From Blastocystis sp. Blastoise (Eukaryota; Protista; Bigyra: Opalinata), in contig JBBPEB010000020.1 in assembly GCA_039096225.1 (NCBI GenBank), forward strand, positions 1-64,000: a stretch of 64,000 bases of DNA, given 5' to 3'. The notes under the pieces are model-generated. The model was given only the letters and a program-made list of their open reading frames with translations. It was not told the DNA's origin and made no database searches. The translations under genes were made by a program, and so were the position numbers. The stretch's first letter is position 1; every line of letters starts with the position of its first letter. This document shows positions 1 to 64,000 of this stretch, piece by piece.

Positions 1-479
1 GTGGCATCGGCTTCGCCGATGCTTCGTATCCTTTAGAGTTTTATAATTTATATAAATATTTTTTAAATATATACTATCATATAAATAAGTAAACATACTT
101 TTAAAAAGATTTTTATGGTTTATAATAGTTTCATTAAATAAAACATTTCTTAATAAATCTCTAATATAAATTACATTTATCTAAGAAAGATATTATAATA
201 TGAAAATAAACAACAATTCTATTTATTTTTTCAAGTTATTCTTCTTAAATTATTTTTTCGGGAATGTTTCTTTATTAATTCATATTTTTGTTTTATTTGT
301 TTTATATATAATAAATAATTTAAAAATTTTATGTTATCAGTGACTAAATCAAAATGTTTATATATATTCTTTACTCTATTTATTCATTTATCAAATTGAT
401 TTTATGGTATCATGCATATATTCTATCTAAATAGATCTTATTTAGATTATATAGTTTTTTAAATGAATATATATGTTTC

Positions 480-632
480 GTGATATGAAATAGTAGTAGT
501 TAAACTTTTGAATTTTTAAAATTTTAATTCTTTTTTTTTTCCTATAAAAAACAACGCGTTGTATTTTATAGATAAAAAATTAAATTAAAATTTTAAAAAT
601 TCAAAAGTTTAACTACTACTATTTCATATCAC
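480..632. repeat. ~150 bp near-perfect foldback palindrome (possible MITE remnant)
   Basis: GTGATATGAAATAGTAGTAGTTAAACTTTTGAATTTTTAAAATTTTAATT at 480 is mirrored by AATTAAAATTTTAAAAATTCAAAAGTTTAACTACTACTATTTCATATCAC ending at 632; the centre is ACAACGCGTTGT. Confidence 0.85.
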
Positions 633-3600
633 TAATATCTACTTATCTATATATAATAAAAATGCATGATAGTTTATGAATAAGAATTTGTATTCATATT
701 TTCTTTTTTAATAATAGATAAATTTTTTTTTTATATTCATAAAGAATCCATTTCATAATAAAGATGTCTAAAAGTAATGGAAATAAAATTATTTTTTTTT
801 ACATTTTAAAAATTTATAAACTAAGTCATTAAATTTTTCTATGTTTATACATATTTAAAGCTACTTTTGAAAAGAACAAAAAATAAATATAAAAAAACAT
901 TATCGTTTTTTAAAAATGAATTCTTATGATAAGAAAATATATATCATACTTTAATATGTCATATATACTAAAAATAATTATTAGCTTGACTAATATAAAT
1001 TTTCACTATTATAAATAAATATATAGTCGTTGTAATTAAAAAACAATTTTTTCAAACTATTAATAGTATTTATACGGGTACAATAATCAAGAAACAGTAT
1101 TAAAAAAGTAAAAATATTTTGAGAGACATACCACTTTGAATTTTTATTTCTCAGTCAATTTTTATTTTTAAGAACTAATTCTTTATATATTATAATTAGA
1201 ATAAAACATATTATATATTATAAAAATATTGACTTCATTGATAGAAAAATGATGATTGAAATTGACCTTAGTTAAAACAATAAAAACAAAATTTTTGAAA
1301 AGAATAAAAATTTCTTTTTCATTTTTGAACCGGAGATTCAACGATATTTTATATTTTGACTTTATATATATATGTAATATTATATTATCTATTAATATGA
1401 CTTTTAAAAAGTGTGTTAGAACGACTTATTTTTTTACAAAGTCGCAATTAACTTTTTTAACCTTTTTTAAAAAGACTTTAAAGGCAATAAGTATCATAGT
1501 GTAACATATAAGGCATCCTTATATCAAATAGAAAGTCAAAGATCGAAATTAATGAGGTCAAAATAAGCCGATACAACAACTTTGTTGTCATAAATATGCA
1601 ATAATGACAGATTTGTGTATAATATAGGTCACTGTATTCATAAATGTAGTCATAAATTGATTTTATGAGGGTCAACCAAACAGATATCGACTCATTCTTG
1701 TCTTTAAAGAAACCTGATGTGTTCAATGAGTGGCGATTTTTGTCTAAACTACAAATATTAAGTACAAAAGTTTTTATTAAGAGTAAAATGATTTCGATAT
1801 CTCTTCGACCTTTTTATTTTAAAAATATGTTCAAATAATTTATGAATATAAACATCTAGAATAAATCCTGTAACGTTTAAAAATTAATAAAATAAAAAAT
1901 GTTGACAGAACACGTAATTGAATTTTTTTTGTTATTTTTTCAACATGCTAAAAACAGGTTTTAATGACTTTTAGGATGGTTTCATGAGTTATCATGATGA
2001 TCCAGATAGTTTTCATTAAAATTTAAAAGGGTCAAAAGAGAATGTGTCCGATATCTCAAAACTTTGTGGATCAATTTTTTTAAAAGCTTCATACATTATC
2101 ATTATTTAGGTTATTTTATGTATATAGATTAAAGTTAAGTCTATTAAGTCACTTTGATAACTGATTATTTGTCTAAATTGTTTCTTATATTTTAAAAGTT
2201 GTTTTTATGTGTGGCGAAAAATGTTATAAATTATAAAATGAAGTTATAAATAATAAATGTAAAAAAATAAATAAAATATATAAAAAAAGAAATTAAAAAG
2301 AAATAAGAAATTTTAAAAATAAAAGATAAAAAAAAATTGGATAAAAAAATTGCAAAATAAAGTTTTGTAAAAGAAAAAGAAATATAATTGAAATTTTTTT
2401 GAAAGAATGAAGACAAAATGATTAGAAGTATAAACTTTGACCATGTCAATAAATTTTTGGCGCGAAAATAAACAAAGATATTTGTGTTCTTTTTATCCAA
2501 TTAGAATGAGTTTTCAAAAATTTTTAATCGATTTCATAGGACGGCCAACTTGCTAACGGTCGGCAAAACTTCTCGGACTATTTTGAGGCCTTAGATATGG
2601 AATTTTTGAAAAATTAAAAAAACTAAAATAAAATTTGGAACATAATCTATAACATACTGAAAGAATATTTTCATAGTCTTAACCATCATAGAATAAACGG
2701 TCCGTGAACTTAAGACACAAATATCCAACTTCTATTGCCTTTATATATAACATTAGCAATAAACATATTAACAAAAAGATATACAAAATAAGACCTCTTT
2801 TAAAAATTCTCATGAATATCTAATTCTCTTTTAGTTAAAAATTAATTTTTACCGCTAATTTATTTCTATAAGAAAACACAAAAAGTATATCTCTTTCAAT
2901 AATGCTTATATATTTTATATAGAATTCCTGCATATACTATATGACTACTTATTTCACATAAAACCTTTATTTTATTTAAATACACTTTAATTAATTCAAA
3001 ACAATTCAGAATCTACTTTCTGCTAATGATTTTTGTGTTTTTTAAGTGTACTGCCAAAAATGTTCAAATAACCCTGAATTGAACGAGTAAGTTCTCGGGA
3101 AAAAAATCATTCCTTTTTCTGGTTATAACAAAACCGCCCGAACCGGGCAACTGAATTAGCAGAAAATGAGCTGCCCAAATTGTTTATGAAAAACCCAGTA
3201 TTACTGGGTTTTCCATAATTTTTCATAAAAAATTCAAAACTTTTAGTAAATTTTTCAAAAATTTTGGTATTTTTTCATAATTTTTCGTTTTTTTCCAAAA
3301 ATAATTCAATTTTTTCCATAATTAATTACTTTTTTCCAGAAGAGTTTCGTTTTTTTTCAATAAAAATTCAATTTTTTTTCATAATAATTTCATTCTTTAA
3401 TAACTTTTTTAAAAGTATTAGACTTGTATATTTTTTTGAAAAACTAAACAACATTTGAAGACTTTTTAAACAACTTCAACACAAAATTAAGTTTTAAATT
3501 AAGTTTCAATCACTTCATTGTTCAAACAACGACTATGATACGAGATTGAATGACGTTCCCAACCTAAAACATTCTCAATAGTCATACAATCGTTCATTCT

Positions 3601-5071
3601 AAACTTAACCATCTCCTGAATTAGGAAATAGCGATATTCGGTGAGATTCATTTGATGTTGTTGAGCCTCAGCAAGAATATGTTCTTTACTCCAATCAAAT
3701 GAAGAAATACTCTCACGAGCCTTCTATTTAATGGCAGAAAAGCATTCTTCAATAGGATTAAGAAAAGGCGACCAAGGAGGGAGAAACTTGTAAAAAACAT
3801 TTTTTTCACGGAAAACATCAAGAATTTCCGTGGTTTTATGAATGCTACAATTGTCTAGAATGACACAGCATGGTTTATTGGTATGCATCATGTTTAACTT
3901 ATCACAAAGACCAATCAAAAATTCTTTAAAAGAATCTGAACCAACAGAATTCTTAAAAAATTGATGATAAACATAACCAGAGATACTTGAGATTCCAAGA
4001 ACCAATGAAACATTACAAAATCGTTGCCCATCCACAACGAGAATCGCGGGTTGACCCTTAATTGAGCGGCCAAATGTTCGTTTTTCCCAGAGATTAAAAC
4101 CAGCTTCGTCAACGTATACAAAATTATACGCATTGCTGTTTTGGCTAAACCATTGGGTAAATTCTTTTCGTAAGCCAATAGTTCTTTCAGTATTTCTGTC
4201 ACATGGAGACAACTGGATTTTTTTTGAAGTATATAGAAGGCCTTCCAAGACGCGATGAATCGTGGTTATTGACGGAATTTGGCTTTCTGGAAATTGATTG
4301 ACTAGAGTACCCTTTATTTTTCGTAAAGTAATAGCAGGATCTTCATCCACCATTTTAATAATAGCAGACTTTATTTCATCAGTAGTGACTTTGATTGGAC
4401 GGCCGACAGTTTTGGTAGGGACAGAATCATTACGGGGATTTCGACTTTTGCTAAATATTGACCTAGCTGTAGAGATTTTGACATCAAGGGTTTTTAGAAG
4501 CGTTTTTATATCTTCAGGATGCTGCTCAAAGCAACGGATAATTGCATCTTTCATTTCTTTCGTAATCTTTTGATATTTACTAGAGATGAGAAATGACTAA
4601 AGTCACGACTTATGACTATTATTCACGGTTAGTCACCAAATTTTGGCTTAAAGTCGACTATTTTTAATGGGAAATCGTAATCATATGACTAAAAACATAA
4701 AAACTTCATACTTAATATGTTTTTATATATTTCTTGCTTATTTTGTAATTTTTAGCAAAACATATCATTTATTCACATTATAGCGACAAAGTATATCAAG
4801 TAAAAGTCAAAATTAAAAAGAAAAGAAATCAATTATTATACATTTATTTTTTTACACTTTGTTTTTCTATAACAATTGATTAATTTAAATTCTGGGAGCA
4901 TACAGCAAAGCGAAAATGGTAATTTTAAGATAAATTGTATAAAGAGTTTTTATAATTGTGTAGAAAAAACACTGGAAAACTATTTTTAATGAACAATACA
5001 CTGTATTAATAAAAAAACAGTCTATTATGAACATAAAGAAAAAAAATATTTAAATATAATATTAATTAATT

Positions 5072-8190
<3,119 letters not shown>

Positions 8191-10519
8191 TATATGATGG
8201 AGAAATACAAAGAAATAATAATAATAAAATTATCAAAGTCATGACTACTCCCATGAAAAATCGATTTGACTTTTAAAAAACAGCAGTGACTTTTCCCATA
8301 AATTTTTAGTAATCATGAGTCACGATGACTAAAAAAATCACGACTATAGTCACATAAACCTTAGTCATTGCTCATCTCTAATATTTACAACCTTTTCTCA
8401 TAGAATTACGTCTTTGAGTTGCACCACTGTTATTGTCAACGACCTCTTGTTGAGTTGAATCTCCTAAAACCACATTTTGACCACTGATTTCGTCACCAGT
8501 ATGATTATTTTCCATTTTTGAGAGTCTATTTTAAAAAAGAATTATAAAATATATGTATTCGTCAAAAAAAATATACAAAACTATTAATTAATAAAAAATT
8601 ATTAAAAAATGAAATTATTATGAAATTTTTTTGAATTTTTATTGAAAAAAAACGAAACTCTTCTGGAAAATAGTAATTAATTATGGAAAAAATTGAAATA
8701 GTTTTGAAAAAAAACGAAAAATTATGAAAAAGTTTCAAAATTTTTGAAAAATTTACTAAAAATTTTGAAATTTTTGTGAAAAATTATGGAAAACCCAGTA
8801 TTGTCTGGAGTATTTAACTCATTTTATTTAGAAAACTATTGATGGAATTTTTAAAATAATGAAGTCAATTTGAAAAATAACCCAGAAAAAAAATTATATT
8901 AAAGTACCTGAAACAGACTGACCTCCTGTACCAAAGTGACACTTTTTCTAAAAAAACATAATTCTCATGGGAATTTATTTTATTACAGTTAAAAATATTA
9001 AAAAAACATGGAAATCAGTTTTTTCTTCTTAATTGTTAAACAAAACAATACGTGATAACAAATATATATAATAAATAAAAAAATTATAAAAAAAAATGAA
9101 AAAAAATATATAGAAATTATAATAATTAGCATGAATATTAGTACTATAGTATAAATTAGTAATTAATAAATAAAAAGAATATATTTATATATAATTATTA
9201 AGAAGAATATATTATAAAGCATCATCATTTTCTGAGGAAACACTGATTTCATCATTATTAACAGGTCTAGAAGTATATGTTAATATTCTATTAGATATTT
9301 TTGATGATCTATTATTTTCTTTTGCTCTAGAACAATCTTCAAAGTCATGAATGAACTCTTCTTCATTATCAATAAGTAGTTTTGAAGCATCCCAAGCACT
9401 CATAATGTTTCTCCTAGTAAATGATTCACTAAAAGCATTCTCAGAAGCAGAAAGAAGTGAGTATCTACCTGTTTGTTTATAATATCGTCGAAATTTTGAT
9501 TTAAATGCATTATATATTACTAGATCCAGTGGCTGAAATACACTTGTTGTTCCTTTAGGAAGAATAAGTACTTCTACATGATTAATCTTACATAAATCTA
9601 GAAAAGACGTATCATTTCTTGTATTATGAGCATCCATAATTAAAAGACCCTAATCATCATTAGAAGTTAAACCTAAATGGGATCTTTTATTATTAACTGA
9701 TGGAAGGAAAACATCAAGAAGCCATGAAGATAAGATATCTTTATTAATCCATCCTTTAGTATAGAACCATGTAGTTAAATATTCAAGCATTTCTTTTTTA
9801 ATTTTATCTTTATTATATGTGCTCTTATCAACAATATATGAAGAAAGTATACATGTTTCATCTGAACAAATACACCCAATAAGTGTGGTATGTGTTACAG
9901 AAGTACCCTGATCAGTAATAGGTATAGAATCAGTAGTAACAGCAACAACAGTTCTTAATCTCTTTTCTCCACATGTGACCCATGATTCATCCATATTGTA
10001 TATGAGAGAATGATGAATGTTTCTTTCTTTAATAATATAATGGATATTTCTATATAATGTTTTTGCATCCTTTACTGTTGGTCTCACTTTTGCTACATAA
10101 TTAGTTAATGGCTTCTTCAACTGAATATCATATTTTTTCAATAAATTTCTCACATATGCTTCAGAAACATCTTTTATAACTCCATTTCCTCTTCTTGCAT
10201 TATTGATACTTCTTCTTCTAATCTCTTCAGAAATTTCGACTTTAGTAGGACATTTTTTGATTCTAATACATTCTTTTATCCATTCCACAATTTCCTTTTC
10301 TTCATCATCACTTAAACACTTTTGATTACCAGGATGTAGTAATACACTGGTAGGCATTTTTCATGGGACCAAAATTAAGACAAACTAGAAATTGTTGCTA
10401 AATAATTTTAAGACACTTTTCAGTCATAGCGAATAGAGTAGCCAAAAAATAGGTTATTTTTGTCGGATATAATCTGTCTTTTTCATTCGTTCAGAATTCT
10501 TTTAGAAACGTCATTTTTT

Positions 10520-11128
10520 ATTTATTTATCGTTGTGTGAATGATAATAAAAATATATATAACAAAAGACAATAGATAATAATAAAAAAATAATAACAATA
10601 ATAAAGATAATAAAATAATAATTATTTATAATATTTTTGAGTAATTTGATATCATTTTGGATCACTATATATACATAAATGATAGAAATGATAATAATAT
10701 AGATAACATATAAATATATACCTTTATGTATCACTTGTAGAATACCCCTTGAAGAAAAACCACAACTATAAAAATATAATTTATAAAAATAAATATATTA
10801 TAATAATATACCTTCAACCACCAAACAGACTAGACCAAGAGAAACCTCATGAAGGACCTAGAACCTATATAAAAATAAAAGTAGTTAATTTTAAAAAAAT
10901 AAAATATAATAAAATACCTTCAAAACCAGGGAGTTGTTAACCAAGGAGACCGACAACAACACCTGAACCTATAGAAGATGATAATAATAATAACAAAGAG
11001 AATGCTAAAAATATATACCTTTAATAGCACAAGATTTCTAGTTACATAGACCCCACAACTCATTGTTTAACTTTAAAGAAGAAGACCAATTAGGACCTAT
11101 TTGAATCTATTTGGATAGATCATGAAGA
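10520..11128 (-). other. Conserved 5-exon spliced module of CACTA-A (no intact ORF)
   Basis: GT-AG bounded exons 11128-11019, 10968-10918, 10864-10812, 10765-10722 and 10664 onward; homologous to 31908-32520. Confidence 0.7.
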
Positions 11129-11919
11129 CTATAAAGTTTAAAGCAAATAAAAAATATTATATACATCTTATAATATATAAAAAATATCTGAAAAATAAAT
11201 AAAAATAAAAATAAATATGAGAAACTATTAAATCTTAAAAACAATGAGAAATTCCCCCTTATAAAATCTTTTTTTCTATAATAAAAGTTTGTGTAAATTC
11301 GCTGTTTCCAGGGGTTAAAACATTTTAAAATTTTCCCTTTTTCTCTATTTAAAAGTCTATTTGAATTTTTAATTGATATATAAATGTTATATGTGTCTAT
11401 TAAGCTTAATTATTTAATTATAACAGATTTCCGGACTTAATTAAACAAGAAAATTGTTATTTTAATAAACTATAATTACAATTAAATATATTTGTTAGTT
11501 ATTTTTATATAATACTATTCTATTTATAATAAGAATGCAATAGAGAATCAAAAAATATATTTAGTATAGCTATTTATGAAGATACAATTTACAATTGGCA
11601 ACTTTTGTTTTATAATATGTTTTAGTTCAACGAATCATATATTATTATTAGTGAATAAATAAACTGAGAATGTCTGAGAGGTTTGTAAGTGGTTTTAGAC
11701 ATTATAAAGAATATCATAAAATATAAATAGAAACTGTATTTATGTTAAACTCCTTTTTATGTTATTCCAAAAGAATTCTTTTAAAATATTTTTATTCTCA
11801 AATACTACAAAACAAAATGTATATAAAAAATAAATATAACACAATAAAAAATAGATAAAATAGATATTAGATAATATATATAAATATAAGTAACATATCA
11901 TTATAATACATATAATATG

Positions 11920-17290
<5,371 letters not shown>

Positions 17291-20200
17291 CAAATTAAAA
17301 ATAAAGATAAATTCATATTTAAAGTCAATTTTTTAGTCAAATACTAAAAATTTTCATAAAAATTCATTTTTAATTTTTTTTTAATTTTTTATGACTCAAT
17401 ACTAAAGTAACAAGTTTTAACAATTATATATTACACTATTGACACAACATTATTGTATCCCACTACTTTCAGGTTTTAAAAAAATACTCATTTTTGTTGA
17501 CTCTCTGATCTATTTATATTCTGTTCTAAAAACTATTGATTATAACTTGAAACGTTTTTATAATACATAATTAACTCTAAAAACAACTTTTTAAAAGACT
17601 TTTCTTTGATTCTGAGGAAAAGTAGTTTTTTTATAAGTTTTGACATACTATTTGTATGCGGAACTTTAAGTCATGATAGAATAAAATAAAAAAAAGTCTT
17701 TTAAAATTCTTATGTCCTCTGATATATAATAAAATATAAATAGACTCAGTTTTGAACAAGAAAATTATTCCCGTAAATATTTTAAAAATGAAAAACTCTG
17801 GTCTGATTGCCCATGGAATAAATGGGCTCGGTTCAATTTTTCAGTGTAAAAAAAATATAAATTTTTGACTTTTTGGCTGAATTTTGGTTCTGAGCCATAG
17901 AGGTCAGCTGATTGACTTTTAATTACATTTATGACTCTGAGAGGGTCTTCACTTCAAACACAACTATAAAATATTTTAAAATATTGACCCCATTATTTGT
18001 CGGAATTGCGACTTTAAAATAAAGAAAAACGTTTTGGATATTGTGTGACCCTCAATAAACAAAAAATAATGTCAATTCTTTATTAAAATATGTCTAATAG
18101 GGTTTTTAAAGTCTAATAGAACGTCGTCTTAAAATTTTTGTGAAAATTTTCATTTTTTTGCCTAAGTCTTTTTTTTATTCAAATTTTATTGGCTGAATAA
18201 GTTCTGAACGAAAATTAGCCAATCAAAAACCTTCAAAAACTCAAAAGTGCCTACCAGTGATACTTTGTTATTATTGACATTTTTCATAGATCTTTTTAGA
18301 GTAGAAGGTGAAATATTAGTAACTACTGAAATATCATCGAATGTAAGCTTTTTCATTCCATTTTTTCCATTGAATACTCTTTTCATAATGCATGCTTTTT
18401 TTCTAGGGCTATTTTCTTTCATCACTTCTGGATGATTCAATATTTCTCTCACTTTAATATCTTTATCAATTAACTCCAAATCAGGAACAGAAGGCATAAC
18501 AGAAAATTCGTTATTAGTAGAAGGTGTAGCAGTATCCATAGTTTGTAAAATAAATAGCAATATTTACAAAAATATATTTTTTTAATGAATTAATAATACA
18601 ATAACATATTTTTCTATCTACATGACAGTTAAAAACTGATTTCCATGTTTTTTTAATATTTTTAACTGTAATAAAATAAATTCCCATGAGAATTATGTTT
18701 TTTTAGAAAAAGTGTCACTTTGGTGCAGGAGGTCAGTCTGTTTCAGGCAGGGTTCGCCAAACTGTACTTAAAGTAGGCAATGTACTCCATGAAATTTTTT
18801 TTGTACTCCAAAAAGAGTTTTATTATTATTCTCTCAAACTTCTTTATTTATAAATATATCTTAATTAACACTTATGAGAACAATATTCTACACTAGAATA
18901 TATGTTTTTAATACACAATAAGTTTTTAACTATGCCATTGACCATTTTGGTGTCTACACTCGTTTTTTAGTTGTATATTGTATAAAATGTCATAAGTTAA
19001 TGTATATCTACATTATATATTTGATGTCATTAAAATTTACTCATATCTGAAGAGATCATTTTAGAGATTCACAGTCAAACGATTTTTTTTTAATTAATAT
19101 CAGATAATCATTGATTAACTGTTAATATATATCTAATAATTATGCATAAAAAGCTGTTTACACAAAAAAAAATAAAAATAAAATATTAGTTTACTAAAAG
19201 CAAGTTTAGTTATTTTTTTAAATTCTATTCTTGAAACTGAGGTAAAAATAAAATAGAAATTACTTTTACTAAAAACTAAAGCATATGGTTGCTATAGCAT
19301 ATCAATAATAGATGAATAAAAGAAGACACCCTAATTCAAAGAATGTTGAAATTTTTTTTATATATTATTGTTACACTGCCTGTAGTTCTTGGTTTAATGA
19401 TGCCTGAGTAGCAAATTAGACAATTTCAAACCAAGAAGTTACCATCATGATAGGAATCAGTCAGACTAGCAGTTAATACTATTCTGTCTATATCGTATAT
19501 GGCCATTAATCCTATTTAAACATTAAAAAGAATCGATTCTACTTTATTTTTTTTTGATTATTGTATTTGATCCAGGATAACATAATCGAATGAATTCTAA
19601 GGTATATCTAACATGTTTTTTTTGCATAATATTTTATGAATACTGTAAATTACAACTTTTATTTTGGTTTTCATAATTACCAAAACATTGACTATATTAA
19701 ATATAATTCTTTTAACTAGAATCATAATAATTTGTTGCAGTATCGTTTTCTATCATGTTTATGATAATGTTGTTTTTGTGAAATATAATTTTTAGTAATA
19801 ATCAAAAGTAAATTATAACATTAATATCCTTAATTTAGCAGCCCAAAAGTACGGTGTCTCACACACTTTCACTATTATTGACTTTGTTATTAACTTTTAT
19901 AAAATAAAAATTACATCATAAAATCCGGAACACAATTCTGAAAATGAGTGTTAAAGAAATTTTTCGAAAATTCTAAATTTCTGGCTAAAAAATGCAAAAA
20001 ACCATTTTCGCACAAAATTTTAACCAAAATTATTGGATTATTTTTATTTTAGCCAATATTTTTCATTTTTATAAAAACACTTATCAGGGGCCATCAGGCA
20101 GTACCTCTTAAAGCGGAAAATGGGGAAGCAAAGCGCAAAAAGAGCCAGTTTTCAACAAATTACACTGTAAAATTTATTAAAAAATTACAAAAAAAATCAC

Positions 20201-20611
20201 TAAAAAAACAAAAAAGCAAGTATAATTGTCTCAAAAAACATTGGAATTTTTTCAAAGATGGTGTTTTTGAGTTTATCTCGACATTAGTGACTGGTTTTGG
20301 TTTTTGCGAAAAAGTGACCAAAAATTTGCAAAAATTTGTAAAAATTTTTCCAGCCACAGAAACGTTTGTATCCGTTTTTATTTTAAGGTATTGGTTTGTA
20401 AATATTTTTATGTTTGAAATGAAATTAAATAAAAGAAAATAAGAGCCAGTGCAGTTTTTAATTTTAAATAAGACAACAAAAATTAACCAGTCACGAATTA
20501 AAAATTTTAAAGTAAAAATAAAACAAATCAAAAATGAATAAGTAATAAATGTATACATAAATCAATAGTTTTTATATAGATAATAACAATATATAGAAAG
20601 ATAAACACATA

Positions 20612-23134
<2,523 letters not shown>

Positions 23135-24089
23135 TTATACATATATTTATAAAAAAAATACATATATACATAAAGAAATTTAGGCGGGTTTTTTTTATAG
23201 GCAATTTATATAATTTACCGCGAGAAATAATCATTTACATGGTATTTTCTATTTTAATATTTTGGTTTGTAATTATTTGTAATTAATAAATATTTTAATA
23301 TTAAGTTACTTGTATACATCATATAATAAAAAATAAATTATATTTTGAATTTAAAATACTGAAAATACATAACTGATATTTTATTTATAATATATTGTTT
23401 GAGACAACGGAGAATACATAAAAAATAAAATAGTTTGTAAAAATTTGTACTCTTTAAAGACGAAAAATATTATCAAAATTTCTCCGTCAAATATTAAATA
23501 TATTCAAGAAAAAACACACAATTTTGGTCAAAAATAAAAGAGAAAAAAAGTTTGTAAAAGTTTGTAAAAGTTTGTAATTTACAAACAAAAAAACAAAAAA
23601 CCAAAACCAGTCACTACTCGACATCCTAATCACAACTATAATATTTCCAAGTAAAAAAAGTCAATAGTCAAAGAGAAAATCGAAATAATCGTTGAAGCGC
23701 AAAAACGACCTCTCAAAGCGCACTTTGCGCTTCAAGCGCACTTTTGGTGGCCCCTGACACTTATTTTTCCATTTTCATTTTTTATTGTTTTCTTATTTTT
23801 CCTATATCACTTCACATACTCTATATTTATTTTTATAAAATTGACTTTTATTGACGGGTTAGTCTTATAAATAGTTTTGACGGGTAAATTTGTTTATATT
23901 TACAACTTGACAACATATCAATACACACATCACTAACTATAAACTCTAAAAACATTTCATATGCAATGATACTGACCTCAACTACTCTAAAACAACAATA
24001 ATTCCTTTAAATAACGACAAAAGACAAACTGATATCCGACACATTCCTTCTTTATAAACTTATTTGAGTTTATTCAAGTTATTTAGAAT

Positions 24090-25300
24090 CAATACATGTC
24101 ATAAGTATATCTTTTAGTTGTTTAAAAAGTTTTAATAAGAAAATATTTGATAATAGAAATTTTGATGTTTTGATAGTATAGTTTGTTATTTGTCTTTCTC
24201 CTTGAGTTTTGGGTATTTTTTAAAAATAAAAGTATAATTATAATTAAGATAAGCTATTGCAGATACATATTTTTTATTTTATCTAAATATTTAATATTGA
24301 CTGAGAAACATTCATTTATATGAAAAACATAAAAATGAAAATTTTCAAAAAAAGGGTATAGTTTGTTATTGTGATTTCTCAATCAATTCTTAATAAAATA
24401 AAAAAGTTAAAACATATTTAGAAACTAGACATGTCATAGCAGATACATATTTTTCATTTTTTTAATTAATTGAAAACTCAGGTGACAAGAGTCAATAGTT
24501 GAACTCAATAAAAAATGACTTTCAAAAAATTTTCTTAAAAAGTTTTCATTTGTTTTTTGTTTATATTTTCATCATTAACAATTTTATTTGACATTTGACT
24601 TTATATTTAAAAACTACATACCAAAATAAACATATTTTACAATTTTATTTTGTTTTTAAAAGACTTTGACAACAGATCACCAGACAATGTTAACTCAATA
24701 AACTCTTAAAACGTTTTAATATGTGTTTAGAACCACTCATAGACACTGTACGTGACTTATTTGAAAAAGTTAAGACAACATGTTGAACTGATACAGACAA
24801 TGTTTGCTTTAAAAAGTCAGTTATGAGTCATTATGAGTTGTATATGTCATAAATAAGCTTTAAATAAATAAATTTGTTTTTAAAAATCTTTAATTAGTGA
24901 AATAAGTCGTTTAAAAAAAGAAAATGTTTTTGAGACTAAAGTTTATTTTGACAATTTTTCCATCAATATTAATTTTTAAAAAATAAATAAAACTTATATA
25001 TAAACTAGACAACCTATAGTTTATATATTTATAAAAATCTTATCAAAATATATAATAACTTTTGAGAAAAAAAATTATATATGCAAAACATAAAAAAATT
25101 AATTTTTGGAAAAAGGGTATACTTTATAACATTAATTTCTCAGTCAATATTTAATTATTTAATATAATTTTAGCAAATATATATAGAGAATAAAATATAT
25201 TAACGATATAAATTTTAACATTTAAAATTAATTAAGAAATGAGTTCAGTAGAGTCAATAGTATAACATGTTAAAAAACTGAAAATTGAAAAATCGTTTTT
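24090..25300. repeat. Degenerate ~180 bp direct/inverted repeat units
   Basis: TATAGTTTGTTATT at 24177 and 24357, and GCAGATACATATTTTT at 24259 and 24439 (180 bp period). TATTGACTGAGAAA (~24295) is the reverse complement of TTTCTCAGTCAAT (~25136, also ~1147). Confidence 0.6.
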
Positions 25301-26483
25301 CTAAAAATTTTCTGAAAGTTGACAAATCAAATTCATATTTGACAATTAATTTTTACATTTTTGAAAACTAAACCTTATGTGTATTGCAAATCTCAAAAAA
25401 ATAGTCAAAAGTGGAGTTGACAAGTGTATGAGTATATGCACATGTTGGCTCATAATTTTATAAAAAGTAGTTCAATATGTCCTAAACCACATATTAGGAC
25501 AATTCTGAAAATATTATCACTTTATAATGAGTTTAAAGGGTAAAATAGTATTGAATTGTCTGTTTGACTGTCTTAAGTCAAGAGATTCAATACACTTTTT
25601 GTAAAAATGAGTATAAGAGTGTTTAATGTTTATAATAATAATAGAATTGTTTGAAATAAAGGTGGTTGTGTGTTTGACCAAAATGTTAAAATGAGTCTAT
25701 TTTAAAAAAATGGTTGTAATAAGAAAGTATTGAGTGTTTTTGGAGTATTTTATATTAAAATCTACAATAAATAAACATTTTAAGTTGTTTAAAAATTTGA
25801 TTCTTTAGAATTACAATAGTTAAGTCAAGAGATTCAAGTCACTTTTTATTAAAATAATAAATAAACTTATTATAGAATATAAAATATTAAAAATTAATTT
25901 AATTAAACATGGTTGACTGTTTGATAGGAATGTTAAAATGGGTAAAAAGATTTTAATTGTTTCTAAAACCGTATAATACGTTTTTTTGTCACTAAATACA
26001 AGAATATTATCGTTTAAGGAATGTTTTCTTCTTTCAAAAGAACTCATTTTTTGTAATTGTGACTTTAAACAAATGAAATTCAAGTTACTTTTTATAAATT
26101 AAAATAATAAATTAAATATATATGTATATTAATATAAAATTCGTTTTAATAAAAGTGAGTATATGTATTTCAACACTAGTAGGCACGTTTTTCGCGTTAG
26201 ATATATTTTTGGGTCACGTTAGAAAACGAAAACGCACCAAAGCGTTCTCGCCTTTTTTTTAGACATACTTTTAAAATTTAGACAGACATCTGGTTTTTTA
26301 AGAAAGGATAAAATTTGAAAAATTAGATATGAATTATGAATTCATATATATTTTTTTAAATTTGTTGTTTATATGAACATACTAGAACTGATTACAGTGA
26401 TTATAGATGTTTCTAAGCAGTGCTCATGATGTGTTAGTATTTATTTATAAAATTTATCATAGTGTTTTACATCATTCTTATAG

Positions 26484-28564
26484 GTTTTCCATTCTGGATA
26501 TCCTCTTCCTTTCAGACATTCTCCTTGAGTAGTTTTAGAAAGGTACATAACATTGACGCGTTGTTTTATTTATTATAAGGTATTTTATTACATTTCTTTT
26601 TTAATTCTCTTAGATTTCTTGGTTATTCTCGTCAATACTTCTTCCAAACAACAGGTCAAGACAATATAGAGCGTATATAAATATATCTATTTAATTTTTT
26701 ATTGCATTGGCACTTATTTCTCTTTTTTTCTCTTTTCCTATCAAAAATATTCATTTGATTTTTAGTTACTCTATTCATATTTTATATATATTTACAATTT
26801 ATATATTATATAGAAAAGTTATTTCTTACTCCATTCTTTAATTTTGTGGTTTCTCTGATATTTTCAAATACCAAATACGATATCAGTTGTAAAATAGTTT
26901 GTATATATATATGTTTATTTATATATATTTAATTATTTATTTTTATCTATTTAATTATATTATTAATATAAGAATTTATTTATTTGTTTAATTATATATA
27001 ACATTTATGTATTATATATATAGATGAGAAATGATTTGGTATTCGTGATTGTATTATTCATTATACAGATAATTTTATTACAAAACAACCTTCAAATTAT
27101 CCAAAATATATATATTCAAATTTATATTCAAAAGAAGATAGAGTAGAAACAGTATGTGATAAAGTGAATGATTATGCTGATAATAATATTCGAATTTTTG
27201 TTGCTATTTCTCCTATAATATATACAATGAGTACCTATTATGATTATACTGCTGCAGGAGATGGATGTTGTTTCGTAGAGAATATTACTGATGATTTCCA
27301 TAATAATGAAGTGATTTCTCGATTATGCTGCTTAGATCCCCAAGGGAATACTGACTTTCAGAAATGGGGAAGTTCTAAAGAAACTGGATTCGTTGAATCA
27401 GAACTCAATGATTATGATCTTCCTGTATATATATATATATATAATATTTTTTTTTTATTCTTCTTTTTTATAGTGCATCTATGAATTCTACATATTCTAC
27501 ATTCAATACATGGTTTACAGAAAGTAATAATTCTTATTCTTTCTCTTTTCCTCTTATTGGTATTATGGGTACCAAAAACCTTCTTACTCTTAATTAGTAT
27601 ATATATTATTATTATAATTATATTTTAGTTTATTATTATATTAATTATCAATCTATAGATTCAAGCTATTTTGTTACCTGATGTATCATCTTTTCGTCAT
27701 TTATTCTTACAATATACATTCGAAATAACAACTTACTTATTACTATAAGAATAAAAAGTATATTATTTATATTATATATATATATATGGTATTTATATAA
27801 TAACATATTTTTTAATCCTCCGTTTCTAATTAATATTATGCACTTATATATAATAATGATAATAGGTTTTATATAAATATTTATTTATAGTTTCGATGTA
27901 CATCCAAATATATAGAAGATTCTAGATGTTTCATCATGTGATCATATCGTGACTCCCTCAATCCCCATTCAACGGACACTATTCTCTGTATGTACCTCAA
28001 GTTATATGTTGAGGTATATAGAGATAAACTACATTATTATTAATATTATTACTCTTTATATAAATCTATAGAGGCTTCTTTATATGAATATATAACTGTA
28101 TTACAACTATTATTGGCAGATGTTAACCTTGGAAAAGATGTATATATATATATATTAAATATGTTATTACTATTATTATGTATATAGTTTGAATACTTAT
28201 TTTCTATGTATAAATTAAGCATATATATATATATAGTTACTCTCTTTCTTCACTTGACACTATTTGTAATGAAAGGTGTATATATATATATATTATGGTA
28301 TATTTATTATTATTATATATATAGTTATTAAAATTTTTTACCAAGTGATTTTCCCAGCCAAATTGATGTTGATGAATATATTAATACACTGAAATTTGCT
28401 GAAAAATGAAAAATGTAATTATATTAGTTTTTATTATGATTTATTTATATATATATATATAGTTATCAAGATCCTTATGATTATCAAAAATTATATATTA
28501 ATATATATATATATATATATATATTTATGAGATATAATATGTAAAATATAATTGATGTATATAA

Positions 28565-28595
<31 letters not shown>

Positions 28596-29156
28596 GGAAT
28601 AACTAATTTAACTACATTATTTAATGATCTTCAAACGATAAAGAAATCTGCTATTTATAAATCACTTGTTCAATACATACGAGACAGAGTATATAACTAT
28701 ATATATCTATATATTACTTATATATATTACTTATTATATATAGGATATATTAGATGTATTATTCCAACAGTGTTTAAATACAGAAACATTACGATTGTCT
28801 CTCTCTCTCTTCTTCAACATATATGTACTGTTATCCTTGTATATTCTTATTCTTATTATATTCTTTATTAATATATATATAATTATTCTTATTCATATAT
28901 ATATAGTTAACAAATAAGAATATTGATATATTTTATGAGGCTGCTCATAATAACCGTATATATGAATCCATTCAAGCAACTACCATTATATGTCAACTAC
29001 TCCCTCTCTTCCCTAATCAACGTATATATATATATATAACATTATGCTTTTTATTATTATATATTCTTATATATAGAACGTGAATATTTACAAAGTTTAT
29101 TATTGAATACATGTGATAATATATGTACAGTACAAGTATATATATATATATATACT

Positions 29157-29189
<33 letters not shown>

Positions 29190-29473
29190 ACTTATACATA
29201 TATATAAATACTTATATTCATATTATATATAGAGTATTAAGGTATAAGTAAATTGTTAGTATTATATATAAATGACATCCCTGAATCACAACCTATTCCT
29301 GATTCTATTCGAAATTCTATTGTATATATTATGTATTATAATAACATTCTTATTATTATTATAGAAAACAGTTGGTGAGTATATTTTCCGTTAAGGATGT
29401 ATTTGTACTCCCGAATCAAATGAAGAAAAGCACGTGATATTCCATTGATTCCACTTTATAAATCAGATAGCTT

Positions 29474-29510
<37 letters not shown>

Positions 29511-30384
29511 ATTATTATTATATTATTATTATTATAGATTTCTTAACAACATGGTTTAAGAATGCAATATATTTAAATGATGGTTATAAATCATTCTTTA
29601 ATTTATTATATACTTTTGAACCTTCTTCTGAAATTCATTTTAATCTATATACTTTATTATCTCGTTTTTACTTACAATATTATATCATCAATTGACATAT
29701 AATACAAAGAAGAGAAATAATATTAGTAAGTCTATATATATATATGAATTGAATTACATTCCTCAAGATATTATGTATACATTATTAGCAAGAATAGCTG
29801 ATATTATACAAATAGCTCTCTGCCCTTCTTCTTATATACCTCCTCAACTACATACATTAAAGAAGATAAATAGTCATTCTATTTCCTTTAATATGAGTCA
29901 TAATAGTTTAGAAGAAGTATATAGTCCTCCTTTTCCTCCTCCTCCTACTACTACTAATTATTTCATAGGTGCATATAAAGATATAGAAAATGATTTAATG
30001 GATGATAATGATATGGAAGTACCTGAAGAAGAAGAAATAGGATTAATGAATACTTATGAAGAGAAAGAAAGAGGAGAAGGGGAAGAAAAACCTACTGGAG
30101 AACTGATTTATGGATTAAGTTATATACTGAATACTGTTGAAATTGAAGGTGAAGAAGAAACAGGAAAGAAAAAAGAAAAAGAAATGATAGATATGTTTAC
30201 TTATATAGGAAAAGGAGAAGAAGAAGATGATCATTGTATGTTTTATATTAATTATATTAATTATATTTATTATGGTTTTATTATGTATAATATATAGCTA
30301 TTGGTGTTCAATATGTATATTCTCTTCTTCGTAATCGACTGAAAACCGCGAATAAAGAAGAAAAATATGATGTGAATATGATTT

Positions 30385-30461
<77 letters not shown>

Positions 30462-31150
30462 ATTATATACAATCTATAGATATGTGAATCTTTCTTCATC
30501 TACTTATATGATCTTCTTATTAAATATTTTATTAGGTATATATATACATATATTAAATATATCTTTCTTTTAGATATACTTAATTATTCCCGTGGTTATA
30601 TACTACTTTCCTCTTATCTTCTCCTTCATCTTCCCTCCTTACAGTGGCTTGTTGTCTTTATAAATCAATAATCGCGGGAAATACTTACTCTCAAGAATAT
30701 TTTAATTATGTATATATATATTCACTTTATATAACTTTTGATGTAGCATATTATATATTATTTACTATTTTATATTTGTTATTAATTATATAATATATAT
30801 ATATATATAGATAGATATTAGACATACTACAAACAAGGCTTATTATATACTTATGAACTACAGATACATCAATATATATACTGCTACATACCTCCTATAA
30901 TACCAGCGTTTTATATCCCTCATTGAGAACCATAATTATCAAAACATTATTATATGTCTTGTATATATATATACTATTATACTTATTATATTTAATATTT
31001 TTATTTTATTATTATATATGTTATATAGACTGATAGATAATGCGCTTTGTATATTGTAGATGATGAAAAATCTCATATATATATATACTAAATTATAGAT
31101 ATTTTTATAATTAATTTATATAGGATAAAGAAAGAAGTCATATACATATA
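26484..31150 (+). pseudogene. Array of host-like exons carried by CACTA-B
   Basis: About 20 GT-AG bounded coding-like blocks, all on the plus strand (e.g. 27024-27424 ...ISRLCCLDPQGNTDFQKWG..., acidic block 29539-30236), with in-frame stops and incompatible phases. Confidence 0.65.
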
Positions 31151-31907
31151 TATATTTTTATTGTCTATTAACTTTTATATATGTCTTCTATTATGTTATA
31201 TTTAATTATATATTATTCATTTTGTTTTGTAAATATTATAGAATGAGATTATTGTAAAGAATTCTTTTCGAATAATAGTAAAATGGAATACGTATTAATC
31301 CTGTTTATATTTTTATTAGATTTTATTATTTTATGTTGATAACAACTTGCAAACCTTCTCAATTCATTCACTTACTTATAATATCAACAATCCATTAAAA
31401 TAAAATATATTATAATAAAAATGTTTGTAAAATGTGAATAATGACTTTATAAACAACTATGTCAAATATATATTTTTATTCTCTATGATATTTATATTAT
31501 GAATCAAATACTATTATATATATATTACTCACAAATATTTTAAATTGAAATTACATTCTGTTAAAAATAAAATTTTTTTGTTCTTTTAAGTCTAGAAACA
31601 TGTTGTAATGAAGTAATCTAGCTTAATACATATAAAATACATTTATAACTCAATTTAGCATTCAAATAGACGTTTTAGTAGAAAAAAGGAGAATTTTAAA
31701 GAATTGATAACCCCTGGAAATAAAGAAATTTATAGAGACTTCTATTATAGAAAAAAAAGATTTTCTGTATTTTTAGGGCCATGTATGTATTTTTAAAATA
31801 AATTCTAAAAAAATTACATATTTATTTTTATTTTTAATTGGTTTATAACTATATTATATAGTTTTTTAAATGTATACAATATACTTTAGCTATTTTATAT
31901 CATATAG

Positions 31908-32520
31908 GCTTACGGGTCCGTCGAAATAGCTTCAAATAGGTCCTGATTATTCTTCATATTTTAAAGTTAACTCATGAGTTGTGTGGTTTAGGTGATCCGA
32001 AATCCGGTGCTATAAAAGGTATATTTTTTTCCATTGTTGTAGTTTTTTTATTAATATTATCTTCTATAGGTTCAGATGTTGTAGGAGGTCTCCCTAGTCG
32101 ACAACTTCATGGTTCTAAAGGTATTTAATTATATTAATATTTTTTGAAATTAACTATTTTTTATTTTTATATAGGTTCTAGGTTTTCTCAGTGGTTCCGA
32201 TTGGTCAACAATTTCTTGATGGTTGAAGGTATATTATTATATTATATATATTTGTTTACATCTATTTTTATAGTTGTGGTTTTTCTTCATGGAGTCGCTT
32301 TAGAAGTATTATTACAAGGTATATATTTATTTATTATCTATATTATTATTATTTCTATTATTTTTATATGTATAGTCATTAAAATGGTTCCCAATTTAGT
32401 TAAAACAAACAAAGATAATTATTATTTTTCTTATTTTTCTTATTGTTTTAATTATTATATTATTATTTATTGTCTTTTGTTAATATAATTTTAATTATCA
32501 TTCACACAACGATTAAATAA
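31908..32520 (+). other. Conserved 5-exon spliced module of CACTA-B
   Basis: Exons 31908-32018, 32070-32120, 32175-32228, 32274-32318 and 32376 onward; every splice site has a counterpart in CACTA-A. Confidence 0.7.
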
Positions 32521-33322
32521 ATAAATAAGACAGATTTTATCCGACAAATAGCACCCAAATTTTATCTTAAAAATACATGATAATGTGTTTAAAATGTGTA
32601 TTAGAGAAAAATATAGATACCTTTAGAGCAGATAAAATACAAATAGACATATATTTGCCTTGTGTTAGAAAAGAAAAACACCAAAAACTGCTCTTAAAAA
32701 AAAAGATGCCAGCTGGGTCAAACGTGTTAGATAACTTCCTGGCTTTTGGTTAGAGAAGATTTTTTGTCGTTAGATAAGAAAATGGCCCATTTTTTAGATA
32801 AGGTTTTGGTTACCCATTAGATAGATTTTTTTACTAAAAAACAAAATGCCTACTAGTGCAAAATGTTATAGTTTTTTAGAGTTTTTTTATGATAACTTAT
32901 TTGTTGTGTAAACTCTATTTTATAAACAATACTATAGTTTTTTAAGTATTTAAATATATTTACTAATGAAATAGAATGTAATCTTTATTTTATATATAGT
33001 TAATTTTTATTTTTTAATTTTCTTTTTATGAAACAATTATTGATAATATTAATAAAATATGAAACCATTATTGATAATATTAATAAAATAAAACAAAATT
33101 TGAAATAAATAATTTTTATATAATGAAAAGATAGTCTTTTTACAAATTATTTTTTTATGTTTATTTAGATTCAAGCGTAGGCTGGCGTAGCCAGTCGTGA
33201 AACGCTTGTATAATATAACATTTTCAATCATTATAGAAATTATAATATAAAAGAAATCATATCGTTTAAATATATAGGGCCTTTTATAGTTGATAAACTA
33301 AGTCACATAATAGTTTGCATGT

Positions 33323-33956
33323 TTAGGAAAACTTACATCGTTTGGTTTTATCTATAAATATGTATAACAATGAAATAATATGTATAACAATGAAATAATA
33401 TGATAATAATGAAATAATATAGATAATTAATAATATAATTATACATACCTTTAAAGAAGTCTGTCATCGTATCTAATGAAGGCTCATTTGTTGAAAGCTT
33501 AATTCTAAGCGGTGCAGCAATGTTTAGGTGATTTCGATATTTAGATTTAAGGTAGAGCATTTCACTAAACGCTTTTTCACAAAGATAGGAAGTAGGGAAA
33601 GGAAGAAGTATTGGAGTAACATGTTGATAAATAATAGGATATTGTAGCGCTAATTCACAGTAAAATGAATCAATTGATAAAGTATTATACATATTTTTAG
33701 AATGTACATCACAAGATAAAACAAGTAATTCTTCATAAAGTGGTATATCATATTTAGTAACTGATATATATTTCGTTTCAAATGGATATATAACCCACAA
33801 ATTAGAAATATCATACATATTTGTTATTGGAGAATTAATAGGACTTTTTCTTTTAGTAGTATTTATAATCATGTTATCAGCAACACTCTTCTCTTCTTCA
33901 GTTTCTATAATAATATTAAAAGGATATTATATGTATAAACGTATAGAGTACAATAA

Positions 33957-33994
<38 letters not shown>

Positions 33995-36528
33995 TGAAGA
34001 AAAATTACCAGAAATATAACCAAAAAAATAAGAATCACAAATTCTGATATCAATCATACCAGAAAAAAAAAATTCTTTTTTTTTGTTTTCATTTTCAATT
34101 GTACATTTCCCCGAAAACGAATCATAATAAGTACATCCATTAATAATTTGGTTTCTTAATTCTCCTGTTATTAATAAATGATTATAACTATTAATAGCGC
34201 AAATAATCTCATATTTAGAATTTTTTGAAATAATATTTCCATAACATTTTTCTTGTGATATACAAGTAGTTGGCATATTAATAATAGTAGATAATCGTTT
34301 TTCTTCAGATCGACACAACTTTTCAATCATTGTTTGAGGATTCTTATTACACTTAAGGCTTCTACGCTTTTCTATTACACTAGGCATGCTATGTATTATT
34401 GGAACAGTTAGGTCACAAGTATTTTCAGCACTTTTCATCAGTGATACTTCAAACTCGATTAAGGACATAACTTCAGGGAAATAATTCTCAATATTTGTTA
34501 ATAACGCATCAATATGATCAGTAATGATATTTATAAAAAATTTAACGCTAATATCAATATTTTTTCTAAGAAAAGAGGCAACAGTAGGAAAGACCGATAT
34601 TTTATCATCACAGAGAGAATTAAACTTATTACAGAGCTTAATATATAATTCTTTTATTAACATAATATATTCTAGAAAAATAGCTTTCTTTCCTTGCATC
34701 TTCTTGTTAGCATCATAAAACAGTTCAGTAATTTCTTCGATATATATCATTGATAAGGAAAACTCCTTATCTGTAATTTTACTATATAAATCCTTCTTTT
34801 TATCTTCCAATAGAATTGTTTCAATAGTAGACTTTAACATATTAAATCTGCTAATTGACTGATATCTACTCAGCCATCTGGTAGAACTATAGTGTAATAA
34901 ACGATAGGATTTAGAATTTGTATTTTCATTATTATTTTTATTAGTAACTTTCGAGCCATTAGTTTTCACAGTATTAGATGTAGTTTCGTCATAAGATTGA
35001 ATAATATCATCTTCATAGTTTTCATCACTTTCTTCAAATTGAAAATCCAAAACATCAACTTCATTAAAACTTAATACAGAAGAATTAGATATATTATCAG
35101 GAAGAGTTTCTTTATTATATTTCTTTTTGTATTCATCATTACCAACAATTAAACTACGTTGTAAATTAAGCAGTTTTTCAGAACATTTAGTTGATTGAGT
35201 AATAGAATTAATAATTTGTGAACATTCTATAAAGTATTTTTGAAAATAATCAGGAAGCACAGAAGAGCATATTTCCTCCTTATGTAAATAGCAATGAATA
35301 AAAAGACAGGAAGGTTGTATTTTAAGAACACATGTTTTGAAACTGTTATAATTTCCATTCATGGCTGAGGCGCCATCTGTACAAACACTTAAACATTTGT
35401 TCCACTGAATATCATGATCACTGAAGTAATTAGATACGGTTTCAAATATACTACTTCCACTCTTACTGTATTGTAATTGAAGAATACATAGGAAAGACTC
35501 TTTATATTTATTATTATACATGTATCTAACGAACAGAATTAATTGAGAAGAATGACTAATATCAGTTGATTCATCCAGTTGTAACGAAAAAAGGGGACTA
35601 CTATTTAATTCATTAATAGTACTAATTTCTTCTAAATCATTAATATCATTAATTCGACGTTTCACAGTATTTGCAGACATAATAATAGAATAAAAAGATC
35701 TTTTATTTAAATTTTCCCATAATCTAATAACTGGAAGAATAAGTTTATTAGCAGTAGTATAAGGAAGACCAGTTTTAGCTACTAAATTACTAATGCCATA
35801 ACTAAATTTTATTAACATATCATTACTTATTGTATTCTTTTTAAGAAGTAATTGAGATCTCTGTAGCTTTGTATACAATTCTTCAAAGTATTGATAAGAA
35901 AATTTAATAATTACAGTTGGACTTTCAGTTTGAATATGGTTCAAAAAATGCGTGAAGAATCTAGAAGGTTGAACTCTTTTAATTATAGTATTGCATATTA
36001 AACACTGACCTTGTTGAGACTTATAATTTTGAATAAAACCATAAACCAAATAATCAGAATTATACTCATAAATACCTTTTGCATTCTTTCTACGAAGGAA
36101 GTGCTTTTCATCATCATCTAAACTACCATTCATACAGTTATTAACAAAGATAAGTGCCTTCTTTTTTACATCATTCTTCAGTGATTCATTGGACTCTACA
36201 CTTTGTTCTTGTTCGTTTATACTATGTTAATATATGGATAAAGAATGTAATTAATTAAGTAACAGAATAATATATATATAATAACTAATATACTCTTTTT
36301 CTTTAATTTGCACTGGCGTTTCTTTATTTTTGTTGGATTCATCAATATTTAATACAATACTACATGTAGACTTAGCTTGTTGAATGATCTCATTTCTATC
36401 ACATTCTTTTATATTTAATTGCTGCTTTTTAATACATCTTGACTATATATAAGGATGGAATAATAAAGGATAGTTATATAAAGTACTGATGTAGTGTCAT
36501 CAACAGGAAAGTAAGTAGTTATATTCAT
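33323..36528 (-). CDS. hAT transposase, Buster/Charlie (ZBED5/SCAND3-like) family, 5 exons
   Basis: LFSLQLDESTDIS, SVCTDGASAM, IHCYLHKE, TRWLSR and LLPFPTSYLCEKAFS; GT-AG introns keep the frame from ATG 36528 to TAA 33323. Confidence 0.92.
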
Positions 36529-36746
36529 ATCTAATCACTCTCATTATTAGAGTTGCATAAAAAGTAACTAAAATATATATATTTTCCACGGGAATCTTTC
36601 CAAAACAAACCCTAAATAACCACGAATATTTTTGTGTACTCAGCCAAATATTGAAACTGTCTTCATGTACTCCATAAAGAAGTTCGTGGCGAACCCTGGT
36701 TTCAGGTACTTTAAATATTAAAACTGGTTTGACTGTACGTAATTAA

Positions 36747-37263
36747 AGTCCCTGGAAAAAACCGGTCCTCTGGAAAAAACCGGTCCATTTTTTTTTTAAT
36801 GTTATTTTCATGTAAATGCGGTTTTTTTTAACGACAAAAACAAAATAACCACGATTTTTCATTTTTTTTCGTTTTATAAACATTTTTGTTTATATAATCA
36901 TTACTATATATGTCATCCACTTCCCATATCACTTGACAGAATTGTTATGTGGTAATTATCACCAAAATCTGCGATATAATATTATATTTTGACAGTGTAA
37001 TCTTATTTATTCTCGATAAGTCAATTTAAGTCAGGTTGAAGTGACAATCAACTATTATCATGGTATGTGCTGCAAAAGTGATGGAAGGAAATATAGATGA
37101 CTCGCATAATTATGATGTTGCTGATAAAACTGTGTATAAAACAAAAAAAATTAAAAATCGTGGTTATATATTTTTTTGCCGTTAAAAAATTATTATTTAC
37201 ATGAAAATAACATTAAAAAAAATGGACCGGTTTTTTCCAGATGACCGGTTTTTTCCAGGGTGT
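36747..37263. mobile_element. MITE with ~140 bp TIRs directly upstream of frataxin
   Basis: CCCTGGAAAAAACCGGTC...CATGTAAAT is mirrored by ATTTACATG...GACCGGTTTTTTCCAGGG; TTAA flanks at 36743-36746 and 37264-37267. Confidence 0.88.
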
Positions 37264-37272
37264 TTAATAACT

Positions 37273-37837
37273 ATGTTATCTTCTTTATTGAAGGGATCAG
37301 CCAGATTTATATCATTGAGGCAGGCTGAGGTTTGTTTTCTATCGTCAAATATTCTTTCAAAACGATTATTCACTACATGGCTTAGTGATAGTCAAGAATA
37401 TCAAACAAAGAGTGAGCAGTTTTTACTTGATCTGGATGAAAAGTTAGAAGGAATTGATGAATTAGTACCTGATTCTGATGTTATTTTATCAGTATGTGCA
37501 TGTTTGTCTTTAGTTTATATCTCTTAATGATAAGTTAAATGTTTTTTATTTGATATTTATTTCTTTATTGATCTCAATTACTTTATAAAATGATATTTAT
37601 TATAAATTAACCTGCATTTAATAGCAAGGTGTTTTGACAGCTGAACTAGGATCTAAAGGAACATATGTAATTAATAAACAGTCTCCTAATAAGCAAATAT
37701 GGCTATCATCTCCTTTAAGTGGTCCAAAGCATTTCAATTACGATACAGAAAGTAAACAATGGTTAGACGCAGATGATACTAATTTATTGGAACTTTTAAA
37801 GAAAGAATTTAAGCAACTTATAAATTATAATTTATAA
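37273..37837 (+). CDS. FXN: Frataxin (CyaY family), mitochondrial
   Basis: Two exons (intron 37492-37624); GVLTAELGSKGTYVINKQSPNKQIWLSSPLSGPKHF signature; basic N-terminal presequence. Confidence 0.95.
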
Positions 37838-38210
37838 ATTTTGGTTATTTTTTAACTTGTATTATATATTTTATGCTATTATTACATTTATTAGATTTGT
37901 ACTAATATTTAGTTTATAAAGATTACATTTAAATTCTAAAGAATTCGTTTCAGAAATCATGTAAATATATCATAGGGTTTGATATTTTTAAATGTTTTTT
38001 ATTTAATAATATGAAGCTTATTATATATATACTGCTATTATTTTTAGTATTTAAAAAAGATAGGCAATAGCAACACACGATCATGATTCATATAATTGAT
38101 ATTATTTATAATAAAAAATTTCTTTAAAAAAAAATTGGAAAAAGGAAAAAGATTAACAATTAATAATTTAATTGCAATAAAAATATATTTATTTATTTAT
38201 ATAACGATTC

Positions 38211-38307
38211 TTATGTATTATTAATTGCCATAAAAGTTAAAGAAGATATTAATACCTATATAATAAGTAATGAAAATAATAAAGATAATAAGAATAAGAA
38301 TAAATAA

Positions 38308-38402
<95 letters not shown>

Positions 38403-39105
38403 AAAAGAATAGTATGAAGATCTTGTAAGGGTGGAATAAGAGAATTATTAATAAAAGTATGTGCTTCTACTTCAGATTCTCCTGCAGAAATAGAAATTTC
38501 TTTATTATATAAAGGTTCATGAAGGTCAGCAGCAAAAGAATATAATTCATTTATATATTGTAAATATGAATACATTGTGTCCTATATATATATATATACT
38601 ATTATTATTATTATTACTATTAAAATTATTATTATTATTAATATATTTTATTATACTCATATTCTATAATATTATTATATACTTCGTCACCAAAATCTTT
38701 TGTATCAATAATTTTATTTATATATTCAGAAAGAGAAATAGATATATTTAAGACTTTAAGCATCGTAGTTAAAAACTAGATATATATATATTGATATTTA
38801 TGAAATATATAAATACAGTCATATTTATAAAATATTCATAAATATAATGATATTTATAAAATAGTATTAAATATATTGTATATACATTATATTTATTTTC
38901 TAGAAATCCCCGTTGTTTTAATATTTCAACATTTGCTTCTAGTCGACGTTGAAGTAGAATAGATATATCACTATTTGGATTATCTTCAAAGTCTTGTTTA
39001 TAAAGTAGGATAGTATTCCAAACAACCATATATATAGATTGATAATAAGAAAGAAAAGTATTTATAAAGAAAGAACACACATAACGGCAGCGACATAAAT
39101 AATTA

Positions 39106-39175
<70 letters not shown>

Positions 39176-39398
39176 TGTTCAATATGGTTTCTTTGATTTG
39201 CATTTTGAATATTTTGAATAATTAAATTGCATTCCTTTAAAGAGAGTAAAGAATTTTGACAAATACTGTTATAGTACGATAATGTACGGAGAATATCGTG
39301 ATATTGTACAAATCTAGAGAACATATATATATATATATATATATTATGGATATAGATTTAGGTTAATAAGAATATATATAAACTAGAAAAAATATAAT

Positions 39399-39433
<35 letters not shown>

Positions 39434-39538
39434 TTCAATTGTATCATTTGTAAATATATATTTCCAAGGAGCATAATTCTTCCAATTCCCATGAATATCC
39501 TGCATAAACTCAAGAGTAAAGAAATGATCATTTTTTGA

Positions 39539-39608
<70 letters not shown>

Positions 39609-39692
39609 TATCTTCATCAATCGCAGAACAAGTATAACAAAATAAATAATCATAAGGAAGAGAATGACTACCATGATATTTCTATATATATA

Positions 39693-39727
<35 letters not shown>

Positions 39728-39856
39728 GTTTTATTATTATATATGTAATCTTTATTATTATTATTATATACATATATATATTGAGAAAAGATTTTTGAAA
39801 ATAGGGAATTATCAGGGAATGGCTATAGATACGATTGAAATATTAAATTTATTATA

Positions 39857-39902
<46 letters not shown>

Positions 39903-39973
39903 CTCCATTATATAAATCATCAAAAGCCTGTAATAGAACTGAAGGATCATCATTACTTATGTATATAATTAAG

Positions 39974-40026
<53 letters not shown>

Positions 40027-41804
40027 ATATATAAATATTAAATGTATTTAAATAACTTTCAAGAGAAAGTGTCATAAACATATTATTCCATGATTGTATT
40101 AAACAATAACTTTTTTTTAATAGAGATGGGATCAATTGGATATATATATATATATTTGGATCCATAAATAACGATTCATCTGGTAACTATATATATAATC
40201 ATAATCATAACCATAACCATAATAATCATATATAAATTACCTTTAATAAATCATTATTATTAAGTGTTTCTAATGATAAATTGATATTACTTTTCATTTG
40301 TTTAAGTATATATATATATTGATTAGCTCGAATACATTCATTTAAAATAGATTGATTTAAGAAACTTGGAAATTGTGAAATATCTGCAGAAGAAAACAGA
40401 GATTCCCATGAATATTCATCAGGAAGAGATAAAGGACATTTATTTGGATTTATACAGAATATAATATGTTCTAATAGTTTTTCATTTGGTTGAATAAAAA
40501 TATTAATAGATATTGATGAATAATAAGATTGAATTTCTAATGATTGACATAAATATAATATATATTGATATAATGATTTTGTTAATAAAGATATATATTC
40601 ATTTTCTTTATATAAAGATGATAAATATAAAGAATTCGAAAAGAATGTAGAAAGTGGCTGAATAACAAAAGATTCACGATTATCAATAAAATATTCAAGA
40701 ATATAATCATCTGAATAAGTAAATATATGCTTATTTTCAGGAATAAGAAGAATAGAAAGAAAACAGCGAATATATATACATAAAGAATGTTGTAATAAAT
40801 CTAAAAAAGAAACAAATGACGTAAATGTAAGTGTTTTTAATATAGATTTATTTAAACTATTATATATTATTTCTAATTTCTCCTTTAAGAAAGATAATAT
40901 ATTTTGAATTATTTTCCGATCAATTGCATGAAAATGAATCATATTATTTAAATAATTATTAACAAATAATGAATAATAAAAACATAAAGTAGATAATAAA
41001 ACTACTCTATCTTGAATATGTTGAATAATACCAACAGAATAACCTTCTACGAGAAATAGACTATTCCCACGATTCTCTTTATTATCTGATATATTATTAT
41101 TATTATTATCTAAATTATTATCCAAATTATTACTATTATCTAAATTATTATCCAAATTATTACTATTATCATTTGTATAATATATATATTTATGTAAATC
41201 TTCGTTAAATCCATATAAATATAATGGGAATCCTTGAAGACAAGAAATAGATTCTTTTATAAATATAGCTAAAGGAATAATAGGAAGTGAATAATGAAAT
41301 TCTTTAGAATATTCTTTTGAAAATAGAAGTGGAGGTAGAGGATATATATATGTATATAAAGAAATTGAATGTTCTTGAATTATTCGTTTTGGATATGTAA
41401 TTGTACGAAGAGGACTATGACGCGCTTCATCTCTTTTATAGCCAGGATATGAAGTAGATAAAGAAGATGGTGATATATTAATATCTAGAGAATCAATATC
41501 AATTCTATTATCTAAAGAATGAAATGAAGAAGAAGAAGAAGAAGAAGAAATTGTTATATCTTTTTGTTTATTTATTGAAGAATGTATAGTAGATAAATCA
41601 TTTTGTGGTGAAGAATTTATAGATTTAATCATATCAATATTATTACTATTAGTAGCAGCAGTTGGTGATTTATATAATCCTAAATTCTTTTCAATTTCTT
41701 TATTCAATTCTATATCATCTAGATCTATATCCATATTTATATTCATATTCATATTTGTAGTATCTTTAGGACTCTGCTTTATATATTCATCTTTATCTTT
41801 TAAT

Positions 41805-41836
<32 letters not shown>

Positions 41837-41899
41837 TGTATTAGTATTAGTATTAGTATTAGTATTATTAGTATTATTATTATTATTTGTATTAGTATT

Positions 41900-41970
<71 letters not shown>

Positions 41971-43063
41971 CTGAGATATAATTATTAATAGTAGTATTAC
42001 TAGATAGAGGAGAAGAATCATCATTATCAATATAGCTAAGAGAAAATAATGGTGATTGCTGATATACAGTAGATTCATATATAGATTTCGATATTATAGG
42101 ATAAGAAGGATTAAAAGAAACTGATTTATTAGTAATAGAAGAAGAAGAAGGAATAAGAGCAGATTCTAAAGTAGAATTTAAAGTAGAATCTGTAATAGAT
42201 AATTGATTATTAACAAATGTTGTATTATATTGAATAGTTGTATTATGAATATTTTTTGTAGAAATATCATTTTTATTATTATATTCTTGAATAGCAGATG
42301 AATATGTTAAATAATCTTTTTCATTGATATTTATATTAAATACATATTTTTGTATTTGATTTTTAATAATAGAAGGTGGACAATATTCTATAGGAATAGT
42401 ATTCCACTCAGGATCAAGTTTTTTCGAAGTTGTCTATTATTTAAAATATTAGTTAAAATATAAAATAGCATATATTTTCTAATAGTTCAGAAAAAAAAAT
42501 TTTAAAAATATATAAATATATATACAGAGAAAGAATCAATTGGATCAGGAACATGTACGAGATCATCCGGAAATTGTATATATGATAAATTATCTATAAT
42601 AAATAAAGAATTAGAAGAAAAAACAAAAAAATAATAATAATAATAAAATACTGTGTTTCTTCATTTGAACCATTTCGAGAAGAATTGAAATCACATTCTT
42701 TTGAGTTTCTATTAATATAGAAATGTGATCATATATATATATATACCATTATTAAACTGATTTAAATGTGTTTTAATAGAAACTTCAATACGATTGAGTT
42801 GTTTCTGATCAAAAGTTGTTTTGAAACCTAATGACAATACTTTATATTCTAAAGAATCGTATTGATTTTCTTCTAATACCTGGATCTATACAAAAATTAC
42901 TCATCAAACAGTAAAAACAAATACATACATCTCGATATAAAGGCAGCAACTGTTCATAAAACTTCATAGGGAGAATACAGCTCTTGTTCGTTAGAATCAT
43001 TTGTAGTTTTTGAAGATTTTTCACAACAGAATGATCACATGAAGAATCATTATGTATATTCAT
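38211..43063 (-). CDS. Probable gamma-tubulin complex component (Spc97/Spc98 GCP family), multi-exon
   Basis: Divergent GRIP-like motifs in the expected order: IKESISCLQG, FPSFLNQSILNECIRANQYIYILK, YAPWKYIFTNDTIE, RYVCSFFINTFLSYY...W. Exon boundaries are approximate. Confidence 0.6.
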
Positions 43064-43731
43064 CGTAATTTACAATTTTTACAAATTATATATTGATATA
43101 GCTCTTAAGGAAGAGATTATTTGTATAAAAGAAATATGGAACAGAACAGAAACAAAGAAAAGAAATTTGAAAGTCTCATCGTTATTTCCCTGTTTATTTC
43201 CAGATTGTCGCTTATTTTACTTTTTTTTTCAAAAACAAATATAAAAAGTATTCGAATCAATTTTTAATAGATTGAATCAATATTTAAGTGTTTATACTAT
43301 ATTCTAAAGGTCTTAATTTATACATAGAGATTAGCTTTATGAATGAATATTCAAATTTCTAGAGTCGTTAATAATCAAATCGTTTAAATTTAGATTTCAA
43401 GTACATCTAATAAGTTTTATATTAGTGTATGCTGTATTACGACACTATCAGATGCATTTGAATTGTTAAGTGTTCATAGACAAATCATTGATAGTAACTT
43501 GAATTTATATATTTGATCAATTGCAAGTATTTGTCACTATTTTAATAATAAAATACATATAAATTATATAAATAAAAGACTCTCCAGTATATATATATTT
43601 TTAAAGAATGATTTTATTAAAACTTTCACTCGTGTAATGGATATTCCCATAATAAATTGTAAAGATATCTCAATTCTTTTTTGTTGTTAGTTTAATTATA
43701 AATACAATATAAGTTATTCATTTTCTATATT

Positions 43732-46193
<2,462 letters not shown>

Positions 46194-46424
46194 TTCATTT
46201 TTTTATTATTGTTTCTACTTATTCTATAATATATCATTTCCTAGAATATATATATATTATTATTTCTATTTTTTTCATCATCATATTCTTTTATTCTAAT
46301 AAAAATATATCAAAAACTGTTGTCATTTTTACATATTTATAAAAAAAATCACAAACAATACATATTTATCAATTAATAAACCGAAATACGTATACAGCAA
46401 TTATTATTATAAAATTCACTTAAA

Positions 46425-46907
46425 TTATAAAATATCAAAATTAGTGTTTTTACTACTATAATTTGTTTTTTTATATTTACGATTTTCTTCTGGAGGCATA
46501 TCCACAACTTTTGTTTTCATATCTGCAACAGACTTATCAATGGCATTTATACTATCAACAAGAGCTTTCCACTGAGGTTCTGTTAATGAAATACCTTTCT
46601 TTGTAGGTAACATCTTCATGCTGTTTTGTTCCAAAAAATACTTACGAATATCAATTAAAACTTTGTTCTGCCACTAAAGACATATAGACATAGTATTTTT
46701 TAATCAAACTAATAAATAATAACAAGAAAAACATACTAATCTAACAGAAACATTAGTCGTACTGGAAATAGCAATACTCCATCCATTATCTTCAGTGTAA
46801 TAAGGTTCCTTTGGATATTTAGAAACTGGTGCTTCTTCCGCAAATGCTCTTGCCAATTGCACGACCTGTTTGCTATTTATAGCACAACGCTTCACTAAAC
46901 TTTGCAT
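46425..46907 (-). CDS. PC4/Sub1-fold ssDNA-binding protein with putative mitochondrial presequence
   Basis: Two exons (intron ~46736-46674): VSVRLWQNKVLIDIRKYF...MLPTKKGISLTEPQWKAL; N-terminus MQSLVKRCAINSKQVVQLARAFAEE. Confidence 0.88.
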
Positions 46908-47289
46908 ATTATTCAATTAATATATAAATTTTTAATAAAAATAGTCAAAAAAATAAAAATCTATTTACTATCATTTTTTACTAAAGTTTTATAATATAAC
47001 CGTGTTTACAAAAAACAAATTCTGATTTTTCTATCATTATTTTTCAGCTTTATTCTGATATTTTTTCGGTTCATAAATAGTCATAATAATCTGAATATGG
47101 CTGAATACAGAATTCTCAAATATTTCTTATGTATTTCTACTTGGAAATATGGATTTCCAGAGAAACTTTAATAATTTGCTAGAAACAACAATAACGAGCA
47201 AATCTGATTGTTCAACTCTGAAGATATTTTGCTGTAGGATTTCTGTAGAATTATCTTTATTTACCTCTCTTAGAACAACTTTTATTTCT

Positions 47290-48489
47290 ATGTCTACTGA
47301 ATCTGATAAGAAGAATCGTCTTGCTGAAATACAAAATAGTGTATCCTTTTATTATTCAATAACTATTCATTTTCAGAGATGTCGTTGTTATACTAATGAA
47401 TTTTTCTTATATCTAGTTAGCAAATAATCTTGCCAAGCTTCGTCTTGATCGCGCAAACAATAACGAATCTGCTCCTGGTGTTAATCTTCCTGCTCCCTCT
47501 GCTTCCCCTTTCTTACCTGCTCCTAAGTATTTTCATTTTATTATTCATATCATTAATAAATTATTTATTGTATATTTAATTGGTTTTATCTTTTAAAAAT
47601 AGACACTAATTATCTTTTGTTTTTTAATTAACAGAATAATTAATTATTATACATATGTATATAGACCTCAAGAAAAGGCTCCTCTTTGTGAACTTAAGGG
47701 AAACAAATGGGCTGTTGAAAATCAAGTAAGAATTTTTTTTTTTTTTTTTTGTAATATTATGTATAGATAATTATGTTTATTTATTTGTTGTTGCTTATAT
47801 ATATTATATATATATATAGACATCTAAGTTAACTGTAGCCACAACAAGTATAAATGAAAATGTTTATATTTATAATTGTAAGAATGCAACTATTTTTGTT
47901 CAAAATAAATGTAAAGGAATTGTTATTGATCATTGTACACGTACAAATGTAGTTGCTGATAATCTTATTACTACTTGCGAACTTATTGATAGCAAGTATA
48001 TATTTATTTTTTTTTATTATATATATATATATATATTTTTTATTTATTTATTTTTTTTTTTATTATATATTTATTATAAATAGGAATTGTAAATTTCAAA
48101 TAAAAGAAAAAGTTCCTACAGTTTCTTTTGATAAATCTGATTATTGTTCACTTATTCTTTCACCTGATTCTTTAGATGTTAAAATTATATCTTCAAAATC
48201 ATCAGAATGTAATATTATGTGGCCTAAAGTAGGAACTGATGATTGGGTATATATATATATTATTATATTATTTATTTTTATTATTATTATATTATTTATT
48301 TATTTATTTATTTATATATTTCTATTATTATTATTATTTCTAATTCACTTCTTTAATTTCATTATATTCTATATGTATTCCTTATATATATATATATAAT
48401 AGATTGAACAACCCGTTCCTTCTCAATTTTATCATACAATTCAAAATGATAAACTTACTACTGAAGTCTCTGATTTATATAGTTGTTAA
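47290..48489 (+). CDS. CAP: Adenylyl cyclase-associated protein, C-terminal CARP domain only
   Basis: ELKGNKWAVENQ, VYIYNCKNATIFVQNKCKGIVIDHC, VPTVSFDKSD, SSKSSECNI and EQPVPSQF across 6 exons. Confidence 0.9.
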
Positions 48490-48756
48490 ATAGTCAATAA
48501 TTATATAAATTTAGTCTCTTTTTTTTTAATTTTATTTGATTTATAGATTAGTTTTTTTATCGTATTTTTTAAATATTAGTATATTCAAAGATTTTATTTT
48601 CTTTAAATATATTATATATAAGTCTATCGTTTAACATCAAATATTCTAGTTTTCCTTATATGGATATTACAAAATGATCAAAATAAATAATGCTATACAA
48701 CTAAAATGACATATAAACATAAATATATATAGATAGAAAAATAATATTGTTGAGAA

Positions 48757-48958
48757 TTAAAAATAATAATCATCATCATCATCATCATCTGTTTTATATA
48801 ATTGTTTACGGAAACGAGAAATACGACGAGGCTGTTCAGTAGAAATCTCCTAAAAAAGATATATAATAATGATTATAATAATAGGAACTAATCTTAATCA
48901 TAATAAAAAAAAGTATAAAAAAATATGTAAAATAAGCATATCTTCATATAGAATAAAT

Positions 48959-49001
<43 letters not shown>

Positions 49002-49297
49002 GTATACTTCCATTTGTCGAAGAGGGTTATTTACAGTTCGTTCTTTAATAATAGGTTGTATATCTGGATGGCTATTCATAGATATACCTAAAGGAGAAGC
49101 AATATGAACAGAAGGATTCAAGGAGACATCCGAATTACCACGGGAATCTTGATTAGTTTTCATATTCTTCTTAAATCGAGATACACGCTTCTTTGTATTT
49201 TCATTATTATTATTATTAGTAGTAATAGTATTATTAACCACAGGATGTTCTTTTACAATAGATGAAACAGGATCGTGTATTATTTTCTTAGATTCTA

Positions 49298-49376
<79 letters not shown>

Positions 49377-50018
49377 TGGTTGTGTAATAGTAGATTTTAA
49401 AAAAGAAGAAGATGATGATGATGATGAGGGTTTAATGGCGGGAGATTTAACTTGAATGGCGGGAGATTTAGCTTGAATAGATGGCTTAGAAGATGGTGTA
49501 GAATATTTCAACTATATATATATATATAAGAATTCATGATATATAAATATATATTACTCTATAATAATATAACTAATATATATTATCTATACTTGTTTTG
49601 CTATAGTTTGACATATATTTTTATGTTTATTCCAATGTTTTAGTTGACAATCACGATCACAATAATATGCAGACTTACAACGACTACATTGATAACTATA
49701 TATATATTTATATATATATATAAGATTTCATAGTATAGAAAAATAAAGAAATAGATAAGATAGATATATATATATATATATATACTGAGCATTCTTTTTC
49801 CCACAATTACCACACATATGATTCTATATATATATATATATATTATAAATAAAATAATCGTTATTAAAACATTATTGTTATTATATATATACAGAATCAA
49901 TGGTATCTATTTCTCCTTCATCACCAGTCGCTGTAGTCGATTTCTTTGTATCCGAAACAATAGTTGAACTGGCTTCTTTTACTTGAGTTTCTGGATGATT
50001 TTCAGTAATAATCTCAGC

Positions 50019-50097
<79 letters not shown>

Positions 50098-50100
50098 TAG

Positions 50101-50135
<35 letters not shown>

Positions 50136-50612
50136 TAACTATATACCATTATTTAATAAATGATTAAATTGTTGATTTAATTCTTCTTTCTTTTCCTTTA
50201 TATATTGTTCTGAGTTATGATCTCTCACAAGTGCGTCATGAGAATCATCCAATACACCTTCAGCACGTGCTGCATGAAACGCATCATCCAATGATTGAGA
50301 AGCTTCATTAAATTCTATATATATATAAATATATACATATTCATTTAATAATAGTTTACCTTGATTTGTTTTATTTGTAGATTTAGAATCAATTTTTATT
50401 TCTTGTTTATTTATAATATCATTCATTTTATTATTATTATTATATTGATTTCCATTAACAGAAACAGTAATATGTTTTTGATTATTTGAATCATAATAAT
50501 AGTTATTCCCGTGATTATTCGTGTCTTTAGAGAAGATTTCTTCATGAGTATCTTCTTCATCAGGTATATATTCGACAATCTCATGAATATCCTCTGTTTC
50601 CTTGGAACTACC

Positions 50613-50673
<61 letters not shown>

Positions 50674-51281
50674 CATCATCATATCCATTATAATCATATA
50701 TTTATTAAAAATATAAGAATAAAATGTTATATTAAAAAATAAAAACAATAATAATACTAATAGAATATTCAAATAAAGAAAAACTAATCAATATTATTCC
50801 TATATATACAGATGTTCCATCTATTTGTTGTTGTAAATCTAATAATTTTGCTTTTTCTTCTTGAATTGTGTTTATTTTCTTTTCCATGTGAGACTGACGT
50901 CTGTCTAATATCCCTTGTGCCTAAAGAAACGATTATTAAAGCACTGAAGAGCATTATTAATGAGTAGATGAACAAGATATACTTGCTTTGAAGATCTCCA
51001 AGCAAAGTAGTCATCACCTAACGCACATAAAACTTCATTTGTATGAACAATCTTTCCTTCCATAAACGCTAATGGACCTAAAGGAACCATCACTTTTTGA
51101 GTATATTCATCAGGAAGAGTATTTAATCGCTCTTTTACACCTACACATTCATCACAGAGACTCTTTAAGTCATTTATTTGCTTGTCATACCTATCCAATT
51201 GCTGAATAACAATAATAAAAATATTTTATAATAATAATATACCTGTTTAAGTAGTATTCCAGCATCAGAATAGTTTTCCAT
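48757..51281 (-). CDS. URI1: URI1/Bud27 unconventional prefoldin with an internal MYND zinc finger
   Basis: VMVPLGPLAFMEGKIVHTNEVLCALGDDYFAWRS prefoldin-alpha domain; C-terminal KRVSRFK / RRISRFRK boxes; spliced CGNCGKENAQYKCSRCKSAYYCDRDCQLKHWNKHKNIC. Confidence 0.88.
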
Positions 51282-51382
51282 ATTGTTATAATTGCTTTAG
51301 AATAGAAACAGATGCAAATTAACAAGAAAAAGAGTAAAAATGACTTTTGCTAAAATACAAACAATTTTCATTTTTCAGTCAA

Positions 51383-54300
51383 ATGATGAGATGTATTCAC
51401 GATTCTGATTCAGTTTCGAGAAATCATTTTTGTGCCGTGTTTTTTGTACCATTTCATTCATATAAGTGAGTTTTATACTTTTTTATTTAGATGATCCATA
51501 ATGATGATTCGGTATAAACTGATTTTCATGATAATCGTATTCATTTTGTGTTGTATGGGGTTTATTCCTCATTTTACTTCACTCTGTTCTCCCATCAATC
51601 CTGTTCGTTATGTTCTAAGAACCACAGAATCTATATTATGGACATTATGGGATTTATTCACGTTTGGTTCGTTAACATTTTTTCATTCAGAAGTATTTAT
51701 ATATGTTTTTTATATATTAACTATGATTTTGATTTATAGAAATCGGGTTATATGTGGAATTTCTCAATAAATGAAGAAATCAGAGTGAGTTTTTTGCGTT
51801 TTTCTTATTCTTATTCTTCTAATTATAATTTTTTTCTATAGAATTGCACAGAGTCGACACTTTATTATATGCTTATATTGATCTTAAAGATGATATCTAT
51901 TGTATCCATTCTAATATACTTTCGTTATTACTATATTAATTGTTCAATTCAAAAACAGCAAGTTCTTTATCAATTATTTACTTATATATGTCGATTCTTC
52001 TTCTTTCTCTCTATTCCATTCTTTCTCTATATGATTTCAAACATATATACACCTCTCTATTTACTATTAAACACATTTTTACCATGTATGTAATAATTAT
52101 ATATATATATATATATTTATTTATTTATGTATATAGTCAATCAACAAAATCAAATCGTTGTTTATACACGTATATATATATAATATAATATAAATAATAT
52201 AATTCTAAATATATATATAGCATCTCCTATTGATGATTATTACCCAACTCCTTCTTCTTCTTCTCTTCCACTTTTTATACTTATATTTATATATATATAT
52301 AAATTTATGATTTCAAAAAAACTTGTATTTAAAAAAAGTATATTCATATATTTTTAAATATCATGTATATATAGAATTTCTATATATATCATGTTCTGTG
52401 CTTTTATTTGCAATGATTTCTTCACCAAGTATATATATATATTATATATATATATATTATATATTATATATTATATAATATATATTATATATTATATAAT
52501 ATTATTATAGGTGGATTGATGACGCTCCTTTCATCCCTCATTTCTCCCCTCCAATCCCTCTATATATCCCTCACTTATTATTTCTCTTATATTCTCTCTT
52601 CATTCCTATATCCCTATTTTGCTACTATTCTCTCTATTTCTATTACACTCTATATTTTAGTATTTGGAATTATTCAAGTATGTGTAATAAATTTATTACT
52701 ATTATTATTATATACTATTATAATATATTATTATTATATTATTTTCTATTCTTATTATATACTATTATATTATATATAAAGATACTCTATTCACTTCAAT
52801 CTCCTTTTAACTTATGGACGTCTCCTCTTCTTCTATATATATACATATATCGATATATTCCTTCAATACCAACAGCTCATCTATTTATATATATCGCTTT
52901 AATTCTATTATCTGTAAATATATATTATTATTATTATATTCATAAGATTGAATAATGATATAGAATACTATGTATAATACTATATATATAGAATACAATA
53001 CAAACAGAATCACCACAAGATCCATTTTCATTCCCTTTTTCGGTTTCGTTTTCTCCTTTTTCTCTTCCTTCTCTTTCTCTTCCTCCTATTCATCAATATC
53101 CACTCTTTTTCCTCTTTCAAATACTGTATATTATTATTTACTCAAATCACAATTGGTTTCTCCATGTTTCTCTTATTATCACAGGAATATTTCTTTATAT
53201 TTATGTATCCTTTATTATTATTATATATATTTATTATTATTATTTATATTTATTATTATTATTTATATTTATAATAATTTCTTACAATTCGTATTAATTC
53301 CTTAATATATTATCCCTCTATGTGTTCATCTGTATATATTGGATTTTCTGTATTCTCAAGAATATTCTCTATACTTGTTTATTATTCATCATTCCATATT
53401 GTTAATAATACTTATAAATATATATACTCATTTGTACTTTCATCATTATTAGGTATATATCTATTTATTTATTTATTATTATATATATAGCATTTATACT
53501 ATTGGATACCTATCCCTATACTTCGCGTCTCTTCTCCTTCTTATTATATATACCTCTCTATCTTGTCACTACTCTATATCTATATAGTAATTAATTATAT
53601 CATATATTCATACATATAACTATATAATCTTATATATATAAAATATTAAATATACTATTATATTATATATCCTATATTCTCTCTAGTTACTTCTCATTCC
53701 CTTCCTATTGACATTTCTCTCTATATTACTATATATCTAAATAAATATACTCATCAGATTCTCTCTTATTTCTCTCTGTTTCTTGCTTCCTTTTATATTG
53801 TTGTCGGTCTATTGAATATGAATCCCATGTATATATATATATCAATTATATATATCACTTATATATATATATCAATTATATAGATTCCATATAGAAATCA
53901 ATATTACATTATTTGGTCAACCTTTTTATGTTTATTTATATACTTTATATTTATCACTATGTATTGTATATATTAAACAATTATTCCAATCATTTTTCAA
54001 AGAAGAAGAAATACAAAACAATAGTAAGTCTAAGAAACAATCAAATAATAATAATAATAATAATATACAAGATATTGAACATAATACTGTTTCAATGAAT
54101 AATCATAATATTATTAATAACACCGAAAATGTCAATTCTCCAATCACTATGTATACTCCCGAAATATCATGTGATCTGGATCCAATAGAATCACTTCCTC
54201 ATTCTCCAATTCCTTTATTCTCAAATAATAATAATATTAATAATATTAATATTAATAATAACATTAGTATAGAAAGTAATGAAAATTATTTAGACGATTG

Positions 54301-55030
54301 TCTTATTAGCTTAAATAAACTGAAATATTCTGAAAAAGAAGTTCAACTAAATAAAAATCTGCATTTAAATATCTATAAACCTCCTTCTCTTCATTGTATA
54401 TATATATATATTAATATCATTTATATCATAATGAACTTATCTATATATATAGATATTCAACCCCAGTTAAATACTGATATTTCTACGATTATTTCTCAGA
54501 ATGAAGACTCTATTTCATCAAAACAATTCTCATCACAATCATCATCATCTTCTATTAATATTCATAAAAACCACGGGAATATCGATTCAATTCCTCAATT
54601 TCTTCGTACTCCCGAGTTATATACATCATCGATCGATATTACTCATGAAAATTCACTTTCTAATATTATTACTCCCTCTAATATATACATGTATATTATT
54701 ATTATTATTATACACTAGTGTATAAATTATTTTATATAAACTATCAATTTAATAGAATTATATACCTTATATATTTATTCTTTTATTCCTTATTTTCTCC
54801 TTTATTTTTAGATATATCTTCACAAACTCATGATTCTACTACAAATAAAATTGAAAGAATATCAAAATATAATGAATATGATAGACAACAACGATCTAGA
54901 AAAAATAGTATTCCTCAAGAAAATCTTACTATTTTTGATACACCTATAGAATCTCATAAACGTATATATATATATCATTTTTATTCATAATATGTATTCA
55001 ATTATTTTGTCTATTACTACCTTATAATCT

Positions 55031-55090
<60 letters not shown>

Positions 55091-56180
55091 TTATATATAT
55101 ATTCCTTTAGATAAATTGATTCCATTACATAAATATAAGCAGTCTAAAGATATACATATATATAAAAGAAAAGATCCAGAAGTAAATTCAATTCATTCTA
55201 TTTCACAATATACTAATTCTATATCTACTCAACAATCTATAAATACTCCTTCTTCTTCTAATAATATTTCTAATAATAATCCTAATAATAATCCTAATAA
55301 TAATTCTATTAATAATCCTAATAATTCTCTAACATCACATTCATCTCCTTCTTCAACTACACTTTCGTTTCTTCCTGAAGAATCAGAATATATTATTACT
55401 CCTATTCAAACAGAGAAATCTTCTTTATTATCATCTCTCTCTTCACTACAACGTGCTATTCAAGAAAATCTTCAACCTAAATATACTAATGAATATAGTT
55501 TAATTCCTACTGATGTTCCATATAAAACTACTATTCATTCGGATGAGTCATCACCTCTATCTTCATCTCCTATATATTCACATATACATTCACAGTCATT
55601 CTCTATAAATGATAATACTTTAGATAATCATACTCTAGATCATGAACAATTAGAATATATAGTTAGACCTCGATTAACAAATACTACACGGTCTATTTCT
55701 CAAGAAACACAATTAGAATCCATATCTACTGATATTAATTCCAATACACTAATCAACACAAAAGAATCTTCTATTATTAATAGAAATAATAAAATTAATA
55801 ATGATAAAATTAATAATGATAATAAAATTAATAGTAATGACAATAATATATCTCCTGTGACTCCAAAATCAACTACAAAAAGTTATTTATCAAAAAGTCT
55901 TAGTTCTACATCAATAAAGAAAAAGAATGATGATATTGATATATATTCGCCATTAGAATATAAACAGAATAACAATATACATATATTAACGGATGATTCA
56001 AATTCTATTATTTCATTATCTTCTCCAAAAACAAATAAAATTATTGTTAAAAGAAGAAAACGAGAATCAACTATGTTTGATAGTGATGATGATGATGAAT
56101 ATAGTTCACTTAATATGGTTCCAAAGAAAAATATCAATTCAACAAGTCAATTATTATCAGAGAATTACTGGGATCTATAA
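51383..56180 (+). CDS. Uncharacterised multi-pass membrane protein with a long Ser/Asn-rich tail
   Basis: Many short hydrophobic GT-AG bounded exons in 51.5-53.9 kb. The exon starting at 53884 reads in frame from a hydrophobic segment into ORF 54095; the last exon is ORF 55116-56180. The start is uncertain. Confidence 0.5.
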
Positions 56181-56856
56181 TTTTTTATATAATTTTTATG
56201 AACTTTTTCTAATTTTTTTTTAATTTATTTATTTAATTTTCTTGTATCATTTGAAAATATGAATAAATTTTGATTCTATATATTTTTTATTTTCCTTCTT
56301 TTTTCTCTTTTTATCTTTTATAATTTAAATATCTATTTTATTAACTGCGTTCCTTGTTTATTCATAAGTATCGTTCATTTTCTTTCAAATAAATCAGAGA
56401 AATAATTGCACTCTGCTAAATGAATGATATATCAATATAAATAAAAGGTCATCCTATAATTTGTTCCTATTTATTTGTTATTTAGACTATCAAACATAAT
56501 ATTCTTTATTGATGTTTTTAAAAAGTTAAAAAAATATATACTAACAATTTTATTCTTCTTTCAAAAAGTATTGAGTTTTAGTATATTTGAATATAGAAAA
56601 CAGATATATAATAATGAAATAATTATATAAAAAAATAAGAAAAAATTAAAATATAAAAAGTTAAAAAATATATATATTATTAAGTATAGATTGAAATGAA
56701 CAACTAAAAAACGAAAATGTTTAAAAACAATAGTTGATTGCTATAAAATAATATAAAAAAACAATAAATAAAATAATATTTGTTAAAAATACTATATATA
56801 CAATAGATATATAATAGATATATAATAGATATATAATAGATAAATATATATATAAT

Positions 56857-58057
56857 TTATTCTTTAATTGCCATATCCATCGCTTCATTTGCCAATTGGT
56901 CCGCGATTTTATTTTGTTCTCGAGGAATATGTTGAATTGAATAATAAGTAAATTGATTTAGTAGAAGTTTAATAGTATCATTTAATTCTTTTAAATTAGT
57001 AGATTTACATCGATATTTATTATTTATTTGATTTACTATTAATAAGGAATCCATTCGTATCTAAATATATTCATTATTAATATATATATATTTATATATT
57101 AATAATATATATATCAAAGCTTTGTTTTTAAAGAATAATTTTTTAAATTTAAAAAAAAAGAAGATATAATATAATTATATATATAATATAATACATAATA
57201 CATAATATATATATATATATACTTCAACTGAAGTAAGCCCTCTTCGAATCATTTCATTTAATCCCATTTCTAAAGCACAATATTCACAGAAATTATTTGT
57301 GACGCTCATACCACAAAAACGTTTCATTCGACATATCTATAGAATAATAATTATAATAATAATTCTATCATAAAAATAATAATAATTATAATAATAATTC
57401 TATCATAAAAAAATAATAATAATTATAATAATAATTCTATCATAAAAATAATAATAATAATTCTATCATAAAAGTATATATAACTTTAAATAAATATAAA
57501 CTATATATACTTCAATATTTTGATCATTTAAAAGAACTGCTCCTGCACCGCCAATACCTATATATATAATAATAAGAACATATAAAAAAAAGAGAATTAT
57601 AAAATATATATATATACCTGGATTTCCTCTCGATCCACCATCTGTATATAAATAGCAAGGCTTCATATTAGTAGCTTTATTTTTGTTTTGATTTAATCTA
57701 AAGATAGCATAAAAAATGAGAAAAAGAAAAAATAATTTGCTTATTATGTTAATTAGAGAAGATATTTAATAAGAAATATATACGTATTTGATGAACGAAC
57801 GTCTTCTGCCTTATTGTTGAAGAGTTCTTTTTTAGTTACATAAATTTGTGAACGTAAAATATTCAATGGAGTTCTTTTCTTTTGTTCAGCAAGTTGTCTT
57901 TGCTCATAACCATTTTCTAAGGACATTTGACAGAGATGATGAAGATAATTTCTAAAGAAGGTCAACTAAATAATATGATTTTATTCATATACAAATAAAC
58001 TTGAACTAGAGAATAATTTGAAGATACAGGCAATAAAAATAACGACTTAGTTAACAT
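56857..58057 (-). CDS. Ribonuclease HI, archaeal/bacterial-like type, with N-terminal extension
   Basis: YTDGGSRGNPG, GGAGAVL, TNNFCEYCAL, MDSLLIVNQ and HIPREQNKIADQLAN (D-E-D-D catalytic set). Confidence 0.9.
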
Positions 58058-58563
58058 GGATTCATCAAACAAATTATTTCTTTTCTAGAATTAGTTTGAC
58101 TATAAGATAATAATAAGCTTTCTGCTGAATTATATATATATAGAATAGTAATTAAAGAAGAAATTAATAGAAGAAAAACTGTTTAAAATAACTTTTTTTC
58201 TTAAAAAAGTATTTATAAAGATTAATTTTTATTACAACAAATTCAACATGTTTTAATATATATATTGTTGTCTAATAATAATATATTTTCTAGATCTATA
58301 AAATAAACAAAACAAATAAATATAATTTGGAAAAGATGTAAAGTTATATATCAACAAAAATGATAATAAAAATAAAAGAAAAAGAAAGACACGATTGTTT
58401 ATGAGTTTCAAAAACAACTATCTGAAAAAATTTAAAATAAAAAAAATATTACTATAATTACATGAAAATAAAAAGAATTACATAATAACTTCATGATTAA
58501 ATAAGAAATAAAACAATCACAGATTATTCTATATAAATAGAGGATAATCTATATTGAGCAAAA

Positions 58564-59751
58564 TTAGAATTGTCTTTGTTGAGAATCAGCAAAATCAGTA
58601 CCCTTCTTAATTTCTTTCTTTAATTGAGTAACAGCTTCTTCTAAATTCTTTTGTTCTCTTTCAGAAAGATTCTTAGGAATAGGTAATACTTTTCTAATAC
58701 CTTCAGCACCAATTTCGATTTGTCTAGCAAAATGAGATACACCACAAGTTTCATAGTTAATAAAAGCAGGTACGATAACATCAGATTGACCATCAATACC
58801 AGCAATAAGTCTCTTGATAAAAGAAGCACCAGCAAAAGCCATAGAAAGAGTAGCAGAACCACCACCATTCTATATATATTATATATATAACATAACATAT
58901 AAAACATAATATAATAAATATAATATATATAATTTATAATCCACCATTCTTAGCCTTGACAACTTCATCACCACCAAATTGAATTCTTTGAGTAATAGCA
59001 TCAAGTTGTTCATTAGTAAGATTTTCAGTTCCAGGTACTTGAGATAAAAGAGGAATAATAGTTCTACCAGCATGTCCACCAACAACAGGAATATGAACAG
59101 TAATAGGATCAACACCTAAAGCTTTACCAGTAAAAGTCTTGGCACGAACAGTATCAAGAGTAGTAATACCGAAAATTCTTTAGAATTATATAGTTATATC
59201 ATTTTTATTTTGTTTTAATGAATTATGAATAGTATCATTAAATTATCATTTTTATATTTAAAAAAAAAATACCTTTTTTCGAATTTAGGGATATTAAGAT
59301 TTTTGTAAACTTCAGTCCATAAAGGAACCATAGAGTTTACAGGATTGGAAATAATACCTACATAGGCATTAGGACAATATTTGGCACAATTACAAGCAAG
59401 ATCGTAGATGATACCAGCATTAATACTGAAAAGATCATCACGAGTCATACCAGGTTTTCTAGGAACACCAGCAGGTACGACAACAACAGAGGCATCAGCT
59501 AAGACTCTAGGAAGATATTCAGGACCTTCATAGCCTTCAACATCTAAACCATTGTAAATATGTGAAAGTTCACAAGCAACACCCTTAGTACGAGCAAGAT
59601 CATATAAAACTAAGTCACCAATTTGAGGATTTGACTTTAAGAGAAGAGAAAGAGGTTGACCAATACCACCACCGGCACCAATGACAACTACTTTACGACC
59701 AGCGTTGTGACCAAAAGAACGAAGAAAAGAACGAGTACAAGAAGCAAACAT
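58564..59751 (-). CDS. MDH2: Mitochondrial-type malate dehydrogenase
   Basis: [45 protein letters not shown] and GSATLSMA; presequence [13 protein letters not shown]; 3 coding exons. Confidence 0.97.
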
Positions 59752-61631
59752 TATAGCACTAGAAAGAACAAACGTAAAACGATATACGTAAAACAAAAAA
59801 ACAATGACAAGAATTAGAAATGAATAAAAGTAGAGAACTTACAAGTAAAAGATCTCCTTTTTAAATATGATATATAAAGAAGAATTAATAAGTTATGACA
59901 CAAGGCTATAATTGTAGAATCTCATCGAATTGACAAAATTTGTGGTTCAAAATACCTCTCCTTTGTCATGCGTCGTCATTTTGCGGTTTTTTCTCAAGTT
60001 TCTCGCAGAATCTACATATTTCCCCGGGTAATCCGGGAATCGAGCTTTTTTTCTATTGGCTACCGGAGACGAAGAACCAATCATTTCCGAGAAAACCTTT
60101 TCGTATTTCTCTCAAATTCTAAAGGAAGAAGTTAGTTGAAGAACTCGTCATAAAAAAGCCCGTTTTCTACCAAAAGACTTTTCAACCCAACTACATTTCA
60201 TCTAAAAGTAGCTACATAAGTAGATTATGCATCTTAAAGTTGCATATTTTTGTTTTACATCAATTGATCTTTAAAATGAATGCAAGAAAGACACCGAAAT
60301 AATACCTCCTTCAAATCCATTTTTTTCTTATACTCTTCTAATCACTTTTTAAGCTTACAAACATTCTTCTGCGCTTCTATGGACTTTATCCATATCATAA
60401 TTTCACTTTCAACATACTTTTTTTTCTTTCAAAAACTGTCTATTTTGTTTCCTAAAAACATGTTTGATGTCAATTTTTATGCTTAAATGTTCTTTAAACC
60501 GATCAGTATAGGTCAGATGTGAAAGAAATAAGTAAAATTTATCAAAACAAAACCAAATAATGCTCAATTCTTCTTTTAAAAAGTGTTGAATCTTTTCCAG
60601 AGTAGTCCTATATGTCTTCTCTCTACATCGATATACTCAAAAACTTACTATCTTGCTCTAAATACGTTTTATGAACACTTTTCACATAATGGAGAAAAAA
60701 GTCTATAAAAACCGCATATTAGCTGTATAGAGTGTCATCATGCTAGTAGAACTCGCTTTAGATGTAATAAATGCAAAATATCATAACGTAGAAACAAAAG
60801 ATATACTATCTCTTTTACCTAATTCTCTTTTTCTCAAGATCCCTATTTTGATCTGGATGACGCTCCAGTCTCTAAAAACACTTCTTTTATGGCAGTGTTT
60901 TATGTCGAATGTCGATTATGACTATTGTTGAAAAAACTCTTCCATTATCGTTTCAATTAAACAAACACGTCTTATCTTTTATTAAATTCACTTATATAGA
61001 GTTATATATTATGTAAAGACAACTTCACACTTATATATATCTCATACAACAACAAAGTCAAGAATAACACTAATAAAGGCAGTTAGGAACACTGAAATCT
61101 TGAATTGACTGAAATCTTTTATTGTTGTGGTGTTGTAAATAAAAAAAACTCGGATGATTCACTTCTTAATTTATTTAAGTTAAATGTTAAAAATCCCAAA
61201 ATTGGTGCTTAAAAGTGGTTCAGCCAATCATCTCAAAATTAATTGTAGAATTCGATTAGAATTACTAAAAAAATTATGAAAATTTTATTCATTTTTTATT
61301 ATTATTTATACATACCTGTCAGCAACAAAAATATATAAATTATAAAAAATTATTTTTTGAAGATTTGAATTAAGATATAGTTGATAAAACACCTGACGCT
61401 CACAGTACTACAGTTTTTATCACAAAATAAACAATAATTAAATTAAAATTTTGTAAATAGTCTTTTTTTTAAGATTTAAAGTTTTATACGAATATATAAA
61501 AAGTAGCTTTCATTAAATATTATCTTTCTTAGTCTTCAATTGTAATAATACTCGAATTCAATTCTGTTAAAATTCTATAACCGTTTTTGTTTTTTTAAAG
61601 GATTGTTTTGTTATTTGCTTAGTATTTAATC

Positions 61632-62198
61632 ATGTCTGATATAACGATTCAGCCGGCTGTAAACACAACAACAACTACTGAAAAATCATCTACTGGAAAC
61701 GAGAGTATCGAACAGATACTTAACATACCTGATGATACAGAGCCAATGGAGGCACAAATGATTATGAAATTATTAGAAACAATGGATATCACCTCTTATG
61801 ATCCTAATATATTGCCGATGCTTATTGAATATATGAGATGTATATATTTATTCTCTTATCAAATTTAGATTTCTTCATATTCAATAAGTCTTTTCACTTT
61901 TTTTTGTTAATTTGAGTATTATTATTTTATCTTCATAGCTTATATGCGAACAGTATTGAATGACAGTAAGAGAATTGCATATGGTGCTGGAAAAACAGAT
62001 ATTGATTGTAACGATTTGTCACTCGCATTGACTTTTTATGATCGGAAATCAATGTGTTTACCTTTATCAAAAGATGAATATGAGTCATTATCCACTACAA
62101 CAAATTCTATTCCTTTACCATCAATCCAAGCTGAGGGTGTTCAACTTCCTAATTCCAAATATGTTCTTTCTGGACTGAAATCACAATATAAAGTATAG
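61632..62198 (+). CDS. TAF9: TFIID subunit 9 (histone fold)
   Basis: PMEAQMIMKLLETMDITSYDPNILPMLIEY, IDCNDLSLAL and TNSIPLPSIQAEGVQLP; one intron. Confidence 0.85.
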
Positions 62199-62689
62199 TA
62201 GTTCGATTCTTTTTGTTAAAATAGTTGCTTCTATATATTGTTTATTTTTTATAATAAATATCATTCTATGGCTTTAAAACATGAATAATTATATGTTTCT
62301 GCTTTTTATCATACTCGAAACCCTTTATAAACTTTTTAAATAAACATATTTTATGTTTTACTGATATATCCTTTTATTATAAACCTGTTTTGAATTCAAT
62401 AAATAATTGCTTTGAATTCTATTTTTACTCCCACTAATGGAAATGAAAGTCCTTTTAGTTGTTTTTAATATTCTTAAACTGAATATATATATAATGTAAT
62501 AGGATTCATTTGACTTTGAATAGTATCAGTGGCTATTTATGAGAAATATCATTATTATAAAAAAAACTGTATATAGAGAAATATGTTGTATATCATAAAG
62601 CATTTTAATTATATATACTAATAATGAATGATAAAAGTACAATAAACAGTATATAACAGAACAACTAAATGAATGAGTAAATATAACAG

Positions 62690-63769
62690 TTATAATTGTT
62701 TTCCAATTTGCTCTTTAGCTTCTGTATCATTTTCTAAAATACTATTACCATTTGATTTTGATTCTTCCATTTCTACAAACTTTAATATATTCTTTGCAGT
62801 TTTTTCATCTTTTTCACAACCTTCTCCAACCATATACATAAATCCAATCTATAAAAAATAGAAGAATATATTATTATTTTTATTATGATTATTATTATAT
62901 ACGTAATAAAACAAATTTATAATAATCATAAAAACAATAAGAAGAATAAAAATTAGAAAACTAGATATATAAATATACATTTCTAAGTGCTTCAAGAGAT
63001 CCATTTTCTGCAGCTTGATTATAATATTCAAATGATTTCTTATAATCCTTATTAACACCCATACCATTATAGTACATAATTCCCGCGTTTTTTAAGGCTT
63101 CCGCATTACCTAGATTTCCAGCTTCGAGAAAACTATTTAAAGCTTTTGTATAATCAACTGATTGATCATAACTATATAGTATGAACAATATTCATAATAA
63201 TACTAACATACGAAGAATATAATAGAAAAATAGTATATAGTATCTATATTATAAACCATAAAACAAGTATATATATATAGTATCTATATTATAAACCATA
63301 AAACAAATATATATATATAGTATCTATATTATAAACCATAAAACAAGTATATATATATATATATATATATACTTACTCTCCGGAGTAATAAGCCAATCCG
63401 ATTCGATTAATAGCCTCAGGATCCCTCATTTCACCAGCTTTTTGTAACAGTTCCCACGCGCGGGAAACATCTTTAGGTAATTCTTCACCATTTACATATA
63501 ACTATATAATAATAATAAATTTGAATATAAATATAATTAATATAAACATAATTATATCATAATCACTATAATACTATATTCATAGTAATCATAATAATAA
63601 TCTAATATATATATATATATATATAAATCAGATAAATAGAGCATAGATCCAGTATGACCTCCTTCTATTGCCTTCTCCAGGAACACTATTCCTTTCTCCT
63701 TTTCCTCTTGACCATGATGAATATAATACTGGCCCATAAAGAATTGAGATGATACATCTTCTATATATA

Positions 63770-63805
<36 letters not shown>

Positions 63806-64000
63806 GAATATGAAATTATATATATTTATATATATATACGTAAATCAGCAGCATGTGTAAAATAAGAAATAGCACGTGATTCATCTTTTGGTTTATTAAA
63901 CATACCATCAAAATAAATCATGCCAAGATTAAATAGAGCATCCGCATGGTTCTGACTTCCCGCCTCTTCTAAAAGCGCTAAACCCTCTTCAATCTTCGAA
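62690..64000 (-). CDS. Sel1-like repeat protein (3' part; runs off the window)
   Basis: Repeats such as ALFNLGMIYFDG, AINRIGLAYYSG and ALKNAGIMYYNGMGVNKDYKKSFEYYNQAA. Confidence 0.88.

Follow-up and report, generated by a model that had tools for sequence, protein, structure and literature searches.

Two elements in the window, the whole 64,000-nt stretch of DNA that was analysed, were supported as CACTA-type mobile elements without a transposase (elements A and B, Table 1). They belong to two subfamilies of a non-autonomous CACTA (CMC/EnSpm-type) lineage and, with 92-95% identity to the sister copies, are among the older members. We consider it likely that both subfamilies are mosaics that are mobilised in trans and carry a stable central cargo that was not collected. 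The host, identified through a 100% identical match to WA158_004695 of Blastocystis sp. Blastoise, is a tortoise-gut Blastocystis with a genome of 33.3 Mb and 23% GC; tortoise isolates of Blastocystis have genomes of 26-33.3 Mb with 21-23% GC (PMC12129017).

Table 1. Elements A and B, their modules and associated features in the window.
Feature	Positions	Strand	Basis or remark
Element A, 7,915 bp, non-autonomous CACTA, long A subfamily	10345-18259	-	TIR, TSD and sister copies
Element B, 6,685 bp, non-autonomous CACTA	26174-32858	+	TIR, TSD and sister copies
Pogo-like transposase ORF, downstream half	9650-10344	-	Interrupted by A; upstream half at 18260-18560
A 5' module (element 1-1425)	16835-18259	-	79-95% identity in A and C subfamily copies
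1.65-kb segment, long A variant only, (TTA)n/(TA)n intron-like borders	15088-16732	-	DNA search
A central module (element 3173-5925)	12335-15087	-	Decayed long frame, S/N-rich orphan protein
A 3' module (element 5883-7915), non-coding	10345-12377	-	Last 70 bp also in 14.1-kb autonomous elements
B 5' module (element 143-780)	26316-26953	+	Match to autonomous elements
R1 (B element 780-1424)	26953-27597	+	9 other loci, 82-85% identity
WA158_006865, six-exon model, 163 aa	27227-29394	+	NCBI annotation; all introns GT..AG
B central acidic exon, 162 codons	29758-30243	+	Within open stretch 29644-30294
B 3' module (element 4204-6685)	30377-32858	+	Homologous to A 3' module; no coding signal

The ends of the two elements are 12-bp inverted repeats of the form CACTRGTAGGCA (TIR). 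Element A has CACTGGTAGGCA at 10345-10356 and the reverse complement at 18248-18259, and element B has CACTAGTAGGCA at 26174-26185 with the reverse complement at 32847-32858; both pairs are perfect over 12 bp. Target duplications (TSDs) of 3 bp were found on both sides of each, ATA for A (10342-10344 and 18260-18262) and CAA for B (26171-26173 and 32859-32861), which confirmed the near-identical TIRs and 3-bp TSDs described in a previous sequence-only reading of the window. In the 33.3-Mb genome the TIR 12-mer occurs 101 times, as compared to 4 times for a reversed control. Matching 3-bp TSDs were present in six of the eight element copies compared at both flanks. Excising A together with one ATA in silico restored a 331-aa open frame of a pogo-like transposase. 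The short repeat TTAGA[CT]A lies on a single strand of B, with four occurrences in the first 400 bp, four in the last 400 bp and two in the 5.9 kb between them; no clear subterminal motif was found in A. No transposase was detected in A, B or the whole window by tblastn with 21 CMC transposases of the same genome, in line with the earlier statement that neither element holds a recognisable one.

Genome-wide, 75 matches to CMC transposases were found, with 11 of them inside intervals bounded by the same TIR. Most of these intervals measure 13.9-16 kb (14-33 kb overall), and the longer ones, up to 33 kb, appear to have other elements nested inside. They match the query transposase with 25-30% identity (E 1e-29 to 1e-43), their transposase frames are mostly 792-895 aa long without stops, and a GGCAC-type end lies downstream of the transposase in all 11. 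The query transposase passes the Pfam model Transposase_21 (PF02992; 31.9 bits, cut-off 28.6), and there is one such family in the genome. Its paralogs, including the partners, reached DUF4218 below threshold only (18-22 bits vs 27). Residues D248, D338, D481xxH484 and E679 are invariant across the paralogs and fit a DDE core. Relatives are rare, with only 21 among 1.84 billion representative proteins. The autonomous partner that the sequence-only reading had suggested looking for is probably present, as same-TIR intervals with a putative CMC/EnSpm-type DDE transposase. According to the match coordinates, two stretches of A and B, the 5' block and the terminal 70 bp, are also present in the 14-33 kb intervals; for A, the terminal 70 bp match the tips of three autonomous elements at 96% identity. 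From these coordinates we infer how A and B relate to the autonomous elements; because the 12-bp ends are shared with the 14-16 kb relatives, the DDE transposase of the latter would transpose A and B in trans.

Next to the ends, A and B have two blocks in common. In element coordinates and in the sense of the first reading, blastn aligned a 5' block (A 1043-1428 vs B 266-642, 69%) and a 3' block (A 5560-7746 vs B 4204-6355, 70-81%), and between these blocks blastn and tblastx found simple repeats only. The common 5' block, the roughly 2 kb of homology towards the 3' end and the unlike centres had all been noted in the sequence-only reading. For the 5' exons the proposed homology stood and the proposed reading frame did not, as the annotated models use another frame. 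The 3' 2 kb had been counted as part of a shared spliced scaffold; its homology between A and B holds, but no coding signal was found, with no codon periodicity and stops in all six frames.

The 5' module of A holds the first exons of the models annotated in sister copies, at about 17233-17316 and 17096-17173, and its exact end is an intron acceptor (..TATATAG). The 1.65-kb segment was matched in five long copies, in one divergent copy on C25 and partially at C8:2361000-2361490, the rest being simple repeats; no other DNA source was found at about 70% identity or above in a DNA search of the own genome. In the central module the open stretch 13764-14648 corresponds to 295 aa; in a sister copy the frame reaches 428 aa. 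A six-frame search of the own genome with a 213-aa part of this frame gave 29 candidates, all 29 in A-family copies, and the sister copies carry the models WA158_006198, WA158_006026, WA158_001971 and WA158_006002 for this ORF. Stops were present in 9 of 14 copies of the A ORF, as compared to 7.9 expected under neutral change, which amounts to neutral decay. The 3' tip of the window copy was 99% identical to a C-type copy and only 87% to other A copies.

Positions 164-673 of element B match, at 71% identity, a block of the 13.9-kb autonomous elements that lies about 945 bp in from their transposase-distal end (C28:500604-501106, plus strand, and C8:611838-612341, minus strand). The adjoining R1 recurs at loci that are not known as element copies, and its part at 27225-27597 was found in only three B copies. 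Besides the R1 loci, six loci (R2) carry parts of the B 5' region; the R1 and R2 loci could be host genes. The model WA158_006865 has no known domain and consists of exons at 27227-27424, 28744-28824, 28907-29021, 29077-29135, 29233-29241 (a 9-nt micro-exon) and 29365-29394. The acidic exon had no in-frame stop in the window copy or in any of the nine sister copies compared, where 5.0 would be expected under neutral change (P about 0.001, the copies not being independent). Two sister copies have frameshifting indels in it. Its dN/dS was 0.38, as compared to 0.5-0.9 in control frames, and the codon-position skew was not significant. These comparisons give a faint hint of constraint on the exon. 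All 54 candidates for the 217-aa exon of B in the six-frame search of the own genome were located in B/C-type copies. The last 217 bp of B (32642-32858) form a tandem duplicate in at least eight other B copies.

Full-length sisters of A were found at C24:141756-149605, C21:1049069-1056954, C16:944089-951939 and C15:775039-782944, and sister copies of B include C21:961440-968053, C4:2171934-2178923, C20:173727-180753, C29:637171-644150 and C31:1142154-1149216. The A and B centres were present in all their respective sister copies with 83-96% identity, and the same kind of cargo occurs across about 15-20 sister copies per element. The C21 and C16 copies are 100% identical over 4,691 nt, C4 and C8 99.95%, and C5 and C20 99.7%; each pair lies at different loci and the similarity stops at the TIR, and therefore the families have moved recently. 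A third subfamily, C, resembles A at its ends (79% identity at the 5' end, 89% at the 3' end) and B in its centre (83%). What separates the long from the short variant of A is a 1.65-kb stretch with (TTA)n/(TA)n borders. The common 5' module ends with ..TATATAG in A, B and C, and the module borders are AT-microsatellite, intron-like (TA)n/(TTA)n tracts. That the A and B middles differ had been recognised correctly, and their borders lie in such tracts. The only variation seen was the swapping of whole modules between element families, and since the joints coincide with the intron-like tracts, the chain of exons stays spliceable after an exchange.

The sequence-only reading had explained the centres in the way of Pack-CACTA elements, as exons captured serially from several host genes at a variable site of a transcribed, exon-collecting platform that gives chimeric transcripts. 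We regard this as unlikely. The exon-like blocks are indeed co-oriented with the elements, as NCBI gene models with GT..AG introns lie there on the strand that had been read, and these deposited models suggest that the central genes may yield spliced transcripts. Capture would agree with gene-like exons on one strand with host-type GT(AT)n..(AT)nAG introns, with cargo borders within intron-like microsatellites, with the splicing of an R1-like-segment exon to B-centre exons in WA158_006865, and with the nine loci that hold B 780-1424 and are not known as element copies. However, each middle is a fixed module repeated in all sisters, and it varies by whole-module swapping alone. The search for host parents covered the largest central exons (the 213-aa part of A and the 217 aa of B) and the 1.65-kb segment of A, and gave no parent loci for them. 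The largest exons match sister copies only and have no non-TE homologues, an outcome that the reading itself had named as contrary to capture. None of the central open segments of A or B matched a Pfam family. In a collection of 5.8 billion proteins, the frame of the A centre hit only four models of the same genome and a B segment of 149 aa hit only WA158_006865, and neither hit another organism. Of the traits that define Pack-CACTA, A and B have the CACTA ends of a non-autonomous element without transposase, but their largest central exons and the 1.65-kb segment were not traced to host genes. Judged from these comparisons, A and B are modular and exon capture is not supported.

An origin of the centres inside the lineage was also considered. 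In En/Spm, TnpA is made from a spliced transcript that has its first exon in common with the TnpD transcript, and the centres could in the same way be diverged versions of a TnpA-like accessory gene of the autonomous element, left in deletion derivatives, instead of cargo. The 5' module is homologous to the autonomous block at an offset as in A (about 945 bp), inward from the transposase-distal end, and the acidic exon of B appears to be kept open. This reading is nevertheless quite improbable: neither the A central ORF nor the 217-aa exon of B had a six-frame match in any autonomous interval, the two centres are dissimilar even at the protein level, and the A ORF decays neutrally. The neutral decay would also suit non-functional centres, that is AT-rich non-coding filler on which the annotated models would have arisen through read-through transcription and permissive splicing. 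Additionally, WA158_006865 is modelled in the Atlas with low confidence (pLDDT 0.40), the central segments searched gave no homologues and the gene models vary among copies. Open frames of 162-428 codons are, however, very unlikely by chance at 23% GC, the B exon is free of stops in the nine sister copies compared, and the 9-nt micro-exon points to real spliced reads, and we give this explanation hardly any credence.

In the mosaic reading that we prefer, the annotated spliced models would take their small first exons, and presumably a promoter, from the 5' module. It may descend from the transposase-distal end of autonomous elements, where it would be read inward, converging on the transposase. 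The central module would be exchangeable between families and bear a family-specific spliced orphan gene: in A a gene for an S/N-rich protein of roughly 400 aa, which would now be decaying, and in B the 163-aa six-exon model with the 162-codon acidic exon, which would still be open. The 3' module would add about 2 kb of non-coding DNA. Subfamilies would exchange modules at the AT-microsatellite intron-like tracts, as in the combination of A ends and a B centre, most probably by recombination or template switching during excision-gap repair. The central modules would be stable cargo and not an ongoing collection of host exons. A bolder form is conceivable, although we hold it to be rather doubtful. 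In this form, the 5' module would be a portable promoter with first exons, behind which whole exon arrays are swapped at AT-microsatellite introns by template switching, and the elements would be a platform of exon shuffling or gene birth that goes on producing and spreading new spliced orphan genes, with R1 and R2 perhaps derived from, or given to, host or subtelomeric genes.

A and B are a known kind of element, CACTA, with a modular build. In the literature searched, nothing linking Blastocystis with CACTA was found, and transposon families are not described in the genome paper (PMC12129017). In common with En/Spm-CMC elements, A and B have termini that begin with CACTA/CACTG, 3-bp TSDs and asymmetric ends. 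The short repeat near the ends of B may correspond to the subterminal repeats of such elements, and the large, probably autonomous relatives would encode a DDE transposase related to Pfam Transposase_21/DUF4218. They differ from these in their stramenopile gut protist host and in very remote transposases, with partners below the Pfam thresholds. Like dSpm/I, they have only the ends and adjacent blocks in common with autonomous relatives, but they are not simple internal deletions, as their middles show no relation to those parts of the autonomous elements that were searched. Tgm-Express and Tpn1 are plant elements of the Pack-CACTA kind. Like A and B, the Pack-CACTA/Pack-TYPE elements of plants are non-autonomous and hold kilobases of gene-like DNA with introns between CACTA ends; they produce chimeric transcripts (Catoni et al. 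2018, PMC6379663). In many B copies one end is repeated in tandem at close spacing, which recalls the direct insertions at close spacing and the incomplete excisions described in that paper. In contrast to Pack-CACTA, the largest exons of A and B were not traceable to host genes and the cargo is fixed within a subfamily. Chimeric or mosaic derivatives of Ac/Ds, P and Mutator have been proposed to form through template switching and abortive repair of gaps. As in those mosaics, whole modules are exchanged in A and B with joints at short or simple repeats; here, however, the joints lie at intron-like (TA)n/(TTA)n tracts, and the mechanism would be an analogous one only by extrapolation.

The analysis documents a diverse and recently active CACTA/CMC population in a tortoise-gut Blastocystis. 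The population comprises autonomous as well as non-autonomous members, and its transposases are very remote. The large cargo of such elements need not be captured host DNA. This bears on annotation, since a number of 'hypothetical proteins' of the WA158 set are orphan ORFs carried by transposons. The module exchange at microsatellite introns offers a testable natural example of transposon recombination, and the same-TIR transposases could help to set up a transposition assay in a group with few genetic tools.

Structurally, A and B are CACTA/CMC elements. Both have CACTA-type termini and are flanked by 3-bp duplications, both have recent copies at different loci, and no transposase or remnant of one was found in either. 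The 12-mer CACTRGTAGGCA was detected 101 times in the 33.3-Mb assembly, compared to four times for the reversed control, and the 3-bp duplications matched in six of the eight copies in which both flanks were compared. Element A cuts a pogo-like transposase ORF exactly in two. Removing A together with one ATA gave an open frame of 331 aa again (...KNVNNNKV/LLHPGNQKC...); A is hence one transposon nested within another, close to where the contig starts. In B the motif TTAGA[CT]A was found four times in each outer 400 bp (26174-26573 and 32459-32858) and twice in the 5.9-kb interior, on one strand throughout, and it is a candidate binding-site repeat of the subterminal regions.

Coordinates of the elements, their relatives and associated features (C numbers denote other contigs of the genome; positions without one are those of the window)
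Feature	Position	Strand	Details
Element A	10345-18259	minus	left end CACTGGTAGGCA, right end its exact reverse complement; ATA on both flanks
Element B	26174-32858	plus	CACTAGTAGGCA ends; CAA on both flanks
Pogo-like transposase ORF	9650-10344 and 18260-18560	minus	DDE_1-type by eye; cut in two exactly by A
WA158_006865, in B	27227-27424, 28744-28824, 28907-29021, 29077-29135, 29233-29241, 29365-29394		163 aa, six exons; all introns GT..AG
Same-TIR transposase intervals (examples)	C8:599420-613287, C28:499660-513527, C23:437100-451244, C18:6778-20893, C2:77035-93168, C17:856638-872548, C8:2015452-2031433		
Second CMC transposase family (L043-L046)	C5:498692-501934, C19:219420-222662, C23:203845-207087, C23:373536-376910		three near-identical copies and one relative at 53%
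R1 loci	C14:72646-73336, C26:31370-32079, C30:19331-20052, C26:1243020-1243738, C13:1250740-1251436, C14:1272617-1273330, C31:1330601-1331342, C16:2111598-2112322, C8:2337192-2337891		about 700 bp at 82-85% to B 780-1424
B copies with duplicated last 217 bp	C21:959940-969553, C5:712182-712398, C13:330172-330389, C31:1141937-1142153, C16:1433300-1433516, C29:636954-637170, C23:308823-309039, C8:1380378-1380594		in the C21 copy at 8114 and 8331 of genome stretch L032

With A as the query, full-length copies of 92-96% identity were found at C24:141756-149605, C21:1049069-1056954, C16:944089-951939 and C15:775039-782944, and a short variant without A 1528-3172 (element coordinates, sense direction) at about ten loci. 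B as the query gave about 15 copies with 88-95% identity across the full length, including the centre. A and B thus each belong to a multi-copy family whose centre is fixed. Between the A copies on C21 and C16, identity is 100% across 4,691 nt and ends at the TIR; for a pair of B copies it is 99.95%, and for a pair of short A copies 99.7%. Such near-identical copies at different loci, together with the limit of identity in the A pair, show that the families moved recently. The window copies themselves are older, being 92-95% identical to their sisters.

Next we compared the elements module by module. With blastn in sense orientation, A 1043-1428 matched B 266-642 with 69% identity, and A 5560-7746 matched B 4204-6355 with 70-81% identity, and between these blocks only simple repeats were found in common by blastn and tblastx. 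A third subfamily, C (e.g. C29:586877-593729), combines 5' (1.2 kb) and 3' (1.7 kb) parts that are 79% and 89% identical to A with a centre 83% identical to B 1425-4548. The 5' block common to A, B and C stops precisely at an intron acceptor (..TATATAG), and a different exon follows in each family. The 1.65-kb difference between long and short A is flanked by a (TTA)n and a (TA)n tract, and the last 226 bp of the window A are 99% identical to a C-type copy, as compared to only 87% to other A copies. These comparisons demonstrate that modules have been exchanged at AT-microsatellite tracts. The sequence-only reading had described a common scaffold around differing centres. The comparison of A, B and C, of long and short A and of the B 5' region confirmed this anatomy, with the joints in microsatellite-like introns.

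The B 5' region itself is composite. B 143-780 matched six other loci (R2, among them C13:1009343, C17:777153 and C23:351559) with 78% identity, B 780-1424 matched nine other loci (R1), and B 1052-1424 was found in only three B copies. None of the R1 loci is a known B copy or has an exact TIR in its vicinity; they may be part of a different element family or of a block of subtelomeric repeats. These loci, the R2 loci and the autonomous elements were characterised by match coordinates. Three R1 loci are no more than about 75 kb away from the start of a contig, and one is about 51 kb away from the end of a contig, provided that C8 is the 2,387,977-bp contig.

The origin of the central modules was searched with single open segments or deposited proteins (P0022-P0026). 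When this genome was searched in six frames, a 213-aa stretch of the central open frame of A had 29 candidates, all of them inside A-family copies, and the 217-aa open exon of B had 54, all of them inside B- or C-type copies. The 1.65-kb segment of long A matched long copies, one divergent copy, a further A-family copy in part (C8:2361000-2361490) and simple repeats, and nothing else. None of these three queries had matches within the autonomous elements in the own-genome searches. Pfam gave no family for any of the ten longest open segments, nor for the annotated products P0022 and P0023. In a collection of 5.8 billion proteins, the A-centre frame found only four 'hypothetical proteins', all of this genome, and a 149-aa segment of B found only WA158_006865. 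Look-alikes from the ESM Atlas were uninformative, both for WA158_006865 and for the acidic exon of B. For the largest open segments searched, the centres of A and B therefore do not seem to be traceable to host genes. Exons collected from host genes in the manner of Pack-CACTA elements had been proposed; no non-TE homologue of the searched segments was found, the very outcome which that proposal had named as contrary to it. The host-derived cargo that defines Pack-CACTA was thus not found in any of the segments of A and B that were tested.

The deposited annotation contains spliced models on the sense strand that had been assigned from the sequence alone. One exon of WA158_006865 is a micro-exon of 9 nt (29233-29241; AGTATTAAG, preceded by atatatag and followed by gtataagt), and its presence in the deposited annotation argues for real spliced reads behind this model. 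On a small scale it also illustrates the grammar of introns in this genome, GT(AT)n..(AT)nAG. The A-family copies carry four models of 373-437 aa, one of which begins in the 5' module (A 944-1027, 1087-1164) and extends into the central exon. The two centres differed in their behaviour. The A frame reaches up to 428 aa in a sister copy and has stops in 9 of 14 copies, compared to 7.9 simulated, a decay like that of a frame under no selection. For the acidic exon of B (29758-30243, 162 codons), stops were found in none of nine sister copies as compared to 5.0 simulated (P about 0.001), and frameshifting indels in two of the nine. Its dN/dS of 0.38 was the lowest of six frames, but as the control frames already gave 0.5-0.9 this ratio is weakly informative among copies, and codon-position skew was not significant. 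The shared 3' 2 kb were evenly conserved regardless of GC content, showed no codon periodicity and had stops in all six frames, and we read them as non-coding. A tRNA-like module was rejected, as ARAGORN found none in 9000-34000 and Rfam (E up to 0.1) gave no match of any kind in A or 28000-33000.

Additionally, we searched for autonomous partners with the same ends, as had been suggested. A Transposase_21 protein as the query gave 75 matches, 11 of them inside same-TIR intervals of mostly 13.9-16 kb. Three same-TIR intervals were 21-33 kb, apparently with nested elements, and in the same-TIR interval search the far end of the element at C15:760025 was not found. The open frames were mostly 792-895 aa without stops, and one was 689 aa. 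A GGCAC end resembling the 5' end of A and B was located downstream of the transposase in all eleven intervals, so the 'sense' strand of A and B converges on the transposase. In the 13.9-kb elements, a block situated about 945 bp in from the transposase-distal end was 71% identical to B 164-673. In three 14.1-kb elements, the tip on the transposase-proximal side matched the last 70 bp of A with 96% identity. Transposase-encoding relatives with the same ends are hence present. The transposase paralogs, these partners included, gave only sub-threshold DUF4218 matches, but the residues D, D, DxxH and E are invariant among them. The transposases stand very much alone: among 1.84 billion representative proteins, just 21 relatives were found. 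One transposase encoded here matched 'hypothetical protein WA158_004695 [Blastocystis sp. Blastoise]' with 100% identity, and on this match Dictyostelium, which 23% GC and AAT repeats had suggested as the host, was rejected.

Four genome loci exceeded the Pfam cut-off for Transposase_21. They form a second CMC family, the only one passing this model, and none is inside a CACTRGTAGGCA pair. A block like the A 3' subterminal region was found about 6.2 kb downstream of two of them (C19:228871-229037, C23:197489-197655). A CMC transposase gene (C15:773541-783465; L006 4689-5210 and L021 3-1133) is interrupted by the A copy of C15:775039-782944, and thus a non-autonomous copy has disrupted an autonomous element. 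The interrupted protein is 82% identical to the compared protein P0011 over the N-terminal 151 aa and 98% over residues 193-569.

A size of 33.3 Mb and a GC content of 23% fit the tortoise Blastocystis isolates published in Genome Res 2025, a paper in which transposon families were not described (PMC12129017). A likeness to Pack-TYPE elements was seen at the 3' end. In at least eight B copies the last 217 bp are present twice in tandem, so that each has two 3' TIRs, and the 3-bp duplication of the C21 copy, ATT, agrees with the outer one; closely spaced ends and incomplete excisions have been described for Arabidopsis Pack-CACTA (PMC6379663). We propose that A and B would be mobilised in trans, that transcription would start from the 5' module, and that modules may be exchanged through recombination or template switching in excision-gap repair.
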